From Haliangiales bacterium (lineage in GTDB: Bacteria > Myxococcota_A > Polyangia > Haliangiales > SHYZ01), in contig JBKJOI010000417.1 of NCBI GenBank assembly GCA_046595695.1, positions 1 through 57,368 of the forward strand: a stretch of 57,368 nt of DNA. The letters run 5' to 3'. The notes beneath the pieces were generated by a model, which was not told the DNA's origin, made no database searches, and saw only the letters and a list, made by a program, of their open reading frames with translations. Both the position numbers and the translations under genes were made by a program. This document shows positions 1 to 57,368 of this stretch, in pieces (within the stretch, counting starts at the first letter, position 1; every line of letters starts with the position of its first letter).

Positions 1-1063
<1,063 letters not shown>

Positions 1064-1142
1064 GAGGCGAGAGCTTATGACTTGGCGCACGGGAGGACAA
1101 TCGCTGCTGCACGGGGAATGGCCGCGGTTATAATGGTGGACG

Positions 1143-1682
1143 ATGAAGGCGGAGCAAGCTGGTCAGTCAGCCGTCCATCACCCCAGCCCGACGGGACTCA
1201 CGATCTTCTGGCTGGAGGTGGTCGAGCTAGCGCACCACGGCTCCGACGCCGTGGTCGCGGAGCGGCTGGCGCAGCTCGCCATGCGTCGCGAGGATCTCGA
1301 CGAGATCTTCGGCCTTGGCTCGGCCGGGCGCCTGTGGGGTGAGTACGGGCGCGCGTTCGCGTCGTTCGCGGGCGCGGGCGCGCGAGAGATCGCGCAGAAG
1401 ATCCGCGAGCGGCGCTACGACGACGTCGAGGTCGTGCCGCAGCCGGTGCTCTTCGATGGCCAGCGCGCGCCCATGGTCACCCAGGCCGCGGGCGGCGCCA
1501 TGCAATCGGGCGGCGGCGGCGGCGAGCGCCAGGGCAGCGACACCCTGCGCACCAACGCGCAGGTCTACTCGGTGCGGCTGAAGCGCAACGACGAGACCGA
1601 TGGCATCCGTATCGACACCTTCGTGTTCATCGACGGCGTCTGGCGCACCGCGCTCAAGGTCGGCCGCGGCGCCGGCAAGTAG
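1143..1682 (+). CDS. hypothetical protein (179 aa)
   Basis: ORF-track ORF with G/C-ending codon bias over its whole length and no motif I recognise. A perfect TATAAT at 1129-1134 lies 8 nt before the ATG, so the mRNA may be leaderless or the start may be later. Confidence 0.5.
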   Translation: MKAEQAGQSAVHHPSPTGLTIFWLEVVELAHHGSDAVVAERLAQLAMRREDLDEIFGLGSAGRLWGEYGRAFASFAGAGAREIAQKIRERRYDDVEVVPQPVLFDGQRAPMVTQAAGGAMQSGGGGGERQGSDTLRTNAQVYSVRLKRNDETDGIRIDTFVFIDGVWRTALKVGRGAGK

Positions 1683-1918
1683 CTGCGGGCAGGACTGTGC
1701 GTTCGCGCCACCCTGTGCGCGAGCGTCACATCGACGCGCTGGCCTCACGACGTTCGCACCCACGATTTGCGGCGGCGCTTGCGGCCGCGGGTCGTGCGCA
1801 ACTTCTTGAAGATGAACGGCAGCACGATGGCCGCGATGATGGCTACGACTACAACGGAAACATACAGCCACGTCATTATACCGGAGCGATGCACGTCCCA
1901 GGCCGACAGCCTCGGCGC

Positions 1919-2258
1919 TCAGTCCACCGGTGCGGCCGCCATGTCGCCGTCCTCGATGTCGATCTCGATCTCGATGTGATCCAGCGGCGCCAGAGCCGGG
2001 CCGCATAGCACCGCACCGGTCGCGGCGAACACGCTGCCGTGGCACGGACAGTCCCACGTCGTTTCGGCGGAGTTCCAGATGAGCACGCATTGCAGGTGCG
2101 TGCAGCGCGCCCCGAACGCGTGGACCTCCCCGCCCGGCCCGCGGTAGACGGCCCTCGCCGATCGGATACCTCTCCAGGACGAGCACCTGCAGCCCCGCCT
2201 GCTGCAAGAGCAGCGCGGTGGTGAGGCCGGTGATACCGGCCCCGACGACGACGACGCG
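1919..2258 (-). pseudogene. remnant of an FAD-dependent oxidoreductase with a C-terminal Rieske [2Fe-2S] domain
   Basis: One frame encodes RVVVVGAGITGLTTALLLQQAGLQVLVLERYPIGEG (Rossmann GxGxxG, 2258-2151) with no start codon after the upstream gene's TAG. It switches frame at about 2150 into AVYRGPGGEVHAFGARCTHLQCVLIWNSAETTWDCPCHGSVF (Rieske CxH...CxxH), ending at the stop at 1919. The several hundred residues that normally separate these two parts are missing. Confidence 0.6.
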
Positions 2259-2300
2259 TCTCGCTGTGGCGAGACGCGCACGCGGGCGCGGGCGGGAGCG

Positions 2301-5300
2301 CTACTGGAAGACGTGCTCGTTCGACGACTCGTGGGTCATGAACAGCAGGCGATCCGCGAACTGGAAGGCATTCCAGGTCCACGCCATCGCCAGCTCGAGG
2401 TCGTAGAGGTGCAGCTTCCAGAAGTAGTCCTGCACCACGTACGGGCTGGCCACGGTGCCCGCGCCCGTCATGCAGCGCAGGCCGGCCGCGCCGGCGCCGT
2501 CCGAGTCCACGCAGGTCTCGCCGGTGATGCAGTTGCCCTGGCCGGCGCCGGTGCAGGTGGCGCCGCTGCCCAGGCGCTGCTCGAAGCCGCTCTTCTTCTG
2601 CGTGCTGGTGGCCGCGCGCGGGAAGGTCGCCGGCAGGGTCGGGAGCGTGAAGCACTCCGAGCCCGCGCACGACGCCGAGAACGGCCGCGTCACGATCCAC
2701 TGCACCGAGAGGTCCTCGCGCACCTGGTTGGTCGTGGCGCACGACAGCACCGGCAGGTTCTGGTTCGAGCGCAGCGACAGCTCGTGCACCGAGTACAGCG
2801 GGGTGTTGCCGTTCAGCGTCGCGTTCTCCCAGGTGAAGGTCGCGGCGCTCGCGATGGTGCCGGCGATGCCCAGCATGCCCGAGACGGTCAGGCTGGCGGT
2901 GGTGCCAGCGAACGGCGCGCTGCCGTTGGCCATGGCGCGGATGAGCACGGCCGTGACGCCCTGGATGCGGTTGAGCGGCACGTTCGGGTGCGCGGCGGCG
3001 TCGAGGTAGAGCGCCGCCACCGAGGCAAAGCGGCGCGCGCCCACCGGGGCGTTGCCGTCGTTGAGGTCGGAGTTGGCCACGGCGACCGTCGAGCCAGAAT
3101 CGCCGAACTTGTGCACCTTCGAGCCGAGCAGGAAGATCGACCCGGTCCCGTTCTGACCCGAGTAGTCGCCCGCGGTCAGGCCGACCACGTCGGTCTCGGC
3201 TGGGCGGTTGCCGTAGGTGAGGGTGAGCGTGGCGGGGTAGTTCTCGGGCGCGGTCACCATGCGCATGTCGGTCGGTGCCGTCGGCACGGTGTGGTTCATC
3301 GTCCAGCCGACGTTGCGGAAGGTGAGCAGCGCGAGCAGGCCGGAGATGCCGCCGCTCGAGATCGCGGTGTTCGCCTCGAGCGCCGGCAGCGAGACCGCCA
3401 CCACCTGCAAGTTCTCGGTGACCCCGGTCGACGCGGTGTTCTCGAGCGAGATCGCCCAGGGCGCGGCGGCGACGGCGCCGCCCAGGCAGAACGGCCCGAT
3501 CGACTGCGGCGGCAGCCACAGGTTCTCGGGGATCTGGACGGTGTTGACGATGCTGTTGCCCGAGGCCCAGCAGCGGTTCTTCTCGAACAGCTGGTTGATG
3601 TCGAAGGACGAGAAGAAGTCGAGCTTCAGCTTCGGCAAGATGATCGAGGCGTCGAGATCGTCGCAGCCTGTGACCGTGCCCGGGCCGGTGCCGTTCGTGT
3701 ACGTCGTGGTCGGGACCGCGGGAGCGTGCAGGAGCGGCAGCGCGAGCACGACATCCGACGCGTTCACGTCCATGGCGGTGAAGTAGGCGCGGGTCGCGGT
3801 GCCCGCGGTGATGGTGAACGGCACGCCGATGGTGCCGCCGTAGTCGTAGAAGGTGGCGAAGCCGCTCCCGTCGGTGGTCGCGACGTTGCTCGCGAACGAC
3901 GAGGTGCCGCCGAGGACGCCCTCGGGGGCGTGCTCGAAGGGCGTGCCCTGCGAAGGGCCGATGAGCACGTTCGCGCCCACGATCGCCGCGCCGGTCTCGG
4001 CGGTGACGACCTTGACGCGCAGGTTGCCGTCGGAGGGCGCGCAGCCGCCGGTGCCGCCGGTGCCCGTGTTGGCGGCCACGGTGGTGATGGTGACCGTCTG
4101 GGTGAGCGTCACGGTCGACGAGCAGGCGGTGACGCCGACCGAGACCACCTGCATGCCGGCCGCGCCGGCGACGATCTCGCGGTAGTAGCTGCCCGGCGCC
4201 GTGGTCGACGCGGTGGCGGCCGCGCCGCCGATGGTGACGGTCGCGCCGGCGATCGGCTGGCCGACGGTGTCGACGAGCTCGGTCCAGACCATCACGCGGG
4301 CGCCCGAGTTGGCGACCAGGCAGGCGGTCTGCGGCGTGTTGTCGGTCGAGGTCGAGAACACCCCCGACGTCAGGCTGACCGTGCGGTTCGGGTTCGAGCA
4401 AGTGTCCGAGCCCTCGTTGCAGGTGTCGGAGGTGCAGGTGTTGCCGTCGCTGCAGGTGTTGGGCGTGCCGCCGCCGCAGGTACCGGCGGTGCAGGTCTCA
4501 CCGTTCGCGCAGAAGAGCGTGTCGCAGGTGGTGCCGTTGGGCTTGGGCGTCGGCGCGCAGGCGTCGGTGCCCTCGTTGCACGTGCCGTTATTGCACGCGT
4601 TGGCGGAGGCCGAGCAGTCGCGCGTCGCGCCGGTGCAGGCGCCCGCCTGGCAGCTCTCGCTCACGGTGCAGAAGAGCGAGTCGGTGCACACGGTGCCGTT
4701 CACCTTGGGCGCCTTGACGCACAGGTCGGTGCCCTCGTTGCACGCGCCGTTGTTGCAGGCGTCGGCCTGCGCGGAGCAGTCGCGCGCCGAGCCGCCGCAG
4801 ACGCCGGCGGTGCAGACGTCGGGGTTTGTGCAGAACGCGCCGTCGTTGCAGGTGGTGCCGTTCGACTTCGGCGTCGCCACGCAGGTGTCGGTGCCCTCGT
4901 TGCAGGTGCCGTCGTTGCACTGGTTGCCGGCCGCGCTGCAGTTGCGCGCCGCGCCGCCGCAGACGCCGGCGGTGCAGACGTCGTTCACGGTGCAGAACGC
5001 GTTGTCGTTGCAGCTGGCGCCGCTCGACGGCGCGTTCGCGCAGACGCCGCCCGCGCCGCAGGTGTCGGCGGTGCACGGGTTGTCGTCGTTGCAGTCGCCC
5101 GCGCTCTGGCAGCCCGCGCAGTTGGGATCCGTCACGTCGGTGCTGCCGTCGCAGTCGTTGTCGAGGTTGTCCGAGCAGGTCGGGCTGCCCGGCGGGCCCT
5201 CGGCGCCCGGCACCGGCGTGTTGACGTGGTCGCAGACGTTGGTGGTCTCGTTGCACGTGTCGGCGGTGCAGGTGCTGGCGTCGCCGCACGCGGTCGCGCC

Positions 5301-6392
5301 GCCGCCGGCGCAGGTGCCGGCCGAGCAGGCCTCGCCGGTGGTGCAGAAGAGGCCGTCGTTGCAGGTCGCGCCCTGGTTGGCGGCCTGCGCGACGCAGGCG
5401 TCGGTGCCCTCGTTGCAGGTGCCCAGGTTGCACTGGTTGGAGAACGCCGAGCAGTCGCGCGCCGCGCCGCCGCAGGTGCCTGCGTTGCACGTGTCACCCG
5501 TGGTGCAGAAGAGCGTGTCGTTGCAGCTCGCGCCCTGGTTCGCGGGCTGCGGCACGCACGCGTCGGAGGCCTCGTTGCAGGTGCCGGTGTTGCACTCGTT
5601 CGAGGCGCTCGCGCAGTCGCGCGCCACGCCGCCGCAGGTGCCCGCGCTGCACGTGTCGGTGGTGGTGCAGAAGAGCCCGTCGTCGCAGGTCGCGCCCTGG
5701 TTGGCGGGCGTGGCCACGCAGGCGTCGCTGCCCTCGTCGCAGGTGCCGGTGTTGCAAGCGTTGCCGGCGCCGGTGCAGTCGCGCACCGCGCCGCCGCAGA
5801 CGCCCGCGGTGCAGGTGTCGCCGCTGGTACAGAACAGGCCGTCGTCGCACACGGTGGTGTCGGCCACCGGCGCGGGGATACACGCCGCGGTCACCTCGTC
5901 GCAGGTGCCGACGGTGCACGCGCCGTCCTGGGCGGAGCAGTCGCGCACCGTGCCGCCGCAGACGCCGGCGGTGCACGAGTCGGCCTCGGTGCAGAACATG
6001 CCGTCGTCGCAGGTGGTGCCGGTCACCTTGGGGGCGAGCGTGCAGCCGCCCGCCGCCTCGGTGCAGACGCCGTCGTTGCAGACGTCGCCGAGCGAGGTGC
6101 AGTCCTTCGCGGGGCCAGCGCAGGCGCCGGTGTCGCTACAGGTCTCGCCCTCGGTACAGGCGAGGCCGTCGTCGCAGGCCTCGCCGATCGCCTCGTCGTT
6201 CACGGCATTTTTGCAGGTGCCGTCGTCCTGGCAGCTATCGATCGTGCACGAGTTGTCGTCGTCGCACTGCGAGTCGTTCACGCACGTCTCGCCGCCGCCC
6301 GCATCTATTGTTCCTCCTCCAGAGTCATTGCCGCAGGAGACCAGCGCGAAGGCAATCGCGCACCAGATCGACGCACGAAACGTGTTCTGCAT
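2301..6392 (-). CDS. giant cysteine-rich repeat lipoprotein (myxobacterial Cys-rich repeat family)
   Basis: The ORF is 2301-6455. The likely start is the internal ATG at 6392, giving MQNTFRASIWCAIAFALVSCGND (lipobox). Residues about 58-687 are C(D/N)DGLFCT..D.C.AG.CGG..RDC....C N.GTCNE..D.CV repeats. The C-terminal ~700 aa are Cys-poor. Confidence 0.85.
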   Translation of the reverse strand: MQNTFRASIWCAIAFALVSCGNDSGGGTIDAGGGETCVNDSQCDDDNSCTIDSCQDDGTCKNAVNDEAIGEACDDGLACTEGETCSDTGACAGPAKDCTSLGDVCNDGVCTEAAGGCTLAPKVTGTTCDDGMFCTEADSCTAGVCGGTVRDCSAQDGACTVGTCDEVTAACIPAPVADTTVCDDGLFCTSGDTCTAGVCGGAVRDCTGAGNACNTGTCDEGSDACVATPANQGATCDDGLFCTTTDTCSAGTCGGVARDCASASNECNTGTCNEASDACVPQPANQGASCNDTLFCTTGDTCNAGTCGGAARDCSAFSNQCNLGTCNEGTDACVAQAANQGATCNDGLFCTTGEACSAGTCAGGGATACGDASTCTADTCNETTNVCDHVNTPVPGAEGPPGSPTCSDNLDNDCDGSTDVTDPNCAGCQSAGDCNDDNPCTADTCGAGGVCANAPSSGASCNDNAFCTVNDVCTAGVCGGAARNCSAAGNQCNDGTCNEGTDTCVATPKSNGTTCNDGAFCTNPDVCTAGVCGGSARDCSAQADACNNGACNEGTDLCVKAPKVNGTVCTDSLFCTVSESCQAGACTGATRDCSASANACNNGTCNEGTDACAPTPKPNGTTCDTLFCANGETCTAGTCGGGTPNTCSDGNTCTSDTCNEGSDTCSNPNRTVSLTSGVFSTSTDNTPQTACLVANSGARVMVWTELVDTVGQPIAGATVTIGGAAATASTTAPGSYYREIVAGAAGMQVVSVGVTACSSTVTLTQTVTITTVAANTGTGGTGGCAPSDGNLRVKVVTAETGAAIVGANVLIGPSQGTPFEHAPEGVLGGTSSFASNVATTDGSGFATFYDYGGTIGVPFTITAGTATRAYFTAMDVNASDVVLALPLLHAPAVPTTTYTNGTGPGTVTGCDDLDASIILPKLKLDFFSSFDINQLFEKNRCWASGNSIVNTVQIPENLWLPPQSIGPFCLGGAVAAAPWAISLENTASTGVTENLQVVAVSLPALEANTAISSGGISGLLALLTFRNVGWTMNHTVPTAPTDMRMVTAPENYPATLTLTYGNRPAETDVVGLTAGDYSGQNGTGSIFLLGSKVHKFGDSGSTVAVANSDLNDGNAPVGARRFASVAALYLDAAAHPNVPLNRIQGVTAVLIRAMANGSAPFAGTTASLTVSGMLGIAGTIASAATFTWENATLNGNTPLYSVHELSLRSNQNLPVLSCATTNQVREDLSVQWIVTRPFSASCAGSECFTLPTLPATFPRAATSTQKKSGFEQRLGSGATCTGAGQGNCITGETCVDSDGAGAAGLRCMTGAGTVASPYVVQDYFWKLHLYDLELAMAWTWNAFQFADRLLFMTHESSNEHVFQ
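4395..6284 (-). repeat. in-frame 162-bp (54-aa) coding repeats, 5 + 4 units
   Basis: The CxDGxFCT motif recurs at residues 149, 203, 257, 311 and 365, and at 482, 536, 590 and 644 of the 1384-aa ORF, an exact 54-aa period. The two blocks are separated by CSDNLDNDCDGSTDVTDPNC. Confidence 0.8.
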
Positions 6393-6583
6393 GGCGCGAA
6401 CCGTAAGGCCGACGCTTCGAGCGAGTCTAGACAATTGGTCTGACCGCTCGGACATCGACTGTTAACAAGCAGGTGAATGTGCGCGCCAGTGCGCACGCGG
6501 CTTACCCTCGATTGACATTCCAGGCCTCCGAGTTGACCGTTCAGGTCAGAACGACCCATGGCGCCGCTTCGCGAGCGCCTCGA

Positions 6584-8827
6584 TCACAGCGCGCCGAGCT
6601 GCTTCGCGAGCGCCTCGATCGTGCCGTGCACGACCGCCTCGGTGCCGGTGGCGTCGATCTCGATGTGGAAGACGAGCTCGTGGCCCTCGGCGGTCACCGA
6701 CGATTTGCCGATGACGAAGTTGGCAATGCCGTCCTTCTTCGCGTCGTCGAGCAATGCCTGCGCGGTGGCGAGCGCGACCTTGGTGTCCTCGGGCCGGTCG
6801 TAGGACCAGCGCAGATCGCCGCGCAGCTCGTGGGTCAGGTGGATACCGCCCGCCATCCATGTCGGCGCGGGCAGGCCGGGCGCGAACGGCCCGGTCGCGA
6901 CGGTCGCCGGCAGCGCGGTGAGCCAGAAGGTCTGCGACTCGTCGGTGCGCTTGCGCAGCGGCACCAGCGGGGTGGCACCCTCGGCGGAGTCCTTGCCGTC
7001 GAGGCGCGCCTCGACCCACGCCTGGTCGGCCCCGGCGCGCGTCGAGAACAGCATTGTGTGGTCGTCGAGCCAGCCCAGCCAGAAGCCCTTGCCCGCGTAA
7101 TCGAGGAAGGTGAGCCGGCCCGCGCGGCGCATCGTCGGGTGCGAGAGCGGCGAGTCGAGCAGCTTCAGCACGCACGGCTCGATCTCGTCGCGCGTCCAGC
7201 GTCCGGCGACGATGAGATCGATGTTCTGGCCGCCCGGATCGGCGCCCACGCCGAAGCTCAGCCACTCGAGCTCGATCAGCGGATCGAAGCCGCAGGTGCG
7301 CATGGCGCGCGCGAGCCAGCGCGGTGGCTTGTCGCCTTTGCGCGCGACGATCGCCTTCTTGACCGGATCGGCGGCGAGCACCTGCGTCCACGACAGCGCC
7401 GCGAGCACCGCGGTGTCGCGCGGGTGGTGCTTCCAGATCGACGTGGGCACGCGCCGGGTCAGCGCGTCGCGACGCGGGCCGGGCGGCGGCAGCGGCGGCT
7501 CGTCTCTCTTATCGTTGTCGTTCTTTTCGTCGTTCTTTTCGTTGTCGCTCTTCTCGTTCTTGCGCGGATCGGGCGCCGGCCCCGCGTCGCGACGAGCGCT
7601 GGTGCTCGCGCTCGGATCCCGCCAGGCGACGCGGCCGACGAACGCGCCGACGCCACCGGCGAGGGCCAGTCCGGCGAGCGCGAGCACCGCGCCCGACCAG
7701 CGGGAGCGGCGTCGGGTCTTCTCGGTGGGCAGCGGCCCGCCCGCGCCCGGGCCGGGCGCGCCGCCCGCGCCGGTCGTGGGCTGGTTCGCGAGCAGGCGCG
7801 CCGACGCGGTGGCCGCGCTGCGCGGTGTCAGCACGGCGTCGAGCGCCCCGCCCGCCTCGGCCGCCGCGGGTAGATCGAGGGTGCGCCGCGGGCCGCCGAG
7901 CTCACCCTGCCCGGCCGCCGCGGCGATGCGCGCGGCCAGCTCGCGCACCGACGCGGGCCGCTTCTCGGCGCGGGTCGACAGCGCACGCAGCAGCTCGGCC
8001 TCGAGCTCGGCGGGCAGCGCGACACCGATGGCAGCCGGCGCGAGCGGCGACAGCCGTGACTCGGGATCGCCGTTGTCGTTCCACGGCAGCCGGCCGCAGA
8101 GCATGGCGTAGAGCGTCACCGCGAGCTCGTAGATCTCGCTGCCGATCGACGACGGCGCGCCGAAGAAGCGCTCCGGCGCCATGTACGCGGGCGTGCCGCG
8201 CACCGCGCCGTCCTGGGTCATCGTCGATAGCGGCGCGTTGTCGCCCTTGGCGATGCCGAAGTCGAAGAGCACGGCCTGCGCGACGCCCGCGGCGCCCGCG
8301 GCGCCCGCGGCGCCGCTGCCGCCCGCGGCGCCGACGCGGAGGTAGACGTTCTCGGGCTTCACGTCGCGGTGCAGCAGGCCGCGCGCGTGCAGCGCCGCCA
8401 GCGCGTCGGCGAGCTGCGCGAAGAGCGCGAACGCCTCGCCGGGCGCGAGCGCGCCGCGTCGCAGCCGCTCCGAGAGGCTCTCGCCGTCGAGGCGCTCCAT
8501 GGCCAGATACGGTCGATCGTCGGGCAGCAGGCCGAAGCCGAGCACCTTCACCACGCCCGGGTGATCGATCGCGGCCAGCAGCGTGGCCTCCTGCAGGAAC
8601 TGCTTCCGCTGGCGCTCGCCGGGCAGAATGTCGGCGCGAAGGACCTTCAGCGCCAGCCGGCGCGGCGCGCCGCCCTCGCCCACCGCCGCGCCTTGCACCT
8701 GCCCTTGCACCTGCCGCTCCGCCGCGTAGACGGTCCCGTAGGCGCCTTCGCCGAGCAGGCCGGTGATGCGGAACTCGCCGAGCCTCTCCGGCAAGGCGCT
8801 GGCAGCGTCGGCGTCCGCTTCGGCCAT
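6584..8827 (-). CDS. Ser/Thr protein kinase with TM segment and C-terminal extracytoplasmic domain
   Basis: Kinase motifs GEGAYGTVY, ALKVL, HRDVKPENVYL, DFGIAKG and GTPAYMAPE are present. They are followed by a hydrophobic segment (AVLALAGLALAGGVGAFV) and a ~330-aa C-terminal domain. Confidence 0.9.
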   Translation of the reverse strand: MAEADADAASALPERLGEFRITGLLGEGAYGTVYAAERQVQGQVQGAAVGEGGAPRRLALKVLRADILPGERQRKQFLQEATLLAAIDHPGVVKVLGFGLLPDDRPYLAMERLDGESLSERLRRGALAPGEAFALFAQLADALAALHARGLLHRDVKPENVYLRVGAAGGSGAAGAAGAAGVAQAVLFDFGIAKGDNAPLSTMTQDGAVRGTPAYMAPERFFGAPSSIGSEIYELAVTLYAMLCGRLPWNDNGDPESRLSPLAPAAIGVALPAELEAELLRALSTRAEKRPASVRELAARIAAAAGQGELGGPRRTLDLPAAAEAGGALDAVLTPRSAATASARLLANQPTTGAGGAPGPGAGGPLPTEKTRRRSRWSGAVLALAGLALAGGVGAFVGRVAWRDPSASTSARRDAGPAPDPRKNEKSDNEKNDEKNDNDKRDEPPLPPPGPRRDALTRRVPTSIWKHHPRDTAVLAALSWTQVLAADPVKKAIVARKGDKPPRWLARAMRTCGFDPLIELEWLSFGVGADPGGQNIDLIVAGRWTRDEIEPCVLKLLDSPLSHPTMRRAGRLTFLDYAGKGFWLGWLDDHTMLFSTRAGADQAWVEARLDGKDSAEGATPLVPLRKRTDESQTFWLTALPATVATGPFAPGLPAPTWMAGGIHLTHELRGDLRWSYDRPEDTKVALATAQALLDDAKKDGIANFVIGKSSVTAEGHELVFHIEIDATGTEAVVHGTIEALAKQLGAL

Positions 8828-8858
8828 TTCGACGTGCTAGCTTACGGGCACTTCAAAC

Positions 8859-9782
8859 ATGAACGCCATCGCTATCCGCGGCGTGACCAAGACCTTCGGC
8901 GCCTTCGTGGCCGTCGACGATCTCACGCTCGATGTCCCCCAGGGTTCCATCTACGGCTTCATCGGCCCCAACGGCTCGGGCAAGAGCACCACGCTCAGGA
9001 TGATCACCAACATCCTCTTGCCCGACCGCGGCGAGATCGAGGTGCTCGGCCACAAGGAGACGCGCGCCGCGCGCGACCGCGTCTCGTACCTGCCCGAGGA
9101 GCGCGGCCTCTACAAGAAGATGAAGGTGCTGGCGCTGCTGCGTTACTACGGCCAGCTCAAGGGCCGGCCGCGCGCCGACATCGACGTGCAGATCAAGAAG
9201 TGGCTCGAGCGCCTCGATCTGACGAAGTGGGCCGACAAGAAGATCGACGCGCTGTCGAAGGGCATGGCCCAGAAGGTCCAGTTCATCGCCGCGGTGGTCT
9301 CGCGCCCCGAGCTGCTCATCCTCGACGAGCCGTTCTCCGGGCTCGATCCGGTGAACGCGGTGTCCCTGCGCGAGGCGGTCGTCGAGCTGCGCCAGGCCGG
9401 CACGACCATCGTGTTCTCGACCCACGACATGTCGGTCGCCGAGAAGATGTGCGACCGGATCTTCATGATCTACCGCGGCAAGAAGGTCCTCGACGGCACG
9501 CTCGACGAGATCCAGGCCATCCACGGCGGCAAGAAGGTGCGCGTCCGCTCGTCGGGCGGCGTGGCCGCGCTGCTCGGCCTGCCCGGCGTGGGTCACGTCG
9601 ACGACCTGGGCTCGCAGCAGGAGTTCGAGCTGGCCGGCGAGGCGCAGGCGCAGGAAGTGCTGCGCGGCCTCACGGCGCGCGCGAGCGTCTCGTACTTCGA
9701 GCTGGCGCGCCCCTCGCTACACGACATCTTCGTCAAGATCGCGCGCCCGGCGCCCGAGCACGTGGAGGTGGTCCATGCGTAA
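8859..9782 (+). CDS. ABC transporter ATP-binding protein (ABC-2/NatA-like)
   Basis: Walker A GPNGSGKST, signature LSKGMAQK, Walker B LLILDEP and H-loop STHDM are present. It is divergent from the kinase across a 31-bp gap. Confidence 0.9.
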   Translation: MNAIAIRGVTKTFGAFVAVDDLTLDVPQGSIYGFIGPNGSGKSTTLRMITNILLPDRGEIEVLGHKETRAARDRVSYLPEERGLYKKMKVLALLRYYGQLKGRPRADIDVQIKKWLERLDLTKWADKKIDALSKGMAQKVQFIAAVVSRPELLILDEPFSGLDPVNAVSLREAVVELRQAGTTIVFSTHDMSVAEKMCDRIFMIYRGKKVLDGTLDEIQAIHGGKKVRVRSSGGVAALLGLPGVGHVDDLGSQQEFELAGEAQAQEVLRGLTARASVSYFELARPSLHDIFVKIARPAPEHVEVVHA

Positions 9783-11058
9783 GGCGCTGGTGGTCGCGAA
9801 GGCCGAGTGGAACGCGGCGGTGCGCTCGAAGGCGTTCATCATCAGCCTGCTGCTCATGCCGGTCTTGATGGGCGGATCGATCTTTGCGCAGAAGATGGTC
9901 GCCGACCACGTCGACGACACGACGCGCAAGTTCGCCGTGATCGACGCGAGCGGCCAGCTCTACGACCGGCTCGCCGAGCGCACCCAGGCGCGCAACCTGC
10001 TCGTGGCCGGCAAGGCGGGCCGCTTCGAGCCCGAGCGGATCGAGCTGGGCGCCGGCAAGGATCTCGACGCCGCGCGCCTCGAGCTCTCGGATCGCGTGCG
10101 TCGCCGCGAGCTGTTCGCGTTCGTCGAGCTGCCCGCCGACGCGTTCTCCTCGGACAACCCGTCGATCCGCTACTACTCCGACGACCCGACCTTCGAGGAC
10201 CTGCGCCAGTGGATCGAGCTGGCGGTCAGCGAGGACGTGCGCGTGCACCGCCTGCGCGCCATCGGCGCCGACCCCGAGGTCATCGCCAGGCTGCAGCGGC
10301 CGCTCGAGGCCGAGGCGCTCGGCCTGTGGACGCGCGCGCCCTCGGGCCGCATCGTGCAGGCCGAGCCGGTCGACAAGGTGCGCGCGTACATCGTACCCAT
10401 CGCGCTCATGTTCCTGGTCTTCATGATCGTGATGACCAGCGCGCCGCAGCTCTTGAACAGCGTGCTCGAGGAGAAGATGAGCCGCATCAGCGAGGTCCTG
10501 CTCGGCTCGGTGACGCCATTCGAGCTGATGCTCGGCAAGCTCATCGGCTCGGCGGGCGTGTCGCTCCTGCTCGGCGGCATCTACGCCGCGGGTGCGATCG
10601 GGGTCGCGAGCTACCTGGGCTACGGCCACGTCGTGCCGCTCTCGCTGCTGCCCTGGCTGCTCGTCTACCTGATGCTGGCGGTGTTCTTCTTCGGCTCGAT
10701 GTACATCGCGATCGGCGCGGCGTGCAGCGAGCTCAAGGACGCGCAGAGCCTCATGATGCCGGTGATCGTGCTGACCATCATGCCTATGATGGTGTGGACG
10801 CTCGTGCTCAAGGCGCCCAACAGCCCGCTCGCCGTGGGCTTTTCGCTGTTCCCCCCCGCGACGCCCTTCCTCATGCTCCTCCGCCTCGCCCTGCATCCGG
10901 GCCCGCCCCTGTGGCAGGCCGCCCTCTCCGTCGTGCTCACCCTCGCCTCGACCATCGGCTGCGTCTGGGCCGCCGGAAAAATCTTCCGCACCGGCGTCCT
11001 CATGCAGGGCAAGTCAGCGTCCTTCGCCCAGATGATCCGCTGGGTGCTCACGAAGTAG
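9775..11058 (+). CDS. ABC-2 type transporter permease (NatB-like)
   Basis: It overlaps the ATPase stop by 8 nt (ATGCGTAA). It has an N-terminal TM, a large soluble loop, then about 5 C-terminal hydrophobic segments. Confidence 0.8.
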   Translation: MRKALVVAKAEWNAAVRSKAFIISLLLMPVLMGGSIFAQKMVADHVDDTTRKFAVIDASGQLYDRLAERTQARNLLVAGKAGRFEPERIELGAGKDLDAARLELSDRVRRRELFAFVELPADAFSSDNPSIRYYSDDPTFEDLRQWIELAVSEDVRVHRLRAIGADPEVIARLQRPLEAEALGLWTRAPSGRIVQAEPVDKVRAYIVPIALMFLVFMIVMTSAPQLLNSVLEEKMSRISEVLLGSVTPFELMLGKLIGSAGVSLLLGGIYAAGAIGVASYLGYGHVVPLSLLPWLLVYLMLAVFFFGSMYIAIGAACSELKDAQSLMMPVIVLTIMPMMVWTLVLKAPNSPLAVGFSLFPPATPFLMLLRLALHPGPPLWQAALSVVLTLASTIGCVWAAGKIFRTGVLMQGKSASFAQMIRWVLTK

Positions 11059-11063
11059 GTGCC

Positions 11064-11146
11064 GGGACGGTGTTCAGGATCTTACTTTCTTACTTTCGGG
11101 CCGAAAGTAAGATCCTGAACACCGTCCCCGAAAGTAAGATTTCAGG
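11064..11146. repeat. palindromic intergenic element, copy 1
   Basis: The arms at 11064-11089 and 11103-11128 are exact reverse complements (26/26). It has an AT-rich tail GAAAGTAAGATTTCAGG and lies between two convergent stop codons (11058 and 11142). Confidence 0.85.
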
Positions 11147-11837
11147 AGTCGGCGGAGGCGGGGTCGCGCGGGCGCAGGTAGCGGACGATGCGCACGCCAA
11201 GGAGGACGGCGAGGGCCAGGGCGAAGATGAGCGGCTTGGTGACGTCCGCCTTGACGAGCATCCAGTAGTGCAGGACGCCCAGCGGCGCGATCCAGTAGAT
11301 GCGCTGGTGGAGCTTGCGCCAGCGCGGGCCGCCGAGCCGCTTGATCCAGCCGTCGGTGGACGTGACCGCGAGCGGGATCATGAAGAAGAACGCCAGCAGG
11401 CCGATGGTGATGAAGTAGCGGCCAAGGATGTCCTCGATGACACCCTTCAGGCTGAAGAACTTGTCGAGCCACAGCCAGGTCAGGAAGTGCAGGGAGCCGT
11501 AGAAGAACGCGAACAGCCCGAGCATGCGGCGCACCCGCGCGAGCACGGGCAGCTCGAAGAAGCGCCGCAGCGGCGTGACGGCGAGCGTGAGCAGCAGGAA
11601 GACGAGCGTGAGCGTGCCGGTCGCGTGAGTGATGAACTCGATCGGGTTGGCGCCCAGACGGTCGTGCGCGGCGTCCCAGCCGAGCAGCCCGAGCGGCACG
11701 AGCGAGTTCACGAACACCGTGGCCTTGAGGAGCAGAACCTCGGGGCGCTCGCGCTTGCGCGGCTTCGCCTGGCGTGGCAGCGGCGCCGCCGCCGTCGCGA
11801 CCTTCGCTGGGTCCGTCCCGGCCTGGGGCGGCGTCAT
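11142..11837 (-). CDS. msrQ: protein-methionine-sulfoxide reductase heme-binding subunit MsrQ (YedZ)
   Basis: Polytopic protein with conserved His residues in TM segments (ITHATG, GSLHFLTW, GVLHYW). Its ATG at 11837 overlaps the msrP stop (TGATG). Confidence 0.85.
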   Translation of the reverse strand: MTPPQAGTDPAKVATAAAPLPRQAKPRKRERPEVLLLKATVFVNSLVPLGLLGWDAAHDRLGANPIEFITHATGTLTLVFLLLTLAVTPLRRFFELPVLARVRRMLGLFAFFYGSLHFLTWLWLDKFFSLKGVIEDILGRYFITIGLLAFFFMIPLAVTSTDGWIKRLGGPRWRKLHQRIYWIAPLGVLHYWMLVKADVTKPLIFALALAVLLGVRIVRYLRPRDPASADS

Positions 11838-12829
11838 CAGAATTGCTTCTTCAGGTCCATGCCAGCGTACAGCCCGGCGACCTGGTCGGCGTAGCCGTTG
11901 AACATCAGCGTCTGGCGCTTGCCGAACTCGCCGATGCGCCGCTCGCTCGCCTGGCTCCAGCGCGGGTGCGGCACGTCCGGGTTCACATTCGCGTAGAAGC
12001 CGTACTCCTCGGGCCCGGCGGCCATCCACGTCGACGTCGGCTGCTCCTCGAGGAAGCGGATCTTCACGATCGACTTGCCGTTCTTGAAGCCGTACTTCCA
12101 CGGCACGATCAGGCGCAGCGGCGCGCCGTTCTGGTTGGGCAACGTCTCACCGTAGAGCCCGACGACCAGCAGCGACAGCGGATGCATCGCCTCGTCCATG
12201 CGCAGGCCTTCCTTGTACGGCCACGGGATCACGTCGCGCTTCTGGCCGATCAGCTCCTCCGGGCGGTAGAGCGTCTCGAATTCGACGTACTTCGCGCTGC
12301 CGAGCGGCTCGACCTCCTTGAGCAGAGACGCGAGCGGGAAGCCCACCCACGGGATCACCATCGACCAGGCCTCGACGCAGCGGAAGCGGTAGGTGCGCTC
12401 TTCGAGCGGGAACTTCTTCAGCAGCGCGTCGAGATCGACGACGCCGGGCTTCCTCACCAGGCCCTCGATCGATACCGTCCACGGGCGCGTGGTCAATCGG
12501 TGCGCCTCGGCGGCGGGATCGCTCTTGTCGGTGCCGAGCTCGTAGAAGTTGTTGTAGGTCGTGATCTCCTCGAAGGTGTTCGGGGTCTCGCGCGTCTCCC
12601 AGCCGCCCCCGCCCGCGGCGTCGGCCGCACGGCCGACCGGGACGTCGAACTTCTCGGTCCGCCGGCTCGACGGCCGCGGGTAAAGCACCTTCTTGAAGGC
12701 GTATCCGGTCACCAGCGGCGAGGCCGCCGCGAGCCCGCCCAGCATCAGGGTCCGACGCGACAGATACGTCTTTTTCGGGGTAATTTCGCCAGGTTTCACG
12801 TCGCCAGGCTGGCTGCTCTTGATCACCAT
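11837..12829 (-). CDS. msrP: protein-methionine-sulfoxide reductase catalytic subunit MsrP (YedY, molybdopterin)
   Basis: Tat-like signal SRRTLMLGG and YedY-like blocks ([43 protein letters not shown]) are present. The ATG at 12829 has GGAGGA 7 nt upstream. The track ORF extends to a GTG at 12856. Confidence 0.9.
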
Positions 12830-12934
12830 CCGCGGCTCCTCCGGAGCCTGTCCCACGCGGCTCCTGCGAGCCTAGCACCACGAGTACGACGCCCGCCTAC
12901 GCCTGTTACAGGGCGGACAGCGCGCGGATCTCGC

Positions 12935-12971
12935 TTGACGCGGAACGAATATGAAAGTAGTTTTCAAATTC
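12935..12971 (+). promoter_or_regulatory. candidate promoter plus operator in the msrP / bfd divergent region
   Basis: TTGACG at 12935-12940. A 25-bp near-palindrome GAATATGAAA-GTAGT-TTTCAAATTC at 12947-12971 has arms matching 9/10. It is the only AT-rich stretch of the intergenic region and sits just upstream of bfd-bfr. It is Fur-box-like in composition only. Confidence 0.3.
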
Positions 12972-12977
12972 ACAGCG

Positions 12978-13274
12978 ATGATTGTCTGTCTCTGTAAAGG
13001 CATCTCCGACAAGCACGTTCGCGAATCCATCGCGCGCGGCAACAGCAGCGTCGCGGAGGTCGCTGAGGACTGCGGCGCCGGCACCGGCTGCGGCACCTGC
13101 CACGACATGCTGCAAATGATGGTCGACGACTGCGGTCACTCGTCTGCCATCGATCTCGCGCGCGCCGCGGCCCGCGTCGCCGCCAAGCCCACGTGTGCAG
13201 ACTGTCCTCGCCGTAGCCAGACCGTGGCTGCTATAACCTCGCCCAGTCTTCAAAAACTGGGTGAGGCGGCATGA
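12978..13274 (+). CDS. bfd: bacterioferritin-associated ferredoxin (BFD-like [2Fe-2S])
   Basis: [18 protein letters not shown]...[14 protein letters not shown] matches the Bfd four-Cys pattern. The start is chosen at 12978 because the ATG at 12951 lies inside the AT-rich palindrome. The stop overlaps the bfr start (ATGA). Confidence 0.7.
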
Positions 13275-13744
13275 AGGGTCACGACAAGATCATCGAGCTC
13301 CTGAACGAAGTCCTCACGTCGGAGCTGACGGCAGTCAACCAGTATTACATCCACGCAAAGATGTGCCAGAACTGGGGCTACGAGCGCCTCTGGCAAAAGA
13401 CGCGCGAGGAATCGATCGGCGAGATGAAGCACGCCGATCAAGTCATCAGCCGCGTGCTCTTCCTCGAGGGCGTGCCGAACCTGCAGCGGCTCGGCAAGGT
13501 CAACGTCGGCCAGACCGTGAAGGAGCAGCTGCAGCTCGATCTCGACTTCGAGAAGGCGGCGATCGCGCGCCTGAACGACGGTCTCGAGCTGGCGCGCAGC
13601 CTGGGCGATGGTGGCACCCGCGAGCTGCTCGAGAAGATCCTCGTCAGCGAGGAAGACCACGTCGACTGGCTCGAGGCGCAGCTGACGCTCATGGAGCAGG
13701 TCGGCGAGGGGAACTATCTCTCGCAGCAGATCAAGAACGGCTAG
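13271..13744 (+). CDS. bfr: bacterioferritin
   Basis: 157 aa with a full-length Bfr pattern: [31 protein letters not shown], the heme-ligand Met in IGEMKHAD, and EEDHVDWLE. Confidence 0.95.
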
Positions 13745-13828
13745 TTACTCGTACCGCGAGGGCCAGTGCGACGCGGCGCTCGCGGAGTAGCGCGCGACCC
13801 ACGCGCCCCACGCTCCGCCCCGCACGCG

Positions 13829-14989
13829 CTATCCCCGGCGCCGCCGCGCTCGCCACGCCAGGAGCCGCATCCACACGTACGCCGCGGCCGCCGCACCCAC
13901 CGCCACGCCTGCCCCCGAGCACATGCGCCGCGTCCCCGGCCCGTCCGCCCAGCGCCGCCCCGGCCCGGTGCCGTCCTCGCCGATCGCCTCGAGCGTCTCG
14001 ACCGGCGGCGCGCGCGGCACCATGAGCTCGGGCCCCGCGAGCACGATCAGATCGTAGCTGCTCGGCGCGGTCATCGGCTCGACCACGGCTTTGCCGGGCA
14101 AGAGCTCCGCGAGCCGGTGCGCGTCGAGCTCGAGGCCGGCGGCGGCGCGGATGGTCGTGTGCTCGAGCGGCGCGGTCGCCCGCTTGATCATCACGGGCGC
14201 GATCCCGGCGCCCTCCAGGTGCTCGAGCGCGTTGGGCGCCTGAGCTTCGGCGTCGTCCGCGACGTTGAGCTGGACGCGCGGGCCGACCGCCGCGATCACG
14301 ATGTTGCCGGTGGGCCCGTCGTCGCCCGCGCTGGCCTCCTCGACCCGCCAGGCGACGCGTCGACCATCAGGTGACCACAGCGGCTCGGCGGTGCCTACGA
14401 ATGTGCGGTCGCCGTCGCCGGTCGCGAGCGAGGTCCAGCGCCGACCCAGCACGTCGATCTGCAGCACCAGCCGGACCGGCTTGCCGCCCGGGAGGTTGTA
14501 GCGGAACTGCCGGCCGTCCCACATCACCACCGCGCCGCCGCTCTGCGCGGTGCCGGTGACGCGCGCCCGCGCGCCCGACGCCGAGACGCGCCCGCGCGGC
14601 ATGGACAGCGGGTGCTCGGCCAGCCACGCGGTCCACTCGATCAGCCCGGGCGACCCGCTGAACTCGTCGCGCACGACCGGCCGGCCGTTCTCGTCGGTGA
14701 GCTCGAGCACGTAGCGGCGGACGCGCCCGGTGCGCGCCTCGTGCGCGACGCCGAAGATCAGGCGCAGCGGCACGACCGACTCGTCGTCGACGGTCTCGAG
14801 CGGGTAGTACTCGACCTGGCGCGTGTAGACGAAGTAGTCGCCGGCGGCGGTCCAGCCGAGCACCACGAGCGGCCGGCCCCAGGCGTCGTACTTCACGTCG
14901 GGACGGTCCACCTGCGCGGACGCGGCGCCCGCGCTCGCGAGCGCCAGCAGCGCCGCGCTGCCCAGCAGGAGCGCCGCGCGCGTGCTCAA
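13829..14989 (-). CDS. hypothetical secreted protein with C-terminal TM anchor
   Basis: This is the C-terminal part of track ORF 13829-16507. A TTG at 14989 overlaps the OPT stop (TTGA) and gives (M)STRAALLLGSAALLALASAGAASAQ, a signal peptide. It contains one PD40-like motif (LWSPDGRRVAW). The C-terminus is GAGVAVGAAAAAYVWMRLLAWRARRRRG. Confidence 0.55.
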   Translation of the reverse strand: MSTRAALLLGSAALLALASAGAASAQVDRPDVKYDAWGRPLVVLGWTAAGDYFVYTRQVEYYPLETVDDESVVPLRLIFGVAHEARTGRVRRYVLELTDENGRPVVRDEFSGSPGLIEWTAWLAEHPLSMPRGRVSASGARARVTGTAQSGGAVVMWDGRQFRYNLPGGKPVRLVLQIDVLGRRWTSLATGDGDRTFVGTAEPLWSPDGRRVAWRVEEASAGDDGPTGNIVIAAVGPRVQLNVADDAEAQAPNALEHLEGAGIAPVMIKRATAPLEHTTIRAAAGLELDAHRLAELLPGKAVVEPMTAPSSYDLIVLAGPELMVPRAPPVETLEAIGEDGTGPGRRWADGPGTRRMCSGAGVAVGAAAAAYVWMRLLAWRARRRRG

Positions 14990-17352
14990 CCGAGCGTGAT
15001 CCAGCCGATGAGCGAGAGCACGGTGAGCACCAGCCCGGCGATCGACGCACCCGCGATGATCCCCGACGAGGCGGGCACGTTGTAGCGCTCCTCGAGCTTG
15101 GGCGCGGCGCGCGCCAGGATGTACCCGAACACCGCGCCGGTCGCCATCGCCAGCGAGTCGAACGCCGTGATCACGAACGCGACGCCGATGCCGGCCATGG
15201 ACGGCAGGTAGGGCCTGATCCTGGGCGGCCCGTAGATCTCGAGCAGCGTGATCACGAGGCCGGCGATGATCGCGATCAGGACCGCGAGGCCCGCGTACGG
15301 CGGCAGCGTGGACTTGAACACGGCGACGGCGGTCGGCTGGTCGGTCGCGACCATGAACGCGTGGTCTAGCATCACGAGATCGCCGCGCACCGCCTTGATC
15401 TGGTGGTAGAGCGGCCCACCGGCGGCGTCGACGCGCACGTAGTCGCCCACGCGCGTGCCCGCGGCAGCCCGCGTGAAGCGCACCGCCGGCTTGTCGGCGG
15501 CGTTCGCGGCCACGGCGATGGCGGCGCCGCCGCGCAGGCTGCCGTCGGGCCCGACGATCTCGGCGGCGAACGGCGCGGCCTGGCCGGTCGCGTCGGGCAT
15601 GGCCACCGGGACGTCGCGATCGAGGATGAACACGCGGCGCTCGAAGCCGGTGATCGCGTACGCGCCGGCGTTGGGACCCTCGGTGATGCGCAGCGTGTCC
15701 CCGATGAGCACGCCCGCCGGCCGCTTGACCACCGTGACCGCCTGCACCGTCGCGGGCACGACCTCGGCGGGGCCGCGGTCGGCGTTCTCGATGCCGTTCG
15801 ACAGCAGATCGGCGAAGACCGCCCAGGTCTGCGCCGACGGCGCGGGGAACTTGGCCCCGATCGTCTCGCCGTCGCCGACGACGACGCGGTAGGCCATGGT
15901 GCAGAACACCGCGCCCGCGAGGATGCCGAAGAACTGCGCGATGAACTGCCGCCGCGGCGAGCCGCCCAGCAGGTAGCCGGTCTTGAGATCGGTCAGCAGG
16001 TCGGCGGAGTGCGCCGCGGCGCCGGCGGTGATCGAGCCGGTCATGAGGTTCGTGTAGTAGTTGCCGGGGTGGATGCCGGCGAAGGTGAGCTGGGTGATCT
16101 TGCCCAGCGCGCCGATCGGGTTCACGTCGGTCTCGCCGGTGGAGCGGCAGGCGACGATCGACAGCACGAACGACAGCGCGACCGCGAGCACGCTCATCCA
16201 CACCTGGATGCCGAAAATGATCTTCGCGGCCAGGGCGACCAGCGCGGTCGACGCGATCAGGCCGATGACGAACCACGAGCCGGGGACCTCGACCTCGGCC
16301 ATGCGGCTGGTGCGTGCACCGCCCGACCGGGCCAGCTTGCCCAGCGAGCCGAAGGCCTGCGCGATCGTGCGCCACTTGAGGCCGAAGTGCAGGAGACTCG
16401 CCGCCAGCGCCCCCAGCACGCCCGGCCACACCGACCACGCCATCACCGAGCGGTAGGTCACCACGCCCTCGACGTTCACGGTCACGATGCCGTGCGCGGC
16501 CAGCCACGGCGTGATCACACCGAAGAGCACGAGCGCCGCGATGCCCATCGACAGGCCGACGCGGATGCCCATGATCGCGCCGGCGCCGAACAGCAGCGAC
16601 GAGGTCGGCAGCGCGATGCCGTACGCGTACAGCTTCTGCCCGGCGATCGTCACCCAGGGCAACTTGAGCGTGCCACCGTAAAAGATGGGGTTATCGCGCA
16701 CGCCGAGCTTCGCGACCTGGCTGGGGATCTCGAGCAGCACGCCGAAGAGCCCGCCGTAGAGCAGCGCGCGCGCCTTGACCACGGCCTCGGTCGCGCTCTC
16801 GTGCATCGCCTTGATGGTCTCGGCGCACGCCGTGCCGGCGGGGAAGCGTAGCCGCTCGACGTCGATCATCTGGCGGCGCATGGGCACCGCCATGACGATG
16901 CCGATGAACGACACCGCCGACATCCACAGCGCCAGCTCCCACCAGCTCAGCGTGCGCTGCGTGGTGATGTAGAGCGCGGGGATGGCCGAGATCAGCCCCG
17001 CCGACGAGAAATAGCCGGCCGCCGAGGACGTGCTGGCGACCGTGTTGTTCTCGAGCTGGGTGAACTCCCCCTTGATGATGCCGGCCGCCTGCAGGGACTT
17101 CATGGCGGCGAAGGCGAGGATGGTCGCGGTCAGCGCCATGCCCATGGCCCAGCCGACCTTGAGGCCGATGTACAGGTTGGCCACCGAGAGCACGCCGCCG
17201 AGCAGCATGCCGGCGACGATCGCGCGCACTGTGAGCTGCCGCTCGTGCGGCTTGTAGACGTTCTCGAGCCAGTGACGGTCGACCTCGTCCTGCGTCATGT
17301 CGCCTTGCGCGCGCGCTGTGGGCAGGTCGGGCGTGGAAGCGGAGCCAGCCAT
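14986..17352 (-). CDS. OPT-family oligopeptide transporter with internal soluble insert
   Basis: 788 aa and polytopic. The N-terminal block (WLENVYKPHERQLTVRAIVAGMLLGGVLSVANLYIGLKVGW, FPAGTACAETI) is typical of bacterial OPT proteins. A ~170-aa hydrophilic insert lies mid-protein. Confidence 0.85.
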   Translation of the reverse strand: MAGSASTPDLPTARAQGDMTQDEVDRHWLENVYKPHERQLTVRAIVAGMLLGGVLSVANLYIGLKVGWAMGMALTATILAFAAMKSLQAAGIIKGEFTQLENNTVASTSSAAGYFSSAGLISAIPALYITTQRTLSWWELALWMSAVSFIGIVMAVPMRRQMIDVERLRFPAGTACAETIKAMHESATEAVVKARALLYGGLFGVLLEIPSQVAKLGVRDNPIFYGGTLKLPWVTIAGQKLYAYGIALPTSSLLFGAGAIMGIRVGLSMGIAALVLFGVITPWLAAHGIVTVNVEGVVTYRSVMAWSVWPGVLGALAASLLHFGLKWRTIAQAFGSLGKLARSGGARTSRMAEVEVPGSWFVIGLIASTALVALAAKIIFGIQVWMSVLAVALSFVLSIVACRSTGETDVNPIGALGKITQLTFAGIHPGNYYTNLMTGSITAGAAAHSADLLTDLKTGYLLGGSPRRQFIAQFFGILAGAVFCTMAYRVVVGDGETIGAKFPAPSAQTWAVFADLLSNGIENADRGPAEVVPATVQAVTVVKRPAGVLIGDTLRITEGPNAGAYAITGFERRVFILDRDVPVAMPDATGQAAPFAAEIVGPDGSLRGGAAIAVAANAADKPAVRFTRAAAGTRVGDYVRVDAAGGPLYHQIKAVRGDLVMLDHAFMVATDQPTAVAVFKSTLPPYAGLAVLIAIIAGLVITLLEIYGPPRIRPYLPSMAGIGVAFVITAFDSLAMATGAVFGYILARAAPKLEERYNVPASSGIIAGASIAGLVLTVLSLIGWITLG

Positions 17353-17404
17353 GGCGGCAGGTTTACACGGTTCCCGGCCGGAGCGGGCGCTGTCGTGCGC
17401 GCCG

Positions 17405-18199
17405 CTACGCGCGCGGGCGCCGCGCGCCGACGTTGCGCGCCACCCGGGCGCGCAGGATGGCGCGGACCACCTCCTCGAAGCCGCGGCCCTCGGCGGCGCG
17501 GGTCACGTGCGCGGGCTTGTGGACCAGATCGTCCCAGACGTCACGCACGTTGGCGACGCCGATCGAGCGCGGGAAGCCGCGGAACATGGGCTCGTCGTTG
17601 AGCGCATCGCCCACATAGATGTAGGGCTCGAGCCGGGTCGGGTTGCCGCCCAGCACCGCGTGCACGACCTTGCGGCAGGCGGTCAGCTTGTCGAAACCGG
17701 GCGGCCAGAAGTTCACGTGCACCGACGAGCGCACTGCCGCGTAGCCGCGCGCGCGCAGGAGCGTCTCGATGCGGCGCGCCGCGCGCTCGGGCAGGCGCGT
17801 GTCCTCGTTCCAGTCGATGGCGAGGTTCACCTCGGTGAAGGTCGAGTCGGAGGACAGGCGCGCGCCGGGCACCAGCCGGCCGATCTCGGCGGCGTGCGCG
17901 TGCATGCGCTCGCGCAGCGCCGGGAGGCCGCGCGCGGGCACGGCGTAGCGCCGCTGCCAGCGCCCGCGCGCGTCGCGTAAGATGGTGACGCCGCCGTTCT
18001 CGGTGATCACCGCGGTCACCGGCCAGAGCCGCGCGATGGCCTCGCCCCAGCCCGAGGGCCGCCCGGTGACCACGATCGCGGCCACCCCCGCGGCCTCGAG
18101 CGCGGCAAACGCCGCGTACGTCGACGGCGCCAGCTTGCCGCCGGTGGTCATGGTGCCGTCCAGATCCGTGAACACCGCCCGCACGCCATCGAACTTCAT
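17405..18199 (-). CDS. HAD-superfamily (Cof/IIB-like) phosphatase
   Basis: The ATG at 18199 gives MKFDGVRAVFTDLDGTM (motif I DxDGT). VVTGRP (motif II) and YVGDALNDEPMF (motif III) follow. The track ORF has a spurious N-terminal extension. Confidence 0.8.
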   Translation of the reverse strand: MKFDGVRAVFTDLDGTMTTGGKLAPSTYAAFAALEAAGVAAIVVTGRPSGWGEAIARLWPVTAVITENGGVTILRDARGRWQRRYAVPARGLPALRERMHAHAAEIGRLVPGARLSSDSTFTEVNLAIDWNEDTRLPERAARRIETLLRARGYAAVRSSVHVNFWPPGFDKLTACRKVVHAVLGGNPTRLEPYIYVGDALNDEPMFRGFPRSIGVANVRDVWDDLVHKPAHVTRAAEGRGFEEVVRAILRARVARNVGARRPRA

Positions 18200-18241
18200 A
18201 GTGGCCGCTAGGATGCCACGTTTGTTTGGTAGGCTGCCGAC

Positions 18242-21022
18242 GTGCTGGGCGCCGGTTCGAGAGTTGCGCACTACGTGATCGAGGGACACCTGGGCCGCGG
18301 CGGCATGGGCGAGGTCTACGCGGCCTTCGACGAGCGGCTCGAGCGGCGTGTCGCGCTCAAGTTCCTGCCCGCGGAGCGCGTGCTCGACGTGGTCGCGCGC
18401 GGGCGCATGCTGCGCGAGGCGCGCGCGGCGTCGGCGCTCAAGCACCCCGGCATCGTGACGATCTACGAGATCGGCGACGCGGGCGGCCGCACCTTCATCG
18501 CCATGGAGATCGTCGAGGGCGAGACGCTCGCGCAGCTCTCAGGGCGGCGCGGGCCGCTGCCGCCCGTCGAGGCGGTCGGCCTGGTGCGTCAGATCGGCGA
18601 CGCGCTCGCGGTCGCGCACGAGGCCGGCATCCTGCACCGCGACGTCAAGACCGCGAACCTCATGATCGACGGGCGCGGCCAGGTGAAGGTGCTCGACTTC
18701 GGGCTGTCGAAGCGCGTGCCCGGCACCGGCGCGCCGAATTCGTCGCCGCCGCACGCGTCGTCGGGGCTGTACGCGACGGTGACCGGCCAGCAGCCGACCG
18801 AGGCCGACGACCAGGAGGGCGTCGATCCGGCCGGTCCCACGATCCTGCCGGTGTCGTCCCCGAGCCCGGCCCCCCCGGCCGCGCGCGCCACGCCGGCCTC
18901 GGATCCCATGACCATCCACGGCGCCCGCATGGGCACGCCCGGCAGCGCCGCGCCCGAGCTCATGCGCGGCGAGGAAGCCGACCGGCGCAGCGACGTGTTC
19001 TCGCTGGGCATCGTGCTCTACGAGCTGCTGTGCGGCCGCCGGCCGTTCCGCGCCGAGACCATGACGGCGCTGATCGAGCAGGTCAGCGCGGGCGCGTACG
19101 AGCGCGCCAGCCAGGTGAACCCGGCGGTGAACGCGCACCTCGACGCGACCATTGCGCGCGCGCTCGAGCCGCAGCGCGACGATCGCTTCGCGACGATCGG
19201 TGAGCTCGTCGACGCGGCGGTCGCGGCGGTCGGCGGCGCGGGTGCGGGTGCGCGCGGCGCGGCGGGCGCGCGCGGCGCGCTGGGTGCACGAACCTCGGGA
19301 CGCCGCCTCGCGCTGGCCGCGGCGGCCCTGCTGGGCGCCGGTGGCGCCACCCTCTGGCTCGTGCGCTCCGGCGCGACGAGCGGCGCGGGCGGGGACGGCA
19401 GCTCGACGCTGCCGGCAGCGATCGTGGCCAACGCCGCGCCGGTTCAGAGCGTACCGAAGCCCGCACCGGCGCCGCGCGCGCTCACGCGCCTCGGCGGCTG
19501 CGCCTACGCGCCCGCATTCGCCGACGACCGCACCGTCGCCTTCGACCTCACGATCGGCGAGGAGAACCACCTGTGGAGCGTGCCGCTCGCGGGCGGCGCA
19601 CCGCAGCAGCTCACCCGCGGCAGCTTGACCGAGTGGCGCGCGATGCCCGGCCGTGAGCCGGGCGAGGTCGTCTACCTGGTCTCGAATCCGGCCAGCAACA
19701 CCGGCGAGGGCGCCGGCGTCGCGGTGATGGACCTCGCCGGCGAGCGCAGCCAGATGGTGCTCAACCAGCTGGTGGTGACCGCCGCCTTCATCGGCGACGA
19801 GCTCTTCTACCTGCGGCGCGACGGTGCCGAGCTCCGGCGCGTGCACGACGGCGTCGACGAGGTCGTGCTCACCTTCCCGGGCGACATGACCGTGAAGATC
19901 ATGGGCGTGTCGCACGACCAGAGGCGCGTCGCGCTGCTCGCGGGCGCGCCGGGCACGCCGCGCGTGTGCCGCCTCGACCTCGTCGACAAGAAGGTCGAGT
20001 GCCTGAAGACGCGGCGCCTGGGCCCGGGCCGGCCGGCGTTCTCGCTCGACGACACGTGGATCTACTACGCCGGGTTCCAGGGCATCGGTCGCGTGCGCGT
20101 CGACGGCAGCGCCGACGAGCTGGTGCTGCCCGACGTGTTCGCGCTGGGCGGCGTCGCGGTGTCACCCGACGGCGGACAGCTCGTCTACTCCGACTGCTAC
20201 GCGCGTGGCGCGCTGCTCGACACCGGCGAGACGCCGCCGCGCGAGCTGACCGCGTCGGGGCGCATCGGGGATCCCGCCGCCGGGCCCGACGGCCGGGTGG
20301 CTTACGCGCTCGCCACCGCCAGCGGTAGCGCGCTCATGCTGCGCCAGCCCGACGGTACGACGCGGCAGCTCGTCGGCCCGTTCGATCGGCGCATCGGCCA
20401 GCCGCGCTTCTCGCGCGACGGCCAGCACATTGTCTTCGTGCTCGCGGGCGTCGGGCTCTACACGCTGCAGCTCGACGGCGCGCAGGTGCTCGCGCCCATG
20501 TCGCTCACCACCGACGCGAGCGATGGTGATCCGGCCTGGCTCGCCGACGGCAGGATCGCCTTCACGCGCACCGGCGGCGACGCCGCCGGCTCCTACGTGG
20601 TCGACCTGCAGGGCGGCACACCCAGACGCCTGGGCAACGTGCCGAGGCGCACCATCGGCACGCTCGCGAACGGCCGCGTGCTCTTGCTCGGGGTCGATTC
20701 GGTGAGCTTCTTCGAGTGGGATCCGGTGCGCAAGCGTGAGTACAAGTCAGCGATCTCGATGGGCGAATACGGCCGCGTCGTGGGTGTGGCGACGGCGCCG
20801 GGCGGTCGCTGGCTGGCGGTGCAGGCGGGCACCTTCGCCCAGCGCGTGTACCGCTTCGATCTATCCCTGGCGAAGCCCGAGCCCGAGCTCGCGTTCGAGG
20901 CAAAGAAGGGCCAGACGATGGGCACGATCGCGATCACCGACACGGGTCACGTGCTGGCCGCGCCGATGACCTGGTCGGGCGAGCTGAACGTGCTGGAGGC
21001 GGCGCCCGGGCAGCGGTTCTGA
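18242..21022 (+). CDS. Ser/Thr protein kinase with C-terminal TolB-like beta-propeller domain
   Basis: Kinase motifs GRGGMGEVY, ALKFL, HRDVKTANLMI, DFGLSK and GTPGSAAPE are present. A TM segment (LALAAAALLGAGGATLWLV) follows, then about 500 aa with repeated SPDG/DG-R motifs. Confidence 0.9.
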   Translation: MLGAGSRVAHYVIEGHLGRGGMGEVYAAFDERLERRVALKFLPAERVLDVVARGRMLREARAASALKHPGIVTIYEIGDAGGRTFIAMEIVEGETLAQLSGRRGPLPPVEAVGLVRQIGDALAVAHEAGILHRDVKTANLMIDGRGQVKVLDFGLSKRVPGTGAPNSSPPHASSGLYATVTGQQPTEADDQEGVDPAGPTILPVSSPSPAPPAARATPASDPMTIHGARMGTPGSAAPELMRGEEADRRSDVFSLGIVLYELLCGRRPFRAETMTALIEQVSAGAYERASQVNPAVNAHLDATIARALEPQRDDRFATIGELVDAAVAAVGGAGAGARGAAGARGALGARTSGRRLALAAAALLGAGGATLWLVRSGATSGAGGDGSSTLPAAIVANAAPVQSVPKPAPAPRALTRLGGCAYAPAFADDRTVAFDLTIGEENHLWSVPLAGGAPQQLTRGSLTEWRAMPGREPGEVVYLVSNPASNTGEGAGVAVMDLAGERSQMVLNQLVVTAAFIGDELFYLRRDGAELRRVHDGVDEVVLTFPGDMTVKIMGVSHDQRRVALLAGAPGTPRVCRLDLVDKKVECLKTRRLGPGRPAFSLDDTWIYYAGFQGIGRVRVDGSADELVLPDVFALGGVAVSPDGGQLVYSDCYARGALLDTGETPPRELTASGRIGDPAAGPDGRVAYALATASGSALMLRQPDGTTRQLVGPFDRRIGQPRFSRDGQHIVFVLAGVGLYTLQLDGAQVLAPMSLTTDASDGDPAWLADGRIAFTRTGGDAAGSYVVDLQGGTPRRLGNVPRRTIGTLANGRVLLLGVDSVSFFEWDPVRKREYKSAISMGEYGRVVGVATAPGGRWLAVQAGTFAQRVYRFDLSLAKPEPELAFEAKKGQTMGTIAITDTGHVLAAPMTWSGELNVLEAAPGQRF

Positions 21023-21213
21023 GCGCGCGGCAAACAAGGCGCGATCCATTCAGGATCAAGGAGCGCGCGGCGGAGGTCCGTGCCGCGGATCGCATCCTGA
21101 CCGCGGCCCGGTCTGGCATGCGTTCTGCTTTCGCTCGACCACGGAGGCCACTCATGACCACGACTCTTCCGGCGACATCACAAGCTGGGACCAGCAGCCA
21201 TCGCGCGTCCTCG

Positions 21214-21666
21214 ATGCTTACACTCGCCGGGTTCATCCTCGTCTGCCAGGCGGCCGGCCTGCTCGGTACGTTGTTCGGCAACACCGGCTTCTATCGAGAG
21301 CTCCAGCAGCCCGCCTGGGCGCCGCCTGCGGCGATCTTCGGGCCCGTCTGGATCGTGCTCTACACGCTGATGGGCGTCGCGGGCTGGCTGGTGTGGCGAG
21401 CGCCCGCGTCGCCGGCGCGGCGGCTGGCGCTCACGTTGTTCGCCGTCCAGCTCGTGCTGAACGCGATGTGGACGCCGATCTTCTTCGGCCTGGAGAACAT
21501 CGCGTTGGCGCTCGTGGTGATCCTCGCGATGGTGCTGACGATTGCGGCGACCACGGCGCGGCTCTGGAAGGTGTCACGCCCGGCGTCGTTCCTGTTCGTG
21601 CCGTACCTGGCCTGGGTGGGCTTCGCAGCGGCGCTGAACTTTGCGCTGTGGCAGCTGAACGGATGA
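21214..21666 (+). CDS. tspO: TspO/MBR tryptophan-rich sensory protein
   Basis: PAWAPPAAIFGPVWIVLYTLMGVAGWLVW, LNAMWTPIFFG and VPYLAWVGFAAALNFALW are present. The ORF opens at 21118, but the first ~30 codons are A/T-ending, so the ATG at 21214 is preferred (start uncertain). Confidence 0.8.
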   Translation: MLTLAGFILVCQAAGLLGTLFGNTGFYRELQQPAWAPPAAIFGPVWIVLYTLMGVAGWLVWRAPASPARRLALTLFAVQLVLNAMWTPIFFGLENIALALVVILAMVLTIAATTARLWKVSRPASFLFVPYLAWVGFAAALNFALWQLNG

Positions 21667-21743
21667 CGGAGCGGGTGCGCGGGGCGCGCGGGTCCGAGGC
21701 GCACGCTGTGGCGCGGCCGCACACCAGTGGCGGGTCATGGGGC

Positions 21744-22856
21744 TCACGTTTCGCGCGATTCGCCGAGGACCTCGAAGTCCACGAGGCGCTGCAGCAGCGC
21801 GCCGTCCACGGTCACACCGTCCTCGCGGCGCATCTCGGCGAGCACCTCGACGACCGGCCGGCCGTCGAAGCGATGCAGTGAATCGATCAGCGCCGTGGGC
21901 AGCTCGATCGGGTCGTACGCACGGTAGGTGCTGACGCGGCACGAGCCGCCGGCCTGGGGCAGCACGTGCAGCGCGCGCGCCCGCAGCCGGCGCGGCACCT
22001 CGTGGGATTGCACCCGCGCGTGGGCGGCGGTGAGCAGGACGAGCTGCGCCTTCAGCTCGACGCCGCCGAGCGCGCACAGCTCCGACCACGGCACCGCGCG
22101 CGCGATCGCCCAGGACGCGCGGTAGAAGGCACGCTCGCGATCGACCCAGTCGCCCCAGCCGAGCGCGTACGCCGCGGGATCCGGCGGCGGCGGCGACTCG
22201 ACCTCGGGGCTGGTCGGAAAGGCGCGGCGCAGCGCGCCCGCGCCGAGGCCGGTCTCGAGCACGCAGTGGCGCGCGAGCGCGTGCTCGGCCGCGCGCAGCG
22301 TCGCCTTCACGGCGCTCCAGAACTCGCGGCCGAGCGCGCCGCGGTCGTGCCGGCAGAACCAGGTCGCGCACACCGCCTCGCGGTACGCCCAGATCGTGCA
22401 GCCGCCGCGTTCCTCGGCGTAGTGTGGGCAGCGTAGGCTGGGCGTGCGGCCGAAGCCCTCGGCCGAGCGCGTCGCCTCGCGGTAGAGCAGGTCGTAGGCC
22501 CACGGGCGCGCGAGCCCGAGCGGCGAGACGCCGTCGCGGGCATCGATGCGGCGCTCGACCGAGGCGCGTCCGGCGGCGAAGCCGGCGCTGTCGTCCTCGA
22601 GCATGGCGCCGACGAGGAAGTTGGCGAGCTGCGGCTGGTAGGTGCAGCACTTCGTCGACTCGTCGAAGTAGGCGATGTCGGAGGGCGCGGAGGGTGCGCG
22701 CGCTGCGGTCGGCGCGGGTGCGGCAGGTCGGCACATGACGCAGCGGTCGCACGTCGCCGTTTGCTCCTCGGGCGCCGCGGCGCCGAGGGCCTCCTGCAGC
22801 CACTGCTCGTGAAGCGGAGGTAGCGTTTCTCCACTGTAGTACCCTCCTGGAAGCAT
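21744..22856 (-). CDS. hypothetical Cys-cluster protein
   Basis: Good codon bias. Cys motifs are CDRCVMC, KCCTYQP, RCPHY..GGCTIW and CATWFC. I cannot name a family with confidence. The ATG at 22856 is preferred over the TTG at 22913. Confidence 0.6.
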   Translation of the reverse strand: MLPGGYYSGETLPPLHEQWLQEALGAAAPEEQTATCDRCVMCRPAAPAPTAARAPSAPSDIAYFDESTKCCTYQPQLANFLVGAMLEDDSAGFAAGRASVERRIDARDGVSPLGLARPWAYDLLYREATRSAEGFGRTPSLRCPHYAEERGGCTIWAYREAVCATWFCRHDRGALGREFWSAVKATLRAAEHALARHCVLETGLGAGALRRAFPTSPEVESPPPPDPAAYALGWGDWVDRERAFYRASWAIARAVPWSELCALGGVELKAQLVLLTAAHARVQSHEVPRRLRARALHVLPQAGGSCRVSTYRAYDPIELPTALIDSLHRFDGRPVVEVLAEMRREDGVTVDGALLQRLVDFEVLGESRET

Positions 22857-23790
22857 GCCCAGGGGCCGTCTGCTCGTTGCCGATCGCAACCTCGAGTTCC
22901 TCGGCAAGACCAACGACGTGCTGCGGGCCGCCGGCTACGACGTGGTGCAAGCGCACGACGGGCGCCGCGTGCTCGAGCTGGTGGTCTCGAAGGCACGACC
23001 GGTCGACGGCCTGATCTTGCACTTTGCGCTCGACGGCATCGACGGCATCGAGGTGTGCCGCCAGCTGCGCGATCGTGACGAGACCCTGCCCTGCTACCTC
23101 ATGATCCCGCACGACGACGACGAGCTGGTCGCGCAGTGCCTCGAGGCCGGCGCGCGCAACGTGCTGGTGCGTCCGCTCAAGCGCACCGAGCTGCTCTTCG
23201 CGGCGCGCTCGCTGATGAACCTGCGCTCGCTCCTGCGCGCGGCGCGCGGCGGCGGTGACGGCTCCGCGGCGATGGTCTCGCGGCGGGCGCCCCCGCCTCC
23301 GCCGCACGGCAAGAACGCCGACGAGCGCGCGAGCTTCTTCCAGTTCGAGCTGTTCAAGCGGTTGCTCGCGATCGAGCTGAAGCGCTCCAAGCGCTACGAC
23401 TTCCCGCTGTCGCTCCTGCTGGTGGCGCCCGACGGCGAGCCCATTCTGTCCCTCGCGGCCGGCGGCCACGTCGAGGGCTTCGACGCCGACGCCAGCCAGA
23501 TCGTCGCGCGCGCCGTACAGCAGGCCATCCGCGACATCGATATCCCCATGCACTTCGCCGACGACATCCTCATGGTCGTCATGCCGCACACCGACGCCGA
23601 CGGCGCCCACCTGGTCGCCGAGCGCATCCGCCGCAAGGCCCGCTCCGGCGAGGGCGCCATCACCGTGTCCATCGGCGTCACCAGCATGACCGGCGCCGCC
23701 AAGCCTACCTACGCCCAGCTCGTCGCGCGCGCCAAGCTCGCCCTCCGCGCCGCCCGCAAGGCCGGCGGCGACTCCGTCCGCGTCGGCTGA
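22855..23790 (+). CDS. pseudo-receiver domain fused to a degenerate GGDEF domain
   Basis: The N-terminal CheY-like fold (LLVADRN...DGLILHFALDGIDG) has His where the phospho-Asp is expected. The C-terminal GGDEF-like domain has ADDIL in place of GGDEF (FADDILMVVMPHTDADGA...ITVSIGV). Confidence 0.75.
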   Translation: MPRGRLLVADRNLEFLGKTNDVLRAAGYDVVQAHDGRRVLELVVSKARPVDGLILHFALDGIDGIEVCRQLRDRDETLPCYLMIPHDDDELVAQCLEAGARNVLVRPLKRTELLFAARSLMNLRSLLRAARGGGDGSAAMVSRRAPPPPPHGKNADERASFFQFELFKRLLAIELKRSKRYDFPLSLLLVAPDGEPILSLAAGGHVEGFDADASQIVARAVQQAIRDIDIPMHFADDILMVVMPHTDADGAHLVAERIRRKARSGEGAITVSIGVTSMTGAAKPTYAQLVARAKLALRAARKAGGDSVRVG

Positions 23791-23794
23791 CTTC

Positions 23795-23886
23795 GGGGAC
23801 GGTGTACAGGATCTTACTTTCTTACTTTCGGGCCGAAAGCAGGAAAGTAAGATCCTGTACACCGTCCCCGAAAGTAAGATTTCAGG
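23795..23886. repeat. palindromic intergenic element, copy 2
   Basis: The arms at 23795-23821 and 23843-23869 are exact reverse complements (27/27). It has the same tail GAAAGTAAGATTTCAGG as copy 1 and an 8-nt insertion (CAGGAAAG) in the loop relative to copy 1. Confidence 0.85.
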
Positions 23887-24880
23887 CGGGAGTGCCCTGG
23901 CGCTGCACGCGGCGGGCAACTTCGAGGAGGGGCTCGAAGCGGTAGTCGTGGGCCAGGCGGCCCAGGGTGGCCTCGAAGGCTCGCTGCTTGACCGAGAGCG
24001 AGGCGCGTAGATCGGGCTGACGGGCGACCAGCTCGGCGGGGATGCCGTCGCGGTCGGCGTCGATGAGATCGATGCCGTGCAGCTCGAAGTTGAAGAACGG
24101 GCGCGCGAGCATGTCGTTCATCCAGCGCGCCCGCAGCGCGGTGGGCGCGAGCAGGAGCGACGTGCCGATCGCGGGGATGCGCAGGCCAGGGGTCACCGCG
24201 ATGGGGAGCTCGACCAGCGGCGACTGCCCGCGTCGCCATGGCGCGCGCGGGTGTGGCCGGTACGGGTCGCAGGGCGCGGTCAACGCGCGCGGGTTGGTCA
24301 TGACCGCGCCGCTCTTGCGCCCGAGCACGCGCAGGCCCGCCATGACCACCGCCTTCGCGGCGTAGTAGCCCGGCGCCGGGAACATCGACGAGTCGTAGAC
24401 GTAGCCGAGCGACGCCAGCGCCTCGAGCATCGCCGGCGACAGGTCGTAGCCGGGCGCGCGGAAGCCGAGCGGCGCGACGCCCGCCGACGCCTCGGTGATG
24501 ATCGCGTGCGCCCGCGCGATCTCGTCCTTCGCGCGCGCCGCCGGCCAGCGCGCCATGTCGTAGGCGTGCTCGTGGCTGTGGCTCGCGACCTCGTGGCCGG
24601 CCGCCAGCATGTCGCGCACGAGCGCACGAGCCGCCTTGCCCGCAGCGCCGCCCGCCGCCAGGTCCGAGCCGACGACGAAGAACGTGGCGCGCACGCCGTT
24701 GCGCGCGAACACGTCGAGGAAGCGCGGCACCGCGCGCCGCAGCACCACGTCGGCGAGCGCCAGCGGGTGCGGCCCGAGCGCATGGATGCGGTAGTAGCAG
24801 GAGAGCGGATCGAGATCGACGCTCACGCTGCAGACGCGTGCGTGCACAGCCGTAGCCCACGGGCCACCGCCTTGCGGCAT
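23882..24880 (-). CDS. polysaccharide deacetylase (CE4/NodB-homology, ArnD-like)
   Basis: The ATG at 24880 gives MPQGGGPW... (332 aa). Motifs include [21 protein letters not shown] and LGFRAPGY. It starts 2 nt after the GT2 stop. Confidence 0.8.
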
Positions 24881-24882
24881 CG

Positions 24883-25623
24883 TCAGGCCTTGCGGCTCCG
24901 CTGGACCTTGCGGTTCAGACGGATCGCCACCGTCAGCTTGACCAGATTCTTGAGCACGTTGGGCACGCGCTTGGTCAGGTTGATCGACGGCTTGCGCTTC
25001 TCCTTGATGACCAGCGGGATCTCGACGACGCGCTTGTGCTCGCGGCCCGCGCGCACCACCAGCTCGGAGGCGAACAGGTCCTTGTCGACGATGCAGTGGC
25101 CGACGGTGTCGAGCAGCGCCTCGCGCCGGAACGCCTTCAGGCCGTGCGTGTCGGTGCCCTTGAAGCCAACCGCGACGCGCAGCATGCCGTTCAGCACCAG
25201 CGTGGCCGCGTGGCGGAACAGGGGCCGGTCGTCCTGCGCGCCCTCCATGACCTTCGAGCCGACCACCAGGTCGGCCTTGCCGGCCTCGAGGATGGCCATG
25301 GCGCGCGTGTAGAAATCGACGTCGCAGAGGTCGATCTCGTCGCAGATCACGAAGGTGCCGCGCGCGCGCAGGATGCCCTCGCGCAGCGCCTTGCCGTAGT
25401 TCGGCTCGCCCAGCGAGTGCACCTGCACCTGCGGGGCGGTGCGCGCGTACTCCTGGCCGAGCTCGACGGTGCGGTCGCGCGAGCCGTTCTCCGAGACCAG
25501 GATCTCGTAGCTCCACGGCAGCGCGGCCAGCTTGGCGCGCAGCTCCGTCAGCGAGTCGAGGAGGATCTTCTCCTCGTTGTATACCGGGATGACGATGGAG
25601 ACGTACGGCGTTTCCGCGCCCAT
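24883..25623 (-). CDS. family 2 glycosyltransferase (polyprenyl-phosphate sugar synthase-like, DPM1/ArnC/GtrB type)
   Basis: The ATG at 25623 gives [27 protein letters not shown] and ICDEID (DxD-like) follow, with a basic amphipathic C-terminus. The track ORF has a spurious 101-aa extension. Confidence 0.8.
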
Positions 25624-25699
25624 GAGGAGGCCGGTACATAGCACGTTTCTTGCGCCGACACCCTCGGTTCGACAGGATGTCATAGTGGTAGCCACGGTC

Positions 25700-26629
25700 A
25701 TGGGGACGCGCGCCCGACAGGAGCTCGAGGAAGCCCTCGATCGTTCGCGTCGCGAGGAGCTCGACGAGCTGCATCGCGCCTGGCGCGGCGCGCGCCGCTC
25801 CAGCCTGCTCCTGGCCTGGGCCGGCGCCTGGTTGCGCCGGCAGAAGCGCGCCACCGCCGAGCCGCTGCCCGACGTGCGCAGCGGTGAGGTCGGCCTCACC
25901 TGGGCCGGCCACGCCTCGGTGGTCATCCGCTACGCGCGCCTGGTCGTCGCCGCTGACCCCATGCTGGGCGGCCGGCTGGGCCTGGTGAAGCGCGCGGTCT
26001 CGGCCGGGCTCACGCCCGCCGAGATGGGCGACGTCGGCCTCATCCTCATCTCGAACGGCGATCCGGATCACCTGCACGTGCCGACGCTGGCACAGATGCC
26101 GCGCGACGCGACGGTGGTGCTGCCGCCGCGCTGCGCCGGCCGGGTCTCGCAGCTCGGCTTCGCGCGCACCGTCGAGCTGGGCGCCTGGCAGTCGCTGTCG
26201 CACCGCGGCGTCGAGGTCACCTCGGTGCCGGTGCACCACGAGTCGGAGCGCGGGCGCGGCTCGTGCGCGTGGTTCGTGCGCGGCGACGGACCGAGCGTGC
26301 TGTTCTGCGGCGCCTCGGGCTACGGCGCGCACTGGCTCGAGGCCGGCCGCCGCTTCCGCCCCGACGTAGCGGTGCTGCCCATCGGCGGCTACGCCCCGGC
26401 GCGGCTGCGCGATCACTTCATGTCGCCGCTCGACGCCCTGTTCGCCTTCGAGGATCTGGGCGCGCGCATGCTCATCCCGATCCGCCACGGCACCTTCCAG
26501 CTGTCCTACGAGCGGCTCGACGAGCCGCTGCGCTGGCTCGCCAACCTCGTCGAGGAGCGCGGCCTCGAGGGCCACGTCGGCACGCTCGCCCCCGGCGCAT
26601 CGCGCAAGTTCACCGTCGCGACGCCGTAG
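25700..26629 (+). CDS. MBL-fold (NAPE-PLD-like) hydrolase homologue with degenerate metal motif
   Basis: The ATG at 25700 gives MGTRARQ... [12 protein letters not shown] is present. [11 protein letters not shown] sits where HxHxDH is expected. The C-terminal block is PIGGY...MSP.DA...[14 protein letters not shown]. Confidence 0.7.
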
Positions 26630-26698
26630 CCACGCCGTAGCCACGCCGTAGCCACGCCGAGTCCCTCCGTAGCCGCGCCGAGTCACTCCGTAGCTCGG
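26621..26698. repeat. 11-bp tandem array (ACGCCGTAGCC x3, then degenerate units)
   Basis: Three exact units lie at 26621-26653, followed by about 4 diverged units. The array begins at the MBL gene stop codon. Confidence 0.75.
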
Positions 26699-26766
26699 CC
26701 GTCGCCTCCCCTGCGCGCGGCCTTCCGCCACCTCGCCCCTTCTGCTACGGTGCGCGGCGACAGTGG

Positions 26767-29130
26767 ATGACGATGCCGCCTCGTTGGCTTGAAAAACTCG
26801 AATCGCGGCGGGAGCTTGTGTACCCGATCGCGGTCGCACTCCTCGCTGCCCTCGTGCTCCTGCCGCTCATCGGCAGCTACGGCCTGTGGGATCCGCAAGA
26901 GTTCCCGCTCGCCGACCTGGCGCGTGAGGTCTCGCGCACCGGCGACTACGCCTCGGTCTACGCGACGCGGCCGCCACTCTCGGTGTGGCTGTCGGCGTTC
27001 GGCGTCTCGCTGTTCGGCCCCAGCGAGCTGGCGGTCCGCCTGCCGCACGCGCTGCTCGGCATCGGGGGCGCACTCGCCACCTACGGCATCGGACGGCGCC
27101 TGCGTGGCCCGCGCACCGGGCTCATCGCCGCGGCCGTCTTGGTCGCGACGCCGCTCTACCTGTTCCAGGCGCGCCAGCTGAACACCGACATGGGCGGCCT
27201 GGCCGGCTCGGCGATCGCCATGTACGGCCTCATCGGCCTGGCCTGGCCGGGCCTGCACGCTCGTGGCCCCGCCGCGCTGCGCTACCTCCTCGACGGCTCC
27301 GCCGCCGCGCTCGGGCTGCTGCTCTGCTTCCTCGGCCACGGCCTGGTGCTGGGTGTGGGCGTGCCGCTCGCGGCGCTCGCGCTGGCGTCGACCGCCGCGG
27401 CCGCCGCGCGCTTCGTCGATGCCGAGGCCGTCACCGGCAGCGCCAGCGCGGTCGCGCGCACCCGCGCCGAGGCCCTGCTGCGCCGCCGCCACCAGCTCGT
27501 CGCCGCCGTCGCCGGCCTGCTCGCGGTCGGCGTGTTCGTGCTCTGGTACGATGCCCAGGACGCCAAGGGCTACCAGAAGCTCCTGGGCGGCTTCTTCCGC
27601 GCCGGCGCCGAGCCGCCCGCGACCGCGACTTTCGACTACCTCGTCGATCAGCTCGCGTTCGGCCTGTTCCCGTGGACCGCGCTCGCGCCCATCGCGGCGG
27701 TGCGCCTGGCGCTGCCGCGGCGCGGCGATCGCGTGGCCTGGGGCGGCTTCGTGGTGCTCGCCTGGGTGGCCGGCGCCTATGTCGTGGGCGCGCTGTGGGT
27801 GCGCGAGATGGGCGACATCCGCTACCCGGGCCTGGTCGCGGTCGCGCTCGCCGTCGGCATGCTGCTCGACGATCTGCTGGCCGCGCGCGGCGACGCGCCG
27901 GCCCGCTGGCCCTCGGCTGCCAGCGGGCTGCCGCTGCTCGGCCTGTTCGCGCTGTGCGCCGCGGTCCAGCTCGGCCGCGACATCAAGGAGTTCCCCGAGG
28001 AGCTCGCGTCGGTGCACCTGCTCCAGACCATCAAGTTCCCCGCGGTGGTCAAGCTGCAGCGCGTGCTCATGTACGTGGGCCTCTTGTTCGGCCTGCTCGC
28101 CGCCTTCGGCATGTCGACCGCGGCGCGCCCCGAGCTCGCGAAGCGCGAGCCGCTCGACCGCACCGGCCTGCACCGCGTCGCGATCTGGTTGCTCGACGCC
28201 ACGCGCGCGCTCGCCGACGCGCTGCGCCCGCTCGCGTCGCCGGTGATGGGCTTCTTCCGCGGCTACGGCCTGCTCGCCATGATCGCGGTCGGCGTGCTGA
28301 CCGGGCTGTTCCTGTCGCTCGTCTACACGCCGACCCTGTCCGGGCACTTCTCGTACAAGAACGTGTTCGACGTCTACTTCGACCGCAAGCAGGGCGACGA
28401 GCCGATCGGGGTCATGGGCATCCCGGGCAGCGGGCCTGACTTCTATGCGCACGGCAAGCTGGAGCGCCTGAACGACCTGCCCACGCTGACCGCGTTCCTG
28501 CGCCGCGAGGGCCGCGTGTTCGCGGTCGCGCCCGCGACCGAGCTGTGCGCGATCCACCAGGCGGCGACCACGACCGGCTTCCCCTACCACGTGGCCACCG
28601 CCGAGAACTCGCGCTTCTTCCTGTACACCAACCGGCTCGGCAGCGGCGAGCACGACCAGAACCCGCTCGCGCGCATGATCTCTCGCGAGGCGCCGACCCC
28701 CAGGCAGACGCTGACCGCGACCTTCAAGCCGGCCACGGCGGGCCAGAAAGGTGAGCTCGAGCTGCTCGGCGTGGACATGCCGGCGAGCGTGTCCAAGGGC
28801 TCGACCTTCCAGATGAAGCTCTACTACAAGGTCGTCGAGAAGCCGTCGACGAACTACCAGGTGTTCGTGCACTTCGACAAGGGCGTGCGCTTCCAGGGCG
28901 ACCACTGGCCGCTCGGCAACCTCTGCGGCACGCAGTACTGGCAGGTGGGCGACTACGTGACCGACACCTTCGAGGTCACCGCCGGCGAGGCGCTTTCGCC
29001 CAAGGGCGTCTACGAGGTCTATACCGGCCTGTTCACAGGCGGATCGGGCAACTGGCGCAACATGACGGTAGCCAGCGGCAACGCGGACAAGAACAACCGT
29101 GTGCGCATTGGTCAGATCACTTTGAGGTGA
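26767..29130 (+). CDS. GT-C fold glycosyltransferase (ArnT/PMT_2-like, GT39/GT83 type) with C-terminal soluble domain
   Basis: 787 aa with about 11-13 hydrophobic segments. The first loop [18 protein letters not shown] and the block [22 protein letters not shown] resemble ArnT/PMT-type enzymes. A ~280-aa hydrophilic C-terminal domain follows. Confidence 0.75.
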
Positions 29131-29233
29131 TACGACACCGTGGCCTGACCGCCTGTCGTTTCCGCTTGGCCGCGCCTCGGGCAAGCGGTATGACCCGAAG
29201 AGCAGGCAGTTCACCAGGAAGCGGGGTCTCGCG

Positions 29234-29728
29234 ATGGTCTCGAGAAAAGACCGGCGTACCGGAGAGCGGCCCATCGACGAGGATCGTCGCTTGGTGACGG
29301 GCCGTGACCGTCGTCAGTTCGAGCGGGTGCTGGTCGACCTCGAGGTCGACTACCGCTGCGAAGACACATTCCTGTTCGCCTACATCACGGACATCAGCGC
29401 GATGGGCATCTTCGTGCAGACGCGCAGCCCCGAGCCCGAGGGCACCCGGCTGAACCTTCGTTTCATGGTCCCCGGACAGGCCCTGCCCTTCGAGCTCGAG
29501 GGCGAGGTCATCTGGGTGAACCCGTACCGGCCCGGCGATCGCGAGAACCTGAACCCGGGCATGGGCGTCCGCTTCGTGGACCTCACCCAGGCGGATCGCG
29601 AGCGCCTGACCGTGCTGGTCAAGACCTTCGCGTACCTCGACGATGACACCGCCGACGGCGACGAGGCCGGGGACGACGACGAAGACGACGTCGACGACAC
29701 CCACGGCGTTCCCACCGGCCGCGCGTAG
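29234..29728 (+). CDS. PilZ-domain (c-di-GMP receptor-type) protein with acidic tail
   Basis: RDRRQFER (RxxxR) and DISAMGIFV (DxSxxG) motifs are present. The C-terminus is DDDTADGDEAGDDDEDDVDD. Confidence 0.8.
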   Translation: MVSRKDRRTGERPIDEDRRLVTGRDRRQFERVLVDLEVDYRCEDTFLFAYITDISAMGIFVQTRSPEPEGTRLNLRFMVPGQALPFELEGEVIWVNPYRPGDRENLNPGMGVRFVDLTQADRERLTVLVKTFAYLDDDTADGDEAGDDDEDDVDDTHGVPTGRA

Positions 29729-29737
29729 CGTCCGCCG

Positions 29738-29944
29738 CTAGCCGCGGCCCGAACGCTCGTCGTCGTCCGCGTCGCCCGCGCCGCCGCCGCCCACGCCACC
29801 GTCGGGCTCTTCCTCGGTCGGGATCCGGTACGACTCGCTCAGCCAGTTGCCGAGATCGATCAGCCGGCAGCGATCGCAGCAGAACGGGAACGCCGCGTTC
29901 TCGGCGCGCGGCAGCGCGGGCTTCTTGCAGGAGGGGCACGCCAT
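29738..29944 (-). CDS. yacG: DNA gyrase inhibitor YacG (zinc finger)
   Basis: MACPSCKKPALPRAENAAFPFCCDRCRLIDLGNWLSESYRIP matches the YacG CxxC...PFCS.RC..IDLG.W pattern. 68 aa, beginning 2 nt after the upstream stop. Confidence 0.8.
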   Translation of the reverse strand: MACPSCKKPALPRAENAAFPFCCDRCRLIDLGNWLSESYRIPTEEEPDGGVGGGGAGDADDDERSGRG

Positions 29945-29946
29945 GG

Positions 29947-31530
<1,584 letters not shown>

Positions 31531-31558
31531 CAGGGGCGAACGAATATATCATCCGCGC

Positions 31559-32980
31559 GTGGCCAAGAGCGGCGGTACGACCCGCACGCGCACGCGAAAT
31601 GACGAACGCGAGGGTGCGCCCGCCCGCGATCGTCGGGTCGCGATCGGGGGCGAGCTGCTCGATCCCGGCCGTCACGTGGTGCGCCTGGGCATGCCCGGCG
31701 CCGAGCGCGAGGTCTCGCTCGGGGTCGTCGTGGGCAAGCGGCGCGGCCCGCGCGCGTTCGTGATCGGCGGCACGTCGGCGCAGGACGGCTGTGGCCTGGC
31801 CGTGGCGCGCGGCATCGTCGAGGCCATCGAGCCCGACGCGCTGGCCGGCAGCGTGCTCGCGCTCGGGCTCGCCGACGCCGCAGTCATCGTGCCGGGCGCG
31901 CCCGACGAGGGCGACGATTCGCCGCGCGCGCGCGCGGCGCGCTGGCTGCTCGCGCTGCTCACCGGCAAGGCCGCCTTCGGCGTCGAGGTCCGCTCGGGGC
32001 CGGCGGGTCGCACCACCTGGCCGCACCTGCGCGCGGATCTGCGCGAGGAAGGCCTCGGCGCGCTGGCGCGCGCGTTCGGCGCCGAGATCGTCGTCGACGC
32101 GCCGGGTGCCCCGGGCTCGCTGCGCCGCGCCGCGAGCGGCTCGGGCGTGCCCACGCTGGTCTTCGAGGGTGGCGAGGTCGGCCGCTGGGACGGCGCCTTC
32201 GTCGAGCGATCCGTCGACGGCGTGCTCAACCTGCTGCGCGCGCGCAAGATGCTCGCGGGCAAGCCCGAGCGCGCGCCGTGGCACGCCACGGTGCACGAGG
32301 CGACCTGGCTGAGCGCGCCCGCGGCCGGCTGGCTGGTGCCGATGCAGCCCGCCGGCGCGCTGGTCGCCGGCGCCGAGGTGCTCGCGCGCATCCACGACGC
32401 CGCCGGCCACACCGTCGCCGAGCTGACCTCGCCCGGGCGCGCGGTCGTGCTGGTCGCGCCCGCGACCGCGTGGACCGACGCGGGCGCGTCGCTCGTGCAG
32501 CTCGGCCGGCTCGGCCCGCGCGCGCTCGCCCGCGCCGCCGCTGCCTCGTCGCCGCCGCGCCACCGCGTCGGCTGGTGCGAGTGGGTCGCGCTGCCCGAGC
32601 TCGGCATCGGCCGGCTTTCGGCCAAGATCGACACCGGCGCGCGCACCTCGGCGCTGCACGTGCGCTCGATGAAGCCGGTCGGCGAGCGCAACGGCAAGCC
32701 GCTGCTCGAGGTCCGTCTGCCCACCGGACGCCGGCCCAACTCGGGCAAGGGACGGCTCACGCGCGTCGAGGTCGACGAGTACGTCGTCGTACGCGACTCG
32801 GGCGGCCACGAGGAGCGCCGTCCCGTGATCACGACGACGCTCTCGCTGGGTCCGATCACGCGCCGCGTGCGCGTCTCGCTGACCGACCGCGGCGACATGC
32901 TGTTTCCCATGCTGGTCGGCCGGACAGCCCTCGGCGAGGACTTCGTTGTCGACGCCGCCGCACGTAACCTGCTGTCCTGA
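31559..32980 (+). CDS. fusion of a degenerate succinylglutamate desuccinylase/aspartoacylase-like (M14-type) domain and a retropepsin-like (DUF785, 'ATP-dependent zinc protease') domain
   Basis: The N-terminal ~330 aa resemble the AstE/AspA family but lack the expected metal ligands (see finding). The C-terminal part is VGWCEWVALPELGIGRLSAKIDTGARTSALHV...MLFPMLVGRTAL. Start codon (GTG at 31559) is uncertain. Confidence 0.65.
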   Translation: MAKSGGTTRTRTRNDEREGAPARDRRVAIGGELLDPGRHVVRLGMPGAEREVSLGVVVGKRRGPRAFVIGGTSAQDGCGLAVARGIVEAIEPDALAGSVLALGLADAAVIVPGAPDEGDDSPRARAARWLLALLTGKAAFGVEVRSGPAGRTTWPHLRADLREEGLGALARAFGAEIVVDAPGAPGSLRRAASGSGVPTLVFEGGEVGRWDGAFVERSVDGVLNLLRARKMLAGKPERAPWHATVHEATWLSAPAAGWLVPMQPAGALVAGAEVLARIHDAAGHTVAELTSPGRAVVLVAPATAWTDAGASLVQLGRLGPRALARAAAASSPPRHRVGWCEWVALPELGIGRLSAKIDTGARTSALHVRSMKPVGERNGKPLLEVRLPTGRRPNSGKGRLTRVEVDEYVVVRDSGGHEERRPVITTTLSLGPITRRVRVSLTDRGDMLFPMLVGRTALGEDFVVDAAARNLLS

Positions 32981-33036
32981 CTCGATTTTTATAGCACGGT
33001 GGTCGCGACCATGCGAGGCCGTGTAACCTGGACCAC

Positions 33037-33750
33037 GTGCGATTTACTGTACGGGCACTCACGCTCCTGAGCGCTGGCGTCGCCATGGCCCTGGGCGCCT
33101 GCGCCTTCGATGGCAACGGCCTGGACCTCGACAGGCGCGCTGACGGCGGCTTCGAGGACGTCGACGCGCCGAGCGAGCCCGTCGATGCCGCCGCCGCGGT
33201 CGACGCGAGCGGCACTCCCGACGTGCCCACAAACGAGCCACCCGACGCCGCGGCTCCCGACGCCCCCGCGAGCCTGCCCGATGCCGCGGTCATCCCCGAC
33301 GCCGCGCCGCAGCCCGACGCCGGAGCGTGTCCGCTCGGCTACGTCGCCGGCACGGTCCAGACCGGCAGCTGCTACCGCCTCGTGCAGACGCCGCGCAGCT
33401 GGACGCAGGCCGAAGCCGACTGCGCCGACGACGCCGTGGGCGCACACCTCGCGGTGGTGAGCAACCTCGGTGAGTTCCAGGCCTTCCAGAACGCACTCGG
33501 CAACGACATCTGGCTGGGTGCCTCCGACCGAAAGACCGAGGGCACCTTCCTGAACGTCACCGGCGGACCGATGCTCGACAACGCGAGCCTCTGGGCGCCC
33601 AACCAGCCCGACGAGGGCGGCAACGGGGCCGCCATGCCCGAGGACTGCGTCGCCATCCGCGACAACGGTCTGAACGACGACGGCTGCGGCGATCCGCACT
33701 TCTATCTCTGCGAGATCGACGGCGTTCCGCCCGATCCCAACGCCTTCTGA
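33037..33750 (+). CDS. C-type lectin domain lipoprotein
   Basis: A GTG start gives (M)RFTVRALTLLSAGVAMALGAC (lipobox). A Pro/Asp/Ala linker follows. CTLD signatures are CYRLVQTPRSWTQAEADC, HLAVVSN, WLGASDRKTEGTF, WAPNQPDEG, EDCVAI..NGLNDDGC and FYLCE. Confidence 0.8.
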   Translation: MRFTVRALTLLSAGVAMALGACAFDGNGLDLDRRADGGFEDVDAPSEPVDAAAAVDASGTPDVPTNEPPDAAAPDAPASLPDAAVIPDAAPQPDAGACPLGYVAGTVQTGSCYRLVQTPRSWTQAEADCADDAVGAHLAVVSNLGEFQAFQNALGNDIWLGASDRKTEGTFLNVTGGPMLDNASLWAPNQPDEGGNGAAMPEDCVAIRDNGLNDDGCGDPHFYLCEIDGVPPDPNAF

Positions 33751-33766
33751 CGCGCGCAACTGCGCT

Positions 33767-34813
33767 ATGCTCGTGCCGATGGGCGTCGCCCACGCACACG
33801 GTCACGGCCACGGTCCCGACGATCACGATCACGACGGTGACGGTCATGCGCGTCCCGCCGTGCCGCCGCCGCACGGCGCCACCTGCCAGCAGCTGCCCGG
33901 CCAGGCTCGCGTCTCGCTTGCCGACGCCGAGCGCGGCAAGGACTACCGCCGGCTGCTGATGACCATCGCGCTCACCGGCGCGATCTTCGTCGCCGAGATC
34001 ATCGGCGGGCTCTGGTCGGGCTCACTCGCCCTCCTGTCCGACGCCGGTCACATGCTGACCGACGTATCGGCGCAGATCATCTCGCTGTTTGCGCTCCTGC
34101 TCGCGGCGCGCCCCGCCGACTCGAAGCGCAGCTATGGCTACCGCCGACTCGAGATCCTCGCCGCGCTCGCCAACGGCGTGCTGCTCGGGGTGCTGTCGGC
34201 GTACACGCTGTACACCGCGGCGAAGCGCTTCGACTCACCGCCCCAGGTGCACACCGAGGTCATGCTGGTGATCGCGGCCATCGGCCTGGTCGCCAACGGC
34301 GTCGCGGCGCTGCTCCTGCACGGCTCGCACAGCCTCAACGTGCGCGGCGCGTACCTGCACATCGTCTCCGACATGCTGTCGTCGCTCGCGGTGGTCGTGG
34401 GCGGCGCGATCATGTGGTGGAAGGGCGGGCTCTACGTGCTCGACCCGCTGCTCGGCTGCCTGATCGGGCTCATGGTGCTGGTGTCGGCGTGGCGCCTGGT
34501 GCGCGAGGCCACCGACGTGCTGCTCGAGGCGGTGCCGCGCGGCATCGATCTCGACGTGGTGCGCGCCGATCTCGTCGCCGTCGGCGGCGTCGCCGAGGTC
34601 CACGATCTGCACGTGTGGAGCATCGGCTCGGGGCTCATCGCGCTGTCGGCGCACGTGGTCGCGCGCGACGCCGCGCACGGCAGCCACGACGCGCTCCTGC
34701 ACGAGATCGACGAGCTCATGCGTCGGCGCCACGGCATCCACCACTCGACGGTGCAGGTGGAGAGCGCGGGCTTCGACGGCGCGAGCGGCGGGCACGTCGG
34801 GCACGCGCACTGA
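33767..34813 (+). CDS. cation diffusion facilitator (CzcD/ZitB-like) with His-rich N-terminus
   Basis: HAHGHGHGPDDHDHDGDGH is followed by GSLALLSDAGHMLTDV, SYGYRRLEILAA, HIVSDMLSS and a C-terminal cytoplasmic domain. Confidence 0.9.
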   Translation: MLVPMGVAHAHGHGHGPDDHDHDGDGHARPAVPPPHGATCQQLPGQARVSLADAERGKDYRRLLMTIALTGAIFVAEIIGGLWSGSLALLSDAGHMLTDVSAQIISLFALLLAARPADSKRSYGYRRLEILAALANGVLLGVLSAYTLYTAAKRFDSPPQVHTEVMLVIAAIGLVANGVAALLLHGSHSLNVRGAYLHIVSDMLSSLAVVVGGAIMWWKGGLYVLDPLLGCLIGLMVLVSAWRLVREATDVLLEAVPRGIDLDVVRADLVAVGGVAEVHDLHVWSIGSGLIALSAHVVARDAAHGSHDALLHEIDELMRRRHGIHHSTVQVESAGFDGASGGHVGHAH

Positions 34814-34902
34814 ATGGCTACATCCGCTTGGATTGCGTGCTGCTTTCGCGTCTGACACGGGCACGCTCAACACGCCGCTAACTTCGTGTTAGCTTTCCGC
34901 GC

Positions 34903-35973
34903 ATGATCGATATCAAGCGCATCGAGGAACTGCTGGGCGCAGACGCTCGGCCGCTGCTGGAGCACCAGTCCAAGACCATCCCCAAGGAGCTCCTGCACCT
35001 GCCCGGCCCTGATCACGTGGACCGAATCTGGGTCCAGTCGGATCGCAAGCCGGCGGTGCTCGGCAACCTGCAGCGCATGTACAATACCGGCCGGCTCGCC
35101 GGCACGGGCTACCTGTCGATCCTGCCGGTCGACCAGGGCATCGAGCACTCGGCGGGCGCCTCGTTCGCGCCCAACCCGGTCATGTTCGATCCCGAAAGCA
35201 TCGTGAAGCTGGCCATCGACGGCGGCTGCAACGCCGTCGCCTCGACCTTCGGCACGCTCGGCATCCTGTCGCGCAAGTACGCGCACAAGATCCCGTTCAT
35301 GGTGAAGATCAACCACAACGAGTTCTTCTCGTACCCGAACACCTACGACCAGACCATGTTCGGCAAGGTCAAGACGGCGTGGGACATGGGCGCGATCTCG
35401 GTGGGCGCCACGATCTACTGGGGCTCGCCCGAGTCGCGTCGCCAGCTCAAGGAGGTCGCCGAGGCGTTCGCCGAGGCGCACGAGCTGGGTATGTTCACGG
35501 TGCTCTGGTGCTACACGCGCAACCCGGCCTTCAAGACCGAGACCCGCGACCACCACACCTCGACCGACTTCGAGGGCCAGGCCAACCACCTGGGCGTCAC
35601 CATCCAGGCGGACATCATCAAGCAGAAAATGCCCGACGGTAACGGTGGCTACAACGATCCCAAGCTGAAGGGCTTCGGCAAGACCCACCCCAAGGTCTAC
35701 TCGCAGCTCTCGAGCGACAACCTGATCGACCTCACGCGCTACCAGGTGGCCAACTGCTACATGGGCCGCGTCGGTCTCATCAACTCGGGCGGCGCGTCGT
35801 CGGGCGACAGCGACCTGGCCGAGGCGGTCAAGACCGCGGTCATCAACAAGCGCGCCGGCGGCATGGGCCTCATCAGCGGCCGCAAGGCGTTCCAGCGCCC
35901 GATCAAGGAAGGCGCGGCGCTGTTGCAGGCGATCCAGGATGTCTACCTCAACAAGGACATCACGATCGCCTGA
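34903..35973 (+). CDS. fbaB: class I fructose-bisphosphate aldolase (FbaB/DhnA type)
   Basis: 356 aa with a full-length FbaB-like pattern: [32 protein letters not shown] and [12 protein letters not shown]. Confidence 0.85.
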
Positions 35974-36077
35974 CTTACAGCGCGAGGTGTGCGCCGGCGC
36001 TCACCCTCACGCCACTTTGCATCCTGTCTGCTCGTTCAGTTGGCGCGTCTGCGGGGCCGCCGCATACTAAGGGGGCT

Positions 36078-36833
36078 TTGTCCCTTCGCCATGCTCGTCA
36101 TGAGATCTGGGTAACCGACCTCGACCCGGCACACGACGGTGTGGTCATCACGCAGCTGTCAGACGTCCACGTGGGCGCCATGACGCCGGCGAAGCGCATC
36201 CAGCGCGCCGTCGAGCTGTCGAACGAGGCCGAGCCCGACCTCGTCGTCCTCACCGGTGACTACGTCTGTCGCTCCAAGCGCTGGATCGGACGAATGGGCG
36301 AGCAGCTGAGTGGCCTGAACGCCAAGGCGGGCGTGATGGTCACGCTCGGCAACCACGACTACTGGTGCGACGCCGACCAGGTGGCGCAGGAGATGCGGCA
36401 CAACGGCTACGACGTGCTCATGAACCGCAACACCACGCTGACCGTGCGCGGCGCGCCGCTCACGGTCGTCGGCGTCGACGACGCGATCACCAAGCACGAC
36501 GACGCCGGCAAGGCCTTCCACGGCGCACGCCAAGGCGGCACGCAGCTCTGTCTCACCCACTGCCCCGAGGTCGCGCCCGAGGCGGCCGAGCGCGGCGCAC
36601 GCATCATCGTGGCCGGGCACACCCACGGCGGCCACCTGCACCACAAGAAGGCCACGCCCTGGCTCTACCGCAAGCTGACCGGGCGCAACTACCTGTCCGG
36701 CTGGTACGACGTCGGCGCGGCGCAGCTCTACGTGAACCGCGGCGTGGGCGCGTCGGCGTTCTCGCCGCGCGTCGGCGAGGGCGCGCGCAGCGAGGTCGCG
36801 ATCTTCGTGCTCCGGCGCGCCGAGCCCGAGTAG
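36078..36833 (+). CDS. metallophosphoesterase (YkuE/calcineurin-like)
   Basis: LSDVHVG, VLTGDYV, LGNHDYW and AGHTHGGH motifs are present. The TTG start at 36078 is uncertain. Confidence 0.8.
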   Translation: MSLRHARHEIWVTDLDPAHDGVVITQLSDVHVGAMTPAKRIQRAVELSNEAEPDLVVLTGDYVCRSKRWIGRMGEQLSGLNAKAGVMVTLGNHDYWCDADQVAQEMRHNGYDVLMNRNTTLTVRGAPLTVVGVDDAITKHDDAGKAFHGARQGGTQLCLTHCPEVAPEAAERGARIIVAGHTHGGHLHHKKATPWLYRKLTGRNYLSGWYDVGAAQLYVNRGVGASAFSPRVGEGARSEVAIFVLRRAEPE

Positions 36834-36848
36834 CGCGGGCCGCGCCGC

Positions 36849-38249
36849 TCAGGCGGCGACGAGACTGAAGCTCTCGCCGCCGGCGCGCACGACACGGCCG
36901 TCCTTGACGAGCTTCTGCAGGTGCGCGAGCAGCGAGCGCGCCGCGAGCGGGTGCAGCGCCACCGGGACGTCCTCGTAGACCGAGGGCACCAGGTCGAGCG
37001 CGGTGGCGTGGCCGCGCGCGGCGAGCGCGGTCGCGACCCGCTCCTCGCGCCACAGGCGGTGCTTCACGTACTCGGCGAGCTTCGCGGCCGGCGCGGTGAT
37101 GGTCGGCCCGTGCGCGGGCAGGAGCGCGCGCGGCGCGAGCGCGGCCAGGCGCGCCAGCGACGCCAGGTATTCGATCATGTCGCCCTCGTCGGGATCGACG
37201 ACGATCGAGCCGATGCCGGCGACCATGTCCCCGGCGACGATGTAACCTGTGGTCTCCTCGAGGAAGCACAGGTGGCCGGGCGCGTGCCCGGGCGTGAAGA
37301 TCGCGCGCAGGCGCCGCTCGGGGCGCTCACCGTCGCCGGCGAGCAGCTCGACGTGGCCGTCGCGGAGCAGGCGCGTCACCGCAATGCGCCCGGCGACCAG
37401 CTGCGCGGTGATCGGGTGCGCGGCCACCGGCACGCCCAGCCGCTTCGCCAGGTGCGCGGCGCCCGAGACGTGGTCGACGTGGTGGTGCGTCAGCCAGATC
37501 TCGCGCACGCGCCGGCCCTGCGCGGCGAGCGCGTCGAGTGCGTTGTCGAGCGCGGCGCGCTCGTCATCCCAGGGGCTCGCGGGATCGATCACGATGAGCT
37601 CGCGCGCGCCCACGACATAGCAGTTGGTGTGCGTGGCCGGCGGCAGGGTCGGCGTGCGCAGCATCGCGATCTCGATCCCGGGCGCGAGCTCCCACAGCCG
37701 GCTGGCGTGCGCGTCGCGCGCGGTGTCGATGGCCAGGCGCGCCGCCATGCCCTCCGGGCCGTCCACCAAGGCGCGCAGGAGGTACGCGACCACCGGCGAG
37801 GTGAGCCGCTCGCCGCTCGACCAGGCGGCCAGCGCCTCGGCCGGCGTGAGCCACTCGCCCTCGCTCAGCTCGCCGCCGCTCGTGCCCGCCGGATCCGGCG
37901 CGCAGCCGGGCGGGGCCTCGACCAGGTAGTAGGTCGCGTCGAAGCGGATGGGCGCCCACTCGGGCGTGATCGAGCGGCCGACCTCGACGAACGTCGCCGC
38001 GCCGGCCGGGAGCGTGACGCCGGTCTCCTCCTGGAGCTCGCGCGCGGCCGCCGTCAGGCGGGCCGCGGCCTCGCCGGTGGCGCCGTCCACCGGCCGCGCG
38101 TGGTCGGCGTCGTCGACGCGACCACCCGGAAATGCCCAGAATCCTGGGAGAAACTGGAGCGCGTGGGAGCGGCGGACCCAGTACACCTCCATCCGATCGC
38201 CGCGCTGGCGGTGTAGGACGACCACGGACGCGGGGATGGGGTTCGCCAT
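36849..38249 (-). CDS. NUDIX hydrolase fused to an MBL-fold hydrolase
   Basis: The N-terminal Nudix box is GGRVDDAD...AARELQEETGV. The C-terminal MBL domain carries THHHVDHVSG and FTPGHAPGH. Confidence 0.85.
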   Translation of the reverse strand: MANPIPASVVVLHRQRGDRMEVYWVRRSHALQFLPGFWAFPGGRVDDADHARPVDGATGEAAARLTAAARELQEETGVTLPAGAATFVEVGRSITPEWAPIRFDATYYLVEAPPGCAPDPAGTSGGELSEGEWLTPAEALAAWSSGERLTSPVVAYLLRALVDGPEGMAARLAIDTARDAHASRLWELAPGIEIAMLRTPTLPPATHTNCYVVGARELIVIDPASPWDDERAALDNALDALAAQGRRVREIWLTHHHVDHVSGAAHLAKRLGVPVAAHPITAQLVAGRIAVTRLLRDGHVELLAGDGERPERRLRAIFTPGHAPGHLCFLEETTGYIVAGDMVAGIGSIVVDPDEGDMIEYLASLARLAALAPRALLPAHGPTITAPAAKLAEYVKHRLWREERVATALAARGHATALDLVPSVYEDVPVALHPLAARSLLAHLQKLVKDGRVVRAGGESFSLVAA

Positions 38250-38298
38250 GCTGGCCTGACAGAAAATAGCTGACCCGTCGCCTTTCCGGTCCTAGAAT

Positions 38299-38604
38299 GT
38301 GAGGCGAATGGTCAGCGTGACGGCACGCAAAATACGCGAGCACGGACGAGAGCGATCGTCTGTAGGCGTAGGTCGTGTGTATACCGGGTTTCTCATCAGT
38401 TATCCGGTGGTCGGCCGCGGCATGGTCATTTTTCGCGATCCGCACGGGCACCGGATGATCACGACCCCGGTCAAGCGTGTGCTCGGCGAGCCCACCGGCC
38501 AGACCCTCTACATCGAGACCGAGAACAGCGTGTACCGACTGACCTTCCACGGCGCGCCGCTCGTGCCCATGCAGTCGCCGCACCCGGGCGAGGCGACCGG
38601 CTAA
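38299..38604 (+). CDS. small hypothetical protein (start uncertain)
   Basis: Only the 3' two-thirds show G/C-ending codon bias. An internal ATG (MVIFRDPHGHRMITTPVKRV...) may be the true start. No motif recognised. Confidence 0.4.
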   Translation: MRRMVSVTARKIREHGRERSSVGVGRVYTGFLISYPVVGRGMVIFRDPHGHRMITTPVKRVLGEPTGQTLYIETENSVYRLTFHGAPLVPMQSPHPGEATG

Positions 38605-38628
38605 CCTGGGCGACCCGGCCAGCCCGAC

Positions 38629-39804
38629 CTAGTCGAGGACGCGACAGACCAGGAACTTGAGGTAGCGGCCCTCGGGGAAGGCCACCGGCACCACGTGGTC
38701 GGGCGCCTGCGAGCCGATGTGCAGGAGCTGCACGCGGCGGTGCGAATCGTGAGCGGCGCCGGCCAGCAGGCGCTCGAACTCGGTCGCGTCGATGAGCTGC
38801 GAGCATGACGCCGTGCACAGCAGCCCGCCGGGGGCGACCGCCTGCATGGCGAGCGCGTTCAGGCGGCGGTAGCCGCGCAGCGCCGCTTCCAGGTCCTTGC
38901 GCGCGCGCGCGAACTTGGGCGGGTCGCAGACCACCAGGTCCCAGGCCCCGGCGGGCGCCTGCTCGAGGAAGCGGAAGACGTCGCTCTCGACCACGTCGAC
39001 GTCGCCGAGCTCGTTCTTGGCGAAGTGGGCGCGCGCTCGCTCGAGCGCGCGCGCCGAGACGTCGACCGCGGTCACCGACTTGGCGCCGCCGCGCGCGGCC
39101 GCGAGCGCGAAGCCGCCCGCGTACGTGTACAGGTCGAGCACGCGCGCGCCGCGCGCGAGCCGGCCGACCATGGCGCGGTTCTCGCGCTGATCCAGGAAGT
39201 AGCCGGTCTTCTGCCCGCCGAGCGGCTCGACCTCGAGGCTGATGCCGTTCTCGCGGCAGGCGACCAGGTGCCTGGCCTCGCCGCGAACTACGCGCGCCGA
39301 CGAGGTGAAGCCCTCGAGCTGCGCGAAGCCGCCCGCGGCCACCTCGACGACCTGACGTGGCGCGAGCAGCGCGAACAGCGCGTCGTAGATGACCTCCTCG
39401 CGCTGCTTCATGGCGTAGGTCGCGAACTGCACCGCCACGGTGTCGCCGTAGACGTCGACGATGAGCCCGGGCAGCGCGTCGCCCTCCGAGTTGCACAGCC
39501 GGTAGGCGTCGGTGTCCTCGCAGGGCAGGCCGAGCCGCTCGCGCAGCGCGCGCGCGTCGGCGAGGCGCGCCGCGATCCACGCGTCGTCGAGCGCCACGTC
39601 GCGCGAGCTGGCCATGCGCACGCGCAGCTGCGAGCGCGGGTTGGCGAAGCCGCGGCCGACGAAGCGACCCGCGTCGTCGAGGACCCGGACCTCGTCGCCG
39701 GGCTCGAGCGTGCCGACGACACGCAGGATGGCCTCGGAGTAGAGCCAGGGGTGGCCGAACCAGAGCGGCTTGGCGCGCCCCTTCTTGATGACGACGTCGG
39801 TCAT
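38629..39804 (-). CDS. rlmI: 23S rRNA (cytosine-C5)-methyltransferase RlmI-like (PUA + class I SAM MTase)
   Basis: The ATG at 39804 gives MTDVVIKKGRAKPLWFGHPWLYSEAI. QKTGYFLDQREN, VLDLYTYAGGFAL and VCDPPKFA follow. Confidence 0.8.
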   Translation of the reverse strand: MTDVVIKKGRAKPLWFGHPWLYSEAILRVVGTLEPGDEVRVLDDAGRFVGRGFANPRSQLRVRMASSRDVALDDAWIAARLADARALRERLGLPCEDTDAYRLCNSEGDALPGLIVDVYGDTVAVQFATYAMKQREEVIYDALFALLAPRQVVEVAAGGFAQLEGFTSSARVVRGEARHLVACRENGISLEVEPLGGQKTGYFLDQRENRAMVGRLARGARVLDLYTYAGGFALAAARGGAKSVTAVDVSARALERARAHFAKNELGDVDVVESDVFRFLEQAPAGAWDLVVCDPPKFARARKDLEAALRGYRRLNALAMQAVAPGGLLCTASCSQLIDATEFERLLAGAAHDSHRRVQLLHIGSQAPDHVVPVAFPEGRYLKFLVCRVLD

Positions 39805-39841
39805 GGAGTGACGAGAGCAGTGGCCCGGTTGGGCCGAGAAA

Positions 39842-40297
39842 TCAAGCGCGTTTCGAAGACTTGGCGGCGATGACGGCGTCGAGGATGTCGCCCGCGTCCT
39901 TCTCCGTAATGTTGGCACCGCGCGCGAAATCGGCGAGCGCCGCTTGCTCGGCCTCGGCGACCGAGCCGTCCGAGACGCCCATGAGACAGCCCATGGCGTA
40001 GACCTCGCGCTGCTGCACGGGATCGACGATCTGGGCGGCGAGCTGCGCGCAGTCGCTCTTCTTCGCGACCTCGTCGTCGAGGATGCGGTGCGCCTCGGGG
40101 CCCTCCATGCCCAGCTGGATCGAGATGTCGACCAGCATGGACAGCTCCTTGGGGTCGATGGTCCCGTCGGCGGTGATGATGCGCGCCAGGAAGCGCAAGA
40201 TGATGGTCTCGAGCACCCGCTTGGGCGCGTTGTTCATCGCCTGGTCGAGTGGCGGAGGCGCGAGCAGGGCGTCGAGGCTCAGGTTGGGTTCGCTCAT
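39842..40297 (-). CDS. TerB-like (tellurite-resistance TerB / DjlA N-terminal type) helical protein
   Basis: 151 aa. The pattern FLARIITADGTIDPKELSMLV...AMGCLMGVSDGSVAEAEQAALADFA resembles a TerB-like domain. The assignment is tentative. Confidence 0.5.
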   Translation of the reverse strand: MSEPNLSLDALLAPPPLDQAMNNAPKRVLETIILRFLARIITADGTIDPKELSMLVDISIQLGMEGPEAHRILDDEVAKKSDCAQLAAQIVDPVQQREVYAMGCLMGVSDGSVAEAEQAALADFARGANITEKDAGDILDAVIAAKSSKRA

Positions 40298-40317
40298 GGG
40301 GGCTCCTTCGCTCTCGC

Positions 40318-41385
40318 CTACTTGACGATCTTCTTGACCACGGCCTCGAGCGCGCCCGATTCGACGGCAGCGCCCACGGCCTTGGCGATGATGCTGAGCA
40401 CGCTCATGGTCGAGCTCTGTTGCTGCTGTTGCTGCTGTTGCTGCGGCGGCGCGGCCGCGGGCGTGGCCGAGCCCATCGCGGCTTGCGCGCTCATGCCGCG
40501 CGTGCCGAAGGGTAAGGCCGGCCCGCCCACCGGTGCCGGCGCGGAGATCCCGCCGCCCATGCCGCCGCTCGGCATCCCGCCGCCCATGCCGCCCCCGCCG
40601 CCGGGCGCGCCCGGCATCTGGCCTGACTGAGGCTTCACCGGGCCGCCGCCCATGCCGCCCGCGGCCGGCATCCCGCCGCCGGGCATCCCGCCGCTCGGCA
40701 TCCCGCCGCTACTCGGCATCCCGCCCATGCCGCCGCCGCCGCCCTGGCCCGGCATCTGGCCGGGCTGCGGCGCCACCGGCATCGAGCTCATGCCCTTGCC
40801 GCCACTGGAGCCGGGCATGCCGCCAGCGCTCATCCCGCCGCCCGCGGGGCTCATCCCGCCGCCGCCAGCGCTCATCCCACCGAGGCTGTTGATGCCTCCG
40901 CCCATGGACGGTGCAGGCGCGGGCGCCGGCGCCGGTGCCGGTGCGCTCAGGCTCGGTCCGCTGCCGCCTGCTCCCAGCCCCGCCCCCAGCCCGGCACCCA
41001 GGCTGATCCCGGCACCGAGGCTGTTGATGCCGCCGCCGCTGCCCGGCGTGGGCATCGGCGCGATCGACGCGGGCGCGGCCATCGGTGGCGGAATCGGCGG
41101 CGGCAGCTGCATCTGCCCGCGGACCTGGGCGGACATCTGCGCCGCGTGCTGATACCACGGCCCGCGCAGCGACATGCAGCGGTCGAGCGCCCCGAGCGCG
41201 TCCTGCGGGAAGCCTCGCCACAAACACGCCGTCGCGTAGTGGTAGTACAGTCCGTCGACGTTCGGCGCCTGCTGAATCGCCTGGTAGAAGCTCTGCGCGG
41301 CCTGATCGTACATGCCACTCTGCATCGCTTGCTGACCCTGCTGGGCCAGCTGCGTCGCGCGGTCGGCACCGCCTGCCATCATCAT
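40318..41385 (-). CDS. Gly/Met/Pro-rich low-complexity protein with TPR-like N-terminus and amphipathic C-terminal helix
   Basis: An ATGATGATG start at 41385 is preceded by GGGGGGA. The frame is maintained through about 690 nt of low complexity (40417-41103). It lies 20 nt upstream of the TerB-like gene. Confidence 0.65.
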   Translation of the reverse strand: MMMAGGADRATQLAQQGQQAMQSGMYDQAAQSFYQAIQQAPNVDGLYYHYATACLWRGFPQDALGALDRCMSLRGPWYQHAAQMSAQVRGQMQLPPPIPPPMAAPASIAPMPTPGSGGGINSLGAGISLGAGLGAGLGAGGSGPSLSAPAPAPAPAPAPSMGGGINSLGGMSAGGGGMSPAGGGMSAGGMPGSSGGKGMSSMPVAPQPGQMPGQGGGGGMGGMPSSGGMPSGGMPGGGMPAAGGMGGGPVKPQSGQMPGAPGGGGGMGGGMPSGGMGGGISAPAPVGGPALPFGTRGMSAQAAMGSATPAAAPPQQQQQQQQQSSTMSVLSIIAKAVGAAVESGALEAVVKKIVK

Positions 41386-41493
41386 GGGATCCCCCCCGGG
41401 TTGTGCGCGTACGACGAGGCACGCGCGCCGATGACTATATCCCCGATCGCAGGATCGTCGTGAGGCCCAACAAGGCGCACTGAGATGCTCGGC

Positions 41494-41565
41494 CTCCGGA
41501 CGGAGTTCCCTGGAAGGCGTTCCAAATACGAACACTGGGCCATGTTGGGTGCTCCATTTTGGAGC
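41494..41565. promoter_or_regulatory. three short palindromes (candidate upstream activator sites)
   Basis: The palindromes are CTCCGGACGGAG (41494-41505), TGGAAGGCGTTCCA (41511-41524) and GCTCCATTTTGGAGC (41551-41565). They lie about 75-145 bp upstream of the -24 element. Confidence 0.3.
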
Positions 41566-41638
41566 TAATACGATCCAAGACGGAACATGCGGCGATCTAT
41601 CTATTGATAATTGCCAGGTTTTGCTTGAGTGTGCGGGT

Positions 41639-41654
41639 TGGCAAAGCGATTGCT
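41639..41654 (+). promoter_or_regulatory. candidate sigma-54 (-24/-12) promoter
   Basis: TGGCAAAGCGATTGCT compares with consensus TGGCAC-N5-TTGCW. The GG (41640-41641) and GC (41652-41653) are separated by exactly 10 nt. It lies in a non-coding, GC-poor region and points toward the bEBP operon. Confidence 0.5.
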
Positions 41655-41664
41655 TTGGAACCCG

Positions 41665-41777
41665 AGCGTTACTCGACGCTGGGACCGGGCAGCAACGTCA
41701 TCGGTTGGGGGGGCCCAACAGGGCGGTGACGGTAGTAGGGGGGGGCCCGGTCGCAGCGTCGATTTTTTTTCTTTTTT
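41665..41777 (+). ncRNA. candidate ~110-nt sigma-54-dependent sRNA or 5' leader/attenuator
   Basis: It is bounded by the predicted start (~12 nt after the -12 GC) and the U8CU6 tract. It contains three nested stems that I paired by hand. Confidence 0.35.
41674..41777 (+). terminator. intrinsic-terminator-like long hairpin followed by T8CT6
   Basis: The outer stem pairs 41674-41689 with 41746-41761 (15 of 16 positions paired, one G-G mismatch). It is followed by A, then T8 (41763-41770), C, then T6 (41772-41777). I saw no comparable T-run elsewhere in the window. Confidence 0.5.
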
Positions 41778-41797
41778 CTGGGTACTCTCCGGGGCTC

Positions 41798-43306
<1,509 letters not shown>

Positions 43307-43309
43307 GGA

Positions 43310-44332
43310 ATGAGTGCTATCGTCGGCTCCGTGTCGTCCGTCGGTGAAGAGCTGTTTTCGCGGCGCGTGATCGTGGTCATGGGCAAAGGGGGCGTGGGTC
43401 GCACCACGGTATCGACCGCGCTCGCGCAGGCGGCGGCGCGGCGCGGCCGGCGCACCTTGCTGTTCCAGGCGGGCGCCAAGGACAAGCTGTCGCGCCTGCT
43501 CGGCATCGCGCCGGTCGGCGACCAGATCGTGCAGGTGCCGGGCGGCTTCTCGGCGGTCAACACCAACCCGAGCGCCGCGATCCACGAGTACGGCCTCATG
43601 GTGCTGCGCTACGAGACCATCTACCGGCTGGTGATGGAGAACCAGGTCATCAAGAAGCTGGTGCGCGCCATCCCCGGCCTGGACGACTACTCGATCATCG
43701 GCAAGCTGTGGTTCCACTCGACCGAGACGCACCCGGCGGGCGGCTGGAAGTGGGACACCATCGTGTTCGACGCGCCCGCGACCGGCCACGCGCTGTCCAT
43801 GTTCAAGATCCCGCGCGCCATCCTCGAGGCGGTGCCCGAGGGTCCGCTGACCCGCGACGCGGTCAAGGTGCGATCCCTGTTCGAGGATCCCTCGCGCACC
43901 GCGGTCGTGCTGACCACTCTGGCCGAGGAGATGCCCGTCACCGAGACCATCGAGATGGCGGCGCGCCTGCGCCCCGAGCTGGGCCTGCACGCGACCCACC
44001 TGGTCGTGAACCAGATCGCGCCCGATCGCTTCTTCCGGCCGGGCACGCCCGCGCGCGTGCTCGACGAGCTGATCGCGGCGGGCGGCGCAGCCGCCAACGC
44101 AAGTGACGACGACGCGCTCGCGCCGCTCGTGCGCGAGGCGCGGCTGCAGCGCTCGCGCCGGCAGCTCAACGAACGCTACCTCGCGCGCCTCGAGGCCGAG
44201 GTAAGGCTGCCGCAGATCCGCCTGCCGCTCCTGCACACGTCCAGCTTCGGCGCAGAGCAGGTCGCGTACCTCTCCGGCGAGATCGAGGCGCAGCTCACCG
44301 CCGCCGGCGCCCGCGTGGCCTCGGCGGGATAG
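43310..44332 (+). CDS. ArsA/Get3-like P-loop ATPase, paralogue 1 (340 aa)
   Basis: Deviant Walker A VVMGKGGVGRTTVSTALA and the DAPATGHAL switch-like block are present. It starts 3 nt after the bEBP stop. Confidence 0.8.
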   Translation: MSAIVGSVSSVGEELFSRRVIVVMGKGGVGRTTVSTALAQAAARRGRRTLLFQAGAKDKLSRLLGIAPVGDQIVQVPGGFSAVNTNPSAAIHEYGLMVLRYETIYRLVMENQVIKKLVRAIPGLDDYSIIGKLWFHSTETHPAGGWKWDTIVFDAPATGHALSMFKIPRAILEAVPEGPLTRDAVKVRSLFEDPSRTAVVLTTLAEEMPVTETIEMAARLRPELGLHATHLVVNQIAPDRFFRPGTPARVLDELIAAGGAAANASDDDALAPLVREARLQRSRRQLNERYLARLEAEVRLPQIRLPLLHTSSFGAEQVAYLSGEIEAQLTAAGARVASAG

Positions 44333-44350
44333 TGTTATGCTGGCGCGGTC

Positions 44351-45289
44351 GTGGCTTCTAGACGCCCGTCTCGCCTGGCCTATGTAGCGCTGATCTTGCT
44401 CGTCGCGGGGTTCCCCGGAGCAGTCGCGCGCGCGCAAGGCGGCGCGGGAGCGGCGCCGGCGCCGGGTGCGGCCACGCCGAGGCGATCGACGGTGGCGCTC
44501 TTGCGCATCGAGCCGCTCGGCCTCGAGCCCGAGCTGGTCATCCGCCTCGAGGCGCTATTCCGCCTCGAGCTCGAGCGGCTCGAGGGCGTCACGCTGCCGA
44601 CGGGGCACGAGGTCGACAAGGCCGCGGCCGGCGACGCGGCGCTGCGCGGCTGCACCAGCGAGCCCGAGTGCCTGACCGGTATCGGCAAGAAGCTGGGCGT
44701 CGCGTACATGGTCTCGGGCACCGTCGGGGCGCTCGGCGACAGCTACGTGATCAACCTGAAGCTGGTCGAGGTCGCGAGTGGCAAGGAGATCCGCCGCATC
44801 GAGGAGCCGCTGTCCGGCTCGCCCGACGAGCTGATCGAGGCGGTGCGCGTGGCCGCGTACCGCCTGTGGGCGCCCGACAAGCTGAAGGGCTCGATCGCGA
44901 TCCTTGTCGACGTGACCGGCGCCGAGGTCTTCCTCGACGGCAAGCAGCTGGGCAAGACGCCGCTCGCGCAGCCGGTCGCCAACCTGGCGGTGGGCAAGCA
45001 CTCGCTGCGCATCGCCGCGCGCGGCTACTCCGACTTCCTCCAGGACGTCGACGTGCGCTTCCAGAAGAGCACGCAGGTGGTCGTGAGCCTGCAGCGCGCC
45101 AGCGTGGTGCCGGGCGGGCCGCCGGGTGGCGCACCGCTGCGCGCGGCGCCGGTGCCCTGGTACTCATCGACCTGGGGCTACGTGGGCCTGGGCGTGGCCG
45201 CGGTAGCGCTCGGCGTGCTGGTCGGGCTCGCGCTCACCGGCGACGAGGTCGTGGACTGCGATCGCAACCCCGGGGCGTGCGGACTTTGA
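44351..45289 (+). CDS. PEGA-domain envelope protein 1 (signal peptide, C-terminal TM)
   Basis: GTG start with signal LAYVALILLVAGFPGAVARAQG. The PEGA block is GAEVFLDGKQLGKTPL...LAVGKHSLRIAARGYSDF. The C-terminal TM is WGYVGLGVAAVALGVLVGLAL. Confidence 0.7.
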   Translation: MASRRPSRLAYVALILLVAGFPGAVARAQGGAGAAPAPGAATPRRSTVALLRIEPLGLEPELVIRLEALFRLELERLEGVTLPTGHEVDKAAAGDAALRGCTSEPECLTGIGKKLGVAYMVSGTVGALGDSYVINLKLVEVASGKEIRRIEEPLSGSPDELIEAVRVAAYRLWAPDKLKGSIAILVDVTGAEVFLDGKQLGKTPLAQPVANLAVGKHSLRIAARGYSDFLQDVDVRFQKSTQVVVSLQRASVVPGGPPGGAPLRAAPVPWYSSTWGYVGLGVAAVALGVLVGLALTGDEVVDCDRNPGACGL

Positions 45290-46236
45290 GGCAGCTGCGC
45301 TCGATCGCGCTGTCGCTGCTCGTGATCGCGTTCGCGTCGAGCGTGGCCCAGGTGGCCCAGGTGGCCGACGCCGCCGAGCCGCCCGCGGCGAGCGCGCCGG
45401 CCGCGGCGCCCGCACGCAAGGTGGTCATCGCGCCGCTGACCGGCCTGGTCGACGGCGGTCCGGATCTCGCGCCCGCGCAGGCGCTGGTCGGCACCGGCGT
45501 CGGCAGCGTGCCGGGCGTGGTGCTGATCTCCGACAAGGAGCTGCGCGCCGCGCTGAAGAAGGCCAAGCGCAAGGATCTCGAGTCCTGCGACGGTGGCGTG
45601 GCCTGCCTGACCGAGCTCGGTAAGCTGGTCGGCGCGCAGATCGTGGTCGCCGGCGACGTCGGCGACCTGGGTGGCGGCCAGGTCGCGTACCTCATGGCGG
45701 TCGACGTGGGCAGCGGCCGCGAGCTGGGCTCGACCACCGCGGTGCTGAGCGGCGACGCGGCGCAGAAGCAGGGCGAGGCGCGCGCGGCGGCGTACCGGCT
45801 GCTCGCACCGGCGGCGTACGTGGGCACGATCGCGCTGTCGACCGACATCCCGGGCGCGGTGATCTACCTGGACGGCAAGCAGGTCGGCAAGTCGCCGGCC
45901 GCACCGGTCAAGACGTCGGTGGGCACGCACGCGCTGCGCGTGACGCACGAGCAGTACCGCGACTACGTGCGCTTCATCGAGGTGAAGTTCGACGAGACGG
46001 CCAAGATCGATATCAGCCTGAAGGAGTACCCCATCGTCAACGATGGGATGATCGAGAACGGCGGGCGCCTGGGCGGACCGATCGAGGAGCGCGTCGCGCC
46101 CCGGCCCTGGTACCGCAAGGGCTGGGCGGTCGCGGCGATGGGTACCGCGCTGCTGATCGCGACCGCGATCACCGTGGCGATCGTCGCCGACGGCATCGCC
46201 GCCGACCGCGAGGTCATCGTGGGGCCGGAGCCGTAG
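45286..46236 (+). CDS. PEGA-domain envelope protein 2 (paralogue of the previous gene)
   Basis: A TTG at 45286 overlaps the upstream stop (TTGA) and gives (M)RQLRSIALSLLVIAFASSVAQVA. The PEGA block is GAVIYLDGKQVGKSP...VGTHALRVTHEQYRDY. The C-terminal TM is GWAVAAMGTALLIATAITVAIV. Confidence 0.7.
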   Translation: MRQLRSIALSLLVIAFASSVAQVAQVADAAEPPAASAPAAAPARKVVIAPLTGLVDGGPDLAPAQALVGTGVGSVPGVVLISDKELRAALKKAKRKDLESCDGGVACLTELGKLVGAQIVVAGDVGDLGGGQVAYLMAVDVGSGRELGSTTAVLSGDAAQKQGEARAAAYRLLAPAAYVGTIALSTDIPGAVIYLDGKQVGKSPAAPVKTSVGTHALRVTHEQYRDYVRFIEVKFDETAKIDISLKEYPIVNDGMIENGGRLGGPIEERVAPRPWYRKGWAVAAMGTALLIATAITVAIVADGIAADREVIVGPEP

Positions 46237-47269
46237 CCGACGCCGCGGGCGCGCGGCGCCCGGCGGGCGCGTGGGAGGCGCGCGCCCACGCGATGGTCGC
46301 GGCGATCGCGTCGGCGGGCGGAGTCGGGCGGCTGCCGAAGGCGGCGCGGAAGCGCGAGTCGTCGAGGACGAAGGGCAGCTTCCACTGGTAGGTCATCTCG
46401 GCGACCTCGCGCATGATCGGCGCGAAGACCCCCATGGTGCGCAGCATCCAGTCGGGCAAGCGCTGGACCTCGACCGCGTCGCCGGCGAGGCGCTGCGCGA
46501 GCTCACGCGTGCTCGTGGCGGGGTTGACCGGCAGGTGCCAGACGTGGCCGAACGCCTGATCGTGCGCGCCCAGCGTGAGCAGCCCGGCGGCCACGTCGTG
46601 CGAGTACGAGTACGAGTGCGGCTGGTCGGGATCGCCGCAGCACTCGACCGCGCGGCCGGCCAGGGCCTTCTTCCAGAAGCGCTCGCCCAGGATCGCGTTG
46701 CCGACGAGCGGCCCGAAGAAGTCGCTGGCGCGGCCGATGGCGACGCGCACCTCGCCGCGCGCGTGCGCGCCGAGCACGTCCTCGGCCTGGCGCGCGCGCA
46801 GCGTGCCCTTGTTGCTGCGCGGGCGGACCGGCGAGTCCTCGCGCATCGGGCCGTCGGCGGGATCGTACATGTACAGGTTGTCGAGCATGACGAGGCGCGC
46901 GCCCGGCGCGGCGCCGGCCATGCCGGCGAGCACGCCGCGCGTGAGCGGCAGCAGCAGGCGCGCCCACTGGTCGTAGCGTGCGTTCAGGCAGTGGTAGACG
47001 ACGGCGGCGCCGGCGAGCGCGCTGCGCGCGAACGCAGGATCCGAGAGATCGCCGTGGACGAGCTCGAGGCCGGGACGCGCCGGCCCGGGCGCGCGCGCGG
47101 ACAGACGCACCTGGCGCACGCGCACGCCGCGCGCGAGCAGCGCGTCGACGAGCAGCGGGCCGATCTGGCCGGCGCCGAGGACGACGTGCAGGCCGGGCGC
47201 GAGCGCGAGCGCCGGGGCGGGGGCGGGGGCGGGGGCGGGCGGAACGTTGGGGGCGTCGTTGGTTTCCAT
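46214..47269 (-). CDS. NAD-dependent epimerase/dehydratase-family (extended SDR) protein
   Basis: The ATG at 47269 gives METNDAP. The nucleotide-binding site is HVVLGAGQIGPLLVDALLARG. The 3' end overlaps the convergent PEGA gene by 23 nt. Confidence 0.75.
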   Translation of the reverse strand: METNDAPNVPPAPAPAPAPALALAPGLHVVLGAGQIGPLLVDALLARGVRVRQVRLSARAPGPARPGLELVHGDLSDPAFARSALAGAAVVYHCLNARYDQWARLLLPLTRGVLAGMAGAAPGARLVMLDNLYMYDPADGPMREDSPVRPRSNKGTLRARQAEDVLGAHARGEVRVAIGRASDFFGPLVGNAILGERFWKKALAGRAVECCGDPDQPHSYSYSHDVAAGLLTLGAHDQAFGHVWHLPVNPATSTRELAQRLAGDAVEVQRLPDWMLRTMGVFAPIMREVAEMTYQWKLPFVLDDSRFRAAFGSRPTPPADAIAATIAWARASHAPAGRRAPAASATAPAPR

Positions 47270-47325
47270 GAACCCAGCGTGCGACTTGCAAATCCGCACA
47301 GCAACCCGGATGATCGCAACCATGC

Positions 47326-47341
47326 CTTGCGTTATTGCAAG
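47326..47341. promoter_or_regulatory. candidate LysR-type operator
   Basis: CTTGC-GTTATT-GCAAG is a perfect 5-bp-arm palindrome in the 84-bp divergent SDR/LysR intergenic region. A related CTTGCAAATCCGCACAGCAA lies upstream. Confidence 0.3.
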
Positions 47342-47353
47342 CACGTGTGCGGC

Positions 47354-48319
47354 GTGAACGCGCCCAGGATCGTCGCCGTGAAGTGGGACGACGTCCGCGT
47401 ATTCCTGGCGCTCTCGCGCGAAGGCAACCTGGCCGCGGCGGGCAAGCGCCTCGGCCTCGACGCCTCGACCGCGAGCCGGCGCCTGGCCTCGCTCGAGGAG
47501 ACGCTGGGCACCCGGCTCTTCGATCGCACGCCCGAGGGGCTCTCGCCCACGCGCGCGGCCGAGCTGCTGCTGCCCGCCGCCGAGGAGACCGAGGCGGGCA
47601 TGCTGCGCTTCTCGACCGCGGTCGACGGGCTCGAGCGGCGCGTCGAGGGCGTGGTGCGCCTGGCGACCTTCCCGGGCCTGGCCGACAACTTCTTGCCCAG
47701 GATCTTCGCCAGGCTGATCGAGCGGCACCCGGGCCTGCGCCTCGAGGTCGACGTCGGCGCGGCGCTCGCGGATCTGACCCGGCGCGAGGCCGATCTCGCG
47801 CTGCGCTCGATCCGCCCGCACAGCGGCGACCTGGTCATGACCCGGCTCTTGACCTCGCGCTGGCTGCTCATGTCCTCGCCCGAGCGGGTCAAGGCGATCG
47901 GGCGGCTCAGGCGCTGGGACGACGAGCCGTGGCTCGACTGGGGCGCGGACCTCGGCCACATCCCGGCGGCGCGCTGGCTGCGCGAGCACGTCCCCGCGGC
48001 ACGCGTGGTGCTGCGCACGAGCGGCGCGGGCGCGCTGCTCTCGGCGATCGAGCACGGCCTGGGCGTCGGGCTCATGACCGAGCACTTCATGGCGGTGCGG
48101 CGCGTCGTGCCGGTGAAGCTGGCGAAGCCGCTGGCGGAAGAAGCCCAGGCGACCTGGCCGACCGACGACCTGTGGCTGGTCGGCCACCGGGCGCTGCGCG
48201 ACGTGCCGCGGGTCGCGGCGGTGTGGGACGTGCTCGTCGAGGAGCTCGGCGGCGCGAGCGTCGCCGCGGCGCGAGCGGCCCGACCGAGCGCCGCCGCGGC
48301 GCGCGCGGCGCGGCGGTGA
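47354..48319 (+). CDS. LysR-family transcriptional regulator
   Basis: The wHTH is WDDVRVFLALSREGNLAAAGKRLGLDASTASRRLASLEETLGTRLFDR. Alternative GTG starts lie at 47354 and 47378. It is divergent from the SDR gene. Confidence 0.85.
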   Translation: MNAPRIVAVKWDDVRVFLALSREGNLAAAGKRLGLDASTASRRLASLEETLGTRLFDRTPEGLSPTRAAELLLPAAEETEAGMLRFSTAVDGLERRVEGVVRLATFPGLADNFLPRIFARLIERHPGLRLEVDVGAALADLTRREADLALRSIRPHSGDLVMTRLLTSRWLLMSSPERVKAIGRLRRWDDEPWLDWGADLGHIPAARWLREHVPAARVVLRTSGAGALLSAIEHGLGVGLMTEHFMAVRRVVPVKLAKPLAEEAQATWPTDDLWLVGHRALRDVPRVAAVWDVLVEELGGASVAAARAARPSAAAARAARR

Positions 48320-49533
48320 GTAGCGCCAGGTCGCTCGGTTCGCACTGGCAAGCCGCGGCGCGGCTGATCGCGGAGAGCCGCGACGTGCTCGACGCGCGTC
48401 CCCGGCCCGGCGGCGACGAGCCCGCTCTGGTCGCGCGCGGCTGGGCATCCTTCCTGCTCGCGCTCGACGACGCGCAGCTCACCGCCATCGAGGTGCGCGG
48501 CCACGCCGCGACCTGGCCCGAAGACACGCCCGCGACGCTCGCCGCGTTCGTCGCCGAAGCCCGCGCCGTCTGCGCGATGCCGCCCTTGGCACCGCCGGAG
48601 GGCGCGCCGGACGCCCCGCCGCGCGCGGCTCGTCGCCGCGAGACCCCGCGCAAGCGCGTCCAGGTCGACGCCTTCGTGGCGCTGGTGACACCGCTCGCGG
48701 CGCGTGCGACGCGCGTCGTGGACGTCGGCTCGGGTCACGGTCACCTGACGCGTGAGCTCGCCGAGCGCATCGGCCGGCCGGTCGTCGGGCTCGAGCGCGA
48801 CGTCGCCGTGGTCGAGCGGGCGCGCGCGCTGCCGTCGTCGGGAGCGCCCTCGTTCGCCGTCATCGACGTGCTGCGCGACGGGCTCGCGCTCGCGACCGGC
48901 GACTGCGTGATCGGGCTGCACGCTTGCGGCGAGCTGGGCGACGCGATCGTGGAGAGCGTCGCGCGCGCGGGCAACTCGGTCGCGCTGGTCGGCTGCTGCC
49001 TGCAAAAGCGCCGCGCGAGCTCGCGGTCGCCGCTGTGCAGCGCGCCCGGGCTGGACGACGCGATCGAGCTGCCGCGCGGCCTGCTCGGCCTGAGCAACCT
49101 CACCGCGCGCGACGAGGGCGTCGAGGCCTCGCTCGCCGACAACCTCGCGGCGCGCGAGCGCCGGTTCGCGCTCGCGCGCCTGGTCGCCGCGGATGGCGCG
49201 CGCTGGTCGGGCACGCACGTCGAGGGCATCAGCCGGCGCGCCGCCCACGGCGACCTCGCCGCGCTGGTCGCGCGCGCCTTCGCGCGGCGCGGCCGGCCCT
49301 GCCCTTCGCCCGCGGCCATCGAGGAGGCCGCGGCCTGGGCGCGCGGGGAGCAGGCGCGGGTGCGCCGCCTGTCCCTGCCGCGATCGCTACTCGCCCGCGC
49401 GCTCGAGGTGCTGGTGCTCCACGACCGCGCGCTCTACCTCGAGCAGCGCGGCTTCGCGGTCAGCGTCGGAACGCTCTTCCCCGATCCGGTGAGCGCGCGC
49501 AACCTCGCGCTCGTCGGCTACCGCCTCGGTTAG
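48316..49533 (+). CDS. SAM-dependent methyltransferase-like protein
   Basis: The GTG at 48316 overlaps the LysR stop (GTGA). Motif I-like VVDVGSGHGHLTRELA and GLHACGELGD are present. Confidence 0.65.
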   Translation: MSSARSLGSHWQAAARLIAESRDVLDARPRPGGDEPALVARGWASFLLALDDAQLTAIEVRGHAATWPEDTPATLAAFVAEARAVCAMPPLAPPEGAPDAPPRAARRRETPRKRVQVDAFVALVTPLAARATRVVDVGSGHGHLTRELAERIGRPVVGLERDVAVVERARALPSSGAPSFAVIDVLRDGLALATGDCVIGLHACGELGDAIVESVARAGNSVALVGCCLQKRRASSRSPLCSAPGLDDAIELPRGLLGLSNLTARDEGVEASLADNLAARERRFALARLVAADGARWSGTHVEGISRRAAHGDLAALVARAFARRGRPCPSPAAIEEAAAWARGEQARVRRLSLPRSLLARALEVLVLHDRALYLEQRGFAVSVGTLFPDPVSARNLALVGYRLG

Positions 49534-49558
49534 CCCCCGGGCCTTCGGCCCCGACGGC

Positions 49559-50545
49559 TCAGCGAATCAGCGCGTAGATCTTGTTCAGCTTGCCGTTCGC
49601 CGACGGGAACCTGCCGTCGCCGTAGTCCGAGGTCGCGCCGCGGAACAGCGCGTCGGCTTCCTTCTTGCGATCGCCGTCGAGCGACTTGCCCTTCATGGCC
49701 GCGTTCAGCCGGCCGATCTTCGCCGAGATGAACGCCTTGTCGATCTTCATGCTCTCGACGGTCGCGTAGAGCTGATCGGCGGCGAACTTGGCCTTGCCAT
49801 AGTCGCCGTCCTTCATCGCGGCGACCGCCTCCTGCTCGAGCGCCTGCGCGGGCGAGGGCAGATCCGTCGGCAGAATGCCCTTGTCGTTCATCTTGCGGCG
49901 CGCCTTCTGCAGCACCGGCTCGACGTCGCGCTTGGTGTACTTCGAGCCCTTGGAGCCGTCGACCTGCTGCACGATCGTCGTGGTCGTGCCGACGCCGCAG
50001 GTCTCTTTCTCGCGGCGCGCCTGCGCCTTCTCGCGCTCGGCCAGCTCGGCCTCGCGCTGGCCCAGGCGATCCTCGCGGCGCGCCACGTCCTTCTCGCGCA
50101 GCGCCAGGCCGCCCTCGCGGCGCGCCACCTCGGCGCCCAGGCTCGCGCCCGGCACCGGCGTGGCCACCGCCAGCGCCTCGTACCTCTTGAACAGCGACTC
50201 GAAGCGGCTCGACAGCTCGCTCTCCTGCGAGACAAGCTGGGTCTCGCGCTCGATGAGCTGGGTCTCCTCCGCATCGACCTCGGCGACGTTGCCGCCGGTG
50301 GCGGCCACCTGCTTGCGCTTCTCGGTCAGCGCGACGCGATCGGCGCTGATCTTCTTGCGCTCGCGCTGCAGCTCCTCGCGGCGCGCCAGCACGGTGCCCT
50401 CTTCCTGCTTGAGGCCCTCCGCCTGCTCGACCGCTTCCGCCGCCACCTCGGGATCCGCCGCCGCCCCCGACTGCTTGTCCCCGCACGCCGCGCCCGCGAG
50501 CAGCGCCCACACCACCAACCCATAGGCCAACTTCATGGGGAACAT
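49559..50545 (-). CDS. coiled-coil lipoprotein
   Basis: MFPMKLAYGLVVWALLAGAACG (lipobox) is followed by long E/R/K/A/L heptad-like stretches. The start is 50545 or 50536. Confidence 0.65.
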   Translation of the reverse strand: MFPMKLAYGLVVWALLAGAACGDKQSGAAADPEVAAEAVEQAEGLKQEEGTVLARREELQRERKKISADRVALTEKRKQVAATGGNVAEVDAEETQLIERETQLVSQESELSSRFESLFKRYEALAVATPVPGASLGAEVARREGGLALREKDVARREDRLGQREAELAEREKAQARREKETCGVGTTTTIVQQVDGSKGSKYTKRDVEPVLQKARRKMNDKGILPTDLPSPAQALEQEAVAAMKDGDYGKAKFAADQLYATVESMKIDKAFISAKIGRLNAAMKGKSLDGDRKKEADALFRGATSDYGDGRFPSANGKLNKIYALIR

Positions 50546-50601
50546 TTTATCCCATGATATCGAGTAGCTCCAAATGGAGCGCGGACGGCTCCCGCGCCGG
50601 A

Positions 50602-51120
50602 TCACTCGATCGTGAGCACCGGCTGCTGCGCCTCGAGGGTTTGACCCTCGGTGGCGTGGATGGCCGAGACCTTGCCGGCACGGCCGGCGCGCATCTCGTT
50701 CTCCATCTTCATCGCCTCGATGACGGCGACGCCCTGCCCCGCCTGCACGTCGTCGCCAACTTTCACCAGCACCTTCACGACCTTGCCGGGCATGGGCGAG
50801 CGCAGGATCTCGGGCCCGGCGGGCCCGCGGCCCTTCGAGGCGACCGCCTGCGCCTTCTCGAGCCGGACGCGCCGCGGGTCGAGCAGCTTGACCGCCTGCT
50901 GCACGCCGAAGGCGTCGACGACCGGGTCGCCGTCCTTGTTGGGCTCGACGTCGACGCGCAGCACGCGGCCGCCCAGGTCGAGCAGCCACGCGGTCTGGTC
51001 GATGCGCCGCGCGTCGAGCACGCGCTCGACGCCGCCGATCACCACGCGCCAGCGTCCGTCGTCCTGCTGCTCGACGGTGACGTCACGATCCGTATCCCCG
51101 ATTCGGGCCACCAGCTCCAT
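50602..51120 (-). CDS. biotinyl (biotin carboxyl carrier-like) domain protein
   Basis: The C-terminal block is SPMPGKVVKVLVKVGDDVQAGQGVAVIEAMKMENEM, with the AMKM biotinylation motif. The ATG at 51120 gives MELVARIG. Confidence 0.8.
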   Translation of the reverse strand: MELVARIGDTDRDVTVEQQDDGRWRVVIGGVERVLDARRIDQTAWLLDLGGRVLRVDVEPNKDGDPVVDAFGVQQAVKLLDPRRVRLEKAQAVASKGRGPAGPEILRSPMPGKVVKVLVKVGDDVQAGQGVAVIEAMKMENEMRAGRAGKVSAIHATEGQTLEAQQPVLTIE

Positions 51121-51167
51121 GGCGCGGACTATACACAATCGGACGCGGCGTGCTATGAGGCGAGGGC

Positions 51168-52325
<1,158 letters not shown>

Positions 52326-52347
52326 CGGCGGCGGGAGGCAGGAGACC

Positions 52348-53202
52348 GTGGGCAAGTTCAAAATGAGCACCCGGCGCAAGCTGGCGATCGCGTCGTACAG
52401 CGCGCCGCGCGAGGGCAACATCTACGGCAAGCTCACCGTCGACGCCGGGCCCGCGCTCGCCTACCTCGAGAAGCTGCGCGCCGAGACCGGCGAGCGGGTG
52501 TCGATCACGCACCTGGTCGGCCGCGCCGCGGCGCTGGCGCTGGCGCGCGCGCCCACGCTGAACGGCCGCATCCTGTGGGGCAAGTTCAAGCCCTTCGAGA
52601 GCGTCGCGATCGCCTTCCTGGTCGCGCTCGAGGAGGGCAAGGACCTGGCCAAGGCGAAGATCGAGGACGCCGACGTCAAGACCACCGTGGCCATCGCGCG
52701 CGAGCTGCGCGAGCGGGCCGAGAAGCTGCGTCAGCACAAGGACAAGGAGTTCGAGAAGGCCACCGGCCTGCTGCGCATCCTGCCCACCTGGCTCATCCGC
52801 CCGCTCATCTTCACGCTCGGCTGGCTGAGCGGCGCGCTGGGCGTCAGCTCGCGCGCGTTCGGCCTCGAGCGCTTCCCGTTCGGGTCCTGCATCATCACGT
52901 CGGTCGGCATGTTCGGCCTCGACGAGGCGTTCGTGCCGCCTACCCCGTTCACGCGCGTGCCCATCTACGTGCTGGTCGGCGCGGTGCGCGACCGGCCCGC
53001 CGTGGTCGACGGCAAGATCGTGGTGCAGCCGCAGCTCACCATCACCGCGACCATTGATCACCGCTTCATCGACGGCTTCCAGGGCGGCACGCTGGCCCGG
53101 ATGATGCGCGAGGTATTCGAGGATCCCGCGAAGTTCGACGCGGCGGGCTCGACCGAAGGCCTCCGGGTTCCGGAGAGCCGGGACGCTACCCGCCCGAGTT
53201 GA
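52348..53202 (+). CDS. stand-alone 2-oxoacid dehydrogenase E2-type acyltransferase catalytic domain
   Basis: The catalytic motif is TATIDHRFIDGFQGG (DHRxxDG). There is no lipoyl or subunit-binding domain. It starts 22 nt after the ArsA-like gene. Confidence 0.75.
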   Translation: MGKFKMSTRRKLAIASYSAPREGNIYGKLTVDAGPALAYLEKLRAETGERVSITHLVGRAAALALARAPTLNGRILWGKFKPFESVAIAFLVALEEGKDLAKAKIEDADVKTTVAIARELRERAEKLRQHKDKEFEKATGLLRILPTWLIRPLIFTLGWLSGALGVSSRAFGLERFPFGSCIITSVGMFGLDEAFVPPTPFTRVPIYVLVGAVRDRPAVVDGKIVVQPQLTITATIDHRFIDGFQGGTLARMMREVFEDPAKFDAAGSTEGLRVPESRDATRPS

Positions 53203-53328
53203 GGCGGCCCCGCCTCATACCTGCGGGATCGAAGCACCACCCGGACGCGCGAAAGTGCCCGTAACCACGCGGCTCGCGAACGGCACGCCACGTGAAAGGA
53301 GAGGACTCGCCGGGAGCATGGGAAGCCA

Positions 53329-54249
53329 ATGCTCCAGTTTCCGTCTCTGCCTGCGTCTCCGTCGCTGCATGGTGCGTCTCCGTCTCCGCGTGGTGCGTCT
53401 CCGTCTCCGCATGGCGCGTCTCCGTCTTCGTCTGGCGCGTCGACGACCTCGATCTCGCCCGCGCGCGCCTCGGCGTGCGCGTTCATCGCGGCGTTCGTCT
53501 ACCTGATCGACCTGCCCGCCTCGGTGGCGGAGGAAGCGCGCGGCCCGGTCTCGGTGGCAGGAGAGGCACGCGGCGCGAGCTGGGGCCTGCGGCTGGGCGG
53601 GGGCGCGCTGGCGCTCGCGGCCACCGACGAGACGCCGCTCATGGGCGACTACTTCACGAAGGCGATCGACGTCTACAACGGCGCGGCGAGCGCCTACAAC
53701 AAGTCGCACGGGCTATCGCCGGGCATGGACGCGTCGGCGCCGAGCATGACGCACGCCGACATGGACCTGCGCACCCAGCTCGTGCTGCTGACGCCCTCGC
53801 TGGAGGCCGGCGGCGACGGCTGGTTCTTCAAGCTCGAGGCGCCCATCGGCTTCGGCGACGACGTGCGCACCTACGGCCTCGGCGTGTACCCGCTGAACGT
53901 GGGCGGCAAGGTGGCCGGCAGCGCCGACGCGTCGCTCGCCGGCTACGCGTCAGCGGGCGCCGTGATGAGCTACGTGACGTTCGTCGACTCGGACGACGCC
54001 GCGGGCGCCCTGGTGCAGGGGCGGCTGGCGGCGGGGCTGCGGCTGCGCACGCGCGGCGGCTACGCGATGACCTTCGAGCTCGGCTACGGGCTGTTCGCGA
54101 TCGGCGGCGTCGTGGACTTCGCGCGCCGGGAGAGCCTGGAGGCCTACGACCCGCGCGGGATGGCGCCGCCGCCACGGCCCGGGGAGGTGGCCCAGGGCGG
54201 CGAGCAGCAGGGCATGGTGGACGTCTCGGTCGGATTCGCGCTGCCGTAG
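53329..54249 (+). CDS. hypothetical protein with N-terminal heptapeptide repeats
   Basis: 306-aa ORF with good codon bias after residue ~60. The N-terminus is ASPS(L/P)(H/R)G x4, followed by a hydrophobic segment ACAFIAAFVYLI. Start and topology are uncertain. Confidence 0.5.
   Translation: MLQFPSLPASPSLHGASPSPRGASPSPHGASPSSSGASTTSISPARASACAFIAAFVYLIDLPASVAEEARGPVSVAGEARGASWGLRLGGGALALAATDETPLMGDYFTKAIDVYNGAASAYNKSHGLSPGMDASAPSMTHADMDLRTQLVLLTPSLEAGGDGWFFKLEAPIGFGDDVRTYGLGVYPLNVGGKVAGSADASLAGYASAGAVMSYVTFVDSDDAAGALVQGRLAAGLRLRTRGGYAMTFELGYGLFAIGGVVDFARRESLEAYDPRGMAPPPRPGEVAQGGEQQGMVDVSVGFALP
53353..53436 (+). repeat. 21-bp tandem repeat x4 (GCGTCTCCGTCNCNGCNTGGN)
   Basis: The units are 53353-53373, 53374-53394, 53395-53415 and 53416-53436. 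They are in frame with the 53329 ORF. Confidence 0.8.
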
Positions 54250-54283
54250 CGAGCATTGGCGAAGGCGGGCGCCTGGCGCTCGT

Positions 54284-55603
54284 CTACCGCCACTTCGCCC
54301 AGATCTCCTGGCGTAGCTTCTTGGCCTCGGCCGGCTGCCCGATCACGATGACCAGCTTGGTGCCCTTGCGCGCCACCCACGACTGCGCGCCCGACGGGTG
54401 CTCGAAGCGCACGAAGTCGGGGCCCTTCTCGGTCGGCACGGCCACGCCGGTCCAGACCGGCAGCGACTCGACGGCCACGGCGAAGGCCTCCCCGGCGTCG
54501 GTCTCGGTGTCCCAGACCGAGTAGGTGACGAGCACGAGCGGCTCGACCGCCTTGCCGTCGTCGGTGGGCGAGGCGTAGATCGCGTAGCGATCGCCGCCCC
54601 AGCCGGCCGCGGCGTCGTTGGCGCGTTGGTCGCGCACGCCGTGCTGGCGCCATAGCCAGCCGAAGGCGGCCTCGCCGAGCACGTTCTGCTCGACGATCTT
54701 CCACTTCTTGAGCGACGGCAGGGCCGCCGCGGCCTTCACCTTGATGGGCTTCTCGCCGGCGAAGTACTTCTCCGGGTGCATGACCTGCTCGGTCGACGCC
54801 GGCGGGGTCTTGAACATGTCGTCGACGCGTGACCAGGGGTGGTGCCGGCGCGTGTGCGCGACCAGCTTGAGCCCCGACAGGTACGGGAACATCAGCGACT
54901 CGCGCAGGAACAGCGGCGCCTTCGCGAAGGCCTCCATGCCGGCCACGCCGGTCGTCTGCGTCGCCATCGCGTTGGCGACGGTGTCGTCGACCCACGGGTC
55001 GACCTTCACGCCCATCTCCTGGAACATGAACTCGATCATGAGCGCGACGCCGTCGCCCTCGACGAGCGCCTGGCGCGCGAGCGCGGCGTCGCCGTCGTCC
55101 TTCACGACGCTGGTGAACTTCTGCAGGTCGAAGCTCTGGTCCTGCAGCGCGTGGCAGATTTCGTGCGCCATGACGATGCGCTGGGTGGTGACGTCGATCC
55201 AGTCGGCCAGGTAGAGCTCCTTGGCGGCCGGGTCGTAGAAGCCAGCGATCTGCTCGCTGAGCAGCGCCAGGATGATCTTCTTGTAGTCGGCGTCGGCAGG
55301 CAGGAAGCCGAACTTCTTGGCGGCGCGCTCCTCGCCGGCGAGCTTGGCGTCGGAGTACTCCTCGCCGATCCGCTGCATGACGCGCGCCTCGACCTGCTCG
55401 CGCGACATGATGCCGCGCGCGACCGGGGTCTTGATCGGCAGGCCGCGGATCTTGGAGACCTTGAGCGCGATGGCGTCGGTGTCGGCGAGGAGCTGCTCGA
55501 GCTCCTTCTTGTCCGGCTTGCCGACGGCGACCGCGGTGAAGGCGACGAGGGAGGCAGCCGTCGCGAGGAGCGCGAGAGCCAGGGGACGAGAGCGCGGTCG
55601 CAT
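54284..55603 (-). CDS. secreted putative zinc metallopeptidase (HExxH)
   Basis: The signal is MRPRSRPLALALLATAASLVAFTAVAVG. MAHEICHALQDQ carries the HExxH motif, with LVEGDG downstream. Confidence 0.65.
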   Translation of the reverse strand: MRPRSRPLALALLATAASLVAFTAVAVGKPDKKELEQLLADTDAIALKVSKIRGLPIKTPVARGIMSREQVEARVMQRIGEEYSDAKLAGEERAAKKFGFLPADADYKKIILALLSEQIAGFYDPAAKELYLADWIDVTTQRIVMAHEICHALQDQSFDLQKFTSVVKDDGDAALARQALVEGDGVALMIEFMFQEMGVKVDPWVDDTVANAMATQTTGVAGMEAFAKAPLFLRESLMFPYLSGLKLVAHTRRHHPWSRVDDMFKTPPASTEQVMHPEKYFAGEKPIKVKAAAALPSLKKWKIVEQNVLGEAAFGWLWRQHGVRDQRANDAAAGWGGDRYAIYASPTDDGKAVEPLVLVTYSVWDTETDAGEAFAVAVESLPVWTGVAVPTEKGPDFVRFEHPSGAQSWVARKGTKLVIVIGQPAEAKKLRQEIWAKWR

Positions 55604-55723
55604 GGGGCTAGTCTAGGAAACGCTCGACGACCCGCAAGTATTCACTTCCGGGGTGCTCGCCGCTCGCGGCGCTGCGTCACTCGTCGCGGGGCAGGAACAG
55701 GAACGCCTCGCACGGCGCCTCGT

Positions 55724-56437
55724 TCAGGAAGTCAGGCCCTCGCCGAGAGCGTGGTAGTGGGGCAGGACGTAGTAGATCTTGAAGTCCATCGGGCGGCCGA
55801 CGATCTCCTGGTGCTTGTCGGCGAGGTCGCAGCTGGTCGAGAAGCGCGAGCGCGCCAGCGGCGGCAGTGCGAGCGACTGATTCTGGAACGACAGCGCGTG
55901 CAGCCGCTTGGTGACCTGGGCGTACGGGATCGCGGTGAGCTCGAGCGACAGGTGCGTCGCCAGCGCGCCGTCCGTGGTGTTGAGGGCATGGGTCGCGCCG
56001 ATCACGCGCGCGTGCGCCGGGATGACCAGCGCGTGGCCGGGGGCGAACTTCTGCACGTCGCGGGTGGCCTGCGTCGACTGCGCCGTCAGCACGCCGCCCT
56101 GGATACCTGCCGACACCTGGTCGAAGTCGCGTTCGTCACACGGCCAGACGCCGTCGGGGCCAGGGAAGGCGTCGTCGGGCACGAACAGCCAGTTGGAGTG
56201 GTGCCACCCCAGCCCGGCCCCGAGCTCGACCTCGTTCACGTAGAGCGGCTCCTCGTTGCCGATGGTCCAGCTCTGGCAGAGCTCGCTGATCTCCTGGCCG
56301 GGCGCCACCGCCACGTCCGGGAACTCGTGCGTCCAGTTGTCCTGGAAGGCTGGCGCCGCGTCCGGCGCTGCGCCCGGGTCTTCCGAGCACGCTCCGAGGC
56401 CCACCACCGCCACCGCCGCAATCATAACGTGACGCAA
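55724..56437 (-). CDS. lipoprotein with HH...H...HxH pattern (possibly truncated Cu-monooxygenase-like)
   Basis: The TTG at 56437 (or the ATG at 56425) gives (M)RHVMIAAVAVVGLGAC (lipobox). Codon bias is good. See the finding on truncation. Confidence 0.6.
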   Translation of the reverse strand: MRHVMIAAVAVVGLGACSEDPGAAPDAAPAFQDNWTHEFPDVAVAPGQEISELCQSWTIGNEEPLYVNEVELGAGLGWHHSNWLFVPDDAFPGPDGVWPCDERDFDQVSAGIQGGVLTAQSTQATRDVQKFAPGHALVIPAHARVIGATHALNTTDGALATHLSLELTAIPYAQVTKRLHALSFQNQSLALPPLARSRFSTSCDLADKHQEIVGRPMDFKIYYVLPHYHALGEGLTS

Positions 56438-56455
56438 TGGTCACTGTTTACCACG

Positions 56456-56528
56456 GAAAGTAAGATCCCGACCACCGTCCCCGAAAGTAAGAAAGTAAGA
56501 CGGGGACGGTGGTCGGGATCTTACTTTC
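56456..56528. repeat. palindromic intergenic element, copy 3 (permuted)
   Basis: The arms at 56456-56482 and 56502-56528 are exact reverse complements (27/27). The loop is GAAAGTAAGAAAGTAAGAC. Confidence 0.85.
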
Positions 56529-56570
56529 GGCTTTGCCTTTGGCCGGGCGTCGACTACGAACTGCGTTCGG

Positions 56571-57368
56571 ATGAAGAGGTCCCTGGTCGAGCTGGCGGAG
56601 CGTGTGCGCGGTGGGGCGCGGCGCGTGGCGGCGATCGGGCTGAACGGGCCGGCGCTCGCGGCGGCGGTGGCGGAGGTCGCCGGGGCGCTGGGCAAGGCGC
56701 AGCGGCCGCTCGTGGTGGTCGTGGCAGACGAAGCCCAGGCGCTCGCGCTCGCCCGGGACGTGGCGTTCTTCTTGCCGCCCGCCGCGCCCGCCGCGCCCGC
56801 CGCGCCCGCCGCGCCCGCCACGCCCGCCACGCCCGCCGCGAAGGCAGCGCCCGCCCAGGACGATCCCGCGGCGCCCCCGCGCGTGCTGCACCTGCCCGGC
56901 GTGGAGACATCGCCGTACGCGGAGCTCTCGCCCGACCGTGCCGCGATCATGCGCAGGCTGGCCACATTGTTCCGGCTCAGCCAGGGCTTCGCCGGTGAGG
57001 TCATCGTGGCGAGCGCGGCGGCGCTGCTCCGGCGCGTGATCGCGCGCGCCGAGCTGGCCAAGCTGTGCGACCTCATCATTCCCGAGCAGGAGCTCGACCG
57101 CGACGCGCTCATCGGGCTGCTGCTGCGAGCGGGCTACGGGCGCACGCCGGTCGTCGAGGACCCCGGCACGTTCGCGGTGCGCGGCGGCGTCGTCGACGTG
57201 TTCCCCGCGCTCTACCGGCTGCCCGTGCGCATCGATCTGTTCGGCGACCTGGTCGAGTCGATCCGCTTCTTCGACCCGCGCACACAGCGCACGCTGCGCG
57301 ATCTGCACGAGCTCTACGTGCACCCGGTGCGCGAGACCGTGCGCACGACCGGCGCCGAGCTGCGCCTG
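56571..57368 (+). CDS. mfd: transcription-repair coupling factor Mfd, N-terminal part (runs off window)
   Basis: My own translation from the ATG at 56571 gives MKRSLVELAERV. ETSPYAELSPDR and GTFAVRGGVVDVFPALYRLPVRIDLFGDLVESIRFFDPRTQR are typical of the Mfd/UvrB-homology module. It is absent from the track because there is no stop in the window. Confidence 0.85.
   Translation, partial: MKRSLVELAERVRGGARRVAAIGLNGPALAAAVAEVAGALGKAQRPLVVVVADEAQALALARDVAFFLPPAAPAAPAAPAAPATPATPAAKAAPAQDDPAAPPRVLHLPGVETSPYAELSPDRAAIMRRLATLFRLSQGFAGEVIVASAAALLRRVIARAELAKLCDLIIPEQELDRDALIGLLLRAGYGRTPVVEDPGTFAVRGGVVDVFPALYRLPVRIDLFGDLVESIRFFDPRTQRTLRDLHELYVHPVRETVRTTGAELRL
56777..56839 (+). repeat. 9-bp tandem repeat x7 (GCCCGCC[G/A]C) inside mfd
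   Basis: Seven contiguous units counted by hand. They encode (PAA/PAT)n in frame. Confidence 0.85.

Follow-up and report, generated by a model that had tools for sequence, protein, structure and literature searches.

A predicted structured RNA between a putative sigma-54 promoter and the gene for a GAF-type enhancer-binding protein in a Haliangiales bacterium

Genes, promoter and predicted RNA at the locus

The stretch of DNA analysed here (57,368 nt from a Haliangiales bacterium, 71 % GC; referred to below as the window) carries a predicted RNA at 41665-41777 on the + strand, which is approximately 106-113 nt long when counted from the putative start site to the end of a terminal U-tract, and 105-130 nt long in relatives. 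Downstream of it, on the same strand, is an operon whose first gene (41798-43306, with a GTG start) encodes an enhancer-binding protein (bEBP) with GAF, Sigma54_activat, AAA_lid and HTH_8 domains, a NifA-like architecture; this is followed by a gene for an ArsA/Get3-like P-loop ATPase (43310-44332) and by two genes for PEGA-domain proteins (44351-45289 and ~45286-46236), which also keep their synteny in relatives. A promoter, three stems, a U8CU6 tract and the bEBP start had originally been predicted from the letters of the window, and all of these features are present where they had been placed.

Orthologues of the bEBP are numerous in metagenome bins of Myxococcota, and those with a name include Kofleriaceae, Polyangia and 'Myxococcales'; identity to the window protein reaches 76 % or more in only seven of the 90 % clusters. 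DNA was retrieved for members of four of these seven close clusters, which together with the window gives five distinct upstream regions: the window itself, L081 (the same as L172), L082, L088, and L169 (the same as L170 and L171). Outside these five are the orthologues P0003, P0004 and P0124, available as protein only, and P0005 and P0008, which are cut N-terminally at contig ends. The RNA is found at the same position in each of the four distinct relatives recovered besides the window (bEBP identity of 76 % or more), and at all five loci it lies directly upstream of the operon for the bEBP, the ArsA-like protein and the two PEGA proteins. The ArsA-like gene is syntenic in L081, L082, L088, L169, L172 and also in the more distant L086, and the upstream neighbour of the RNA-bearing loci is divergent (a TPR gene at 40318-41535 in the window) and varies from locus to locus.

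Two further neighbours deserve mention. A second bEBP gene, with PocR, Sigma54_activat and HTH_8 domains, lies on the - strand at 29947-31530. In the window it is approximately 10 kb from the RNA locus, but in the distant relatives L083, L084 and L086 it is found close to the GAF-bEBP gene; its product is an alternative candidate for the activator of the promoter at 41639. A gene for a NUDIX / MBL / winged-helix fusion protein (36849-38604 in the window, 1190-2932 in L084, 1059-2870 in L086 and 1-718 in L172) and an adjoining small ORF of 81-102 aa with no Pfam match are conserved beside the locus, in close relatives as well as in distant ones.

The predicted sigma-54 promoter of the RNA, TGGCAAAGCGATTGCT (41639-41654, + strand), has the GG of the -24 element and the GC of the -12 element and matches TGGCA-N6-TTGCW perfectly, placing the start site at ~41665. 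It is the sole perfect match to the sigma-54 consensus in the 57-kb window; since ~0.26 such matches are expected per window by chance, the match alone is weak evidence for a sigma-54 promoter and is not significant. The consensus spacing is accompanied by upstream palindromes, and the same layout is seen in distant orthologous loci, while a promoter of the form TGGC-N7-TTGCT is kept in all five RNA-bearing loci. We treat 41639-41654 as a predicted sigma-54 promoter that would depend on RpoN and a bEBP.

The palindromes resemble enhancer sites. One, GTTCCAAATACGAAC (41519-41533), is located 120 bp upstream of the -24 element and another, GATCCAAGACGGAAC (41572-41586), 67 bp upstream, so that the two are 54 bp apart, or ~5 helical turns. 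In L081, L088 and L169 a palindrome of the type G[TC]TCC-N5-GGAAC is likewise present at the -120/-121 offset, and a site matching GATCCAAGACGGAAC is found at -66/-67 in the same three loci. A perfect palindrome, GCTCCATTTTGGAGC (41551-41565), lies at offset -88 and is a possible additional activator site; this offset is occupied in the window only. Two other sigma-54-like sites were seen: TGGCATGCGTTCTGCT at 21114-21129 (+) in the window, which has one mismatch to the consensus, and TGGCACGCGCTTCTCGC at ~6590-6632 of L169, just upstream of the first PEGA gene, where a -24-like TGGCAC is present and the GC of the -12 element is absent. The L169 site is probably due to chance.

Fold, covariation and the terminator-like 3' end

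The predicted minimum free energy (MFE) structure of 41665-41780 has a dG of -57.5 kcal/mol, compared to -38.9 ± 3.3 kcal/mol for dinucleotide shuffles of the same segment (n=200); this corresponds to a z-score of -5.7, with none of the 200 shuffles being as stable. The centroid structure agrees with the MFE structure, whose ensemble frequency is 31 %. The outer stem, P1, is formed by a 5' strand at 41673-41690 and a 3' strand, GCCCGGUCGCAGCGUCGA, at 41745-41762, and has 17 bp around a mismatch of G41682 with G41753 (pairs 41673-41681/41754-41762 and 41683-41690/41745-41752); A41762, at the end of the 3' strand, closes the stem. P2 (41696-41703 with 41724-41731) has 8 bp including one G·U pair and encloses P3 (41704-41709 with 41714-41719), which is capped by a GGGG loop. 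A run of seven G (41707-41713) is exposed in and around this apical loop, and a second G-run is found in the single-stranded 3' internal loop, GUAGUAGGGGGGG (41732-41744), that precedes the 3' strand of P1. The three stems predicted originally are thus present, though P1 and P2 had been given too short by one pair each; the nested arrangement holds in so far as the stems go, but P1, P2 and P3 are stacked end to end in a single rod-like hairpin, interrupted by an asymmetric internal loop, and do not form a multi-branch structure.

The RNAs of the relatives, folded individually, reach z-scores of -3.9 to -6.8. The segment on the 5' side of P1 is ~8 nt long in the window, and in the relatives it is 18-28 nt long and unrelated in sequence; some relatives have an extra, private 5' hairpin before P1, which is not conserved.

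For the analysis of covariation, the five sequences were aligned with MAFFT on sequence only (alignment A5), and a consensus structure was derived with RNAalifold. Six of the 30 consensus pairs have changes on both sides, and 93 % of the alignment cells form standard pairs, compared to 29-53 % after displacing the 3' partners by 1-3 columns; depending on the measure (percentage paired, double changes or covariation score), 0 or 1 of 500 column shuffles reached the observed value. P1 is 100 % paired in the five sequences, with two compensatory pairs (A-U to G-C and U-A to C-G) and one change to a wobble pair (A-U to G·U). Double changes occur in three of the eight pairs of P2, which is largely rewritten in L081, L082, L088 and L169 with pairing retained, and compensatory changes are present in P3 as well; the stems are therefore conserved and covary, as had been proposed as a check of the original prediction, and the promoter is kept along with them. 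The parts that do not vary are of a different kind: in L082 and L088 both P2 and P3 are rebuilt with the G7 run unchanged, and all five sequences have the G7 run, the G·G mismatch in P1 and, in the 3' internal loop, 5-8 consecutive G; both G-runs are invariant and are left unpaired in the predicted folds. With five phylogenetically correlated sequences from one narrow clade, the statistics of covariation are thin, and we regard them as supportive, not conclusive.

The strand of the element can be read from the substitutions themselves. Four of them create G·U pairs when read on the + strand, where an RNA from the complementary strand would have A·C mismatches. A covariance model built for the RNA (R1) scores 81-123 bits on the + strand versus 32-37 bits on the - strand (120 versus 33 bits for the window RNA). 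The G·U pattern and the strand scores both point to an RNA made from the + strand, not to a palindrome in the DNA. Taken as a whole, the comparative evidence argues that the element is a real, conserved and structured + strand RNA. A leader peptide or other coding reading was also considered and is ruled out by indels of 1, 4 and 17 nt together with the pairwise compensatory substitutions.

P1 is abutted directly by the U-tract, T8CT6 at 41763-41777 (T8 at 41763-41770, a C, and T6 at 41772-41777). That such a run is atypical here, as was originally claimed, is borne out by a count over the window: T8 and T6 are the sole T- or A-runs of at least six in 57 kb of 71 % GC. In all five loci a U-tract of T6-T9 abuts the last pair of P1, so that a GC-rich stem is followed by a U-tract on the transcribed strand in each. 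In L088 P1 is 3 bp longer (GCA/UGC), and a shorter T6 still abuts the stem; the geometry of the putative terminator is kept here by compensation, with stem and U-tract in direct contact as intrinsic termination requires. We thus predict that the hairpin and the U-tract form an intrinsic terminator, and the 3' ends given for the RNAs are read from the sequence on this basis. A simple scan of 40500-43000 for terminators and sigma-70 promoters found neither; the scan considers terminator loops of 3-8 nt only, and it misses this terminator because the 'loop' of P1 is a 54-nt substructure. As the upstream TPR gene is divergent, the terminator does not serve an upstream gene.

The distance from the U-tract to the bEBP gene is short. 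In the window the GTG at 41798 is 20 nt past the U-tract, exactly as predicted, and the gap to the start codon is 14-20 nt in the five loci. Within it lies a TAnnCT motif (TACTCT at 41783-41788, + strand), which is found 6-10 nt before the start codon in five of five loci, as TACTCT in the window, L081 and L169 and as TAGCCT in L082 and L088. This motif could serve as the -10-like element of a bEBP transcript that has a short leader or none, or could belong to the ribosome-binding region. In the predicted fold of a read-through transcript, a hairpin at 41791-41822 pairs the region of the GTG start with bEBP codons 5-9.

Distribution of the RNA and relatives with an MBL-fold gene in its place

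A scan of the whole window against Rfam 15 at gathering thresholds gave no match, as expected if the RNA is new, and relaxing the scan of 41450-41900 to E-values of up to 10 gave only chance-level matches to MIR531 (17 bits, cut-off 70) and hya (14 bits, cut-off 57). The RNA is previously undescribed and matches no Rfam family. With the covariance model R1, no second copy was found in the window, and no copy in the distant loci L083-L087 and the 80 metagenome loci L089-L168 (the matches listed). Four matches to an RNA pattern in viral contigs were all at chance level by the covariance model (at most 18 bits). A specific DNA pattern of the RNA, which matches the window, L081, L082 and L088, gave zero matches in metagenome contigs, the source samples evidently being outside the collection. 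In genome contigs, the full-length bEBP alignment yielded, among the matches listed, only paralogues at 34-51 % identity (loci L001-L080), and in metagenomes a GAF-only alignment yielded, among the matches listed, relatives at most 56 % identical, which served as RNA-negative controls and in the comparison of MBL genes below. As far as the present data reach, the RNA appears to be confined to one narrow clade.

In at least 12 distant loci, where the GAF domain is 43-59 % identical, the gene directly before the GAF-bEBP gene encodes an MBL-fold (Lactamase_B_2) protein (L083-L087, L089, L090, L103, L106-L108 and L131; for example at 3071-3976 of L086). This MBL-fold gene is absent from all RNA-bearing loci. 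A sigma-54 promoter was found 16-68 nt before the MBL gene in nine of the ten loci examined, and in six of these ten there are palindromes of the GATCC-N5-GGATC type ([GT]-TCC-N5-GGA-[AT]C) 134-170 nt upstream of the -24 element, closely related to the G[TC]TCC-N5-GGAAC palindromes of the RNA loci. The shared enhancer and promoter suggest that this is the ancestral promoter of the bEBP operon and that the RNA is its leader. In the clade of the window, the RNA and its terminator would therefore have replaced a promoter-proximal MBL gene, and such a swap would mean that, in evolution, one element can take the place of another next to an operon's promoter. The MBL protein has a weak likeness to RNase Z and to cyclic-nucleotide phosphodiesterases, well below the family cut-offs; the MBL gene and the GAF sensor together hint at a cyclic-nucleotide feedback circuit, which we consider a lead rather than a finding.

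Possible roles of the RNA and comparison with known systems

The original prediction offered two roles, a discrete sRNA or a leader whose terminator has to be overcome. Both are still alive, and the comparative anatomy, with the 14-20 nt gap and the promoter of the distant relatives, favours the leader. The reading we prefer, and to which we give about an even chance, is a terminator-gated 5' leader of the sigma-54 operon, the terminated form of which is a discrete small RNA. The argument for a leader is that relatives have the homologous promoter as the promoter of their operon, that the gap is only 14-20 nt and that no sigma-70 promoter was found; as the RNA ends in a strong predicted stop signal, it most likely both throttles the operon and becomes a small RNA.

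In such a leader, an activator bound to the G[TC]TCC-N5-GGAAC palindromes at -120 and -67 would open the promoter (41639-41654). Candidates for this activator are the GAF-bEBP encoded downstream, in which case the circuit would be positively autoregulatory, and the nearby PocR-bEBP. Transcription would begin at ~41665, and the rod-like hairpin would then form in the order P3, P2 and finally the 17-bp P1, which closes right before the U-tract, so that most polymerases would terminate. Termination would free a stable RNA, 105-130 nt long, in which both G-runs are single-stranded and exposed, and polymerases that pass the terminator would go on to transcribe the genes for the GAF-bEBP, the ArsA-like ATPase and the PEGA pair. 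Operon gain would thus be set by the terminator, which would restrain a circuit that activates itself, and the freed RNA may act in trans or bind a protein via its G-runs. The sequences themselves show the anatomy of the locus, its conservation and covariation, the strand of the RNA and the homology of its promoter with that of the operon in relatives; transcription itself, the efficiency of termination, the identity of the activator and any function in trans are what we infer.

Three observations do not sit easily with the leader. A bEBP that needs its own activation at the sole promoter of its operon would require another basal source, a problem of bootstrapping. The TAnnCT motif present in five of five loci could act as the -10 element of a short-leader bEBP transcript, in which case read-through would not be obligatory. 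Finally, the invariant G-runs and the G·G mismatch exceed the needs of a plain terminator; they hint that the released RNA, and not attenuation, may be the selected function.

The main rival of the leader is an independent gene for a trans-acting sRNA, where termination is near-complete, the bEBP operon has its own weak promoter after the terminator, and the G-runs act on C-rich targets or on a protein, by analogy with the arrangement of glmY followed by glrK-glrR. We hold this to be possible, at clearly lower probability than the leader. The RNA does have its own predicted promoter, a strong putative terminator and a size typical of sRNAs; G7 and the second G-run stay invariant amid rebuilt stems, as is typical of a seed or a protein-binding motif; the TAnnCT motif offers a conserved -10-like element between terminator and start codon; and precedent exists. 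On the other hand, the 14-20 nt gap leaves no -35-like element, and no sigma-70 promoter emerged from the consensus scan, while the bEBP operon of distant relatives is directly under the homologous promoter. Nor were conserved C-rich complements to the G-runs seen in the start regions of the four operon genes, and the scans with R1 gave no second copy, either in the window or elsewhere among the loci covered.

The precedent closest in architecture is GlmY (with GlmZ, of Enterobacteriaceae), a sigma-54-dependent sRNA whose activator binds TGTC-N10-GACA palindromes more than 100 bp upstream, and where the genes of the activator system, glrK-glrR, are located directly downstream of glmY in the same orientation, with an independent promoter (PMC4152352). 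In both cases activator genes thus follow a sigma-54 RNA directly. They differ in that glrK-glrR are independently promoted, whereas the terminator and start codon at the present locus are separated by a gap of only 14-20 nt; the GlmY activator is a response regulator, in contrast to the GAF sensor encoded here, and there is no similarity in sequence or structure, given the lack of an Rfam match.

The same general theme recurs with unrelated sequences in Qrr1/LuxO, CrcZ/CbrB and NrsZ/NtrC, in each of which an sRNA that ends in an intrinsic terminator has a sigma-54 promoter and is encoded beside a bEBP gene. Qrr1, CrcZ and NrsZ are divergent from or downstream of the bEBP gene and are not known to gate its transcription. 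For the leader, the relevant comparison is with leader attenuators, which share a structured 5' leader and a terminator just before the first gene; the riboswitch-derived SreA and SreB of Listeria are terminated leaders that persist as small RNAs. To our knowledge, few terminator leaders have been described behind sigma-54 promoters. Classical attenuators have a conserved antiterminator, a leader peptide or a ligand pocket, none of which was found in the present RNA.

This last difference bears on a further alternative, regulated antitermination, where a ligand or an RNA-binding protein reads the G·G mismatch, the internal loop or the G-runs, and thereby alters the stability of P1 to allow conditional read-through. 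Non-canonical features are indeed placed inside the terminator stem (the G·G mismatch in five of five sequences and the asymmetric, G-rich internal loop), and the RNA occupies the slot of the MBL-fold gene, a gene that would itself be a plausible feedback element in the circuit of a GAF sensor. Against this, no conserved alternative (antiterminator) pairing, mutually exclusive with the terminator, was found in the five sequences; the segment on the 5' side of P1, which amounts to a leader of ~8 nt in the window, is short and unrelated between loci; the MFE and centroid structures agree, with the MFE structure at 31 % ensemble frequency; and the Rfam scan returned no riboswitch even at E-values of up to 10. 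The absence of a conserved alternative pairing and the unconserved 5' segment leave a classical riboswitch or attenuator unsupported, and with it the riboswitch version of the original prediction; regulated antitermination in the broader sense, by a protein or ligand, is unlikely. Slightly less likely still is the specific proposal that a conditional antitermination switch took over the MBL-gene slot of an ancient sigma-54 operon. If this were true, a ligand or protein would choose between self-amplification of the GAF-bEBP and termination with release of the small RNA, and the feedback arm of the sigma-54 autoregulatory loop would have passed from an enzyme to an RNA.

That the element acts only as DNA, as a protein-binding inverted repeat or a MITE/REP-like insertion, is very improbable: it is a long imperfect inverted repeat, and compensatory changes preserve palindromes in DNA too, but the four G·U pairs of the + strand become A·C on the - strand, the U-tract is one-sided and always abuts the stem, the position is fixed relative to the sigma-54 promoter, and, unlike repeats and mobile elements, it has no other copies in the window, the loci scanned with R1 or the viral contigs.

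In the myxobacterial literature searched, Pxr was the only regulatory RNA encountered. The statement in the original prediction that Pxr is sigma-54-dependent and adjoins a bEBP gene is confirmed: pxr has a predicted sigma-54 promoter and lies between pxrR/nla19, a response-regulator bEBP gene upstream of it, and a gene for NADH dehydrogenase (PMC5568312). The RNA is 108 nt long, is confined to Cystobacterineae and folds into three stem-loops in a row (SL1-SL3), of which SL1 carries the functional loop (PMC5568312, PMC5684412). Both RNAs are thus from Myxococcota, ~100 nt long and made of GC-rich stem-loops, with a predicted sigma-54 promoter and an adjacent activator gene, and in both the sequence of a 3' stem is conserved (PMC5568312, PMC5684412). 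They differ in that pxr is downstream of a response-regulator bEBP gene, whereas the present RNA is upstream of, and in line with, the gene of a GAF-type bEBP; in that Pxr has three separate stem-loops, in contrast to a single hairpin whose outer stem is the putative terminator; and in their hosts, Cystobacterineae only for Pxr, while the nearest named relatives of the present RNA are Kofleriaceae and Polyangia MAGs. It is by context and architecture as described, not by a comparison of sequences, that we set the two apart, and the likeness is only an analogy.

The present RNA would be a second sigma-54-linked structured RNA from Myxococcota, supported by covariation and outside the reported group of Pxr. 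Its position is unusual, being in line between a sigma-54 promoter and the gene of an activator that possibly acts on that same promoter, and if the leader is the correct reading it would be a compact natural example of a terminator used as gain control on a self-activating circuit. We give these points moderate weight, in view of the narrow distribution, the uncultured hosts and a function reached by inference.

The locus also has a practical consequence for annotation. The longest ORF in the bEBP frame (41549-43306, + strand) extends back over both the RNA and the promoter; as gene callers can extend the bEBP ORF over the RNA in this manner (585 aa from 41549), the annotation of the locus needs correcting, and some of the database orthologues of 564-607 aa may be over-extended gene calls likewise.
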